Source: the human T2T-CHM13v2.0 reference genome, Homo sapiens
NCBI RefSeq assembly: GCF_009914755.1
Contig: NC_060927.1
Direction: 5' to 3' (one strand)
DNA length: 64,000 nucleotides
Shown here: in pieces, positions 1 through 64,000 of the stretch
Layout: each line of letters begins with the position of its first letter
Position numbering within the stretch: position 1 is the first letter of the stretch
Notes under the pieces: generated by a model
The model's input: only the letters and a program-made list of their open reading frames with translations
Database searches by the model: none
What the model was told of the DNA's origin: nothing
Made by a program: the position numbers and the translations under genes

Positions 1-1652
1 ATCACTACAGATCAATCCATTCTTCTTTTTGCAAAGAAAATTCATTTTTTTAAAAAAGTGTGTTTTTCACCCAAATATGCTTTCTTTAACTCTTCTTGCA
101 CATTTAAGGCCGATTATCAGAGGATACTTGGAATCTGAACTTTTTTTAGACTGTATGTGAGGAAATAATGGAAAATATTTTAATTCCTTCACTATTAAAT
201 GGAGCACCAAACGTTCAAACTTTCCTCGCTATACTTTTAAGCATAATTTCTAAAGATAATTAGGATTTAGATTTAAGTATAGAAAAATCTATATGTTGCT
301 CTTTCTTTAAGAGGTGGTTAAGACACAATCATTGCTTTCCACGAGCTCATTCTAGTAGGGAATACAAATGAGAGCAATTAACCTCTCATCTGTGAGAGAA
401 AGGCTTGTATAGAGAGGTATGGGGAGCATAGAGGAAGAAGTAAGTTAGTTTACCTGGAGGGGTCATATCTGAATGGCTTTGAAGAGAGTAAAATTTCTCC
501 AGACAAAGGAACTATTATTCCAAGCAGATCTTTCTGAGCTTCTGTGAATTCAAAACACTTATTAGCTATACCACTTATTTGGCATCCCTGGACCACTCAT
601 ATTATTTCATTTCTCATGCCTTATGTCTTCAGCCAGATTCTAGGCTTCCTGGGGGTCAAAGACTGTGTTTCATATGTCATTGCATTGTTTCAGCACTGAC
701 TCTAGTGTTTCAAAATGTTTTGTATAGTTGGTACACAATTAATGTTTGTTGATTGACCACCTTAACATTTGAGAGGTGGAAGAAGGGCCTGTTGAGCCAG
801 AGTTTGAGGTGACTTTGGAATAATTTTTTAGGTTTCTTGATCAGTATTAAAGACCCATTGGATCTCTGAGAATAGCTTTATCTATAACATTTTCCCTTTT
901 TCCCCATTTTCATTACTACCCTCACTGGGGGTTCTCTGTGACTTCTCCCAGGGCCTGTTAGCCATCCTGATTACTTTTCCTCTCCCACAGGGTGCCTTTG
1001 ACCTTAAAGTTATTATTTTTCCTCTTTGGGCATCTGTTTTCTCATCAGTAAAATAACATGAAAGTAATCTTTAAGTTTCTTTCTAGCTCCAATATTCTGT
1101 GATGCCATTGTCCAGAATCTCTACTGAATGGGGGAGCAAATTATGTATCACATTTTTTGTTATAAAAATCAAATTGGTTTATTGAACAGATTCTGGAGAA
1201 TAAAACCTTCATTCAAGCCTCAGCCTTAGTGGTCATATTAGTATTGTGGTCTCTGTGGGTTTTTAATCAAAGAAAACTGTGGACATAGGAATGGTATCAT
1301 TTGTCAGTGTAAGCTGCAATGAAGAAATGCAAGGTAGAAAAAGATGACTGACATCATTAGACCCACTTTGACAAGTGTGATATTATTCTCAAAGTACTCC
1401 CGGGCATCTGAGTTATTTTTGTCTCCTGTGGGTCAGAGTCTGGGGCTTGTTCTCCTCCCCTGGTAAGATAGCTAGTTTAATGATGGCTCTGCCATCACTG
1501 AAGTACATTTGGTCTTAATAATGGGCTTAAATTTTTCTTGGTTCTGTTGGGAACTTCAGCTGTAACAAGGAAACTTAGTAGTAACGATACTTTGATGTGG
1601 GAAAAACTAAGCACCTTTTGCTGAAATCAGTTGCTCTCATCACTGACTTTGA

Positions 1653-2124
<472 letters not shown>

Positions 2125-3232
2125 CCTGCAATTTAATATTTAGTTCTCTACTGTCTAATATTATTAATCTGTTTTATGTGTGTTCATTTTGTCTCCTTAA
2201 ATAGATTATTTGCTTCTTGAAGGCAAGGAGTAATCTTTGTTGATTTCGTAATCCTAGTATCATTGGGTTGGCCCCAGAAACAGGATGGAGGAAGGAGTGA
2301 AAGAGTGTAAAAGACAACATTTATTGAATTCATACCCTTTACTAGGCACTGTGATATGTACCTTATATTTTATAAAAAAAATTTATAACAGCCTAAAGAT
2401 AGGAAATATCAGTTCCATCTCAGTCCTGAGGAGACTTGGCCTCAGAAAGGCTAGGTGGGGTGCCAGAGGCAGTGTGGATTCAGGCATATTTGGTATTAAG
2501 TCACCTCCATCTATGCCATTTACTTTTTGTGTAACCACAGTAAGTAACTTAGCCATTCTGAGTCTCAGTTTCAAGATGAGGGGGTGAGTGTAATACCTAC
2601 TCTGTTGGGTTCTTGTGAACCTTAGTAAGAAAGATAAGGTATTTAAGGGGCCTTTGAGTGCCTAGCACATAGAATATCTCTAAACAATACATATTTGACA
2701 ATAGAATGGACAGGATTTGCTACTGGATTGGTTATGATGCACAAGGAGAGAAGAGTAAAGCATGACTCCCAGGTGTCATCTTGAACACTTGAGAAGAGTA
2801 TATAATTCACAGAGAATATGGAATGCTAGAAGAAAAACAGGTATGGAAGGGAAATATTGAGTTTAATTATATGTTGAATAGGCAACTGAATTTATAAGTC
2901 TGGAGCTCAGAGGAGAGATCTGAAACAAAGATACAGTGTAAATCTTGGAGTTGTTGGCCTACGTGTGGTGACTGATGTTCTTAGATAGAAGAGAGAGAAA
3001 AGGCAAAGTAAGATGGCCTAAGTTCTGAAGAACTTCAACACCAGCAGACAGGTTGAAGAACCAGGAAACTAGTTTGACGAAAGCCAAAGGAAGAAAACAT
3101 TTCAAGACAGAATCATCTACACATGATGTCACTTTGTTCTCACCTTCCACTTACTCTTCAGCTCACTACAGTCTGGCTTCCGTACCATTCCCCTCAATTA
3201 CACTAAAATAGCTCTTTTTTAAAGGACCGTCA

Positions 3233-3541
3233 GGCTGGGAGCAGTGACTAAAGCCCGTAATCCTAGCACATTGGGAGGCCGAGGCAGGTGGATCACAAGG
3301 TCAGGAGATCATCGAGACCATCCTGGCTAACACAGTGAAACCTCGTCTCTACTAAAAAATACAAAAAATTAGCGGGGCATGGTGGCGGGCACCTGTAGTC
3401 CTAGCTACTCGGGAGACTGAGGCAGGAGAATGGTGTGAACCCGGGAGTCAGAGCTTTCAGTGAGCTGAGATGGCGCCACTGCACTCCAGCCTGGGCGACA
3501 AAGCGAGACTCTGTCTCAAAAAAAAAAAAAAAAAAAAAAAA
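3233..3541 (+). mobile_element. Alu (AluY-like)
   Basis: gagatc..gagaccatcctggctaacac and gagaatgg diagnostic positions; long A tail. Confidence 0.92.
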
Positions 3542-3545
3542 CATT

Positions 3546-3864
<319 letters not shown>

Positions 3865-5316
3865 TCATCCCCCAGTTGGACAGATTTGGTGGGTATTTCT
3901 CTATCTTCATTGAACTTGTTCTGTCGCCATCATTCAACAAAGTTGACCATTCCTTCTTCTTTCCCCCTACTTGGTGGCTGCTCTTTTTTAGTATCTTTTC
4001 ATCATCATTCCCCCAGTACCAGATCTCTAAGTGTTGGGATTTCTCAGGGCTCAAAACAGAGCCCTTAGTTGTTCTCTTTCTGTAAATTATTTTCTTGGGT
4101 GATTGCAGCCATCACCATAGATTTCATACCATCTTGGTCTTAATGACTTCCCAATTTTTACCTCCAGTAAGACCTATCCTTGAACTTCAAATATCTGCAT
4201 GACATCCCCACTTGCAGTTCTTATGTACGCATCCAAAACTGAACTCTTGAATTTTTCCTCCTTCAAACTCATCTCCTTCCCAGCACTTCCTTTCCATCTC
4301 AATAAATAGTACAACCATCAACCCAATCAAGCTAGAACCTTGGGGTCACTTTTGATACCTTCCCCTGCCATTCATGACATCTAACTTGACACTATGTCAA
4401 ATCTGTTATACCTTTAGAATTTATCTCATGTCATCCATTTCTCCTAGGCCAGGTCACCATCAGTGTGACCTACAGTCTTGAAATTACTTCCTATCTTAAA
4501 GCTTTCAGCCTTGCTTTCCTATAAATCTTTCTCTATACAGCAGGGAAAGAGATCTCCTAAAAATGTAAACTTGATAGGGCATGTATGAGTGGAAGATAAA
4601 ATTAAGCATTTTCACATTAAAAGACAGATTCTTGTTGGCTCCTTCAGAGTATTACAGCAGGTCAGGGGGTGGCTTAGAAGAGAACCCAGGTGTTCTGAGA
4701 ACCAGTCCAGAGCTCCAGAAGGACATCCTCACTAATAGGATTCCAAGTGACATTTTCACAAAGTTAAATGAGAATAAAGCACATGGCTTTTCTGTTATTC
4801 TGTTAGTTATAAGACTTTTGCTACTAGATTATATTATAAAATTCATTTGTGATCATCAGCTTCTGCTTGTTTGTGATTTTAATTCACTACGTAAAATACA
4901 TTCATATAACTAAAGGAAACTATATCTAAAAAACTAAAGGAAATATGAGAATGATGTCTCCCCAAATAAGGAGAGAGAGTGAATGAGAATGAGTGTGTGT
5001 GTGTAACTCTCTCCATATATAGTAGAAGTTTTGCAGTTTAAAAGTTAGTAACAAATGAAAAATTTACTAGAGAGGTTAAATAGATTTAAGCAGGAAAAAA
5101 AATGAACTTGAAAATAGATCAGTTGAGATTATACAATCTGGGGAACAGAAAGAAAAAAATGTACAGAGCCTCAAGGACCTGTAGAGCACCATCAAGTATA
5201 CCAACATAAACAATGAGAGTCCCAGAAGGAGAAAGGAAAATAGGAGCAGAGAGAATATTTGAAGAAACAATGACAGGAACCTCCCCACACTGATGAAATA
5301 CAAGAATTTATTCATC

Positions 5317-6300
5317 CAGAGGTGGAGAAATAGGAACACTTTTACACTGTTGGTGGGACTGTAAACTAGTTCAACCATTGTGGAAGACAGTGTGGCGATT
5401 CCTCAAGGATCTAGAACTAGAAGTACCATTTGACTCAGCCATCCCATTACTGGGTATATACCCAAAGGATTATAAATCATGCTGCTATAAAGACACATGC
5501 ACACGTATGTTTATTGCGGCACTATTCACAATAGCAAAGACTTGGAACCTTGGAACCAGCCCAAATGTCCATCAATGATAGACTGGATTAAGAAAATGTG
5601 GCACATAATGGCCGGGTGCGGTGGCTAATGCTTGTAATCCCAGCACTTTGGGAGGCCAAGATGGGTGGATAACGAGGTCAGGAGATCAAGACCATCCTGG
5701 CTAACACGGTGAAACCCCTTCTCTACTAAAAATACAAAAAGTTGGCCGGGTGTGGTGGCGCACGCCTGTAGTCCTAGCTACTCGGGAGGCTGAGGCAGGA
5801 GAATGGTGTGAACCCACAAGGCGGAGCTTGCAGTGAGCCAAGATCACACCACTGCACTCCAGCCTGGGCGACAGAGTGAGACTCCATCTCAACAAAAAAA
5901 AAAAAAAAGAAAGAAAAAAGAAAATGTGGCACATATACACCATGGAATACTATGCAGCCATAAAAAAGGATGAGTTCATGTCCTTTGTAGGGACATGGAT
6001 GAAGCTGGAAACCATCATTCTCAGCAAACTCTCGCAAGGACAGAAAACCAAACCCCACATGTTCTCACTCATAGGTGGGAATTGAACAATGAGAACACTT
6101 GGACACAGAGTGGGGAACATCACACACCAGGGCCTGTTGTGGGGTGGAGGAAGTGGGGAGGGATAGCATTAGGAGATATACCTAATGTAAATGACCCATG
6201 TAATGGGTGCAGCATACCAGCATGGCACATGTATACATATGTAACAAACCGGCATGTTGTGCACATGTACCCTAGAACTTAGAAAGTATAATTAAAAAAA
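5317..6300 (+). mobile_element. 5'-truncated L1PA (young primate L1) 3' end inserted in the older L1
   Basis: L1PA ORF2 end and 3' UTR (gtgcacatgtaccctagaactta); 15-bp TSD aagaatttattcatc at 5302-5316 and 6301-6315. Confidence 0.93.
5610..5917 (+). mobile_element. AluY-like element inserted in the L1PA
   Basis: 18-bp TSD aagaaaatgtggcacata at 5590-5607 and 5918-5935. Confidence 0.93.
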
Positions 6301-7140
6301 AAGAATTTATTCATCTGAGAAGATCAATGAACTCTAAGTAGGATACATTTTTGAAAGTTTGAACACACCATAATCAAACTGTTGAAAGCCAAACCCAAAG
6401 TCAGTCTTGAAAGTAGCAAAAGAGAAGTGAGTCATCATGTAGAAGAGATCTTAAAAAGATTAACAGCTTATTCTCATCAGAAACCATGGAGACCAGAGGC
6501 AGTGGGATGACACATTCAAAATGCTAAGAGAAAAAGACTATCAGCAAAGAATTCTGTTTCTAACAACATTTTTCTTCAAAAGTGAAGGAGAAATTAAAAC
6601 ATTCCTAGATGTACAAAAAAATGAGAGATTGTTGCTAGCAGTAGTTATAAATTTGTGTCAGTGGGCATACAATATATAAAAATACTTATATGATAATAGC
6701 ACAAAGGATGTAGGGTGAGGAGGGAATGGAACTATATAGGAAGAAAATTTTTGTAAACTATTGTAATTGGTATCAATCCAAACAAGTTTGTTACAAATTA
6801 ATATGTTAATTGTAATTCCCTAGACAACCACTAAGAAAGTAACTTTTTAAAAAAAGTAAATAAATGACAAAGGTATTTAAATGGTATAGTAGAAAATGCA
6901 AATTTAGCACAAAAGAGATTAATGGAGGAATAGGGGAATAAAAAATTAAGATATAGGGAAAACAAGCAACAAAATGTCAGATGTAACTCCTACCTTAATA
7001 ATTACATTAAATGAAATTAGATTAAACACTTAAAAAACAGAATGACAGAACGTATTTTAAAAGAACATGATTCAACTATATGCTGTCTACAAGAGTTACA
7101 CATTAAAGTCATTAAAGTCACAAATAGGTTAAAAGCAAAA

Positions 7141-7142
<2 letters not shown>

Positions 7143-7173
<31 letters not shown>
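7143..7173. repeat. (TA)n microsatellite
   Basis: About 15 AT units. Confidence 0.95.
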
Positions 7174-7175
<2 letters not shown>

Positions 7176-7974
7176 GCAAATAGTAACCAAAAGAGAGTTG
7201 GAATGACTGTGCCAATATTAGACAAAATAGACATTAGATAAAAATTGCTACCAGAGACAAAGAAGAGCATGATATATTGATAAAAGATCACTCTATCAAG
7301 AAGATGTAACAATTATGATCATATACGCACCTAATAACAGAGCTTCAACATACATGAAGTAAAAATGGACAGAATTGAAGGGAAAAATTGACAATTCAAC
7401 AATAACACTTTAAGACTTCAGTACTTCACCTTCAATTATGGATAGATTATCTAGACAGAATATCAACAAGGAAATAGAGGATTTGAACAACACCAAAGCC
7501 AACTAGACCTAAGAAATATCTATAGAACACCCAACAATAGTAGAATGCCTATTCTTCTCAAGGGCACATGGAACATTCTTTAAGATGGATCATATGTTGG
7601 TCCATAAAGCAAATCTCAATAGATTTTAAAGGATTGAAATCATACAAAATATGTTCTCCAACTGCAATAGGATGAAATTAGAAATGAGTAACAGAAGGAA
7701 ATTTGAGAAATTCACAAATATATGGAAATTAAACAACACTCTTACACAACCAATGAGTCAAAGCAGGGAAGTTTGAAAATACTCTGAAATTAATGAAAAC
7801 AAACATACCATATTGAAATCTGTGCTATAGGTAAAAGCATTGCCTAGAGGGAAATTTATAGCTATACTTGCCTATATTGAAAAAGAAGGAAGATTTGAAA
7901 ATTAATAACCTAACTCTCCATCTTAAAAAAAAATAAGAGAAAACTAAATTCAAAGCAATCAATGAAAAAAGGTA

Positions 7975-8330
<356 letters not shown>

Positions 8331-11269
8331 CTAAATAAGTGGAAAGACATTGTTAAGATAGCAATCTATGTCAAAGTGGATTTGATATGGATTACATTGA
8401 ACCTGTGCAGTTTTTTATTGCAGAAATTGACAAGCTAATTTTAAAATCATATGGAAATCCTAGGGATCCAGAATAGCCAGAACAATCTGAAAAAGGACAA
8501 CTGGAGAATTCCCATTTCCTGATTTCAAGTTACTACAAAGCTTGATAATAAAGTGATCAAAATGGTATAGTACTGGCATAAGGATAGACATATAGATTAA
8601 AGAAATAGAATTGACAGTCCAGAAATAAACCCATAATGTACGGCCAATTTATATTTGACAAGAGTGCCAAAATAATTCGATGAAGGAACAAGAGTCAACA
8701 AAAGGTGCTGGGGCAACTGCATATTCACATGCAAAAGAATGAGATTGGAACCCTATCTCATACTATATACAAAAATTAAAATGGATTTACAAACTAAGTG
8801 TAAGAACTAAAACTGTAAGAAACCTGAAGAACATATTAAATCTTAGTGACCTTGGATTAGATAATAGTTTCTTAGATATGATACCAAAAGCACAAGCAAT
8901 AAAAGAAAAATAGAAATATTAAATTTCATCAAGATTGAAATTATGTTCTTCATGGGATACTATCAGTAAAGTGAAAAGACAACCCACAAAATGGGAAAAA
9001 ATATTTGCAAATCATATATCTGATATATGTAAATAGTAGACAGAATATATAAAGAGCTCTTATAACTCAACCACAACAAAAAACCCATGAAAAAATGACA
9101 TGGGATTTAAATAGACATTTCTCTAAAGAACTTGTACAAATGGCCATGAACATCTACGTGTCAAGTAGATGAAAAGATACTCAGCATCATTTACCATCAG
9201 GATGATGCAAATCAAAACCACTACGAGATACTATTTCACACCCCTTGTCATTGTTATAATAAAAAAGATGGACAATAACAAGTGTTGGTGAAGAAGTGAA
9301 GAAATGGGAATCCTCATACACCACTACTGGGAATGCAAAATGTTGAAGCCACTTTAGAAACCAGTTTGTCAATTCCTTAGAAGATTAAATCTAGAGTTAC
9401 CATATGATCCAGACATTTTGCTCTTCAGTGTATAACCAAGAGAACTGAAGATATATATCCACGCAAAAACTTGTACGTGAAAAATTCTCATGACAGCATG
9501 GTTCATATTAGTCTAAAGTGGAACAAACCCAAGTGTCCACTAACTGATCAATGTATAAATAAAATATGGTATATCTATGCAATGGAATATTAGTATTCAA
9601 CCAGAAAAAGGAATGAAGTATTGACACAGGACACAACATAGATAAACCTTTAAAACATTATGCTAAGTGAGAGAACCCGGGCACAAAAGACCACACATTG
9701 AATGATTTCATTTATATGAAATGTCCAGAATAGGCAAATTTACAGAGACAAAATAAATTAGTGATTGTCGGAGGCTGGGTAAAGGAGGGATATGCTATGA
9801 CTGCTGTTGGGCACTTGGTTTCTATTTGGGATGATTAAAATTTCTAGAATTAGATAGTGGTGACAATTACACAACTTGTGAATATCCAAACACTGATTCT
9901 CACATTTTAAAAAGGTTAATTTTATAGTATGTGAATTCTATCTTAATGTCTTTAAAAAAGGGATACAAGGAAGAAAAGTATAGAGATCTGAGAAGAAAAT
10001 GGAGGTAAATTACTTCTATGGCCCTTAAGCATGTTAGACTATAGTGTAAACATCCCTCATAGAGGAATATTTACAGAGGTGAGACTGAATTGGAGGTGTT
10101 ATTGGGACAGTATATTTGTGGAGATGTATCCAGTTCCTTTTAGGATGTTGGCACAATCACTAGGAAGGCATTTAACAGCAATGTCCAGTTGCCTGGGGGA
10201 TACAGGGATTAGTCAGACACAGTCTCTGCAATTTAGCCTAGCAACTAGTTGTTAAGATAGAATGCTACAAGGCAGAGTGTGATCAGAGTTATCGAATGAT
10301 GCAAGTGATAAGAGGTAAAGGAAAAATGAGAAATCATGTATGATTGGACAGTCAGAGAAAGTGTTTTAAAGGAGGACATGAGGATTCTATTTTAACCTTG
10401 AAGGATAGAGCAGAATTTGGTGCATGAAATTTGGCGCATTTTGGTACATGAAAATGGTGCAGAAATGGGCTTTTTAAAAGACCAGGTAAAGTGATGGTTT
10501 TGTTTTAGAAATACTACCAGCAAGCCAAATACCCAGCCACAGTTCCAAACCTGCTTAAAGCCTATCATTGCTAATTCATTTGCCATTCTTAGGTCTCTTA
10601 AGAATAATAAATATTATTCAGATATGTCGGTTTTGTTCAGTGTAGTTTTTGCAGGGATCTGGAAACTCCATGGACACTTTATGTTTTCAATGAGTCAGGC
10701 AATAACAGAATAACTGAATGAATATGTGGGTAAATGGTGACAATGTGTCATGAAACAAGGATTATTATGATCCGATTTTGTGCATTGCCCATTAAAACAT
10801 GGAATAAAAAGAGAATGGCAATAAATCTCATTCTCTTTTGATTGCCCCCAACTAAAGCTGATCTTCATTTCTGTCATTTATTCCTCATTTTTAGCCTCCC
10901 TTTCTTTTCCAGATTAGGCCCTGAACCATTGTTTTGCTATATCTTAACGCATGGTCTTCAGAATAATGTGATATAATCAGGCCATATTCCTTCAATTTAT
11001 TGTTTCTTCTTCATAAAGTAGATGACTGAGAGTTGTTTTCTTTGAGATGTTTTTAAATGAGCAAGTCATGGAACTCAGATGGCTTTATGCTTAGTTTTTT
11101 GTTAAACCACAGAGATTTAGAAGATCGTTTGTTACTGGATCATAACAGCCTATTCTGATTGATACAGACATATAATGAACTACTCAATAACAATAGTAGG
11201 AGCCAGAAGGACTGAAATGGTATTTCCAAAGTGATGAGAGAAAATAACTGACAACCCAGAATTATATCA

Positions 11270-11500
11270 TAGTAATTATGAACACTTATTTAGAATTTAC
11301 AGTGTGCCAGATACAGTTCTACAAGCTTTACCTATGTATTTGGTTAATCTCCACAGCAACCCTCTAAGATAGGTACTATAATTGTCCTCATTTTATAGAT
11401 GAAAAAACAGAAGACTAGAGAAGTTCTGTGAACTTCTAAGGTCCACAGTTAGTACCTGGCAGAACTGGAATTCAAACTCAGGCAGTCTGCCCCAGACCAC
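11270..11500 (-). mobile_element. MIR
   Basis: MIR core cattttatagatgaaaaaacagaagact...ggaattcaaactcaggcagtctg. Confidence 0.75.
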
Positions 11501-11797
11501 TAATGTAAAACAGTCTTTCAAGAATCAGGATGAAATAAAATTTATTATATAACAGAGCTTTGTTTAAGGAACTTAAGGAATAAGGAAGATAATCCCAGAA
11601 GGAAAATCTAAGATGTAAAAAAGAAAGGCAAGCAAAGAAGTGAGTGAGCTTTTCTGTATGTCAAGATGAACATTGTTTGTATGAAATAATAATACATAAT
11701 TATGGAATTTAAAAAGACAATTAAAATTCTGGATTTTAGCAATAGATGTCAGTCTAAAGGGGGATGATTGCAGTAAAGTATTCCAAAGCCTTGCATC

Positions 11798-11932
11798 TCA
11801 GTAGCATTGTATTACTTGAGACTTAGTGATGCAAAATGTCAGGATCGCCCCATTACTTACTAATTGAAATCTGCATTTGAACACATTTCCCAGGTGATTC
11901 ATATTTACATTAAAGATTGAGAAACCCGCTTC
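11798..11932. mobile_element. MER5-like hAT MITE
   Basis: aatctgcatttgaacacatttcccaggtgattc...ttaaagattgagaaacc. Confidence 0.65.
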
Positions 11933-12419
11933 CAAGGTCCTGGAATTGTTTGGGATGGGAATTGTGATATCAGTTAACTTCAAGCTTGGTCACAGTCAAC
12001 AATATAATTTCAAGAATAACCCCTGAAAGAAAAGAAATAGCATGTATAAAACTTCCAAATCAGTCCAAGGCAAAACTGGACTCAAAATATTAACAAATAA
12101 AAAAAGAAGTGGCCAGGAAAAGAAAGAAGTTCAGGGCAAATGAAAAAGGCACAGTCGAGTTCAGGCATAACAAAATTCCAATAAGTGTGAGTAGCCAAAA
12201 TTTGCCAGTTAAAAGAGATTGTCAAATAGAATTTTAAAATAATCCAATTATATGATTTTTAGAAATAACATATAAAACACAGAGCATGAAAGTGAAAATA
12301 TCAAAACAAGATATATCAGGCAAACACTAAACATAAGGATGTTGGGGTAACAATAATACTTAAATAAAGCTTGGAAAAAAGAATGCTAGAGTAGTTACAT
12401 TAATGTCAGACTACAGATA

Positions 12420-12567
<148 letters not shown>

Positions 12568-12839
12568 AGACAAAATATGTGTAAGGCAAAAAGGTTAAAC
12601 TTAGGCTTAATTTTAAAATAGCCTCAAAATAAATAAAGCAAAATTGATAGGCCTACAGGGAGAAATTTGCAAATGCTATATATTTGCTAGATGTCAGTAC
12701 ATTCTTTCTTATTTGAAGGCCAAGCATCAAAAAATCAGTAAAGATATAGGACATTTGAGCAATGTGATTAATATGTATGATCTAGTGGGCACATATACAG
12801 GGCTGTACCCAACAATTAGAGAACATACCTCCGTTTTAA

Positions 12840-13168
<329 letters not shown>

Positions 13169-13748
13169 CATGTGAAACATTTTTCAAAACAAAATAACAA
13201 AACTTAGCGAAGAGGGAAGAGATGGTGGTGATTAGATGAGCATTAACTTGATTCTTTTTGACAATCTTTTCTTGAGCATTAGTAGCGCTAAGTGAGCACA
13301 ATACATGTAATCACTGTTTCTGAAGCCTTAATCATCCCTTTGAAACCCATCCATTTTTTCCACTTGCAGACCATGCCATGAGTTGAGAGGGAACTGCCTG
13401 TGTCTTTGACAATATAACTGAATGTACGAGCAATCTGATTTCACCTGTTCATCAACTCTAAATTAGAAGAATGTCAACTCATGCAGTGGCTACAGTATTA
13501 GACAAGGACTTTGCATCTAGTCACTGGAGTAGGAGGAATAGAGATTTTTGAATTCTGGGCAGAACCTTTTCTTCAGCATTTTTGAGCCTGCTGAAGTCAT
13601 TTTTGGCCTTTCCAAATATATCTTACCCTTACATGGCGAGAAGTAACCTTGATCTCCTCTAAGTCACTATAGTCTTTTATCTATGCGCCATGGTTGGCAC
13701 ATAGTGGACATCTAACAAATGTTTGAATGATGGAATAGGAAGAAAAGA

Positions 13749-13848
13749 TTTTCTTTCCTTTTCAGGGGCTACCTAGGACAAACACCACTAGAAGGTATGG
13801 ATCTTCTAGTGGTGTTTGTCCTAGGTAGCCCCTGAAAAGGAAAGAAAA
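13749..13848. repeat. Perfect 46-bp inverted repeat with 8-nt spacer
   Basis: 13749-13794 (ttttctttccttttcaggggctacctaggacaaacaccactagaag) is the exact reverse complement of 13803-13848. Spacer is gtatggat. Confidence 0.98.
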
Positions 13849-14210
13849 CCTGACATCAGAAGACAACCATGCTCTAGGGCAACTCCGGTGCTTTGTAAAG
13901 AAGGAGAACATCAGAAACAATGTATAATATTCTCAAAGACCCTTAGCTGCAGAATTCATATGGTGTCACTTGAAGATTTTTCTCTCTTAAGATTTCAGGA
14001 GAACACAGGCAGTTCCAGGAGACACAGGCAGTTCCGTCTCAATTCACGGCAAGGTCTGCAGGAGAACACATAGACTCTGTTGTACTTGAGGGAAGATTTT
14101 TCTAGCCTAGCCTGAAGGGAGGCCACATGTTATCCCAGACCCACCTTGCCACCTTAGTAGACACTATAAACTCATACAACTCCTAGAGTGTAACACTGGA
14201 AATGATTTGT

Positions 14211-14767
14211 TGTATTAGTTTTCTATTGCTACATAACAACACCTATTTATTAACTCACAGTTCCATAGGTCAGTAGTCTACACAGGGATCTTCTTAGAAT
14301 CTCACAAGGGTAGGAATCAAGGTGTCAGCTGGGCTGAGTTCTTATCTGGAGACACTGGGGAAAAAAATCTGTTTCCAAGCTCATTCTTGTTGGCAGAATT
14401 GGGTTTCTTGTGGTTATAGGACTAAGATCCCTGTTTCCGTGATAGCTTTTAGCCAGGGGCCACTCCCAGTTCCTCCAGGCTGCCTGCATTCTTTGACATG
14501 TGGCCTTCTCAATCTTTAACCCAGCAATGGTACATCAAATCCTTCTCATGCTTCAGATCTCTTCCTCTTCCGTCTCCAGCTGGAGAAAACTCTCTGCTTT
14601 TAAAGGGCTGTGTAATTAGATGAGGCCCACCTGGATAATCTCCCTATTTTATAGTCAAATCTGTCTTGTAATAACTTATTCATGAGAATAAAATCCATTA
14701 TATTCAACAATCCTGGGATTGTGGGGGTGGGGGAATCTGGGACCATTTTGAAACTCTGCCTATCACA
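14211..14767 (-). mobile_element. MLT1 (MaLR) solo LTR
   Basis: TG...CA termini (tgtattagtt...ctgcctatcaca); 5-bp TSD tttgt at 14206-14210 and 14768-14772. Confidence 0.85.
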
Positions 14768-15916
14768 TTTGTTTATAAGTTTTATCTCATTTACTGGATC
14801 CTAAGAGTCTTGAGAACAGGTTAGTGCCTGCCACATCATAACGTTTAGTAAATACTGACATTTACATTATCTGTGACTAAAAATTAATGTGTTGGGAGTT
14901 ATGTATGAGGTTTACAATCTTATTCATGTTTAAATCCCTAGTCTCTAGCATAGTATATCATTGATAGTATGTATCATTGATAGTATGTCTAAATGTTTTA
15001 GAAAACATTTAGCTAAATAAATGAAAGAATAATTATATAATTCAGGGCTGTGGCTACTATGCCGATTATTATATAGCATATTTTTTCAAAAATCATGTGT
15101 AATTTAGTTTTCAAATTTTTTGTAGTTTTAATAACATGATAGAGAACAGATAGGGTCTTCTAGTGTTTTTTTTAACAGCTGCTTTAAAAGTGAAATTTTG
15201 CGAATTGCTGATTTACATCAATATCTTCAGTATTTTTTCCTCGTATAAAGAAAGGATCACTAGACTAGGAGATAAAAGTTGGATTCAGATCTTGGCAGAG
15301 GGGTCTGTATGTTTGTGTGTGTGTGTGTGTGTGTTTGAGGGGTGAGGACTAGTTGGATTAATCTTTTACATTCCAGTGTCCTGTGCTGCTATTTCCTATA
15401 CTGTTCAACTGTTCAAGCATACTATTTCATATAATCATGTGCCTTATACATTTTGATTTCAGATATCCAGCAGAAGTATTCCAGCTAAAGGAAAAAATAC
15501 TTGAAATTGGGCATCAGAGAGATTAGCCATTTCCTCCAGATATCCAGATGGATACCAACAGTTGCTGCCAAGACAAATTTATCTTTGGAATTGAAAGTCT
15601 GTTACCCTGGGACTATCTAATGCTAATGTTTTTCTTCCTGTTTGAATAGATTTTTAACCTGTAGTTATGAGTGATGGATGTCGTTGCAGTATAATAACAT
15701 TTGCTCGGTCCTTATTGATGATCTGCTCAAAAAATAGATTAGTAGATACTTAACCCATCAGAGAGCTTGTCGGTGTAATAATGTCACTGTAATCAGGCTG
15801 CATAATGTAATTCTCTGCTTAGTTCAGTTGCTAATGGTCATCCGGAGAGGTCATTCCCATCCGAGATGACTCATGTGGAGGCTTCTGGAATATGGTACTG
15901 TACTTTAAAGAATGCT

Positions 15917-16045
15917 GGCCAGTGAGTGCGGTGGCTCACGCCTGTAATTCTAGCACTTTGGGAAGTGAAGGTGGGCAGATTGCTTGAGCTCAGGAGTTCA
16001 AGACTAGCCTGGGCAACATAGTGAGATCCCATCTGTATTTTAAAA
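15917..16045 (+). mobile_element. FLAM / Alu left monomer
   Basis: Single Alu monomer with aatgct TSD-like flanks. Confidence 0.8.
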
Positions 16046-16213
16046 ATGCTATATAAGAGGAGCAATATGACTTACTCATCATCTCTGACTTTTCAGTGCA
16101 GGATGGGGTTTTAACCCAACATTTCCTAAAATCATGTGACTATAGAAGTCCTATAGAACATTCAACAAATCTCCTAGAATACAGTTTGGGAAAGGCTCAT
16201 TTCTTCTGATTTA

Positions 16214-16573
<360 letters not shown>

Positions 16574-18207
16574 TTATGACAATTGGAGAATCTGAGGCCC
16601 TTGGGGATTGAAGAGTTGCCCAGTATAGTGAGTTGGTGGCAAAGCGTGGATGAAAATAACGCAGATATCCCTCACTTCTGTGCTTTTCTCACTATAATAC
16701 GGTTCTTAACAAACTGATAAAAAATCTCCTAGCTGCTATAAGCCATAAACCCTTTTTTGTAGAAGGTGGCTGTAACTTTGACATTGACTAGGTTTCAGTT
16801 CGGAGATAGGAGTGGGAAGAGGGCTTTGACTTAAGGTATATGCTGGTTCTTTGTTTAATGAATGTCACAAGATAGTTGCTTTTTCCACCTCCGGTTCCAT
16901 TCTTTTTAAATACAGAGTCCCTCTTTTTTGTAAAGGCCTTTTAATTCTTTACCCTCAGGAGTACAGCTGTTACTAAGTCATCAGATTCCACGGTGAACTA
17001 ATTCAACCATCTTCTTTTCTAAAATCTGTACTATAGGAATGGGCATTGCAGTGGGGTCCTAAATCTTTCATAAATTATTTAGTCTCTTTGTTTGTTGGTT
17101 GGGTTTAAAAAAAAAAAAACATATAATCAGTTTAGGAGCCAGTTTTTTTTTTTTTTCCAGTTTTTCTTGACCATCATCTGCTTAAAAGAGAGGGAAGGAA
17201 ATAGATGAAAAACTCAAATATCCATTCTGAATGTCCAATTTTTTAAAAATGTGGTCATAAAGACTGAAGTTTGCAGTTGCCCTGGCTGACACCCTCTAAT
17301 TTCATTCCTAAATAACTGTTCCTTTACATTTTGAAGTTTTTTCATTCTTGCTTTCTCTTACCAGAAAGTACCATTATCATGAATCATTTTAAGGGAGTAT
17401 TTTATAGAAAATTGGAATAGGGTGGACTCAAGATAGGAACACAGTCAGGGGCCTGGGGACATGGAGAGGTGTGCAAGAAACAGAAACAGACACAGATGAC
17501 ACAGTGCTAAAGGCACAGTAGTGGAGATCACTGGAACTCTAAAGTCAGCAGACTTCCTGATTTTGAGCTATGTTGTATTGGACAAGATACTTAATCTCGC
17601 TGTGCTCATTATCTGGTCTCTAAAATGAGAATAATACCCCTATCTTCAGGATTATGAAGATTACAAAAGTCAAAGTATGGGTGTTTATTATAATATTGCA
17701 TTCATCCAGCTGGTTAGAGTTTGCCTTTGGGATGTGATTGAGAAAGTTTTTTTACCTTCTCCTTTTTGTTTGAAATGGTTATACTAGTTATGTAGTATCA
17801 GAAACCAGTAAAACATATTTTTGCTTTAATATAAAAAGGGAATATGTGAACAGCCTGCCATTTAGTTAGCGCTCAGTAAATGTGAGTTCTCTTTTCATCT
17901 TTCCTTCCTTCCCCAACACACCTTCCACCTCCAAATTTCCTTGATTTTTTTCTTGACACCAGCCTTTTCCTCTGTAAGGAAGGGAATAAGACCCAGCTAT
18001 ATCTATAACTCTTCTGGGTTTGGGGTAGATACAGGATGATTGGAGGGAAGTCTGCCCGTGCAAGAGGCAATAGAGTATATAAAGACTCGGACTTGGGAGA
18101 AATTCAGATCTAAGTTTGTATCCTTACCCCTACCATTTAAAAGCTAAGTAACCTAAGACAAGTTTTTAAATAAAACCTCTGTATTTTCTTTTTTAAAATA
18201 GTGATAT

Positions 18208-18492
18208 ACTGGGCACAGTGGCTCATGCCTGTAATCCCAACTCTCCAAGGCCAAGATGGGAGGATCGCTTGAGCCTGGGAGTTTGAGACCAACCTAGGCA
18301 ACATAGCAAGACCCCATCTCTACAAAAAATTTAAAAGATTAGCTGGGTGTAGTGATGTGTACCTGTAGTCCCAGCTACTGGGGAGGCTGAGACAAGAGGG
18401 TTGCTTGAGCCCAGGGTTCAAGTGTACAGTGAGCTGTGATTGTGCCACTGTATTCAATCCTGGGCAACAGAGGGAGACCCTGTCTAAAAACA
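18208..18492 (+). mobile_element. AluJ inserted in a MIR
   Basis: Dimeric Alu body with J-type positions. Confidence 0.88.
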
Positions 18493-18519
18493 TAAAATGG
18501 TAATAATTGTAATACTTAC

Positions 18520-19698
18520 TCTTAAAACTCCAAAATGATCCTTTGACTCCATGTCTCACATCCGGATCACATGGAGGCAAAAGGTGGGTTCCCATGGTCT
18601 TGGGCAGCTCTGTACCTGTGACTTTGCAGGGGTATAGCCTTCTTCCTGGTTGCTTTCACTGGCTGGCATTGAGTGCCTGAAGCTTTTCCGGGCACTTGGT
18701 GCAAGCTGTTGGTGGATCTGCCATTATGGGGTCGGAGGACAGTGGCCCTCTTCTCACAGCTCCACTAGGTGATGCCCCAGTAGGGACTCTGGGAGAGCTC
18801 TGATCCCACATTTCACTTCTGCACTGCTGTAGCAGAGGTTCTCTGTGAGAGCCCTGCCCCTGCAGCAGACTTCTTCCTGGACATCTAGGCATTTCCATAC
18901 ATCCTCCGAAATCTAGGCAGAGGTTCCCAAACCCCAATTCTTGACTTCTGTGCACTTGTACAGCACAGGGACTCTGGCCCGGCCCATGAAACTATTTTTT
19001 CCTCCTAGGCCTCTGGGCCTGTGATGGGAGGAGCTGCTGTGAAGACCTCTGACTACCCTGCTGTATTTCAGACTTGCATGGGGCCTGCAGCCCCTTTGTT
19101 TTGGCCAATTTCTCCCATTTGGAAAGGCTGTATTTACCCATTGCCTGTACCCCCATTGTATCTGGGAAGTAACTAACTTGCTTTTGATTTTATAGGCTCC
19201 TAGCCAGAAGGGACTTGCCTTGTCTTGGATGAGACTTTGGACTGGACTTTTGAGTTAATGCTGAAATGAGTTAAGACTTCAGGGGACTGTTGGGAAGGCA
19301 TGGTTGGTTTTGAAATGTGAGGACATGAGGTTTGGGAGGAGCCAGGGGTGGAATGATATGGTTTGGCTGTGTCCCCACCCCAATCTCATCTTCCCATGTG
19401 TTGTGGGAGGGACCCAGTAGGAAATAATTGAATCAGGGGGGCAGATCTTTCCTGTGCTGTTCTCATGATAGTGAATAAGTCTCATGAGATCTGATGGGTT
19501 TAAAAAGGAGAGTTCCCCTGCGGAAGTTCTTTGCCTGCTGCCATCCATGTAAGACATGACTTGCTCCTCCTTGCCTTCTGCCATGATTGTGAGGCCTCCC
19601 CAGCCACTTGGAGCTGTAGGTCCATTAAGCCTTTCTCCTGTATGAATTACCCAGTCTCGGGTATGTCTTTATTAGCAGTGTGTAAATGGACTAATACA
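18520..19698. mobile_element. THE1 (MaLR) element: inverted internal segment 18520-19053 (-), internal 3' end 19050-19353 (+), LTR 19354-19698 (+)
   Basis: LTR tgatatggtttggctgtgtcccc...ctaataca preceded by a purine-rich PPT; THE1-int sequence on both strands; TSD cttac at 18515-18519 and 19699-19703. Confidence 0.88.
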
Positions 19699-21744
19699 CT
19701 TACCTAATGGGGTTGTGGTCTGTATATACTTAGCATGGTATCTGTCATTTTGACCCTCAATAAAGGTTGTTATTATTTTCATCATCAGGATTATCATAAT
19801 CTCATCCTATTCAGATCCTTTTCAGGTCCTTCGGCAACCCTAAAGAACTAGAAATTCCTAAGCACTCCTATTTGATGGTTTGGAGGAAGCGTTTTCATCT
19901 TTTAGCAGATCTTACTTTTTAGACCTTCCTCTATATCTTAAGTGGGACTTCTGACTCAAAAGCTTTGAATTTACTTTTAATGTCAATATATTACCCACTC
20001 TACTGGCTTACCCAGTGGTTCTGGTTAGTAGGCTGTTTTTTAAGAAAAACAGATCCAAACTCCTTGCTCATCAGTTCACTGCTTTGGGCCATTCATTCCT
20101 AGGGATATTGACTACTGTTCCACGTTGACAAATTAGAGAATCCTTGGCTAGTGTAGTGTGATGTATTATTTTGGGATGCCCACGCATTAAGGGGCTGGGA
20201 GAAGGAATCCTGGTGTCTGATAAAATGAAATAGAATCTGGGTCATGGCATCATTGTTGTATCCAGCAGGCTTCTGGGAAGGCAACTTTCAGAAACTTCTT
20301 AGGACATTGGCAGAAACTCTGAGGTGAGACCCCTGGGTGAATTGGTATGGTTTGTTTCCCTAGAATCTCTGCTAAGAGGGGGAGCAGTGTTTGTCACTGA
20401 AAAACATGAGTGTGGTGTAACCTAAGGAGAGGCTTATCAGAAGTGCTCTGAGTCTAGAAGAGCCTTCTGCTTGGGATCTGAAAGCAAAGCACTGGTGTAC
20501 AAGTAAAATATCATGCTACAGTTTGACTGTCTGCTATCCCCTGCCCCATTGTTCCACTTCTTTGATCAGCTCTATTTTCTTTGAGGGTATTCCTGGCAAC
20601 TTCACAGTCAGATTCAATGAATTAATTTTATTTTTTAATTCAGCATTGATTAATTGCCCCTGTCAAATGAACGGTGACATGGGCCACTTAGGTTTGGTTC
20701 ACTATTTGGGGTGCCTATCCTGTACTCAAACCCAGCTTATAGCTGTGGAAGACAAAGACCTCCACAGCTATAGGGTATGCTTTCAAAAATTTTGCAGTGG
20801 AGTTACAAGTCTGTTAACCCATTAAAATATAAAAGTACTAAGAATCTCTCACATTATGTAGTATTTGGCAGTGTGCAAAATATTGCACATAATTCTCTAG
20901 GTTATCACAGTGACCCCTATAAACCTTGTTAATTATTATATAGATTTTCTAGATGAGGGCTCTAAAACCAAAAGAGGAGAAAGTATTCAACCAAGGTCAT
21001 AGCAAATTAATAGTGATTGGCAGACTAAAACATAAACCTATTTCTTCTGCCTCCACGTGAAAGTTCAATTATACTATACCACAGCTGCTTCCATGGATAT
21101 CTTGCAGTGCACTTTTAAAAAAAATAAATACCCCAGGAGTTAAGTCATATCCGGTTAGCATATGGTATATAATTGTGGTACAAGTAGTAAATTCTATGAT
21201 AGTCCAGAGAGGAATGATCATCATGGGCTGTAAAGACCAGGGAATGCTTTGTAGAGTAGGTAAGACTTGAGTTGAACCTTACATGAATGAAGGAACTGTC
21301 AAGAAGGTATTTAGTGCCTGTTCTTTTGAGTGACAGAGCTTTCTTGTGCAGAGGGCTTTGTGCACGTTCTAGGCCCCGTGGTGGTCTTAGTCTGTCTGTT
21401 ATCATCCTAAAGAAGCATTTCATTCTCTTCTCTGTTCTGTGCTCTAGGGATATTTGTGGTCCAGATCAGCATCCTAGTTCTTGTACCAATATCTTCATGC
21501 AATATTTTTTTCCACCAAAGTATTCCTAAGGAGAAGAGTGTACGTATGTAACCCAATAGTTGCTGCCCTTCACTTGAAATATTTTGAAATCTTGTTTTGA
21601 TTCTAATATGTTATATATGATTTACATTTTCTCCATAATATTTGTAATTATTTAATGTAAAAGCCCTTAAAAAAGGAGGGGGAAAAAACTCTGAGTAAAA
21701 GTTATGCTTCGAGAAAATTAGCTATATTTACCCCTCCCCATTTA

Positions 21745-22905
21745 AAAAATTGAGGTACTATTCACAAAATATAAGATTCATCATTTTAACCATTTTAAGG
21801 TGTACAATCCGGTGCCATTAAGTGCATTCACAGTGTTGTACAATCCTCACCACTATCTAATCCAGAAATTTCTCATCGCCCCAAAAGGAAACCCTGTGCC
21901 CATTCTTCATTTCCCTTTCCCTCAACCCTGGTAACCACTAATCTACTTTCTGTTTTATGGATTAACTTATTCTAATATTTAATAAAAATGAAATCACACA
22001 ATGTACTAGTTTTGGTGTTCGATTTCTTTGACTTAGTGTAATCTTTTCAAGTTTAATTCATGTTGTAGTGTCAGTACTTCATTCCTCTTTATGGCTGAAT
22101 AATATTTCATTATATTGATATACCATGTTTTGTTTATCCATTCATCAGTTGATGGACATTTTGGGCTATTTTCACCTTTTCCCTATTGTAAATAGTGTTG
22201 CTATGAACATTCATGTACAAGTTTTCATTTGAACACCTGTTTTCAGTTCCCAGAATGGAATTGTTGGATCATGGTAACTCTATGTTTAACTTCCTGAGAA
22301 ACTACCAGACTGTTCTCTATAATGCTGCACCGTTTTATATTCCCACCAAGAGTGTATGAAAGTTTCCATTTTTCCACAAGCTTGCCACCACTTGTTGGCA
22401 ATAGACAATAGTCCATCTTTTTTTTTTTTTATTGTAGCTATACTAGTGGTGTGAAGTGATATCTCATTGTGGTTTTGATTTGCATTCCCTTAATGACGAA
22501 TGATGTTGAGCATCTTTTTATGTGCTTCTTGGCTAGTTGGATGTGTTCTTTGGAGAACTATCTATTCAAGTCCTTTGCCCAATTTTTAATTCTGTCATCT
22601 TTTATTGTTGAGTTGTAAGGGCTGTTTATATATTCTGGGTAAATAAACTGTTATGAGATATATGATTTGCAAATATTTTCTCCCATTATGTAAATTATTT
22701 TCATTTTCTTGGTAGTGTCCCTTGATGCCCAGAGTTTTTACTCTTGATGAAAGCCAATTTGTTTTTTCTTTGGTTACTTGTGCTTTTGGTGTATATCTTA
22801 AAAATCTTGCTTACTCTAAGATCATGAAGATTTATCTCTGTTTTCTTCTAACAGTTTTATAGTTTTATCCTTTGGACTTTGACCCATTTGAGTTAATTTT
22901 TGTGT
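21745..22905 (-). mobile_element. L1M (L1MB-like) 3' end
   Basis: T-rich antisense L1 3' UTR and ORF2 end (tttatccattcatcagttgatggacatt, ctcattgtggttttgatttgcatt). Confidence 0.85.
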
Positions 22906-24319
22906 AGTGTTATAATGTTAATGGTAGAATCTAGGTGGGGGGTTCTCTGTAAAATCCCTTCAACTCTCAACTTCACCATATGTTTGAAATTTTTCATAAA
23001 AAAATATTGAAGGGAGAAGGAAACCAAATTTAGAAACTTATTATTTAGAAATGTACTATTTCTTCTTTGAGCATCCCCTCTTCCCCACCTTCTCCACAGC
23101 TTCAGAAGAGAACCATAATGTAGGTTAAAGGCAGTTGCTGGACAAGGAGAACGTAGCAGTGCACTCACCAGGCTCCAAGCTAACATGAGAGCTTTCTATT
23201 AACCACAACTCCTCTGTTAGCCTGTAACTTTCTGTTCTGTCACCCCGAATCTTTCCTCCACAATATGCCCCCAAGAAACTTGCCTTTCCATCCCCAATGT
23301 TATCCCCAGTTGCTGTTTCTGTTAGATAAATGCATTATTACCCTGAAATGACTTCACCTTTGTCATTTCAAAGAATGATCTAATTTTCATCTGAACAAAG
23401 GCATTTTTGCAGAAAGAAAACTCCATTGAGAATCAGCAAACGTGTTCTAGAGTAGACTCAGTCAGGTAAGTGACTTGTGCAAGGTCAAATAATTGATAAA
23501 TGGTAGAAACAGAGTTTGGGTCCAGAACACCTTATTCCGGTTTATCATTAGTACTGCTCTTTAGGACCTAAAGGAATGCATGGTGGAGTTTCAGAAAGCA
23601 AGGATATATTTCATCACTCAGATTCTGCTGCATGGACAACTACCTACTTTAGAATCTAGCTCTGTAAGTAAAATCAACTTTTGAGGGAAGAATGTCCACA
23701 GCCAGTTTTCAGTGGCTGCATAAGAACAGTTTCAACCCTCGTATCTTGTACTTTACCTACAAAAAAGTGCCAAGAAAGTTGGCTGTGAAAAGCGTGAATT
23801 TTTGTGCCATATATCAGATGAAACCTTCTAGGATTCAGGTTTCTCCTTTAAACTTTTATTCATTCCGTATTTTTAATAAGCTATCATAGGGTTCTTCTGA
23901 AACCAGTTCCTTAGAAAAGGTGTGCAAGGGACCCAGAATTCCAATTTACATAGGAACTTAAATCCCAAGGGGTTCTGGCTGATGGTCTTTGATTTTTGCC
24001 TCCCTAAATTTACATTAGGGTAAAAGATTATGTTTTGGGAGTGCTGTCTTGCTCCCCAGAATATAACTATATTTTCCCCCAGCACTCAGTACACTATGTA
24101 GCATATAGTAGGCATTCTGTGAACTTCTGATGAATTGTTGGCTTCCTCACAGCAGGGTCTGGAATTGTTCATCTCTGTACACCCATCTCCTAGTACAGCA
24201 CCTCCTAGCATATAATAGGTTTTCAAAAATTAATTGCATTGATATTGTTACTTCACTTTTAGGTAAGTGCCTATCCTTTTAACTAGGCGTTTCTCAGTCA
24301 AGACTGTCAGAGCCCTGAA

Positions 24320-24334
24320 TGAGTCATTGAGTCA
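24320..24334. promoter_or_regulatory. Tandem AP-1 consensus sites
   Basis: TGAGTCA at 24320-24326 and again at 24328-24334. Confidence 0.45.
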
Positions 24335-25039
24335 GGATTAGAGGGTTAATGATAGCCCAGAAAAGATAGGCACCACTTGTTAGCTGATTCATGGGGCTAA
24401 TGTCAGCTCTTTTAGGGGACGTGGCCTAGATAAATCAAAGTCTGGCAATAATGAACCCATAGCCCGCAGACAGCAAAAATTATGGACCTTTCTGAACTCC
24501 TGCAAAGGAAATGAAAAACTCTTTAATCAGATTTCTGGACTTGAAACTAGGGATTTTTGTAAGGATGCTGTATTTCAGATTGCCAACATGGAATTGGGGA
24601 GCATGATCAGAGAAAGGTTGGAAGAAGAGGGGAAGATAATAGGGACTTAGCTGGAAGAAGGAAAAGGAAAAGGTTGCCCGGAAAGCAGAGAGAAAGATGA
24701 CCTGAAACAAGAGTAACCATGGTCTCACCTTGGTTTTGTGATCGGTCAATGATCTGGTGGCAAACGAACTTTTTGCTAGAGAGCTATATCCTCAGAGTGG
24801 CCAGAATATCCACTGTCTTAGGTTTGACTTCAGTAGTTATCATTCTCACAACCCTTTTCTAGTCATATGAGATGGGATCCAAAGTAAGCTTTATGTGTTT
24901 TGTGGAGAACGAGGGGAAGAGGCATTAAACAGTCTCCTCCTCTACAGTAAAGATTCTCAGAGGCATTTATCATATTTTGGAGAGGGTTCCCCTTTGTTGA
25001 TTACAAATGTGGCTGTGAGCTCTAAAATCTAGGGCATAC

Positions 25040-25347
25040 TTTATTTATTTATTTTTGTTTTTTTGAGACAGGGTCTCCATTCTCTTGCCCAAGCTAGAAT
25101 ATAGTGGCAGGATCATAGCTCCCTGTAGCCTCACCTTCCTGGGCTGAAGTGATCCCCCTGCCTCAGCCTCACGAGTAGGTGGGACTACAGGCATGCACAC
25201 CATGCCCAGCTAATTTTTTATTTTTTTTGTAGAGACAGGGTCTCACTATGTTACCCAGGCTGGTCTCGAACTCCTCAGCTTAAGCAATCTTCCTGCCTTA
25301 GCCTTTCAAAATATGGAGATTATAGGCATTCACCACCACACCCAGCC
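25040..25347 (-). mobile_element. AluJ
   Basis: Antisense dimeric Alu; flanks tctagggcatactt and tctaaggcattctt. Confidence 0.88.
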
Positions 25348-26578
25348 CGTCTAAGGCATTCTTGATTGGAGTCTAACCTCAGGAGGAAACAAACGTCATT
25401 GTAGTGTCAATATTACCCAATAATTTTCTGTCCTTTGGAAGTTACATAAAATCAGTGCAGTTGGTTACAACCCCATGTCCTTTTCCCCACCTTCATGGAT
25501 TTATAAAAAGATGTACCATCACTGTGATCTCTCCTTGTTCACATGAGCTTAAATATGGGATCACTGGATCCAGTTGTTATTCTTAGAGAAAACAACAAGG
25601 CACTTTCTTCCAGTGATCTCTACTGAATCATTCAGCATTTACGTTTTGAGTGACAACTTTCTTAGGTACTTGGGATTCAATGTTGAGATAGACAGATTTA
25701 GTCCCTAATTGTACCTTACCAATGTACAATCCTTAGAAGAAATATCCTATCTTATTTAAATCTGTTCTCTAAATCAAGTGCTGGAAATTACTTCAGATAT
25801 ATTGCTCTGAATTTTGTGCCTGTGTAAGAGCTCATCATTCATTGTTTAGAGAGGAACCAGGAGACAGAGAACTAACTCTATCCCAACTCACCCTCCCAAA
25901 TAACATCAGGAACTGGAACCAACAGCATTCTGGATGGTATGAGTGGGAAGTGCCAGAATCTGTTACATAACCTGTGAAAAATTCTGCCTTGGGGTTGCAG
26001 TTAGAGTTGTCAAGTTTTAAATCTTCTCCTCTGTGTCTGCTGTCTGCTTTTGCCCTTCTGGGAAAGGATAGAGCTTCCTGCCCTGAAGTTAGCAGCATCT
26101 TCCCCATAGACAGGAGTCAGCCTTCCTGGAGCAAATTTGGAAACAGATTCCCATATCTTCCTATCTTGGCCCTCTGTGCCACACTCCACTTAGTCTTGAG
26201 TCTGAGTTCCTACTACCTGGAGGGTGTTAGATGATATGACAGTTACAGAGATGCATGTGATAGGCATGTTGCACTCAGAATTTAGTGAGGTTAGGGAGAT
26301 GGAATATATACAGTAAAAACTAAAAAGGAAGATGAGTGATGTTTGTGCAGTGCGAAGTAGCATGACAACAGAAACAGCAGTGACCCTTTAGTTAGAAGAT
26401 CCAGGTTCAAAGTCTAAGTTTTATGTTCATGAGCAAATGTACCTCTTTTGGCTTAGTTTACTCACCTATAAAATGGGGATAATCATTTTGATCCTGCCTA
26501 ACTTTCAGGGCTGGAGTGAGACTCAAGTGAGATAATATATGAGAAACTTTGAGTAATGCAAATTAAAATACAAACACA

Positions 26579-26720
26579 GGCTTGGTGCAGTGACTCATGC
26601 CTATAATCCCAGCACTTCAAGAGGCTGAGGCAGGAGGATTGCTAGAGCCCAGAGTTTGAAACCAGCCTGGGTAACATAGCGAGACCCTGTCTCTAAAAAT
26701 ACGTGAATGAATGAATAAAT
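26579..26720 (+). mobile_element. FLAM / Alu monomer between MIR fragments
   Basis: Alu left monomer; tacaaacaca on both sides. Confidence 0.8.
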
Positions 26721-27052
26721 TACAAACACATGTGGAAAGAAGTCTTATTCCATTTTACAGATGAGGAAACAGGCCCAGAGAGATGGAAAAGCTTACTGAA
26801 AGTACCCTGTTTTGTGATGAAACAGTTATTTATGGTTTAAGCACAAAGTAGAATAACTTTTCTTCTTTTTCTTCCTCCTTCATAGACTTTGTCTGCCCCA
26901 GGACTGTTAAGTAGCCCAGAATGCTGTTGACCTCATATAAGTTGTATTTTGGTAGAGTATGAAGAAGTTTAGGGGGTCCATATTTTACCTTAAGGATATT
27001 TGTTATAGCATTATACCATCACCTTATTTATTGGGCTTGGCAAAAGTTTAAC

Positions 27053-27352
27053 ACAGTACTATCTGATAAAAATATAATGCAAATTGCAAATGTGAAATTT
27101 TAAGTTTTGTAGTAGCCAAAGCAAAAAAACAAAAGAAGTGAAAGGATACAGGTAAAATTAATGATGTATTTTATTTAACACACTGTATCCATAATATTCT
27201 CATTTCAGCATGTACTCATTATAAAACAAATTGTTAATGAACTATTTTACATTCTTTTTTCATACCAAATCTTAGAAATTGGGCACGTGTTTCCCCTCAC
27301 ATCTCACATCTCATTTGCACTTGTGGTTGATGCCACTGTATTGGAAAGTGCA
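27053..27352. mobile_element. MER3/MER33-like hAT MITE
   Basis: cagtactatctgataaaaatataatgc...gtattggaaagtgcag, with degenerate terminal inverted repeats. Confidence 0.6.
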
Positions 27353-29845
27353 GCCTTTCACAAACTCCATTTTTCCTGCTTTTCAGTTCTGGCTTTCTAA
27401 CCTTCATTCCTGTCCTCACTATATTATTTTAATAGATCTGCCTATCTTCTTTTTCTTTGGTCCTTAGAGAAGCAGGCTTCTTTTCTGCCTAAGTGTCAGC
27501 TATCCTTCCTTGGTTAGGTTAAAAAAAAAACAATAACAACTCTTCTGGCCACTATTTGAAATCAGCTAGTGCTGCCTGAACTATGCCTTTCCTTCCCTGT
27601 GAACATTCAGCTCTTTTGAACTGAGCTTCCCATCTCACTTTATTTATGTGTCTGCCTCTTCTGCTAAATTTTGTGCTCCTTGAGGACAAGGATAGTGTTT
27701 TATTCATTTCTGCAATCGTAGCAACCTAACACAGCTTTTGGCCCCTAGTAGAAATTTGTTAAATTGTTAATAAGTGAAGAGAGAGGCTTCTCCTGAATAC
27801 CTTGCCAGCTCCTTTTTCCCCCCTAACAGCTGTTTTTCTCTCTTTTCTCTCTAATAACAGTTTTTGCATCAGTGCTGTGGTTTGGCACATACAGGCAACT
27901 TTTGTTATTTGTGGTTTTATTTGCAGGAAAGCATGTAGCCATATTCCATAATTCTTTCCAGAAACCCTTTCTTTTAGTCACCTTTCAGGTTGTCTGATTT
28001 TACCTATGTCAGGAAAGCTTTTGGGATCTATTTGGAAGCTTTGCTCCTTAGCTGCCTATTTCTTGATTCCTTATGTCTTTCCCAGGTTCGTTTCCTCCTC
28101 TCTCCTTCATACCTGCCTTTGCTGTCTCTATCTGGACCTTCCCTTCACCTTGAGTTTTTTATACAGTGTCAACCCCAATGATCTCAAGGTAGAAGCTTTC
28201 AATAGCAACTTATGGAACCACAAAATCATAGACCCCTGAAGCTAGAAAGTGTCTTAGAGATTTAAGTTCAAAGGTTTTCACAGTTTAAAAAACATCTGAA
28301 TTTTTTTTCTAACAAAGATTTAGGCAGAACCCTATATATAAAGCTGGTTAAAAAAAAAATGGAGCTCCTTTGGTTGAAATGAGGTTGGAGGTTCCCAGAG
28401 ATACCAGGGCTCCATAGAACATGGTTTGAGAACCACTAGTCTAGTTCAAATCCCTGACAATACAAATGGGGAAACAGAGGCCTAGGAAGTTAAACACCTT
28501 GCCTAATTCACACAGCAAGCTAGTGACAGGATCTGGACTAGAACCCAGGTTTCCTTTCCAGGTCAGCGCTTTTTTAACCACAGTTTTTTTTTTAGAGCTT
28601 TATTTCCCAAGGGGAGGAAACAGTAACAATGAGTCTTTTATTTTATTGCCCTTGATGAGATCTGACAGAGTCTACCTCTCCTTCCCCACTAGTAAGTCAG
28701 GTTGGCCCCCTCTTGTTATTGTTTTTCTCTAGGACCCAGGCTGGGGCTTGCCTTAGCCTTTGTTCTGTTCCCAGTTTTTGTGGTGCCAAGAAGGATAGGG
28801 AGAGAGCGGATTCAGGCAGGTCATGGTGGCACAGATGTTTCCTGTCCCTTAGCCAGTCTGGCTGTGTCTTTCAGAGAAAGCCAAATGCCATGGCCAGGTG
28901 TGGTTTTGGGGCCTTCCAAGCCCTTGGAGGTGGTAGTTGTTTATAACCGCAATTTCCTCATTAGCTTCTGTTTTTCACAGGCCTCTAGCCACTACCTGAG
29001 GGAATACATCTCAACCTCTATCCTAGGAGTCATCAATCATTCAGAGCTCTTTGTGGTCTGGCCATGACCTACCTCTGTATTTTATTTCCCAGTGTCTCCT
29101 TCATGTGTCCTATATTTTCTCCCAGAATGCTGTGAATTTCTCCCCCTTCCTTCTCATCTTCGCCTGTTAAAATTTTACTTATCTTTCCAGATCAAGCTTA
29201 AATGACACCTTCTTCAAGAAGCCTTTCTGAATTTCCAACCTTGCGCAATCCCCCTCTGTTATAGTATCATAACTTTTTAGTCTCATCGGCCATCATTCCT
29301 TGCCTTATATTTTAGGTACAGTAACTTTACACATACCATAGTGTTTCTCACTTTCATGCCTTTGCTTATGCTATTTGCCCAGAATTCCCTCTCCTAACCT
29401 TTACTTCACTTTTGCCTGGCTAGCTCCTACTTAAATTTAGGATAGGCTCAGGCATCACTTCTTTTAGGATGTCTTCTCTGACCCCTCCAACCTGGGTTAA
29501 GTTCTTCTCATCCTAGAGTGTACCTGTCTCTTTCTGCTTACACATTATATTTTATCTGTTTGTAGCCGAGTCTCGTACTAGACAGCATTCCTAGAACATC
29601 TGTGCCTCTTCCTAGTTCTAGCATCTAGCAGCATCTCACTTATGGTGGATGTTTAATAAATATTTATGGAATGAATGAGTAAATAATTGTTATGCTATTG
29701 TAATGTTTTGAGTTATTTCTGCATTTTTTATAGTTATTTGTTTACCACTAGACTACAGACTCTGTGAGGACAGGGAAAGGGATTGCTCTTTACTTGTTTT
29801 TTGTTTTTTTTGTTTTGCTGTACATAAGGCCTTATTCATAGTAAA

Positions 29846-30467
29846 TATATCAGTCAATGTTCTCCAGTGAAACAGAAACAATAAGAGGGAAAGAAAGAAA
29901 AGGAAGGAAGGGAGGAAAGGAGGAAAGAAAGAAAGGGAAGGTAAGGGGAAGGGAAGGAGAAAGGAAGGGAAGGAGAAAGGAAGGGAAGGGGAGGGCAGGG
30001 AGGAGGGAGGAAGGGAGGGAGGAAGGAAGGAATGAAGGAAAGAAGGAAGGAGAGAGAAAGAGATAGAAAAATAGAGACTTATTTTTAAGGAATTGGCTCA
30101 GATGATTGTGGGGGCTGGCAGGTCCAAAATCTGTAGGGCAGGCTACAGGCTGGAAACTTGGGCAAGAGCTGATACTGCAGACTTGAGTCTGAAATTGGTA
30201 AGACGGGGCAGCAGGCTGGGTTTCTGTATTACAGTCTTGAGGCAGAATTCCTTCTTCTCTGCAAAACCTCAGTTTTTACTCTTCAGGCCTTGAACCGATT
30301 AGCCAAGACCCACACACATTTTCTAGGGTAACCTCCTTCATTTAAAGTCAACTGATTATAGATATTATCACATCTACACAGTATCTTCATAGCAACATCT
30401 AGATGAATGACCGAACAACTGGGTACCATAGCCTAGCCAAGTTTGCATATAAAATTTAATCATCACA
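29846..30467. mobile_element. MLT2 (ERVL) LTR with an internal GA-rich simple repeat (29884-30075)
   Basis: ttctccagtgaaacagaa...aaggaattggctca..gattgtgggggctggcaggtccaaaatctg...taaaatttaatcatcaca. Confidence 0.8.
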
Positions 30468-30539
30468 GTAGGTGACGAATAAACATTTGCTGAATTGGAG
30501 TATGCTTTTGAACTTCTTGTCTAAAGCTCAGAAAAAAGA

Positions 30540-33596
<3,057 letters not shown>

Positions 33597-34889
33597 AGCT
33601 GCTGAGGATTCTAAGTTTATTTTTTCCACAGTAAGGCATAATATAAAGTGACGGAACAAATTTAATACTGCTGGGTCTGATTAAAATTTATAACTTTGAA
33701 GAAATAAACAGATTTGCATTTCTCCAAGATTATGTTTTCCCTAAGTGGTAGTTTGTCAACAGAAAGCTACACTGAATAAAATCTCAGAGATATCCAACTT
33801 CCAATACTTGCTGCTTTATTCAGGTCTGATCTGACCATCTGGAAGAATTTCATTAGGTTTTAATTATCATGCACTAAGAACATAAGCAGAGCATTTTCAA
33901 AGAGGAGCCTTCATTTCATGCTGAGTCTGAAAACCTTATCATAGAAGGAATGTTTGAGAGAATAGGGGTAGTATAGCCTGAAGAAGTGGTCTCAAGGGGC
34001 CCTGTTCACTGTCCCAGACAGGATGGACATGGACAAGAAAGAAGCAGACCAGTTTTATGTGGACAGAGCCAGAATCAAACAGCAAGCTTCAAAATGGCAA
34101 ATGTCAGCCCAGCTTGAAAAAATGAATTGTCTAAAAGTGAAAAAAAAAAAAAAAACCCACAAAACACACAAAAAAACTGAGAAATTTCTCTGATGTCCCC
34201 TTGTTATAAATATTACAGAGGAGATTTTTGCATTGGGGTATGAGGTAGGATATGATGATGTCATTTTAAGTTTCCTACACATGAATGACAGAGACAGACT
34301 AGAGTCTTTAAGTCACTCAAGTGAAGATAGTCATATACCAAAATTGTTTACACATAAGGGGAAAGCTACTCTTGGCCTCAGGCTTTTAGCTGTATTTTAG
34401 GAAACTCTCTAAAGCACAGAATCTGGAAACTGGGGAAACAATATTTAAGTAGAAATCTCGCTTCTAGAGAGTACTGTCAAGGTTTCTGCTTCATCATTCC
34501 CCAAATTCCAAATGATGTGCTTCATAGATCGGCAGAAGTCCCTCTCCTGGCCATTGGCAAACCAAGAAGCAAGGAACTGGCTTTATCCTACTTTATCCCT
34601 GTTGCCCTGGCACTTCCTGTCTGCCATATGTATATTCTGTATTATACGATAACTGCACCACCACTGGGCAGTGATTTGTGAATTTCACTTTCATGCTGTA
34701 CTACCTTTGTTAAAGTCACTTGAAATGCCCTTTCCACATCACATATTGAAATCCTACTGTTTAATTTCTACACTGTCAGACCCTGAAAATATTAGAAGCC
34801 CTGTGGGTAAATCCCCTCCCAAATGAAGAAAAAACAATTCAGATGAATTCCTAATGTACAAAAATTTTTGAATAATGCCATATTTTAGT

Positions 34890-35110
34890 TGTAGTATGAA
34901 GTGGTTAATCTGCTCTGGAGTCAGTTTTCCTAGTTTCAAATCCTGAATCTTCCACCCAGTAGTTGTATGACCTTGAACAAGTTACTTAATCTCTTTGTGC
35001 CTTAGTTATCTGTAAATTTGGGAGATAATGCTATCTACCTTATATAATTCATTATGAGGATTAATTCATAAGGTGTATAAAGTGGTTAGCACAGGTACTA
35101 GTGCTTAATA
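34890..35110 (+). mobile_element. MIR
   Basis: gaccttgaacaagttacttaatctctttgtgccttagtt core. Confidence 0.75.
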
Positions 35111-36251
35111 GATATTAGTTGATATTAATTTCATTGCAGTTATAATTTTGGTGCTTGTACTTTAGATAACAATCTACGGTACTTCTCTCGAACACTAATT
35201 TATTTTTATTCTTCTTTGTTTTAGAGCAGGGTAAAGTCTTTCCTTCCCCTTCCCCCTACCAAGTGCCTTTCATATAGGTGAACAAATAATAGGTGCCTAA
35301 TCTAATGAATCTTTGTTGCATGAGTAAATTAATTAGAATTACAATATTTTGAAAGGCTTATAGAATATATTTCATTACAACAGCACTACATAATGAACGT
35401 CTTTTCAAAGGAATGTGTCCAAACACTAGGGGTAAAAATGAACTAGGTTTTCAGGCTAACCAGCTTGAGTTGGTTTTTAAAACTACTTTTTAGAGCTTTT
35501 GAATGTGAAGTGTATTTCAATGGATCATTAGAGGTGGCTGAAAGGATGGACAAATTCACTGAGAAAAGAGCAAGAACAGCACTATCTGTCTTCATATTTC
35601 TCTATTAAGGCATGAGCTTATACTCTGGGCTAACCTTGATCTAACAAAAAGGACATTGTATTGAGAAGACATCAGCTTTCCCACCGTGTGATCTTGGTCA
35701 ACTTTCTCTCTTTAAGCCTCTGTTTCTTTGCCTATGAGAGGATAGCATCTAAGGTCCATTTCTCCATTCAGAGCCTGTGTGGTTCCATGTTGCTAAACTC
35801 AAGTGCATCTGGGAACCTGTGGCATGACTCTTCCAGAACAGTGCCAGTTCTCCCAGCCTGCCAAAATTCAGTTGTTAGTGTCTGTTCTGGTGAATAATAT
35901 CCCCACTGAACTGGCACCAGTTGGAAAATTGTAGAATGGAATGTGCCACCTGGGTTTGGATTTGGAAATCCAAAGTATTGTTGCCTTGAGGTATGAGGAT
36001 GTTTCTGCTGCGCCATGGTGGTGAGTAGGCTGATAATGCCAGCCATGTCAGTTTGCACTTGGACCAGGAAAAGAGGATCAAGTCTCCTTTGCTAACAAAA
36101 GCAGAATGTGAGGAGATCTCTTTTATTTCCTTGCAGCAATTTGCTCTACGAACTGTGTACTGATGATGTGGTATTACAAACAGAATCAATGCATCAGCAA
36201 AATGATAAAAATAAAACTCCCTTGTGCTTCTATAATACTAAGCTGTTTACA

Positions 36252-36543
36252 TTTTTTTTTTTCAGACAGCATCTCACTCTGTTGCCCAGGCTGGAGTGCA
36301 GTGGTGTGAACATGGCTCACTGCAGCCTCAACATCCCAGGCTGAAGCGATCCTCCCACCTCAGCTCCTAAGTAGCTGGGACCACAGACACTAGCCACCAT
36401 GCCAGACTAATTTTTTATTTTTTTGTAGAGACAGAATCTCATTATGTTGCCCAGGCTGGTTTCGAACTCCTGGACTCAAGTAATCCTCCCGCCTCAGTCT
36501 CCACAAGTGCTGGGATTACAGGTGTGAGCTACCACGCCCAGCC
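36252..36543 (-). mobile_element. AluJ
   Basis: Antisense dimeric Alu; tttacatt flanks. Confidence 0.88.
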
Positions 36544-37321
36544 AATTATTTACATTCTTTATGATACTTGATCTCACAAGCGCTCTGAGTGGAAATCGGG
36601 TCCTCAGTTTCTACATCCTGTTATATCACTTAGGGATTTCTATGTGTTGAATTCCAGTCTTCTTCAATTTGGAGGAGAGTTACCTTTCTTGCTCTAAGGA
36701 GGCAGCATGGTGGAATGGAAAGGGAACATGGCCTGCCTCAAACTGTTGTTTGATCTTGAACTTGTCAAATTTCCCTTCTTCAGGCTTCTGTTTCTTCACA
36801 AGTAAAATAAGTAAAAGATCTCTAAGCAAAATTTTCCCTCTCAGAAGGCTGAGGGAATATTATCTTGTTAATTTTTCATATTATCATGTGAATAAAATGT
36901 ATAAATACTTCAGTAATTGTTGACTTATACCTAAAATAGAACATTAAGGTGGAAGATGGTCCCATCATACGTTGGAAAAAACATGTATTTGTCTATATTT
37001 ATAAATGCCTGACCAGCATTAAAAGAATGAATTCATTTTGTTGAAATGCCCTCCATTTCAAAGAACTCACGCAGGAAAGTTTTTTTTAACCCAGTGGTTT
37101 TTACATAAAAAGAGGAGGAAAAAAACCCCTGAAATGTGTGGCTGTGGTGCACTTGATACTTTACATTCTCATTTACTCATTCAACAAACATTAGAGCACT
37201 AACATGTACCAGGCATTGTAACAGAGCTGGGCATGAGATTGATACAGTGGCTACCACCACAAGGTCGCTATTCTCATGGAGCTTACATTTTGGTTGGGCA
37301 GATGGATAATAAGTAGTTGAA

Positions 37322-37435
37322 AAAATTTCAAAATAGAAATAACGAAGAATAATAAAATGAATCATAAAAAATTTCAAAATAGAAATAAGAATAAAATGAA
37401 TAATAAAAGATTTCAAAATAGAAATAATGAATATT
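37322..37435 (+). repeat. AT-rich ~40-46-bp tandem repeat (about 2.5 copies) inside an L2 fragment
   Basis: atttcaaaatagaaataa occurs three times; aataaaatgaat occurs twice. Confidence 0.85.
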
Positions 37436-38082
37436 ATGAAGATAATATAGAGAATGATGGAGGGGGCACAGAGGAAACTACTTTTGTTCAGATAGTCAGT
37501 AGAAACATAGGAGGGAATATGTGAGCTGAGACTTACACATTAAAAAAGAAGCAGGACATGCAAAAATCTGAGGGAAAGTCGTACAAAAGCCCAAGAGGAC
37601 AGATAATGTTTCAGGAATACATTAAAGGCAGAGTCATTTAATTCTAACAAACTTTGGAAATGGGTACTGTCCTTACCTTATAGATGAAGAAACAAGGAAG
37701 TAAAAGAGCCCAAGTTCAGACAGCAAGTAGAGGACCTGAGATTTAAACCCAGATTAGTCTAGCTCTAAAATTCACACTCTTTCCACTGTGCCACTCAGCA
37801 GTTGATGAAAATGCAAAATTTCGTGCAAAATGAGAAGGCATAAAGAATTTTTTCTGTGTAACATGGTGGGGAGGGCACTCTTCCTTCTTTTTGATTCAGG
37901 GAGTGTGTATACCCCAGCCAGAAGATGTAAATGGCTATTTGTTTTTGTCATCTGATAAACATATGGTATTGTGTATTTTTGTGTGATATTGTTTTGTGTA
38001 TTATGGTTCCTTGTTCCCTTAAGTCCCAGGTGGGCAGGTGTCTTCTGCTGGGAATCAAGAAATAGGTCTTTACTGAGAGTGT

Positions 38083-38430
38083 TGTTATGGGCTGAATGTT
38101 TGTGTCCCCCAAATTTATATGTTGAAGCCCTAACCTCTAATATGATGGTATTTGGAGGTGGGGCCTTTGGGAGGTGATTAGGTTGAGATGAGGTCATGAG
38201 AGCGGGGCCCTCACGATGGTGTTAGTGTCCTCATAAGAAGAGAGACCACGGCTTGCTCACTGTCCTTCACATGTGAGGACACAGAGAAGGCAGCTGCAAA
38301 CCAGGAAGAGTGCCCTCACCAGGAACTGAATCTGCTGGCACCTTGATCTGGACTTTCTAGCCTCCAGATCTGTGAGAAATAAATGTTGTTTAAGCCAGCC
38401 AGTCTATGGCATTTTGATATAGCAGCCCAA
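38083..38430 (+). mobile_element. MLT1A-like LTR
   Basis: tgttatgggctgaatgtttgtgtcccccaaatt...ctgtgagaaataaatgttgtttaagcca. Confidence 0.85.
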
Positions 38431-38563
38431 GTGTGTGTGTGTGTGTGTACATATATATATGTGTGTGTGAGTATACATAGGTATATGTGTGTCTGTACAT
38501 ATATACACAGAGAGATGTGTATGCATCTCTGTGTGCGTGTGTGTGTGTGTGCATGTGTGTGTG
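38431..38563. repeat. Compound (TG)n/(TA)n microsatellite
   Basis: Alternating purine-pyrimidine tract of about 130 bp. Confidence 0.9.
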
Positions 38564-38985
38564 TTATAAAGAATTGGCTTTCACAGTTATGAGGCTGAGA
38601 AGTCCCAAGATCTGCAGTGGGCAAATGGGAAACCCAGGAGAGCTAATGATAGTTCCAGTCCAAGTCTGAAGGTCTGAGAACTGGGAGAGCCAATGGTATA
38701 AGTTTCAATCTGAGTCCAAAGGCAGGAGAAAAGCTATGTCCTTGCTTGAAGACAGGGAGAAAGAGCAAATTCTCCTGTACTCCACATTTTTGTTCTAATC
38801 AGACCTTCAGTGGGTTAAATGATGTCCATCCTCAGTGGGGAGGGCAATCTGCTTGACTCAGTCTACTCATTCAAATGTTAATCTCATCCAGCAACACCCT
38901 CACAAACACATTTAGAAATAATGTTTAAACAAATATCTGGGCACCTGTGGCCTAATCAAGTTAACACATAAAATTAACTGTCATA
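38564..38985. mobile_element. MLT2 LTR
   Basis: tataaagaattggct..cagttatgaggctgagaagtcccaagatctgcag...aagttaacacataaaattaac. Confidence 0.8.
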
Positions 38986-39335
38986 GATGTGCTTTGTATA
39001 AGGCAGTGGTGAGTGTGAGGTTGAGTTGTTGGAGAATAGGAAGGATGTATAAGACAGTATGCACTATCAGGGGGCTTCTGATACAGAGGAGAAAAGAGAC
39101 ACAAATTAAAAATCAGCTGATGATACTAGACTGTCTGTTTAAAGTGACAAATCAACAGGTTTCATTCGGACTAGGCTTCCAGAAGGAGGAGAAACTACTG
39201 CAGGAGAGGAGGTCAGGGAAGATTTCCTAAGGAGGCAGAACTTGTTTTGGACCTTGAAGAATTATGGCAGGGGTGATTTCACAGTGGTCCAAGGCACAGG
39301 GGCTGGGAAACTGTCTGAATTATAGAAGGAGTAGG

Positions 39336-39520
39336 GCAGGGCTCCTGCATATGCTTATGCAGGTTGTTCACTGTACAAGGACATCTATCTGAGGAGACAA
39401 GTAGGGGCTGGGATGCAGCCCCACATTCCACTCACCAATCCAAGTGCCCTGGTGCAGGAGTGTGTCCTGCAGGCATCCTGAGGAAGAGGTGCCTTTTTCT
39501 AATTCCTATGGAGACACTGA
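39336..39520. mobile_element. MER91-like hAT element
   Basis: cagggc...tgcaggttgttcactgtacaagg resembles the MER91 terminus. Confidence 0.5.
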
Positions 39521-40279
39521 AGCAGACTTAAAAGAAGAGATACTAGTTGCAAACAGAAGGGTGAGACCAAATCATGGAGGACATTTCCTTGTATCTAGAC
39601 TGCTACCAAAGGATGGGAACCTGCAGCTCTGGTGACAGCGGTGACTGTGGGTGTGATTCGTGACCGTACAGTGGAGGTAGACCTGCAGTATTCAAGATGC
39701 TAGGAGCCTTACATATCTGGCATAAAATAAAGCCAAATCTTCAAAATTATATTTGCCTGCTCTTCAAAACAAACTTGATAACTGACCCACTTTGCTCCAA
39801 TATCAAATCAGCCTGATTTAATTTTATAAGTCAGTCATGGAAAGAAAATCTGTCCCATGACTCCAAAGCATTCTGTTCTGTAGCTCCACTATAATTACAG
39901 ACAAATGCATCTAATCTTCCCGTCATGTGTTCTCCTGAGTTACAGGATTCTTTTTTTTTTTCCTGTATTTGATAATCTTGTTATCTTGTGATACTGCATC
40001 ATTTAATTATTCCCCAAAATAGAGATCTTCAGAAAATCTATTCAGAAAAAGTGATTTGCTGTTCCCAACTGAAATCACAGCTGGGATGTTTACACAGAAA
40101 TTAGTTATTTTCAGATCTTTGGGATTGCTGCTTTTCTTAAGAGATCTCATCTGCCACATAAGGCTGTTGAAGCCTCCCACAGATCACCTGATGAAATTTC
40201 ATAAACTCCAGAGAAGGCATTCACAGAGGTCTTCAAGCCTAGGACTCTGTATTAGATTGAGCCTGGTTGCTCTCTCTGA

Positions 40280-40472
40280 TTTTTTTCTTTTTCTTTTTCT
40301 TTTTTTTCCTTTCTTTTCTTTTTCTTTTTTTTCTTTTTTTTTCTTTTTTTTTTTTTGAGACAGGGTTTCACCATGTTGGCCAGGCTGCACTCGAACTCCT
40401 GGGCTCAAGTGATCCTCCAGCCTCAGCCTCCCAGGTAGTTTGGACTGCAGGCACACGCCATAGCACTCAGCT
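40280..40472 (-). mobile_element. Alu monomer with a long T-rich tail
   Basis: gagacagggtttcaccatgttggccaggctg; ctctgat flanks. Confidence 0.8.
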
Positions 40473-42089
40473 GTCCTCTGATATTAACCTTCAGATATCT
40501 AGCTGTGTTCAGTAACTCTATAAACATTTCATGTGTCAAACAGTAGGACAGGCTTTGGTAACACAAAATGAGTAGAGCAGAGTCCTCACCTAAGGAAGTA
40601 TATGGTCTCTAAACTTGATCATCAAAAGAGTTGGAATTTAATTTGACTAGCTCTGCCACCTTCTAACTGCTACCTTTAAGCAAGTCAGTTAATTCATCTG
40701 AGCCTCATTTTTCTATAAAACCAGTAACATTAAGATGACATTCTTGTAAGAGGCATATTGTGAGGATTAATTTGGGTGATCTGAGATGAGTGATTTGATT
40801 TGTGTAGGGTCACTCAGTGTTTGTTTTTTCTTTCCCTCCTCCTCCACACCCATGTGTTGCCTTTGTATCTTTACAGACTGAAGACGACTCATTATTTTAG
40901 CTTTACTAAAATCAGAGTCATTTCATTTTGTTCTGTTTTTCTCTGGACCATTTCTACTTTCATCATGTCACTTTTGTCCAGATAAGTGGACCTAATATGC
41001 TGTATCATAAATAGGAAAGCATTACAGCTTGTACAAGATGGGGTTAGGGCATGAGTAGCCCTTTATGTTGGGTTTCCATAAGCTTTCTAGTGATAACTAA
41101 CATTTTTTTACCTTTCATTCTATCTTTTTGGTTTTTGCCTGTTACAGCTCACAGGACTGTCTTCAGGAAACAATTTTCTGTCATTCCAGGTTCCTTTACC
41201 AGATTGTAGTTGAGCATTCCAGTTCATGATCCTCTGATAAGATTATTTCCCCTGAATGTGTTTTCTTACACTTAGGCACATTAAAACTCCTCTGCCACTT
41301 TTCTGCCCACGTCCACATCTTCTTTCAGTTTACCCCTAATCATCTTGGCATTTTAATCCCTGGAAGAGCTGAATGCCATCTGTAACCTTGGCAATTTCCC
41401 CATGCACTCTCTTCCACATCATTTATATGAATGTTAACTAAGACACCATGCAGCTTGCTCTCTATCTAAGAAGTGCCTTACTTGCAGAGCATTTGATATA
41501 ACAATTTAATCAGTGAATTAATATCAAGGACCAGCCACAGAATGTTGCCTTTATCTGGGAAAGTATTCATGTCTTCCTGTTCTTTGTTTCTTATTCTGAA
41601 CCAAACCAATGATCCATAACAGAAATTTCTCCAGGTACTGAAAGTTTTATGGTCCATAAATTAGATAACAAATCCAAATTTGAGTTGAGAACCCCTTCAA
41701 TGTAAAGCCTGACTGTTTGAGGTCTTATTTATGTCTCTGTTCCAGAACATCTACAGTGGGAGTTCTATAAAGTGTTATGTCATTTCATTAAATCTGATTT
41801 TTTAAATGTCGTTGTCATTTCCCAGCTAGCTACTAAGCTCCTAGACCTAATCAATCAAGTGATTAATTGAATTGTCAGGTGAATGCTGTGCAATAGGTAT
41901 TGGCCTGCCAAGTGCCAGTAAAATAGAAAATTCTGAAGTCTAATTACTACACTGGCTTCTGAAATGATCTTAAGCACTGATTCATTCCCTTCAGTCTTCT
42001 CCACATTCCAGAGAAAGCAGCCTCTCAGATCTTAGGCATATCTGACTGTATGATCTCTCTGCTTAAAATCTTTCAGTATTTTCTGAGAC

Positions 42090-42610
42090 AGTTGGGAAAA
42101 CTTGAATACAGACTCAGTAAAGATGTTAATAAAATTAATTTTGTTTGGTGAGACAATGGCATGGCACTTATATTTTAAAAGTCATTATCCTAGAATATTG
42201 GCAAATTAATACAGATGAAGTAGATTAGAGATTACCTGGGACTGAGGGGAGAGGGGAATGGGCACTTATTGCTTATTGGCTACAGAGTTTTTGTTTGGGA
42301 TGATGAAAAGTTTTGAAAAATAGATAGTGGTGGTGGTTGCACGACATTGTGAATACCATTGAAGTGTATACGTAAAAGTGGTTAAAATGGAAAATGTTGT
42401 TATGTCTGTTTTGCCACTGTAAATCATAAAAATAACAGTCATTAACAGAATGCTTAAAAATTGACAGGATAAATGACATGATGTTTGGGACTTACTTTAA
42501 AATACTCAAACCGTAGTCTCAACAACAAAAACAGTGAGGGTAATAGATGAAAAAGATTGGTAAAATGTTGATGATTATTGTGGATATTTCTGCAGTGAAA
42601 AGTTGTAAAA
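42090..42610 (+). mobile_element. L1MB/L1MC 3' fragments
   Basis: agtagattagagattacctggg...gatagtggtggtggttgcacgacattgtgaat. Confidence 0.7.
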
Positions 42611-43502
42611 AATCATTTGGAGATTAGCCCTCAAGTTCCAGAGACTCCACCTGACATTTAAAGCCCTTTGCTCTGCCACTTCCCTGCCTTGGGAACCTCT
42701 GGTCTTCACTGTTCAGCCAGCAGTGTGCTGGGCCCCTGTAGTGCCCAGAGCCTCACCCAAGCTTCTGTGCGTTTGCCCTTACATTTCAATTCTGCATCTT
42801 CCTTCCTATGTGGCTAATTCCTACTCATTCTTTAAGACTCAGTTCAGTCTCTTTGGAGCATTCATGGACTTCTCCAGGCAGGGAGAATGGCTCCCTCCTT
42901 TGGGTTCCCATAATGCTGTGCTTGTATGTCTACTGCAGTTGATACCCTGAATTATAATCTTTTATTTTTGTTTCTGTCTCTCCACTGACATATGAGGTAG
43001 AGGAAACTTGCTTTCCACTGTACATCCTCCTGGACTATATGAAACTTTTATTATTGTTTTAGTTGTGTGCTTAAATTTTTTTTTAAAGGAAAAGATTAAA
43101 AGGTAGAAATGTGAGTGCTAGATGTAAATCTGAAGAGTTGAGTGGGAACTTAGCAGTGACCCCCATGTAGATATTGGCGTCCTTTTGTAGACTCTGCTTT
43201 CTGTACTTTGTTATCACTAATGGTTGCCAATTTTTATAGTTCCAGCACCTACCACTGGATGCTCAGTAAATTTTTGCTGAATTTAGTGACAAACCACGGC
43301 GTTTCTTTCTACAAGTTGCAAAAGCCAGCTATCCAGCTTCTTTGAGGGAGGGAAGTGGATGCATACTTGTTAGAAGAGACAGTTAATGTTTGGGTATGGT
43401 TTTTCAGAGCAGCAAATAAGCAGCTGGAGGGATACCCCTGTGCCAGTAGAGTCTGTGGCTATTCAGCCAGTGCAGTGAGTGGTGAGCTGTGACTGCAATC
43501 AG

Positions 43503-43535
43503 CTGCAGTACTCATCTTGCCAGTGGGTGGCGGCC
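43503..43535 (+). promoter_or_regulatory. Candidate CTCF site with upstream (U) motif
   Basis: CTGCAGTAC, 5-nt spacer, then TTGCCAGTGGGTGGCGGCC, close to the core CCAGyAGGTGGCG. Local CpGs are retained in otherwise CpG-poor DNA. Confidence 0.65.
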
Positions 43536-45264
43536 GGCGCTCACAAACTTGCACCAGGACAGGAAGGCATGATTTTTACCCTAACAGTGTAGGTGGGGAA
43601 ATAGGAATCTCCTACTATTTCTAGTTTATTTTCTAACTTCTTGAAGCCTTCAGATGTTTGGTTGAAAGAACAAGGCCTGAGTCAGAGTCAGTAAGAGCTA
43701 GAAACTAGCACCTTGTTAAAGGTAAATGTCTAGACCAGTGCTAGATATTTACTAGGTGCTGGACTGTTTACAGAGCTCTGGGAAGTCTTTTCCTCCCTAA
43801 ATGCCTTCTGGAGTATGTGAATCCATCTTCAGTGCTGTCATCTTCTAGCCTGAGATTTGATCCTTATGCAAATTCCAGTCATCTTGGGAGGATTTATACT
43901 CTAGGCTCTTTCAGGTCCATTAGCTCCAATATAGACAGAGATTGAAAACAGATTTTCATGTGGAGGAGGAGAGGAAGGAAAGAACTTGACCCTCAGGATT
44001 GACACATGTGAGAAGAAGATGGCAGGGCCTGCAGAAATAGGCTCTGTCCTGAGGGTGCTGTCTTCTGGTTTTCTCCAGTGGTCCAGCCCAAACCACCACT
44101 CCTAACATCCCAGTCAATAAGCAAGTCCTGATTGTGAGGCCACTAAGTCACAGCTCTGTGAAGGATTTGGAAATTTATGGATATAATGATTATATTTGTA
44201 CAGGCCTAGAGCATATAATCAAACAATAAGACATAATCAGTATTTAAAATCAAAAATTTTCTGAAAAATCCAAGACTCACATATGGATCATCCCTGCTCT
44301 GAAGCATTGTTACATAATCTAGTGGTCTGAGGCGTAGGTGGGGGAGCAGTGTCTGATTATTAGACAACCGACTTTGAAAGGTGGTATCAGATGATGATGC
44401 TGTGAGCCAAATATCATGAGCAGACAATAAATGTGATGAAAGTTCAGAAAAGGAAGAAGCCATGTTGGCTGTAGTCATATTAAAATAGCATAAATGTTTG
44501 CTGCTTTTTGCTAACAGTGCTTCATATTTGCATAAATTTCAGCATTTCCAAAACTTTCATGTCATCTGATTTCATTAAATCTTCACAACCACCTGTGAGC
44601 CAAACATTATTAAATGAGGTAAAATACATAAAACACTTAGAATAGTGCCTAGTACATCACAGGTGTTCACTATTAAGATCACCATTAGCCCTATTTTATA
44701 AATGACACAACTAAGACTCAGAGACGCATTATTTGCCCAAAGTCACACAGCTGAAAAGTGGTAGAAGTAGGCCTGAACCTAGCTTCCCTGGCTTCTATTT
44801 CTAGAACTCTTTCTCCATTATCCAATGCATAAAAGAGGGCGTATTTAAGCTAGGCTTGCCTGGGTTGGGCCAAGTTTTGTGGGGGCGTTAGGAGAGAAGT
44901 CTCTGAAATCATATTCCTCAGCCTCACAAGCCCTAGTTGTTAGGTGGATGGGAATTGATGAAGGTATTCACTTCCTTGAGTAACAAGAGTTAAATCTAGA
45001 AGCTTCTGCTCATTTTAGCAATAAGGGGAGATGGTTCATTACCTGGTCCATCAAGGAAGCTGCAAGCCATTAAACTTACATAGATCCTCAGCTGCTAGGC
45101 TTGTTAAGAAAAATGTTACAATAGGGGGAAATTGACAACACAGGCACTACAGATATTTTTAGTCTGTGTTTCAAGGATGTACATGTTGGGTTCTGTTTAG
45201 GATTGAGCACAAGGGGATGAATTTAGATTTATGTGACAAGACTGCCAATCAGAAAGTTCATATT

Positions 45265-45566
45265 GGTGGGGCATGGTGACTCACTCCTATCATCCCAGCA
45301 CTTTCAGAGTCCAAGGCAGGAGGATTGCTTGAGCCCAGGGGTTCAAGAACAGCCTGGACAACATAGTGAAACCTTGTCTGTACAAAAAAAATTTAAAAAT
45401 TAGCCTGGCGTGGTGGCATGTGCCTGTAGTTCCAGTTACTCTGGAGGCTGAGGCAGGAGGATCACTGGAGCTCAGGCAGTCGAGGCTACAGTGAGCTATG
45501 ATTGCACCACTGCACTCTAGCCCGCGCAACAGAGCAAGATCCTGTCTCAAAAAAAAAAAAAAAAAA
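45265..45566 (+). mobile_element. AluJ
   Basis: Dimeric Alu with A tail. Confidence 0.88.
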
Positions 45567-45769
45567 GTCCGTACTGGGCATCTTATCTGTTCCTATCTTA
45601 TGCAAGGGACTGTGTGGGAAAACTAAGGGAAGTAGAGTAGTTTTCCCAGACTTTCAAATGCTGGTAAGAGTGGTATCATCTTTTTCTTGGGTGGGGGACA
45701 GTTTGGGAATATTAGTAAAAACCGTAACTGTGTCTGTTCCTTGTACCAGCACTTCTGTCATAAATTATT

Positions 45770-46250
45770 CATCCTGTGGATATATTTTTAAATGTAAGCC
45801 ATTGTAGCACTGTTTGTAATACCAAAAGCAAGAAACTAGAAATCTAATGTGCTCACCAATATATAATGCCAATGCCAATACATGTTTACCAATAAAATAC
45901 TGTATGTCCTTCAAATGGAATTTCATGCAACTATTAAAAAGGAAGAGGCCCATCAATATGTGCTGAAAGCATATCACTAAGATATATTTTTAAGTGCAAA
46001 AAACAAAAGTTTAAAAAAATTTATGTAGCATGCCATATGTATGTGTTTGAAGCATATATGTATGCAGGTATAGCCACACATTTTTTCCCCTCCACTGGAA
46101 GTATATGCTTATAATTGATAATGGGAAGTATATGTGATAAGAGAGGAATGGGAAAAAAGAACATTTTACTTTTTGTTTTATCCTTTTATATAATTTTAAA
46201 GATAGATTGATTGATTGGTTTAACCACATGATATACTATTTTTAAAAAAT
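45770..46250 (+). mobile_element. L1ME-like 3' fragment
   Basis: cattgtagcactgtttgtaataccaaaa..aaactagaaatctaatgt. Confidence 0.55.
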
Positions 46251-47712
46251 TTAAGCCTCCCTAAGGTCATACAACCAGGAAAGGGTACAGCTAGAATTCA
46301 CACCCCAGATTGTGATTCCAGAGCCCATCCTCTGGATTCTAGCACACTGCCCTGTACTAGTGTTCTCTTAGTATCAGGAAAGACTTCTATCATTTGCTAG
46401 CAAGTTACACAATTTTTCATGAAAATACCTAGAATCAAAATGTCCAAGAGCCTGGAGCTGCAAGAATGTGCTCATTCTCCAGAAGAGGGCTCTGTGCCCC
46501 ATCTGCCGGCCATCTTGGCTCCTTTTCTATAAGGTTGTGGCTCAGCCAAGACAGGTCAGTGACCCTGGGCCAGGAAACACACACTAAGATTTCCAACAGG
46601 ACAAATTACCTTAAGGAAAAGGCATTAGGATAGCTAGAGAGGTGGGGGTGGAGGGAAGGCATGAAAACAGTTCATTAGCCAACTTGGTCAATGGGCAGGT
46701 GCAGGAAGTGGCAGATAAACCCAGCCAGAGTCTATAAATATATTTCAATATCAGTGTTCAAAACCCACAAAATAAATGAGTGAATTAAGAAACTTGGCAG
46801 CATGTAAGCACCTAGATGTAAACTCTTAGTTCTAGCCTTAACTCCCATGAACTTTTCTTTCTGATTTGGGCATGTTATTTAATTGTCCTGGGCTTCAGTT
46901 TCCCCATCAGCCAAATGGACCACATTATCTCTCTTGGCTCCTTCACAGAGTTGTGAGGAACAACTAGGGCAAGGAACATGCTTTGCAAATGCAAGGCATC
47001 ATACGAAATGCGAGGTTATTGTTAATGTCTCTGAGATTTACCTCACAGAAGGAGAGCTATTTTGAGACAGGAAAATAGGAGGAAGCATCAGAAAAGCATT
47101 GCTGATAACAAGGTAGACATACCTCACCAATGAAAGAAAGGGATCTCATGGGTCATTCACTCCAGTTCCTTCTTTTTATAGTCATGGACAAAAACCTGCA
47201 GAGTCCAAGGTCTGCAGAGAAGTGATAGTGCCATACTAGACTCTATTAGTTAAACCTGTAAATAAAATGGAATAGTAGCCAAAGAAAGGGAATATACTAC
47301 CGGGCCCCTGCCTGAGGGGCTCGCTGAGCTGTGAATGTTGATCAGGGTCCTGGAAACAAGCTGGTGTGAAGCTTAATAAGAAATTGGGGCAGAGGTTGGG
47401 GGTGGACTTAAGTGGTCCAGCTCCAGGATGGCTGAGTGCCTCAGAGGAGCAATTTGAGGGTGGCCAGGGACTTGGATAGGACAAATGACAACTTCCTAGA
47501 ACGGGGTGTTCCAGAACCCATAGAGAAAAGGAAACAGCCTGGCCTCGTCCCGGGTAGTTGACAGGAACCAGGGTAGGAAGTATTTGTAGTGGGACTAATG
47601 CTCACATCATTAAGTCCCTTGTGAGTGGAAGAAGGAAAATGGGAATAAATGCAATGCGGCACACACAGGGCAAGTCCGTTTTTGTAGTGGTGTGAGCAGA
47701 GATGGAGAGAAT

Positions 47713-47731
47713 AGATCACCAGGGGGAGACA
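47713..47731 (+). promoter_or_regulatory. Possible CTCF core motif
   Basis: GATCACCAGGGGGAGAC resembles CCACCAGGGGGCGC; motif only. Confidence 0.35.
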
Positions 47732-48951
47732 GTGCCTGCAGTGTGAAGGGCAGTGGTCTCAGAGTGCCACAGACTTAGATGTGAATACTGGCTCTGCCAC
47801 TAACTTGCTATAGGGCCTTGAATACACCATTTTCAATTCTGAATCTTGGTTTCCTTGTCTCTGAAATGAAGCCCTTTCTCTGTATCTTATACGTTGTTAG
47901 GACTAAATGAGATGTTCTTGAAAACAACTTGCACGTAATTCCTAGAACATGATGCCCAATAAATATTGGTTTATTCCTTCATTTTGGGGACAAACTCCCA
48001 AAAAATCTCCAATGAAATATTACAGTTGGAAATTTCAAGCACTGGAAAAGCAAGCTCAACTTACCTAACAGGTAGAGTATGGAAAGGCCCTTTTGACAAA
48101 TGGAGAACCAGCCTAAAAGGACAGATAAGGAAATCTAATGTGGGGAGGGCAGGTTAGAAGCAAAGTAGGAATTAATATAAATATAAGCATAAAAATATCT
48201 GCTTATAAGGGATTAATTACTTATTACAGGGGATTAATTAATGCATTAATGTGAGGTTCCTCTAGATCTGTGACAAACTGGGAAGATACTATGTACTGTG
48301 TAACTCACCTTGACCCATTTTCTTGACTGCTCAGAAATGTGGGCTAAGTTTTGTGTTCAAATGCAATGGCTTCCCTCAGTCTTTTCCCGCTACCTTCTAT
48401 TTTGGTCTAATTAATTTCCTCTCATTCATTGATTGTTCTTTAATCCTTATTTTGTTGGTTATATTTTTAAATTACTAATTGCCTCAGGTCCTCTTTGTAT
48501 GGGTATGAAGAAGTAAAGTGATAATAACAGTTTCTTTAAAAACTAAAAATCCAAGGGTGGATACCAAATAGAAAACCATAGTAAAACGAAGGATCAAGGA
48601 AAATAAGGAAACTGCAGAGATGTATAAAGCTGATCTAGCCTTTATGAAGAATAAAACTGGGGAAATTCCTATTTCTAGATGCGTTTTATAGCCAAAAGAC
48701 CAGAGATGTTATAACAAAACCTGATAATGAAGGGATGTTTTGGATTATTTTATAGATGGGTAAATTGAGGTTAAAAGAGAGGAAATGGTTTGTCTTGTGG
48801 TGATCTCATAGCAGAATGTGGATCAGAATCCAGGTCTCTTGACCCTCATTCTGGAGATCTGTCTGCTGTGGTCCTCTTCTTTGTAATAGTAAATGTCTGA
48901 CTTTAAATACTTGCACAAAACTAATTTGTGTGGGTTTATTCTTTTCTCCAG

Positions 48952-49009
48952 GGCCAAGTGCTTTCGGGGCAAAAAAGTCCTTGGAGATTATGATATCAAG
49001 GTGGAACAG
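48952..49009 (+). CDS. SYN2: Synapsin II coding exon (exon 2), 58 bp: (W)AKCFRGKKVLGDYDIKVEQ
   Basis: Acceptor ttattcttttctccag ends at 48951; donor CAG|gtaatc at 49010. Translation matches the start of the synapsin C-domain. Phase 2 to phase 0 fits the next exon. Confidence 0.97.
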
Positions 49010-50204
49010 GTAATCAGCCTGAAGCCCAGAGCTGCATCCCCGTCATCACAGTTTCCTCTTGACATGCCAGAGTGAACCATCTCGTTCTGCTGAGTGGAAT
49101 ACTGTGTCCATCATTGGGTTCTGGACTCTGCATCTCCTCTCTCTCCTATCCTTTCCCCAGGACCTTTCTGTCTGTGAGGCATGGTCCTGGAGTCTGCATC
49201 TTTTCATTTCTCTGATTCCTTTTTATGGCTCTAGTGTCTGTAGATGAGCAAGCAGTTTGGTTCTTAGCACCCTCTTGCAGTGTAAGGTTCCCAGACTGAG
49301 GAAAACTTTAGAGGGCTTCCCAGAATATTGCACGTTACCTCCGTATTGTTGGTGGCAAGATATTTCTCGGTAGGCACATGTCTGCCTTTCAGGTATGCTG
49401 CCCCGAGTGATGGCTCCTTTGGGCCTGAGGCTATACTTTAGAGGAAACTTAGAAAAGAACACTTCCTTGTTTTAATACAGTGAATCACTGAAAGTCCAAT
49501 TTTTTTTTTTTTTTAACCTTCCTCCATCCTTTGCTTCATAATAAATAGTGATTGGGTCCATTTGGGGAAGAGGAGGACGTTCAGTTTCAACAATGCATGT
49601 ATTTCCTATGTGATAAAAGAAGTTTCTCATCATTCATTATACAGTGTGTTATGACTTACTGACTGTTTTCAAACAACTTGTTACATAGGCAAGATTGATA
49701 AAAATTATTCCCATTTTGTAGATCAGGGAAATGGAAACCTAGAGAGTACAAGTAACTTGCTTAATGTTTTATGCAGCTAGGTAAGGGGAAAGCAGAACTA
49801 AAAACTAGTTGCCTAAATTTAGACCTAGTGCTTTTATGTTGAAACTGATAAAAAGACATTTGTCTCAGTCCACATTCTCGCTCTGTAGAGAGGCAGCACA
49901 AAGGATGCTGGGCTGGGAGTTAGAGGACCTGAGTTTTGCTCCTTTCTCTGCCAATGATAAGTTTTGTTTGTCCTGAAAAGTTACTTAACTGCTCTGAGCC
50001 TCAATTTCCTCCTTTGGTAAATGGGGATAATTATCTCTGTCCCACCTTCATCACAGTGTTGCTATTAGAATTAGACTAACTCAGTATGTGAACATGTTTT
50101 GAAAACTGTATATAAATGTTTGGTGGTAGGGATGTTGCTGCTGCTATGTAGAGGACTTGGTGAAGTCAGGATTGTGAACTTATTCCCCTGTTATTATTTT
50201 CCAG

Positions 50205-50296
50205 GCAGAATTTTCAGAGCTCAACCTGGTGGCCCATGCAGATGGCACCTATGCTGTGGATATGCAGGTTCTCCGGAATGGCACAAAGGTTGTCCG
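50205..50296 (+). CDS. SYN2: Synapsin II exon 3, 92 bp: [30 protein letters not shown](R)
   Basis: Acceptor ttattattttccag; donor CCG|gtaagg at 50297. Reads in frame with the previous and next exons. Confidence 0.97.
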
Positions 50297-51589
50297 GTAA
50301 GGGTCTTTCTGTCCTCAGGATCATTGTGACTGTCTCCAGAGTTACTACCTCTGGCCCAAAGAGGTGGTTTCTAAGTCAGGTGTTGGAGTGAGATAGCAGT
50401 GCTATGTATGGTATACAGAATTTAATGATGTGAGTTGTGCAGAAATAGTAGAAAAGAGAGAGAAAGCCAGCTTCTCGCTGAGCTTAGTCCAGTGGTAGAG
50501 AAAACAACCTGAAGCTTCACAGACTGAGAGCTCACTTAGAGATAACTGGATTCCTTATAGGATTATTTCCCCCAACCCCTTCAGCCAGTGCAGCTCTGTG
50601 CTTTTATCCTGCATACATTTCCCTTGGAAAACAGAGTTCCATTGCTTTAAAACAAACAAACAGACTTGAAAATGTCTGATGTAGTTCAGCCTTCCATTTT
50701 ACATTGATTTGCTTAGATTCCCCTAGTGAGTTGTGGCAGAGCCCTGTCTTCTATGTGAGATCACTTGACTCTCCATCCTGTATTCTTTCTATATTCCTCA
50801 TTCCTGGGAACTCCTAAGTCTGATAGAAAAACCTAGGGCTGGAAGAGACATGGTGGGTGGAAGAAAATTAGCAATTATTGAGCACTTACATGCCAGGTGG
50901 TATGCTCGATGCCTCATAGATGTGATGTTGTCATACTCACAGAATTTTGTGAGAGAGGTAATGAGAATTCCAGACTGGAAAGTGGCGGAGCTGGGAGAGG
51001 GGGCGGCGGGAAATGGTTTCAACAAGTGTTATTCTTCCCAGGAGCTCATTATGGCTTCAGGTTTTCAGACATCAGTCTTGTTCCAAGAAGAGTCTTCACC
51101 TCACTCTCTTCTCCACCTCAATCTACAGTAACCTGACAGGCTTCCAGTGTCCAACAGGAACTGGATTGGTGACAGGAAAGGCCAGACTGGAGGTGTCTGG
51201 GACCTAACAACAGGAAATACGAGCTTGTCCATTCTGAAGATCAAGAAAGAAGACAGAAAAAGAGATGTCCATCCGGGTGGGGAGTGAGCTTAGGTAGCCC
51301 CTACAAGAGAAAATGGATGGGCTCCTCCAGCTGTAGGTAGAGAGGGTAATGGGGATGCATGAACGCAAGCAGGTGGTGACAGAGAGGCCCAAAAGCAGGG
51401 CAAGAATAAAGGCAGGCCCTTCTGGGTACCAGGGTAGGAACTCAGGGGCTGGCCACAGTGTACAGCTCAATTCCTGTAACTGGGGTGCAGGATTGGAGTT
51501 GTATTTCAGGCATACAGCTGGTGCCAGCTTCCCAGAACTGGGACACAAGAAGGTCAGAGCAGCTCTAACAGATGCCATATTTCTGTTTG

Positions 51590-52213
51590 TTTGTTTAATA
51601 GATTGAGGGGATTCATGTACAGATTTGTTACACGAATTATGTACATTATGTAATGGTGAAGTTTGGGGTTCTAGTGTTCCATCGCCAAAATAATGAGCAT
51701 CATATCCAATAGGTAATTTTTCAGCCCTCATCCCCCTCTCATCCTCCCCTCTTTTGGAGTCTCCAGTGTCTATTGTTTCCATCTTTATGTCTATGTGTAC
51801 CCATTATTTGGCTCCCACTTATAAGTGACAAATGCAGTATTTGATTTTCTGTTTCTGAGTTACTTCAGTTAGGATAATGGCCTCCAGCTCCATCTTTGTT
51901 GCTGCAAAAGACATGATTTTATTTTTTTAATGACTGCGTTGTATTCCATGGTGTATGCTGTATATATTTTCTTCATCCAGTCATCCACTGATGGATACTT
52001 AGGTTGATTCCATGACTTTGCTACTCTGAGTAGTGCTGCAATAAACATATGAGTACGGGTGTCTTTTAATATGATGATTTATTTTCCTTTGAGTAGATAC
52101 TCAGTAATGGTATTGCTGGGTCATATGGTAGTTCTACTTTTAGTTCTTTGAGAAATCTTTATATTGTTTTCTGTAGAAGTTGTACTAATTTACATTCCCA
52201 CCAACGATGTAAA
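51590..52213 (-). mobile_element. L1MA/L1PB 3' end
   Basis: Antisense L1 3' UTR (gctcccacttataagtga, tttacattcccaccaac). This is the source of ORF 51204..51782. Confidence 0.88.
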
Positions 52214-53010
52214 AGCTTAAGTCCTCGAGTGGCCAAGGAAGGCTCCTTCAACCCTCACTTTAAAAGACTAATCTCAGCCTGGGTGCAGCTGGGGCTGGAG
52301 GTGGTGGGCGGATGGCTGCCTGGGCAGAGAACCAAGTAGGTCATTGTATATCATATGACTCTGCTGAGGCTTAGTGCCTTGGGAGTAGATGCTGCCACAG
52401 AACTGATTCTCTGGGAAGGTGGGGTTTCTCTGAAGCTCAGACATAAAAACAGGGGCCGTGGTCCTCTGGAATAGCGGTGGCTAGAAGCTTTGCTGGCTAG
52501 AGGGGAAACGCAGGAGCTTTCCCATGCATGGGAACATTCTGTACTCTCAGGGCTTCCTGTAGCCATTGCTCAACCTCAGTTCTGCGAAAAATATTTGTAC
52601 CCCTCCCTAGCCTCCGCTTTGGAAGAATAACATTGGGAAGTCTGGCATCTGTCCTCAACCAGCCTGGCCCCTTGCTCTCCTGGGGGCCTGATGAGGGCAT
52701 TGCCTATTTTAAGGAGCAGCTTTAAGGAGTCAGAAAAGGACACTGAGATCATGGACCTCTGTGGCAGTGTGGTGAAGGGAGCCAAGTACTGTCTGTTGTC
52801 TTCAGTTTTCCAGGACTTGCTTTGAGCTCCAACTCGAAAGCCACAAGGAGCTTCAGGCTCTTATACAGCCTCATGAAGTCAAGGAAAAATATTTTTCACT
52901 TAAGATGTGAGAGTCTAAAAGTGTTTCTTCCCTCCTAAGGGTATTTGTACCTTAGAAAAAGGTAGTGCTTAGCCCAGAGGAGAGAGGAAATGTCAGAATT
53001 CTGTTCCTCA

Positions 53011-53422
<412 letters not shown>

Positions 53423-53429
53423 TTACAAC

Positions 53430-53840
53430 CGTTGCTCATGCATGCACTCCCAGCACTTTGGGTGACTGACGTAGGAGAATCACTTGAGCCTAGGAGTTTG
53501 AGATCAGCCTGAGCAACATAGTGAGACCTCATCTCTCCAAACAATGAAAAAATTAGCCAGGGGTCATGGCACTTGCCTATAGTCCTAGCTACTTGAGACG
53601 CTGAGGCGAGAGGATCACTTGAGCCCAGGAGTTCAAGAAAAGCCTGGGCAACAAAGTAAGACCCTGTCTCTCCAAAACATAAAGAATTAGCTGGGCATGG
53701 TGATGTGTGCCTGTAGTACTACTTACTTAGCAGGCTAAGGCAGGAGGATCACCTGAACCCAGGAGTTTGAGGTTACAGTGAGCTATGGTTGTGCCACTGC
53801 ACTTCAGCCTGGGCAACAGAGTAAGACCTGTCTCTAAAAT
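53430..53840 (+). mobile_element. Composite AluJ with three monomer-like units
   Basis: Monomer junction (accctgtctctccaaa...aattag) occurs twice before the final arm. Confidence 0.8.
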
Positions 53841-53978
53841 AACAACAGTAAAATGAGGGGCTTGGACTAGGTGGTTCCTAAGCCCTCTTCTTTATCTTGG
53901 GTTTTGGAAATGGGAACCAAAATGATGTATGGCCTGAAGTGCTGGTTAATGGCAAACCTGCCTCTACCTTCTCACCAG

Positions 53979-54135
53979 GTCCTTCCGGCCAGACTTCGTG
54001 CTCATCCGGCAGCATGCATTTGGCATGGCGGAGAATGAGGACTTCCGCCACCTGATCATTGGTATGCAGTATGCAGGCCTCCCCAGCATCAACTCACTGG
54101 AATCCATATACAACTTCTGTGACAAGCCATGGGTG
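53979..54135 (+). CDS. SYN2: Synapsin II exon 4, 157 bp: (R)[52 protein letters not shown]
   Basis: Acceptor cctctaccttctcaccag; donor GTG|gtgagt at 54136. Contains the conserved synapsin motif YNFCDKPWV. Confidence 0.97.
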
Positions 54136-54179
54136 GTGAGTGAGGCCCCCTTCCCCCAAGTAAAAGGGTAGGATTCAGG

Positions 54180-54302
54180 CCCTACATCTCCCAGGTCCCT
54201 AGCAGGGACTCAAGATGCAGTAGGCCCCAGCCCCAGGAGGGTCCCTACATCTTCCAGGCCCCTAGGAGGGTCCTCAAGATGCAGTTGGCCCCAGCTAAGA
54301 GG
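54180..54302 (+). repeat. Imperfect ~63-bp tandem duplication in the SYN2 intron after exon 4
   Basis: ccctacatct(c/t)ccagg(t/c)ccctag(c/g)aggg...ctcaagatgcagt(a/t)ggccccagc occurs twice; a third copy lies at ~55312-55366. Confidence 0.85.
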
Positions 54303-55180
54303 ATGTGAGAGGAGCTTCCCCTGGGACATGGGGGAGGGCTGGCCATCAGAATAGCACAGCATCACCTGTCACAGGCTCAGCACCTTTGCTGCGGAGTGGA
54401 CCTTTGGCCTCACAACAAAGTCGCACAAAGATACCGTGAAGAAGCCCTTATAGGTCTGTAGGCTCTGCCCTTGGCCATAGGCTGCAATGATAAAAATGTC
54501 TGTTTCTTGCCTCCTAGAATGATTAAACTTTTGGAAAGGCCTGAGCCCAGTGACAACCAAGGGAATAGTCCAACTCAGGTAGTGACAGAGTCCTACCAAG
54601 TGGTTCAGCAACCTGAAAATGAAATTTATCCTCATGCATGTGAATCAAATACTTATGAGCTAGAAGTGTCTTGGAGATCATCAAAGCCTAACCCTAATTC
54701 TGACCTTAACCTTTCATGATAGAGATATGAAAATTAAAGAAGGAAAGTAAGGTGTAGAAAACTACTTACTATAGGATGCCAGTTTCTGAGATTTTTCTGT
54801 TAATTTCATTTAATCCTCACCTTACAAGGAAGATATCATTATTGTCACTTTTTACAGAGAAACAAAACCCAAAAAGGATTAAGTAACTTGCCAAAGTTAC
54901 AGTGCCAGGATTTCTCTACATCCCACTGCCTCTCCCATAGATTGAGGCTCCTATATAAGGAGGAAACTGTTCTGGTTTTCTCTTCCTTGGCCAATTTGGA
55001 AATCTAGGAGGGCAGTGGAAACTTTTAGGCAGATAGAAAAAGCGGGGCTAGGAGGGAGAGTGACTTATGATGGCTTTGGGGGCACTCTGGCTTCCCCTCC
55101 GACCACTGAGGGGACCCAGCTCCTCTGCTGGCTCTGCTACTTCAGGCTGGCCCTCTCAGAAGGTAACACCTACCCCTAAT

Positions 55181-55366
55181 CACATCCTCATTGGCTTGCA
55201 GTATGCAGGCCTCCCCTGCATCAACTCACTGGAATCCATTTATAACTTCTGTGACAAGCCATGGGTGGAAAGTGAGGCCCCCTTCCCCCAGGTAGAAGGC
55301 TAGGATCCAGACCCTGCATCTTCCAGGCCCCTAGGAGGGACTTCTGGACCCCAAGATGCAGTAAGA
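55181..55366 (+). pseudogene. Partial tandem duplicate of the SYN2 exon 4 3' half plus the adjacent intron (pseudo-exon)
   Basis: Aligns to 54049-54225 at offset +1132. 75/80 identity over 54056-54135; about 85% over the next ~75 intronic nt. Donor GTGAGT changed to GAAAGT. Confidence 0.93.
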
Positions 55367-55488
55367 CCTTCTTGTTTTGTAAAAATGAAATTTCAGCTGT
55401 CACACGCCCTGGATTGCCAAGGTTCCTGGCACTTGTGTCTAATTGTGAAGTTTCCACGCCTTTACACCACTCAGAGAGCTGAAGAGGG

Positions 55489-55516
55489 GTGTGTGTGTGT
55501 GTGTATGTGTGTGTGT
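55489..55516 (+). repeat. (GT)n microsatellite
   Basis: About 14 GT units with one interruption. Confidence 0.95.
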
Positions 55517-56119
55517 TAACCAAACAGATCTGTCACTTCTGATCTTGATCTTTTTTTTCACCCTGGAACTAACAGCTTTCTTTTTCCTTTTGAAGCCAGG
55601 GAGAGCTTGGAGTGTAAGAAAAAGATCAATGGACAAGTAGTCAGGAGGGCTGGGAGCTGCCATGGTTAAGGAGGGGGTTGGGTTCCCAAGCTCCACTTGT
55701 TCAGCCTTTCCTTCTGCGTGGCCTGAGGCATCTGGAATCCTAGATTCTGCAGAAACACGCTAACAGAGTGTGATTTTAGTATGTTGCCAATCACAGAAGA
55801 GCATATGTGAGACCTTTACCAAGTGTCTTTTTTGTGGACCTCCCCTTTCTCCTCAGTCACATGTCCTTCCTACGGCACACGTGTCCTAACCCACGTGCAC
55901 CCCCGGTACTTGTCAGAATTTGACTCTCTCCTAGCCACACAGGGTGATCCTGCTATTAGCAGCTTTTTCTGGGTGATTTCACTGCTTATCAACTCTCTGA
56001 CCGAACCTGTGCCCCAGTTTCTTCATCTACAAACTGGGAATAATAGTAGCACCTGCCACCACTTTGACAGCCTGGTTGTTACAGGCTCCTAGTATATGGG
56101 TTCTCTTAAAGAAATTTGT

Positions 56120-56413
56120 GGCCAGACGTGGTGGCTCACGCCTGTAATCCCAGCACTTTGGGAGGCTGAGGCAGGCACATCACGAGGTCAGGAGATCAAG
56201 ACCATCCTAACTAACACAGAGAAACCCGTCTCTACTAAAAATACAAAAAAAAATTAGCCGGGTGTGGTGGCAGGTGCCTGTAGTCCCAGCAACTTAGGAG
56301 GCTGAGGCGGGAGAATGGCGTGAACCCGGGAGGCGGAGCTTGCAATGAGCCAAGATCGCACCACTGTACTCCAGCCTGGGCGACAGAGCGAGACTCTGTC
56401 TCAAAAAAAAAAA
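56120..56413 (+). mobile_element. Alu (AluY-like)
   Basis: Dimeric Alu; flanks aaagaaatttgt and aaagaaatgtgt. Confidence 0.92.
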
Positions 56414-59400
56414 AGAAATGTGTTCCCTGTTTTCTTTTCCTAAACTGTGCCAGAGGCCAGGGCAGGAAGAATGGGGAGAGCCTGTGGCTAGGGCTTTGCT
56501 CCTCCCGGGATCTGGGATCTGGTGAGGGGTCACACTCTCACCCATTCACAATCTGAGCACATTGCCTTGGGCCCTGCATGAGGAGAACAGCAGGGCTCCC
56601 TGGCCAAACCCCAAGTTCTCCCTTCAGTTTCACAAAGCAGCTGCCACATGAATGACGTTTTACATATTGTTCTCTGCTAGTTCATGGGCGTGGACAAATT
56701 TGGTGACTGTGAGGGGAGGGTCCCTTTCAGCTGATGACTTTGGGTTGTGTTTCTCAATATCTTTACTATGACTGCTGTTGGTGTGAGGAGATACTTTGAT
56801 TGGGTTGGAAAAGGCTCTGCCTTGCACAGCTGTGTCTCTGAGCACATTGCTGTCTCTGAAGTTGGTCAGGGCAAGCCACTGGGATTTGGGGAGCAGAAGT
56901 GGACCTGTCAATGAAAGCAGCATTCCAGACAAAGCAAGAATGGCACCACCGTTTATTGCTGCCAGTCTATCTGAAATTCCGTGAGTCTTTCTGGGTTTTT
57001 GGAGATAAGTGCACCAGAGTTAAATTAAATCATTTAATTTCCAGGAGTGATAGGCATAGGGACACATTACTCAAATGGATCTGGAATCCCATTTTTTTCC
57101 AAGAAATCTTTCTTGATTCATTGGATGAGTGGCTATAATGGACATATCTTCCTATTAATTGCCAACAGCACCCCCAGCTCCCAAATTCATTCTTTTGTCT
57201 ATGTGTAGAGGTAACAGCCCTTATCAGATGTTACATTTGTTTAATTGGTGACTGTGTGGCTGTGATTTAATCTAAGTTTCCAGGGAGCTATGGGTTAGAT
57301 GCCAAGCTCACTACCTTGAGCAGACAGGGACTGCTGGAGAGGAGGGTGGGGTGAGCTCCCTGAGACCCAACGAGAGCCTGGGAACTGGCTGCCATTATTG
57401 TGTTGGCTGTCCCAGGGCTCTGGGAGTCTGCCACAGGCTGTCCTGGCATCTGTGTGGTGTCTGTGTAACTCCCCCACATGCTGGAAAGGTAGGGCCCCAC
57501 ATGTCTTGGTGCCATGCCAGAGCGTGGGCTGCAGCAGGACAGAGGTCGTTTGGCAGAGCTGGCATTAACTCCCTAGGGATGCTGGAGAGCCTTAGGAGCA
57601 CAGGCAGGTGTCCAGAGGCAGAGCAGAAGTCCAGCCAGGCCCAGATGGGCAGGCAGGACGTAAAGGTCAGATGAGCAGGTGTGGAGAATCAGAGAAGGCA
57701 GGAAAGGTCTGAGGGTTCGTTCTTGACAGTTAAAGCAAATTGAAGGACCAAAGTCGGTGAGGACAGCAGGGTACAATGGTGAATGCACCCAGCAAGGAGA
57801 AGAGACCTGAGTGCTCTTGCAGTGCAGCCCTGACTCCAGGATGTGATCCGGGAGCCTGCACTTTCCTTTGCTCTCCAGCCTCAATCTCAATTTGTCAAAT
57901 CAGAGGGCTGGCCTAGAGACTCTATAAAGTCCCTTTTGACAATGGTATCTTAGGGGCTTGAGGGTCCATGAATCATCCTTTCAGTCCTGGAGGAGGCCCT
58001 AGAGCTCTAGAGTCACCAATTGTTTGTCACTAAAGGGAGGGACCTAGGAATTCCAGTGTTTTCCAGCATTTCAAAAATAACAAAATCATATCTATACCTA
58101 CAAAAGGACCACAACAGATGATCACTTAAACTACAGTTTGATAGCAGAGTTTGGGAGGAAATATAATAAAGAGATATTCTTTATGGTACAAAGTTTGAGG
58201 AACTGATCAAATTTAACCATCTCATTTTATATATGAAGAAAATGAGATCCAGAGAGGAAAACTCATTTGCCCAAGGACACCTAGGAAGTTAACAGAACAA
58301 GAATCAGAAGATTCCAGTTTTCTAACAACCCAGTTCCGAGCTTTTACTGCCCCAACCTCGTCTCCCCTCCCTGGCTTATGTGCCAGTATCGCTTGTAGAG
58401 AACAGGACCTGAGCTGTTGAAAAATGTTCTAGCCTTCCTTTCTCTGATAAATAGATTTCATCTAGCAGCTTTCCCTTCTAGCCATGCCAGATACCAGTGG
58501 CTTCGAGTGTGAACTAATCCAGTAGCCCTAGAGAGATGTGTTTCCTCTGCTGCTGATGCACTGGGGATGGGAGTGTAGGTGTGTATGTGACTGGATTGAG
58601 CAGGAAAGTCCTGTATTTCCTGTGGAAAGGGCATAGTTTCTACAGAGCCTGAAAGGCAGCTACTTGCAGGAATAAGGAGAGTTATGGATTGGAAATGAAG
58701 GGGCCTTGCTGTGAACCTGGCTCAACTACTGTGTGACTTTGGGCAAGTGACCTCTCTGGGCCTCAGCTTCTTCATTTATAAGATGGAGCGGGGTGGGGGA
58801 GCCCAGGTGTGCACTAAGAAAGCCTTTCAACCCTGACACTGTAAGTATGTGTACTTTGCCCCTTCCCCATGGAGCTATTCCAGTTTCTCATATGTAGGCA
58901 AAGGGTCCAGTAAGTTCAGTCCCTCGTTAGGTAGTAAGTCCCAGAAAGACTGGGCCTGTCTATCCCACATACCATGACCATTCTAATCTTCCTGAAGAAC
59001 AGCTTCATTTTATGATGCCTCCTGCTCAAATTCTTGGTGATTCCATACTGCTTACTGGAAAAATCCATCATTCCTTTGCCTGACGTTTGAACTTCCAAGA
59101 CTTGGCCCATGTCACCTATCCAGCTTCATGCCTTGCGATCACTCAGAGATGCAGGTGTGGAAAGTCAGAGACCCAATTTTTGGTCCCAGCTTCACCTTGC
59201 AGTTCTGTGACTATAGGCAAGTTTTGTAACCTCTCTGGGCCCCATATGTAAAATGAATATGATAAAATACTAGTTCATCAATTTGATTTGAAACATCATT
59301 ACAATTGAGAAAGGTAATTGAATTTTAGCTCACTCTCTTTCCCTTCCCCAACTAATGCGTATCATATCCTTGGAAATAGGAATTGTACACTTCTTTTATA

Positions 59401-59525
59401 TCCTCACAATGCTTACCATAAAGTCCTCCACAGAGCAAATGCTCAATAAATATTTGATGAGTTGATGTTTCATCTGTTTCAGAAGTTATCTAAGATAAGC
59501 TGTAACATTTGCTTTTCTTTTGCAG

Positions 59526-59615
59526 TTTGCCCAGCTGGTCGCTATCTATAAGACACTGGGAGGAGAAAAGTTCCCTCTCATTGAACAGACATACTACCCC
59601 AACCACAAAGAGATG
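59526..59615 (+). CDS. SYN2: Synapsin II exon 5, 90 bp: FAQLVAIYKTLGGEKFPLIEQTYYPNHKEM
   Basis: Acceptor tttgcttttctttttgcag; donor ATG|gtaagt at 59616. Phase 0-0; continues ...DKPWV|FAQ... as in synapsins. Confidence 0.97.
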
Positions 59616-61349
59616 GTAAGTGGCTCAGTGGGGACATTAGTCTTTCTGCTGTTTTCATTTTGCACTTAGCCACCTGGTTATTGTGGGGCTCTGAAAAGGG
59701 CCTCAGCATCTCAACCCCAAAGACTCCACTGGGGTTGAACTATAGAGCTTATGCGGCTGGAATAACTAGATTTTAGCTGACAGCCTCTTGTCAAATTCTG
59801 GAGATAGAATAGGGAAAAACAGGAGTAAGGGCAGTTTAATCAAGCTGAGAGAATAACAAACTTCTGGACCAACAATCAGATCTCACTGCTTTTGAGTCCC
59901 AGCCCTGGCTCTGCCACTTGTCATTGAACAAGCTGCATTTCCTCACTGTGTGCAGTTTCCAATAAGACGGTCAAGTGGGCATATTTATCCCTGCACAGGA
60001 TATTCTAATATGGTACAGACACAATTTAAGTGAGATTCATTAAGTAATAGCTTCTGGGAAAGTGTGAAGCATCTACTAGATGTAAGGCATTGCTCCTACT
60101 ATTATTAATCCCCTGACTCTCCCATTCCCCTGGCGCTTCCACAACTGTGATAAGGCTGGGTTAACACTGTGCCTTCTCTGAGGCCATCCTAGTAAGTCAG
60201 AAGGAGCAGAGAGATGGGACGGTTGGTTGGTAAGGAGGCTATTGCCAATGTTTTTCCCGTGCAGGGACCTGGAGCTCAAACTCCCTTCTTCTTCCCTGTC
60301 CCCACACCCTCTGCCCCAGGCTGGTGTGATCAATTGGTGATCGTGCTTAACCCACCAATGGAGACTCCCTGCGAAGCATTCCAAGTGGAACAGAGATTAT
60401 GTTTGTGCCCGCCTCCCCACTTCCTTGGCCAAAAGGGGTCTCCATTTACACCATTTCTGCAAATCAAGAGCCTTCTGACACATTGTGCATGGCCCTGCTC
60501 ACCAGCAGACCACATATCAAAAAACAACCTTGGGCATTGAAAAGAACCATCTCTGTCATCTTTGCCAGAGCTTCCCCAGGGAGAAGCTCTGAAACTCTAA
60601 GCTCTTGTCCTTAATAAATCCTAGAGGCCAATATCAGGACTTTTCCTTTCAGGGCAAGCCAGGAAGCCTTGCAGAGGCTGAGGAGCCCTGAGGGTCCTTT
60701 GGTTGGGGAATCTCAGGGAGCCCAAGGCACAATGGTGAGAGTACTCAGCTGAAGGGTACAGGGGGCTCTCTGGGGATCAAAACTGGCTTTTTCCTGCTGT
60801 AGCATCTAGCAGGGCTGGCTGCTGGAAAAAAACTGCCTTAATTGCCAGGTATATTCCCTACCTACCGTGCTTTCCCCTCAAGGGCCTTTGTGTTATTTCT
60901 CTCCGGTGCTCTATCCTGAAATTTGCCCTCAAGAGAGGACCACCTCTCTGTGGTGTAAAAAGCCAACAAAGGGGGATTTCAGCTCTGTAAGAAAAAGGCT
61001 TTGTGGCTTTTAAAAAGTTCTGAAATAGGAATGAAGATGTTAGTAATTTAAAAGAGACAGAAGAGAAGCCTTATGGACATCAGTTGAGGGCATTAAGGAT
61101 AGTTAACTTGGAGAGGTAGTACCTATTCTGAGACAGTAAGTGCATTCTTATTCAAAGAGGTGTGCTAACCAGGTGGGACCCTCTGCCAGAAATGGTATAG
61201 AGGGGATAACAGCATTGGAAGGCAGGTTAGTCCATTCTGGCTCTCACATTGAGTGATTCTGTGTCTCCCAAATGACTCCCCCAAACAGATGAAAGTGTAT
61301 CAGAGGATTAGGATGAGTTGAGACAGGGGAAGTAGAGGATACACAGCCA

Positions 61350-61803
61350 CAGTATGTTCTTGTTTTCATTCCTGCCAGTCAGCCTGTTTATGATGCTGTC
61401 AAACCACCTTCTGATATTGTACATCGCAAGGATATACCATCTCATGTGTATGACATTCGCCATTTCTCCCCTACCAGATCGATTAAGACAAAGGAAAACA
61501 CATATTCCTGGGGAGGAAAGGGAATAGTCCTGGCTTTAGAAAACAGACTAAGCCAGAAGAAACACTTGCAGTAACAGCTACAAGGCTAGACTAATGGGGT
61601 TTGGGAGGCAGGGGCAACAGGCTGAGGGCAGGGCAGAAAAGTCATGGCCCCTTCCCTGCCTTGACAGTGGCCAGACTGTCCACTTGGCACTTCTTATTAG
61701 CTGGCAGCAAGAGGTCAGGTGGTAATGGCCAAAGCTCTGCAGGGAAGGAGAACTGGCTTGATCTTCAGGACTCTTGAAGGGATGTGATGGTCACTGGTCC
61801 CTA
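61350..61803 (-). other. TIMP4: TIMP4 3' UTR (3' end approximate)
   Basis: Follows the stop codon. Variant poly(A) hexamers CATAAA (61387-61392) and AATGAA (61365-61370) on the minus strand, followed by a GU-rich element (tgtggctgtgt). The end is inferred. Confidence 0.7.
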
Positions 61804-62001
61804 CTAGGGCTGAACGATGTCAACAAACTCCTTCCTGAGAGGCAGGTGGCCCCGGTACCAGCTGCAGGTGCCGTCAACATGCTTCATACAGACATAATGC
61901 TGAGCCTGGTAACCATAGAGCTTTCGTTCCAACAGCCAGTCTGTCCAGAGGCACTCGTTAGGGGCCGAGATGGTACAGGGTACTGTGTAGCAGGTGGTGA
62001 T
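61804..62001 (-). CDS. TIMP4: TIMP4 terminal coding exon: ITTCYTVPCTISAPNECLWTDWLLERKLYGYQAQHYVCMKHVDGTCSWYRGHLPLRKEFVDIVQP*
   Basis: Acceptor ...tgactctag at 62002. 65 codons plus TAG (61804-61806), immediately followed by a second TAG (61801-61803). TIMP C-terminal ECLWTD motif. Confidence 0.96.
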   Translation of the reverse strand: MTTCYTVPCTISAPNECLWTDWLLERKLYGYQAQHYVCMKHVDGTCSWYRGHLPLRKEFVDIVQP

Positions 62002-62615
62002 CTAGAGTCATGGCCACACAACATTAAAGTGAGTAGGGTGTCCTTCTTTTTCCATTGCTGCCTTTCAGATTCCTACGTACCTTTCCAGCCCATCTCAAAT
62101 GCCCCCTATCTTATCAAGCCTTTCCCAGTCCCCAGTCTTCTCCTGGATTCTCCTTCCCCAAGGTTCCCCATATTCAATATTGCCACTTAGTGGCATCTCT
62201 GGAGTCAGACAGCTCTGAGGGTCCTTACTCTACCACTGACCTTGAGCACTTCACTTGCCAGAGCTTTCATTTCTTCACCTTAAAATGGAAATCTTAATTC
62301 TTCATAAATATGTTTTGGAGACTAAATTAAACATTTACAGTAAATTTACTATTACAGTGGCTGGCAAAGAATAGACTCTCTTTAAAGGGTAGCTGTGTTA
62401 CAGTTATCTCGGTCTGCCTCCTGTGATGGCCACCTTCCCAGCCAAAGTGTAAGTACTTTGAGATCAGGGCCTATAGACTGTATTGCTTTCTCATCCCCAA
62501 CTTCATACAGTGCAGATCTCAAGTATAGTCTAGTAAGTGAATAAATTCATGCATGAATGAAGGCTCAGAACCCTTCCCCCATCCCTAAAGACTTTGGAAA
62601 TGGACATTCCCTTAC

Positions 62616-62740
62616 TTGGCAGCCACAGTTCAGATGGTAGTGATGATTCAGACTTTCCCTCTGCACCAAGGACAGGTCCTCCCAGGGCTCGATGTAGTTG
62701 CACAGATGGATGAAGACTTTTCCATCACTGAGGACCTGAC
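62616..62740 (-). CDS. TIMP4: TIMP4 penultimate coding exon (exon 4), 125 bp: (G)QVLSDGKVFIHLCNYIEPWEDLSLVQRESLNHHYHLNCGCQ
   Basis: Minus-strand acceptor tctccccttgaag (CT at 62741-62742 on +) and donor gtaag (cttac 62611-62615). TIMP cysteine pattern; also visible inside ORF 62565..62771. Confidence 0.96.
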
Positions 62741-64000
62741 CTTCAAGGGGAGATGGAGGAGAGTCAAGCATCAGGATTCTTCTCCTGGAGCCCCAGGGGC
62801 CCAGGTCCTTGAAAAGCCCAGAATTGCAGCCTCCCCAATGACTTTGGTGGCAGTGGTGGCATGGGGCTCAGTGAAGGGACCAATAAATAAAACTACTATA
62901 ATCTTTCTAGCAAAAAGATAAGCAGATTATGTTTGTACGAGGCAGAGTTGTGGGATCTGGTGAAGGCCTTTTCGTTTAGCATGGTACAGAGAGAAGAATG
63001 TGGTCTTTAAAGTCAAAGTCTGTGTGGGATCCCCCTTTCTTTTCTGTCATTTACTAGCTGAATGATCTTAAGGAAGTTGTATAACCTCTCAGCTGGAAGA
63101 TGAAAATTATAAAGTTGTCAGATTAAATGAGAGATTGTCTATAAAGTTCCCAGCACAGTTGTGGTCCCACAGAAGATATTCAATAAATAATAGGTCCCTT
63201 CCCCTTTCCAGCCCTTCCCAGTATCTGCACAGGCCAGGCTCCTGCTCTAGATTGGTGAGTCTTTTACCTTCCCCATAGGAAATTTCCCCCTTTTTACCTA
63301 TGAAGCTCCTTTTCACCTTTCAAAGACCCTTTCAGTGCCACCTCAAAGCCATCTCTGACCACCTAGCTAGCCCATGCCTCTTTTAGAACCTCAGTCGCTC
63401 AATCATTTACTCACTGAGTGACTGCTGTGATCTAGTACCAGGAATACAGATATAAAAATGACAGGATCTCTGCTCCCAAGGAGCTTAGAAATGAGTAGGG
63501 TAGATGGATAAGTAGGGAAAAATTACACTATTGTGTGGTTCTATACAAAGTGCAGTATAAGAACAAAGGAACATACAATTATTTCCATCTATGGAAGGAG
63601 TGTGGGGCAAAGAAGGTGTCTCAGAGAAGACTGTGCTTGCATTGGGCCTTGAAGGGATGAGTGGGAGTCTGCCTACCAAACAGGTTGGGGGAAGGGTTTC
63701 CTGTCATTGCCACTATCCTGTGCAGAGGCAGGGAGACACAGCCTGGCAGCATACCTTCTGCAACCACAGGTAGCTGAGTTCAGTTCTTGGGAAAGTGAGG
63801 GGCTGGGAACTGATATTGACAAAGCTAGAGAGGGCAGCAGTGTTCTGGTCACAAAGAGCTTTCAACACCAGGCAAAGGAGCTTGTGCCTTCTCCTGTAGG
63901 ACCTGGGCACCATTGATAACTTTTCTTAGACTATTTTTTGTCATTTCTCCCCACCCTCAGTTAGACTTGACCTCCCTGAAGGCAGGGAACATGTTTCCTC

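What the first reader, a model, noticed from the sequence alone, without database searches (positions are those of the whole stretch)
13749..13800. The hairpin's left arm is a complete 29-nt cryptic 'poison' micro-exon that the right arm would mask
Seen: ttttctttccttttCAG (strong acceptor, AG 13764-13765), then 29 nt (13766-13794), then AAG|GTATGG (donor). The inverted repeat covers the polypyrimidine tract, acceptor and exon almost exactly, and the donor GT sits in the loop. Inserted between exon 1 and exon 2 (phase 2), it shifts the frame; by my translation the first stop is TGA at 54053-54055 in exon 4, 80 nt before that exon's end, so NMD is predicted. Inference: an RNA-structure switch in which the duplicated arm silences, or conditionally releases (helicase, ADAR, elongation rate), an NMD-coupled micro-exon controlling SYN2 dosage. 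The coincidence could also be chance.
Basis: partly seen in the sequence, partly recalled or inferred. Interest (0 to 1): 0.8.

Follow-up and report, generated by a model that had tools for sequence, protein, structure and literature searches.

The report
Intronic SYN2 palindrome burying a decoy exon
A near-perfect 106-base palindrome deep in the first intron of the human synapsin II gene happens to contain good-looking splice signals around 29 bases, but the evidence points to an always-closed hairpin hiding a decoy exon rather than a regulated switch of gene dosage.

Summary
Arms 13746-13794 and 13803-13851 are 49 nt with one mismatch and an 8-nt spacer. The RNA folds at -99.8 kcal/mol, z = -15.7.

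The masking idea is supported in silico. Opening the acceptor costs 25.7 kcal/mol, against 5.4-9.5 for the four real SYN2 acceptors in the window.

A regulated poison-exon switch is not supported:
- No branch-point motif lies in an AG-free zone of only 18 nt.
- No UGC microexon enhancer is present.
- The pyrimidine tract is predicted paired at every stage of transcription.
- Three literature searches found nothing on a SYN2 poison or cryptic exon.
- Decoy site pairs outnumber real exons 13 to 4 on this strand.

The palindrome is single-copy and has no target-site duplication. It did not reach the cut-off of any Rfam family. It looks like a one-step inverted duplication, of the kind reported in tens of thousands in primate genes (PMC10710096). 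Transcript data and other primate genomes could not be examined here.

The parts
13746..13794 (+). Left arm of the palindrome. It contains the pyrimidine tract (13749-13763), CAG (13763-13765) and the 29-nt pseudo-exon (13766-13794).
   Evidence: 49 nt, 98% complementary to the right arm; sequence
13795..13802 (+). 8-nt spacer GTATGGAT, which begins with the donor-like GT. In the RNA fold its outer two positions pair, leaving a 4-nt loop.
13803..13851 (+). Right arm, the reverse complement of the left arm. Read on the minus strand it carries the same acceptor-like motif (13.82 bits).
13766..13794 (+). 29-nt pseudo-exon (decoy). It has no stop in the SYN2 phase and shifts the frame by +2.
13731..13746 (+). 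Upstream purine-rich run, 75% complementary to the pyrimidine tract. It is predicted to pair with the tract (local hairpin, -10.2 kcal/mol) before the right arm is transcribed. It also holds the three AGs (13737, 13741, 13746) that shorten the AG-free zone.
   Evidence: (I3)
13712..13716 (+). CTAAC, the best branch-point-like motif. It lies 50 nt upstream of the AG but is separated from it by three AGs.
54053..54055 (+). First in-frame stop (TGA, exon 4) if the 29 nt were included

Best explanation
This is a single-copy, evolutionarily young, near-perfect palindrome about 100.9 kb into the 136-kb first intron of SYN2. It most likely arose in one step by an inverted duplication, such as a replication template switch, and has no regulatory role. 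Its left arm happens to read as pyrimidine tract, CAG, 29 nt and AAG|GT, so it is an intronic decoy (pseudo-) exon. In the pre-mRNA the tract is predicted to pair first with the purine run just upstream, and then, once the right arm emerges 40-100 nt later, to enter a stem of about 50 bp. U2AF and U1 would be kept off, exon 1 would be joined to exon 2 as annotated, and the hairpin would leave with the intron lariat, possibly after ADAR editing. Shown here: the palindrome, its uniqueness, the motif scores, the frame arithmetic and the predicted thermodynamics. Inferred: the template-switch origin, the lack of any use in vivo, and the fate of the hairpin.
For: The palindrome is real and single-copy. 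A 201-nt search of the whole genome returned only itself. The 32-nt arm with up to 3 mismatches occurs only as the two arms, with 0 control hits. The flanks are not direct repeats, so there is no target-site duplication. No Rfam family reaches its gathering score: the best is mir-3199 at 71.9 bits against a cut-off of 100, on both strands, alongside several other hairpin miRNA models. That pattern is what any perfect hairpin would give. The acceptor is buried: unpaired probability is at most 0.003 for 13752-13765, and opening costs 25.7 kcal/mol against 5.4-9.5 for the real acceptors. The site is weak where a matrix score does not look: the AG-free zone is 18 nt with no yUnAy motif, there is no TGC in 13700-13765, and 29 nt is too short for ordinary exon definition (passages of PMC12871342). 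Decoys are common: on the + strand, 17 AG-GT pairs of 3-300 nt score at least as well as the weakest real sites, and only 4 of them are real exons. Template switching is reported to have made 53,666 putative events in primate gene regions; 31,007 formed new RNA stems, 6,054 were miRNA-sized, and only 57 of those are annotated miRNAs (PMC10710096, section 9). Structure-embedded, unused splice sites in introns are an established class (PMC1935003, abstract and discussion).
Against: By the crude matrix, the acceptor is better than all four real acceptors in the window and the donor is better than that of exon 2. Only 3 pairs on the + strand and 2 on the - strand reach the candidate's own level on both sites, so this is an unusually good decoy. 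The arm ends exactly on the last 'exon' base. A short AG-free zone does not exclude use: 8,657 exons in Gooding et al.'s data set have zones of 12-19 nt, and AGs within 12-15 nt of a branch point can be bypassed (PMC1431707). ATGAT (A at 13730) lies 16 nt upstream of the last intervening AG, just outside that tolerance. No transcript data, no editing or small-RNA data and no other primate genome were available, so absence of use and recent origin are both inferred. The matrix frequencies were recalled from memory and are not MaxEntScan or SpliceAI scores.
Confidence: 0.78

Rival explanations
1. One reading: a structure-gated, NMD-coupled poison micro-exon. The right arm normally masks the 3' splice site, and regulated opening (by a helicase, ADAR editing or elongation rate) lets the 29 nt in and lowers SYN2 output.
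For: The site scores are strong. Inclusion gives a frameshift to TGA 54053-54055, in exon 4 of 13. The stem covers the tract, the AG and the exon precisely. Masking is large in silico. A precedent exists for structure hiding usable pseudoexon sites (PMC1935003).
Against: An opening cost of 25.7 kcal/mol means the stem is essentially never open at equilibrium. The tract is predicted paired even before the right arm exists. With the arm removed it still costs 10.6 kcal/mol, more than any of the four real acceptors. No branch motif lies in the AG-free zone, and three AGs sit between the candidate branch points and the CAG. There is no UGC motif. Neural microexons are reported to have an accessible branch-to-3'ss region, the opposite of this one (PMC12871342). 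Editing the acceptor A would destroy the AG rather than release it (inference from ADAR chemistry). No exon is listed here in the hub's RefSeq table, and the papers searched report none.
Confidence: 0.04
2. A latent pseudo-exon with no normal function, but one that mutation could activate. A deletion or rearrangement of the right arm (palindromes are deletion-prone) would expose a strong pyrimidine tract, AG and donor, producing a SYN2 loss-of-function allele as in the ATM and CFTR pseudoexon cases.
For: Removing the right arm in silico lowers the acceptor opening cost from 25.7 to 10.6 kcal/mol and the donor cost from 8.7 to 6.4. The matrix scores exceed those of real exons. Experimental precedent: manipulating the structure exposes unused 5' splice sites (PMC1935003 abstract).
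Against: The same branch-point, AG-zone and exon-length problems apply. The residual upstream mini-hairpin (-10.2 kcal/mol) still covers the tract. This was not tested in any way here.
Confidence: 0.12
3. The hairpin is a small-RNA precursor or dsRNA element: a young, unannotated miRNA-like or endo-siRNA hairpin like the palindromic mir-3199 locus, or an ADAR-edited intronic duplex. The splice-like motifs would be irrelevant.
For: The best Rfam match is mir-3199 over the full model length on both strands (71.9 and 71.5 bits, E about 1e-12 in this 2.5-kb search). The real mir-3199 locus is also a perfect palindrome (-106.1 kcal/mol). The arms share 17 of 21 positions, and 13 of 5000 shuffles score as high. 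The hairpin is on the sense strand of a neuronal host intron, the usual setting for young template-switch miRNAs (81 of 99 intragenic ones; PMC10710096).
Against: The score is below the gathering cut-off of 100. The motif shared with mir-3199 finds only 2 further loci genome-wide against 1 control hit, and neither is a palindrome, so there is no family. The stem of 49-52 bp and loop of 4-8 nt depart from the preferred 35-bp stem and loop of 10 nt or more (PMC10710096 introduction). Only 57 of 6,054 suitable template-switch hairpins are annotated miRNAs. No small-RNA or editing data were available.
Confidence: 0.06

Closest known systems
Structure-masked pseudoexon splice sites in ATM and CFTR introns (Buratti et al. 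2007, PMC1935003; abstract and discussion read)
   Same: An intronic sequence is bracketed by viable-looking splice sites that go unused because they sit in RNA stems. That paper proposes structure as a general inhibitor of pseudoexons.
   Different: Those cases were shown by minigene and in vitro splicing and were discovered through patient mutations; this one is prediction only. Their stems are ordinary imperfect folds, whereas this is a near-perfect 49-bp palindrome. Here the 3' splice site is the buried one, not only the 5' splice site.
Hairpins created by replication template-switch mutations in primate genes (Monttinen, Frilander, Loytynoja 2023, PMC10710096; abstract, sections 9 and 15 and passages read)
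   Same: [quoted passage not shown] Most such hairpins have no annotated product.
   Different: The origin could not be polarised here because no outgroup genome was available. The stem is longer than the miRNA-sized class.
hsa-mir-3199 palindromic locus (Rfam RF03906)
   Same: A perfect palindrome read on both strands, of similar length and energy (-106.1 against -103.0 kcal/mol for equivalent segments). One arm shows 17 of 21 local identity.
   Different: The score is 71.9 bits, below the gathering cut-off of 100. There is no evidence of a shared family and no evidence of processing.
Editing-dependent Alu exon of NARF (Lev-Maor et al. 2007, seen only as described in the review PMC4761006, passages)
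   Same: An intronic inverted repeat forms dsRNA around a would-be exon, and ADAR action on that duplex decides exon use.
   Different: In NARF, editing creates the 3' splice site in a 300-nt Alu pair. Here the AG already exists and editing of its A would abolish it. No Alu is involved.
SRRM4-dependent neuronal microexons
   Same: A short exon-like unit with a long pyrimidine tract in a synaptic gene.
   Different: It has no UGC motif, its branch-to-3'ss region is fully paired, it is not frame-preserving, and at 29 nt it exceeds the 3-27-nt definition.

Membership tests
Structure-masked pseudoexon (ATM/CFTR type) | An intronic segment flanked by splice-site-like motifs comparable to real sites | tested here: met
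   Acceptor 13.46 bits and donor 8.21 bits, against 11.56-12.54 and 7.34-10.22 for the 4 real exons (matrix frequencies recalled)
Structure-masked pseudoexon (ATM/CFTR type) | Splice site(s) embedded in a stable RNA stem | tested here: met
   Predicted only. MFE -99.8 kcal/mol; acceptor opening cost 25.7 kcal/mol against 5.4-9.5 for real acceptors
Structure-masked pseudoexon (ATM/CFTR type) | Inclusion appears when the structure is opened | not testable with these tools
   Needs a minigene or antisense-oligonucleotide experiment
Poison exon (AS-NMD cassette) | Inclusion gives a premature stop more than 50-55 nt upstream of the last exon junction | tested here: met
   TGA 54053-54055 in exon 4 of 13 (exon count from the hub's table)
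Poison exon (AS-NMD cassette) | Inclusion is seen in transcripts and stabilised when NMD is blocked | not testable with these tools
   No RNA-seq access. No exon is listed here in the hub's RefSeq table, and the papers searched report none
Poison exon (AS-NMD cassette) | A usable branch point upstream of the acceptor | tested here: inconclusive
   No yUnAy motif in the 18-nt AG-free zone. CTAAC (-50), TTGAA (-39) and ATGAT (-35) lie upstream of 3 AGs, while 4 of 4 real exons have a motif inside their zone. Short zones do occur in real exons (PMC1431707)
SRRM4-type neuronal microexon | A UGC motif between the branch point and the 3' splice site | tested here: not met
   0 TGC in 13700-13765. 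The source notes that some neural microexons lack the motif (51 of 231 human ones; PMC12871342)
SRRM4-type neuronal microexon | An accessible, extended branch-to-3'ss region | tested here: not met
   Unpaired probability at most 0.003 across 13752-13765
Recursive splice site of long introns | A 3' splice site AG directly followed by GT, which regenerates a 5' splice site | tested here: not met
   The AG is followed by GGGCTA. The definition is recalled from memory
mir-3199 family / canonical pri-miRNA | Rfam gathering score reached | tested here: not met
   71.9 bits against 100
mir-3199 family / canonical pri-miRNA | A stem of about 35 bp and an apical loop of 10 nt or more | tested here: not met
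   Stem 49-52 bp, loop 4-8 nt. The criterion is from PMC10710096
MITE / DNA-transposon palindrome | Multiple genomic copies and flanking target-site duplication | tested here: not met
   Only self hits. The flanks AGAAAAGA and CCTGACAT are not direct repeats
Template-switch-generated hairpin | A perfect reverse-complement repeat adjacent to its template | tested here: met
   46 nt perfect, 8-nt spacer
Template-switch-generated hairpin | One arm absent from the ancestral or outgroup sequence | not testable with these tools
   No primate or other mammalian genome is held

The most novel reading that the evidence does not exclude
The palindrome is a 'born-masked' or secondarily masked latent poison exon. 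One arm carries a splice-competent 29-nt unit (or a 47- or 52-nt variant using the upstream AGs), and the other arm is what keeps SYN2 safe from it. Natural variants or somatic deletions of the right arm, or conditions that unwind or hyper-edit the stem in neurons, would then divert SYN2 transcripts to NMD. If the left arm is ancestral, the duplication could even have been selected as a suppressor of a leaky cryptic exon.
Probability: 0.1. Interest if true: 0.6.

Novelty: new member of a known kind. Interest (0 to 1): 0.27.

Why it matters
If the ordinary reading is right, the locus is a clean worked example of two known things coinciding. One is the one-step birth of a perfect hairpin in an intron. 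The other is RNA structure silencing a decoy exon whose motif scores beat those of real exons, which is a caution for splice predictors that ignore structure. Its practical value is as a variant-interpretation flag. Deep-intronic SYN2 variants that remove or disrupt 13803-13851 deserve a splicing assay, because SYN2 is a synaptic gene and the exposed sites score well. If the regulated-switch reading were right, it would be a rare example in a human gene of a near-perfect intramolecular duplex gating NMD-coupled dosage control. Nothing found here favours that.

Tried and rejected
1. Repeat-family or MITE origin: rejected. The whole-genome DNA search and the 32-nt pattern with up to 3 mismatches returned only the two arms, and there is no target-site duplication.

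2. Homology to mir-3199: considered because of the Rfam hit and the 17 of 21 arm similarity (13 of 5000 shuffles as high). A degenerate shared pattern found only 2 further loci against 1 control hit. Neither is a palindrome (the reverse complement matches 11 of 20 and 13 of 21 positions within +-200 nt). I treat the similarity as chance plus generic hairpin scoring. The genome-wide RF03906 search scored only 55 of about 1,035,952 first-look candidates and returned only the true chr22 locus, so it cannot count relatives.

3. Recursive splice site: rejected, because the AG is not followed by GT.

4. TDP-43-type cryptic exon: no (TG)n or (GT)n run of 4 or more units in 13400-14200. The SYN2 + 'cryptic exon' search gave 30 papers. 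I opened 3, and there SYN2 was a Synapse accession, a qPCR control gene or a polyadenylation change. The other 27 were not opened.

5. SYN2 + 'poison exon': 1 paper, a Synapse-accession artefact.

6. A whole-word search for SYN2, nonsense-mediated decay, alternative splicing and intron 1 (at least 3 of 4 terms): 422 papers, 12 listed, none relevant by title or abstract. Only 2 of the 12 held the word SYN2: a plant-intron review that I did not open, and the paper read.

8. MaxEntScan, SpliceAI, SVM-BPfinder, junction databases, editing databases, small-RNA atlases and primate alignments are not on hand. A matrix recalled from memory, calibrated on the window's own exons, was used instead.

Full report
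**1. What is in the sequence**

The window is part of intron 1 of SYN2 (hub annotation). Reading 13500-14100 shows ttttctttccttttc at 13749-13763, CAG at 13763-13765, and 29 nt at 13766-13794. AAG|GTATGG follows, with its GT at 13795-13796, exactly as reported.

The repeat finder gives one inverted repeat with arms 13746-13794 and 13803-13851: 49 nt, 98% complementary, 8 nt between the arms. The only mismatch is the third base of the arm, so 46 nt pair perfectly. The left arm ends on the last base of the proposed exon.

As RNA, 13720-13880 folds at -99.8 kcal/mol. Shuffles average -39.5 with sd 3.8, z = -15.7, and 0 of 200 shuffles fold as well. A scan of all 64 kb for inverted repeats within 150 nt finds 8 pairs. 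The other 7 are 19-39 nt at 72-84% complementarity, so this hairpin stands alone in the window.

**2. The frame arithmetic**

Joining the four annotated exons gives one open frame, which starts at the second base of exon 2 (AKCFRGKK...). I fetched the start of the gene. Exon 1 ends CTG|GTAGGT after 389 coding nt, so two bases are carried over, with junction peptide ...DEPHADW|AKCFRG.

With the 29 nt inserted there is no stop inside them in this phase. The frame shifts, and the first stop is TGA at 54053-54055, 80 nt before the end of exon 4. With 13 exons in the selected transcript (hub table), the 50-55-nt rule (established knowledge) predicts NMD.

One nuance concerns the donor. The G and U are predicted to be paired most of the time (unpaired probabilities 0.05 and 0.11), which leaves a 4-nt loop.

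**3. How good are the sites, and how rare is such a pair?**

MaxEntScan and SpliceAI are not available. I used log-odds matrices built from frequencies recalled from memory and calibrated them on the window itself.
- The acceptor scores 13.46 bits, rank 5 of 4946 AGs on the + strand.
- The donor scores 8.21 bits, rank 61 of 3418 GTs.
- The four real exons score 11.56-12.54 (acceptors) and 7.34-10.22 (donors).

So the sites are strong by this measure. Pairs 3-300 nt apart with both scores at least equal to the candidate's number 3 on the + strand, including the candidate, and 2 on the - strand. Pairs at least as good as the weakest real sites number 17 on the + strand, of which 4 are the real exons, and 8 on the - strand. 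By this measure decoys outnumber real exons about 3 to 1 on the sense strand.

Because of the palindrome, the same acceptor motif also exists on the minus strand (13.82 bits). The motif is a property of the arm sequence, not of the SYN2 reading direction.

As an order-of-magnitude inference, take one independent micro-decoy of the candidate's quality per roughly 128 kb of strand and about 60 permissible positions per hairpin. The chance that a given 106-nt hairpin holds one is then near 0.05%. The literature reports 6,054 to 31,007 template-switch stems in primate gene regions. A handful to a few tens of such coincidences are therefore expected genome-wide. The threshold was set after seeing the candidate, so this is only a rough guide.

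**4. What the matrix does not see**

*Branch point.* The nearest upstream AG is at 13746, so the AG-free zone is only 18 nt. Its single A (13748) sits in AAGAT, with no U at -2. The best branch-like motifs all lie upstream of three AGs (13737, 13741, 13746):
- CTAAC at -50
- TTGAA at -39
- ATGAT at -35

All four real exons have a motif scoring 3 or 4 of 4 inside their own AG-free zones of 26-62 nt.

Under the scanning model, the first AG more than about 12-15 nt downstream of the branch point is used (PMC1431707, passages). Here that would favour 13746 or 13741 over the CAG. This weakens the site but does not exclude it. The same paper reports 8,657 exons with zones of 12-19 nt, and it allows AGs close to the branch point to be bypassed.

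*Exon size.* A unit of 29 nt is below what ordinary exon definition accommodates. Neuronal microexons are reported to compensate with SRRM4-bound UGC motifs and with an unusually accessible branch-to-3'ss region (PMC12871342, passages). Here there is no TGC in 13700-13765, and the region is fully paired.

*TDP-43.* There are no UG or GU repeats of the kind that mark TDP-43-repressed cryptic exons in 13400-14200.

**5. Masking**

In a 401-nt context, the unpaired probability across 13752-13765 is at most 0.003. Forcing the 17-nt tract plus AG open costs 25.7 kcal/mol. The comparison values are 5.4-9.5 kcal/mol for the four real acceptors, and a median of 7.4 and maximum of 16.4 for 40 random AGs. 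The donor 9-mer costs 8.7 kcal/mol, against 5.3-7.8 for real donors.

Folding successive nascent transcripts shows the pyrimidine tract pairing at once with the purine run at 13731-13746 (local hairpin, -10.2 kcal/mol). It is then handed over to the right arm as that arm appears. When the right arm is removed in silico, the acceptor still costs 10.6 kcal/mol, above all four real acceptors.

The statement that 'the right arm would mask it' is therefore well supported by prediction. The same numbers argue that the stem is a permanent lock rather than a switch. These are thermodynamic predictions on naked RNA. Helicases, RNA-binding proteins and kinetics are not modelled.

**6. What the palindrome is**

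It is single-copy. A 201-nt search of the whole genome returns only itself in both orientations. The 32-nt arm with up to 3 mismatches occurs only as the two arms, with 0 control hits. The flanks are not direct repeats. It is therefore not a MITE or any other repeat family.

Against Rfam, nothing reaches a gathering score. The best match is mir-3199 (71.9 and 71.5 bits on the two strands, cut-off 100). MIR7127, mir-3198, MIR4208 and mir-3075 follow, all of them hairpin miRNA models.

The true mir-3199 locus on contig 22 is itself a perfect palindrome. One arm shares 17 of 21 positions with the SYN2 arm, and 13 of 5000 shuffles score as high. However, a pattern of the shared positions finds only two further loci in the genome, against one hit for the reversed control, and neither of them is a palindrome. 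I read the resemblance as chance on top of generic hairpin scoring.

[quoted passage not shown] Those events create a complete stem in a single step. The paper reports 53,666 putative events in primate gene regions, of which 31,007 formed new RNA stems and 6,054 were miRNA-sized. Only 57 of the 6,054 are annotated as miRNAs (PMC10710096, abstract and section 9).

Zero mismatches in 46 nt fits a recent origin. With no other primate genome on hand, I can neither date the event nor say which arm is the copy.

**7. Mechanism I commit to**

The locus is a neutral by-product: a young palindrome whose left arm happens to read as a decoy exon. The predicted and inferred sequence of events is:
1. The tract is sequestered co-transcriptionally, first by the upstream purine run and then by the right arm.
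2. U2AF and U1 do not engage.
3. Exon 1 is spliced to exon 2, 35 kb downstream, as annotated.
4. The hairpin leaves with the lariat of the 136,054-nt intron (length plus the hub table).

A 49-bp perfect duplex in a neuronal pre-mRNA is a plausible ADAR substrate (established knowledge of ADAR substrates; not tested here). Editing the acceptor A would abolish the AG rather than free it. My confidence in this reading is 0.78.

The rivals are:
- a latent, mutation-activatable pseudoexon (0.12)
- a small-RNA or dsRNA element (0.06)

**8. Comparison with what is known**

The closest functional analogue is the set of structure-embedded, unused splice sites of the ATM and CFTR pseudoexons. There, opening the stem experimentally exposes the sites, and the authors propose structure as a general brake on pseudoexons (PMC1935003, abstract and discussion).

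The closest analogue for origin is the template-switch hairpin class (PMC10710096). The NARF Alu exon is the known case in which an intronic inverted repeat plus ADAR decides exon use, but there editing creates the AG (seen only through the review PMC4761006).

The locus fails the tests for an SRRM4-type microexon, a recursive splice site, membership of the mir-3199 family, and a MITE (see the membership table).

**9. Literature on SYN2**
- 'SYN2' + 'poison exon' gave 1 paper, a Synapse-accession artefact.
- 'SYN2' + 'cryptic exon' gave 30 papers. In the 3 I opened, SYN2 was an accession number, an unchanged qPCR gene or a polyadenylation change.
- A whole-word search combining SYN2, nonsense-mediated decay, alternative splicing and intron 1 listed nothing relevant among its 12 rows.

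Supplementary tables of cryptic-exon and poison-exon catalogues were not examined and could hold such a junction.

**10. Verdict**

Masking is supported in silico. The regulated switch is unsupported and, on balance, unlikely. The locus is a new member of known kinds: a template-switch-like intronic hairpin and a structure-silenced pseudoexon. It is of modest interest, mainly as a flag for interpreting deep-intronic SYN2 variants and as a test case for structure-aware splice prediction.

Noticed in passing
window 13731-13764: A second, nested quasi-palindrome centred near 13747/13748. The purine run TGGAATAGGAAGAAAA is 75% complementary to the start of the left arm, so the upstream flank also resembles the distal end of the right arm as a direct repeat (AGGAAGAAAAG against AGGAAAGAAAAC). 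It could be a footprint of how the large palindrome formed, or simply low-complexity similarity.
   Followed up: partly
window 13996-14070: Small local duplications just downstream of the hairpin. ACACAGGCAGTTCC occurs twice, 19 nt apart (14003 and 14022). CAGGAGAACACA occurs twice, 63 nt apart (13996 and 14059). This suggests the neighbourhood has undergone several small replication-slippage or template-switch events.
   Followed up: no
window 49161-49392 and 30564-30830 (+ strand): Two other decoy 'exons' whose acceptor and donor matrix scores both exceed the candidate's (14.7/8.7 bits and 13.5/8.6 bits). The first lies only about 150 nt downstream of real exon 2. Neither is listed as an exon in the hub's table.
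   Followed up: no
window 17922-17971 (- strand): A 50-nt antisense-strand decoy pair with an acceptor of 13.5 bits and a donor of 9.3 bits, the only other micro-sized pair at the candidate's level.
   Followed up: no
window 12891-13167 (- strand): Two sub-threshold Metazoa_SRP matches (47.2 and 44.7 bits, cut-off 70), plus mir-1268 and mir-3135 hits. They lie within the stretch masked as repeat at 12844-13206. This is the signature of an Alu element, about 550 nt upstream of the hairpin.
   Followed up: no
L003 (G000:C22:28381942-28382028): The annotated mir-3199 locus scores 109.4 and 109.3 bits on its two strands. It is a perfect palindrome whose pairing continues into the flanks, and like the SYN2 hairpin it has no flanking direct repeat.
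   Followed up: partly

What the first reader, a model, noticed from the sequence alone, without database searches (positions are those of the whole stretch)
13749..13848. Perfect 46-bp palindrome in unique intronic DNA (hairpin/cruciform; possible template-switch-born miRNA-like hairpin)
Seen: 46/46 matched arms with an 8-nt spacer. As RNA, G-U and U-A pairs extend the stem to 48 bp with a 4-nt loop (AUGG). The sequence is not recognisable as a MITE or Alu. Established: perfect long inverted repeats arise in one step by replication template switching, decay quickly, can extrude cruciforms, and as RNA can be ADAR or Drosha/Dicer substrates. Inference: zero mismatches imply a very recent origin or active homogenisation, and the hairpin is transcribed in neuronal SYN2 pre-mRNA.
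Basis: partly seen in the sequence, partly recalled or inferred. Interest (0 to 1): 0.75.

Follow-up and report, generated by a model that had tools for sequence, protein, structure and literature searches.

The report
Perfect 100-bp palindrome in SYN2 intron
A flawless 46+46-base inverted repeat sits in single-copy DNA inside an intron of the human SYN2 gene; it is most likely an inverted copy made by a DNA-replication slip, a known kind of event, and nothing yet shows that it has a function.

Summary
Arms 13749-13794 and 13803-13848 are 46/46 complementary with an 8-nt spacer. As + strand RNA the stem is 48 contiguous pairs with an AUGG loop (-90.6 kcal/mol, z = -15.8).

It is far beyond chance and background. 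The longest other perfect inverted repeat in complex sequence has 12-nt arms in this window and 13-nt arms in 200 kb sampled from 20 chromosomes.

It is single-copy in the whole T2T genome and has no target-site duplication, so it is not a MITE. No Rfam family reaches its gathering score. The best match, mir-3199 (71.9 bits, cut-off 100), reflects shape. That miRNA is itself a perfect palindrome listed in print as born by template switching.

Best reading (about 0.6): a one-step inverted copy made by replication template switching, carried passively in SYN2 pre-mRNA.

"Very recent origin" is overstated. With 92 CpG-free arm bases, zero substitutions is likely over 6 My (P 0.52-0.76), and the 95% upper bound is 27-65 My.

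No other primate or human assembly was available, so origin, age and polymorphism are untested. Small-RNA processing and editing are also untested.

Verdict: a new member of a known kind, of modest interest.

The parts
13749..13794 (.). Left arm of the perfect inverted repeat (46 nt, 43% G+C, no CpG)
13795..13802 (.). Spacer GTATGGAT. In + strand RNA its outer G-U and U-A pair, leaving an AUGG loop. In - strand RNA all 8 nt stay unpaired.
13803..13848 (.). Right arm, the exact reverse complement of the left arm
13746..13748 (.). Outer extension of the left arm (AGA). A13746 and G13747 pair with T13851 and C13850; A13748 mismatches C13849. This is either the edge of the copied tract or chance.
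   Evidence: 49-nt arms, 98%
13849..13851 (.). Outer extension of the right arm (CCT)
13733..13763 (.). Weak quasi-palindrome (81% over 32 columns) centred on the left edge of the left arm. The purine-rich left flank is roughly complementary to the pyrimidine-rich outer 15 nt of the arm. It could be a pre-existing seed, or a chance effect of low complexity.
   Evidence: E 0.087 within a 2-kb self-comparison
13854..13857 (+). CNNC motif (CATC) 6 nt past the stem base on the SYN2-sense strand. It is a weak miRNA-processing cue only, and no basal UG was found.

Best explanation
The palindrome is an inverted copy made in one step. During replication the growing strand left its template and copied about 46-49 nt from the complementary strand, either by folding back on itself or by jumping to the other strand. 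It then returned, leaving a source arm and its exact reverse complement 8 nt apart in otherwise unique DNA. This is a short-range template-switch mutation (TSM). The event happened in the primate lineage at a time that cannot yet be fixed. Since then the element has been carried passively. It is transcribed as part of a SYN2 intron of more than 48 kb, where the sense RNA can fold into a 48-bp perfect hairpin. No dedicated function is shown. Shown here: the structure, its uniqueness and its statistical excess. Inferred: the mechanism of origin, transcription, and the absence of function.
For: 1. The arms are perfect and adjacent (46/46, 8-nt spacer). This is the product expected of a TSM as described in PMC10710096 (abstract and passages).
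2. The element is single-copy in the 3.1-Gb T2T genome. A 201-bp query and a 901-bp query hit only this locus. The 32-nt arm core with up to 3 mismatches occurs once per strand, with 0 in the reversed-pattern control. This excludes a transposon family.
3. The arm contains all four bases, is 43% G+C and is not low-complexity.
4. The class is well populated. PMC10710096 section 9 reports 53,666 putative TSMs in human genic regions since the primate ancestor. Of these, 31,007 formed a new RNA stem and 6,054 were of miRNA size.
5. The size is within the range seen. PMC9435742 section 4 gives per-individual maxima of 97-180 bp in unmasked DNA. The mir-3199 locus is listed with a TSM length of 96.
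6. The closest Rfam look-alike, mir-3199, is a perfect palindrome of nearly the same geometry. It is listed as TSM-derived in that paper's dataset sd01.
Against: 1. No outgroup or second human haplotype was examined, so the defining test (a single arm in the ancestral state) has not been done.
2. The mean TSM length is only 11.56 bp, so a 46-nt copy lies in the far tail.
3. Polymorphic TSMs are reported as depleted in introns (P = 0.012).
4. No clear microhomology is visible at the outer junction beyond 2 bp.
5. Perfect arms are equally compatible with an older imperfect repeat that was later homogenised.
Confidence: 0.6

Rival explanations
1. This is an older imperfect inverted repeat kept perfect, or made perfect, by repeated template switching between its arms (quasi-palindrome correction or homogenisation). 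On this reading its perfection says nothing about its age.
For: The abstracts of PMC8604942 (listing) and PMC13100816 (listing) state that template switching between non-identical inverted-repeat arms homogenises the arms and inverts the spacer. PMC10710096 recalls the same original model. A supplement of PMC9435742 shows a human chr3 palindrome whose spacer is polymorphic by inversion. Locally there is a weak quasi-palindrome at the left arm edge (13733-13763) and an older inverted repeat at 13350-13405 / 14020-14074. The region therefore has a history of such events.
Against: There is no direct evidence for it. The mechanism is the same as in the best explanation and differs only in the starting state. 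The local quasi-palindrome is of marginal significance (E 0.087).
Confidence: 0.17
2. This is a working small-RNA locus. The hairpin would be cut from SYN2 intronic RNA, or from an antisense transcript, by Drosha/Dicer or by Dicer alone. It would yield ~22-nt RNAs, as at the palindromic mir-3199 locus.
For: The best Rfam hit on both strands is mir-3199 (71.9 and 71.5 bits, E about 5e-13). The geometry is nearly the same as the mir-3199 locus, which has a perfect stem of about 40 bp and a small loop. A CNNC motif lies 6 nt past the stem base. Intronic position supplies transcription, which PMC10710096 names as the limiting factor.
Against: The score is below the gathering cut-off of 100, and no family passes in the whole window. 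Plant miRNA models also hit at 46-50 bits, so most of the score reflects shape. Arm-to-arm similarity to mir-3199 is 17 of 21 columns, and 99 of 5000 shuffles reach it before any correction for choosing the best of many families. The hub's RefSeq table lists no miRNA gene here. A 48-bp stem with a 4-nt loop departs from the ~35-bp stem and >=10-nt loop preference. Only 57 of 6,054 (0.9%) suitable TSM hairpins are annotated miRNAs. No paper holds a 16-nt core of the arm (DNA letters only, supplements not searched).
Confidence: 0.1
3. This is a palindromic miniature transposon (MITE, such as a MADE1-like or hAT-derived element) or a relic of one.
For: Short palindromic elements of 80-100 bp exist in the human genome (recalled, not from a call). 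The inner part of the arm starts with CAGGGG, which resembles hAT-type ends (recalled).
Against: There are no other copies in the whole genome. There is no direct target-site duplication: the bases flanking either the 46-nt or the 49-nt arms, or the CAGGGG...CCCCTG core, do not repeat directly. An old element would not have perfect arms, and a young one would have near-identical siblings.
Confidence: 0.03
4. This is an assembly artefact or an allele private to the CHM13 genome.
For: Only one assembly was examined. Palindromes are hard to clone and sequence (PMC7999016 passages).
Against: Nothing in the sequence suggests a join, and both flanks are ordinary unique DNA. Known long-read palindrome artefacts affect whole reads and not 100-bp stretches (recalled).
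Confidence: 0.05

Closest known systems
Template-switch-mutation (TSM) hairpins of the primate lineage (Loytynoja 2022, PMC9435742; Monttinen et al. 2023, PMC10710096)
   Same: It is a perfect reverse-complement copy next to its source, in complex non-repeat DNA, inside a gene's intron, and it creates a stable RNA stem in one step.
   Different: Origin by TSM is not shown here because no ancestral allele was available. The copy is about four times the mean TSM length (46 against 11.56 bp). It carries no later mutation, whereas 105 of 111 published miRNA loci had gained some.
hsa-mir-3199-1/-2 (Rfam RF03906), a perfect palindrome on chr22 annotated as miRNA genes on both strands
   Same: It is a perfect stem of 40-48 bp with a tiny loop that folds alike on both strands. 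It is the best Rfam hit on both strands. The mir-3199 locus is listed as TSM-derived with a TSM length of 96.
   Different: The chromosome differs. The score of 71.9 is below the 100-bit cut-off. Arm similarity is not beyond what shuffles give once multiple testing is allowed for. No annotation or read evidence exists for the SYN2 hairpin.
Short inverted repeats / cruciform-prone non-B DNA motifs (invertiaDB, PMC12019632; SIR surveys PMC5737083, PMC12562434)
   Same: It meets the invertiaDB definition: arms >=10 bp, spacer <=8 bp, no mismatch. Such motifs are linked to local instability.
   Different: It is far longer than usual. The mean arm is 7.12 nt, and both surveys stop at 25 nt. Long arms are elsewhere mostly AT-rich and low-complexity, whereas this one is 43% G+C and complex.
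PATRRs (palindromic AT-rich repeats)
   Same: It is a near-perfect palindrome in non-coding human DNA.
   Different: PATRRs are several hundred bp long and more than 90% AT. This one is 100 bp and 57% AT.

Membership tests
mir-3199 (Rfam RF03906) | Covariance-model score at or above the gathering cut-off (100 bits) | tested here: not met
   71.9 bits (+) and 71.5 bits (-). The true locus on chr22 scores 109.4.
mir-3199 (Rfam RF03906) | Sequence homology of the arms beyond shared shape | tested here: inconclusive
   The best local block has 17 of 21 columns identical (score 12). 99 of 5000 dinucleotide shuffles reach that score, uncorrected for picking the best family.
Template-switch-born hairpin | Exact reverse-complement copy adjacent to its source, with all four bases, outside repeats | tested here: met
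Template-switch-born hairpin | The ancestral allele (outgroup or other haplotype) lacks one arm and is converted to the derived allele by one reverse-complement copy (four-point alignment) | not testable with these tools
   No primate genome or second human genome is held. Scans of genome contigs and viral contigs for a 25-mer of the arm gave 0 hits.
Canonical animal miRNA gene | Stem of about 35 bp with an apical loop of 10 nt or more | tested here: not met
   48 pairs with a 4-nt loop (+ strand) and 49 pairs with an 8-nt loop (- strand). The criterion is quoted from PMC10710096.
Canonical animal miRNA gene | Discrete ~22-nt products with Drosha/Dicer ends | not testable with these tools
   No small-RNA data are on hand.
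MITE / DNA transposon | Multiple related copies in the genome | tested here: not met
   Only this locus was found. Sensitivity was about 70% identity for long matches and at least 90% for the 32-mer.
MITE / DNA transposon | Direct target-site duplication flanking the terminal inverted repeats | tested here: not met
   The flanks read show no TA, 8-bp or other direct repeat at any candidate boundary.
PATRR | Several hundred bp and more than 90% A+T | tested here: not met
   100 bp, with arms 43% G+C. The definition is from PMC7999016.

The most novel reading that the evidence does not exclude
This is a small-RNA gene caught at birth. On this reading the hairpin is human- or ape-specific and perhaps still polymorphic, with no mutation since its origin. 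It would already be expressed in neurons through its SYN2 host intron and would give Dicer-dependent small RNAs or act as a strong ADAR or dsRNA-binding-protein substrate. That would make it a natural test of how fast a raw template-switch hairpin becomes a regulator.
Probability: 0.08. Interest if true: 0.6.

Novelty: new member of a known kind. Interest (0 to 1): 0.3.

Why it matters
Perfect inverted repeats this long in complex, single-copy human DNA are rare. They show a mutational process that builds a whole RNA hairpin in one step. If outgroups show a single arm, this locus would be an unusually long and completely unmutated example inside a neuronal gene. It could then be used to ask whether newborn hairpins are processed, edited or merely tolerated, and whether they are unstable in the population. 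As it stands it is a clean example of a described class, with no evidence of function.

Tried and rejected
1. MITE or repeat origin is rejected: no other copy in the genome and no target-site duplication.

2. Membership of mir-3199 is rejected: below the cut-off and no convincing arm homology. The Rfam-family search of the own genome scored only 55 of about 1,035,952 candidates and did not list this locus itself. It therefore cannot be used to count look-alikes.

3. I looked for an independent copy of the locus, such as human or primate DNA carried in other collections, using a 25-mer of the arm. It gave 0 hits in genome contigs and 0 in viral contigs.

4. Print searches:
- 'SYN2' + 'inverted repeat' + 'intron' gave 9 papers, and none was relevant by title or abstract. 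The one I opened (PMC9704047) matched only Synapse accession numbers.
- A 16-nt arm core gave 0 papers. This used DNA letters only and the main text only.
- 'mir-3199' + 'palindrom' gave 0 papers.

5. Supplements of PMC9435742 were searched for the 25-mer and for 'SYN2'. Both gave 0 in the 11 of 22 files that were searched. Files 1 and 13-22 were not searched, and the code archive is unreadable. Supplements of PMC10710096 hold no 'SYN2' or 'chr3'. File sd02 was too large to read, and the full list of 6,054 genic TSM hairpins was not among the files read.

6. Deciding from the single sequence which arm is ancestral gave no usable signal. The left flank weakly pairs with the outer part of the left arm, but this is purine/pyrimidine-rich and marginal.

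Full report
**Observation**

- The repeat finder reports one inverted pair, 13746-13794 and 13803-13851. It is 49 nt long, 98% complementary and has 8 nt between the arms.
- The inner 46 nt are exact. The left-arm string occurs once on each strand with 0 mismatches, and 0 of 100 shuffles gave two matches. A script confirmed identity of the reverse complement.
- The single mismatch of the 49-nt version is A13748 against C13849.
- As + strand RNA, which is sense to SYN2, the hairpin has 48 contiguous pairs (27 AU, 20 GC, 1 GU) and an AUGG loop. As - strand RNA it has 49 contiguous pairs and an 8-nt loop.
- Folding energies are far from shuffles. For RNA the value is -90.6 against -32.6 +/- 3.7 kcal/mol (z = -15.8). 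For DNA it is -56.4 against -13.3 +/- 2.8 (z = -15.7). In both cases 0 of 200 shuffles fold as well.

**How unusual it is**

- The 64-kb window holds 10 perfect inverted repeats with arms >=12 nt and spacer <=20. Eight of them are registers of a (TA)n run at 7143-7173, and the only other one has 12-nt arms.
- In 200,000 bases taken at one fixed coordinate from each of 20 chromosomes, 20 repeats have arms >=10. The longest has 14-nt arms, or 13 in complex sequence.
- Published surveys of human short inverted repeats stop at 25-nt arms and report a mean arm of 7.12 nt (PMC12562434 passages; PMC5737083 passages). They note that long arms are mostly AT-rich and low-complexity.
- This arm is 43% G+C, contains all four bases and has no CpG.

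**Uniqueness**

- Against the whole 3.1-Gb assembly in which the window lies, a 201-bp query and a 901-bp query around the palindrome matched only this locus. Each matched itself and its own reverse strand.
- The 32-nt arm core with up to 3 mismatches occurs once per strand, with 0 hits for the reversed-pattern control.
- The same search engine did find hundreds of copies of an interspersed repeat at about 70% identity, starting near window 14235 (700 candidates, 40 scored). It can therefore see old families of a few hundred bases.
- No direct repeat flanks any plausible boundary of the element.
- A transposon origin is therefore rejected. An old element would not have perfect arms, and a young one would have close siblings.

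**RNA families**

- In 13000-14600, 21 matches had E <= 10, and none reached a gathering score. The whole window has 0 matches at gathering.
- The best match is mir-3199 on both strands, at 71.9 and 71.5 bits against a cut-off of 100.
- Plant miRNA models follow at 46-50 bits, which shows that a long perfect hairpin scores on shape alone.
- The true mir-3199 locus on chr22 scores 109.4 bits. It is itself a near-perfect palindrome, with 82 of 87 positions self-complementary, and has the same geometry as the SYN2 element.
- Arm-to-arm alignment gives one block with 17 of 21 columns identical. 99 of 5000 dinucleotide shuffles score as well. After choosing the best of thousands of families, this is not evidence of common descent.
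- The SYN2 hairpin works like mir-3199 in shape but is not a member of that family.

**What the literature adds**

- Monttinen et al. 2023 (PMC10710096; abstract, passages, sections 6 and 9, and a supplement search) show that replication template switching creates perfect hairpins in one event.
- They count 53,666 putative events in human genic regions since the primate ancestor. Of these, 31,007 made a new RNA stem and 6,054 were of miRNA size. Only 57 of the 6,054 (0.9%) are annotated miRNAs.
- Their dataset sd01 lists hsa-mir-3199-1/-2 as such a locus, with a TSM length of 96.
- Of their loci, 105 of 111 gained further mutations after the event.
- Loytynoja 2022 (PMC9435742; outline and section 4) gives a mean length of 11.56 bp and per-individual maxima of 97-180 bp in unmasked DNA.
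- A 46-49-nt copy is therefore long but within the observed range.
- Neither paper's searched files mention this locus. 11 of 22 supplement files of the latter paper were searched. File sd02 of the former could not be read, and the full list of 6,054 genic TSM hairpins was not among the files read.

**Age**

- I assumed neutral rates of 0.5-1.2e-9 substitutions per site per year (my own figures, not from a call) over 92 arm bases.
- The mean wait to the first arm substitution is then 9-22 My.
- The chance of none in 6 My is 0.52-0.76, and the 95% upper bound is 27-65 My.
- The lack of CpG makes the arms less mutable still.
- Zero mismatches therefore does not imply a very recent event. It is compatible with any time since roughly the early anthropoids.
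- Recurrent arm homogenisation by template switching is described in the abstracts of PMC8604942 and PMC13100816 (listings only). It would loosen the age bound further.

**Mechanism**

- The best-supported account is a one-step inverted copy by template switching. Confidence is about 0.6, with a further 0.17 or so on the variant in which an older imperfect repeat was homogenised.
- The structure, its uniqueness and its statistical excess are shown here. The mechanism is inferred from the match to a described class.
- The defining test, a single arm in the ancestral allele, could not be run, because no primate genome and no second human genome is held.
- Transcription is inferred from the hub's annotation. 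The element lies on the sense strand between a SYN2 exon upstream of the window and the exon at 48952.
- Processing into small RNAs is possible but unlikely (about 0.1). The stem is longer and the loop shorter than the preferred miRNA precursor, no gene is annotated, and the base rate is 0.9%. A CNNC motif does lie 6 nt past the stem base.
- Editing by ADAR and cruciform extrusion are reasonable expectations from general knowledge for a 48-bp perfect duplex, but they were not tested.

**Surroundings**

- The locus carries an older, diverged inverted repeat at 13350-13405 / 14020-14074. It is 82% identical over 56 columns, and 90% over the inner 41 nt. Its centre lies 86 bp to the left of the palindrome's centre, so it was a separate event.
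- There is a 14-nt tandem duplication at 14003-14016 / 14022-14035.
- An Alu-like SRP-related match lies at 13058-13167.
- An old interspersed repeat starts near 14235.

**Verdict**

This is a new member of a known kind, of modest interest unless outgroup, population or small-RNA data show it to be very young or processed.

Noticed in passing
window 13350-13405 and 14020-14074: A second, older inverted repeat brackets the palindrome. It is 82% identical over 56 columns (90% over the inner 41 nt), and its arms lie about 615 bp apart. It is single-copy in the genome. Its centre (13712.5) differs from the palindrome's (13798.5), so it looks like a separate and much earlier inverted duplication.
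   Followed up: partly
window 14003-14016 and 14022-14035: An exact 14-nt tandem duplication (ACACAGGCAGTTCC, 19-nt period) lies inside the right arm region of the older inverted repeat. One copy also pairs with 13390-13403.
   Followed up: no
window about 14235-14600: An old interspersed repeat has hundreds of copies at 68-78% identity across the genome (700 candidates, 40 scored). NCBI's mask list for the window does not include it, and the family was not named here.
   Followed up: no
window 13058-13167 (-): A sub-threshold Metazoa_SRP match (40.1 bits, cut-off 70) lies inside the masked stretch 12844-13206. This is consistent with an Alu about 580 bp upstream of the palindrome.
   Followed up: no
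L003 (G000:C22:28381942-28382028): The annotated mir-3199 locus is itself a near-perfect 87-nt palindrome (82 of 87 self-complementary). It scores alike on both strands (109.4 and 109.3 bits).
   Followed up: partly
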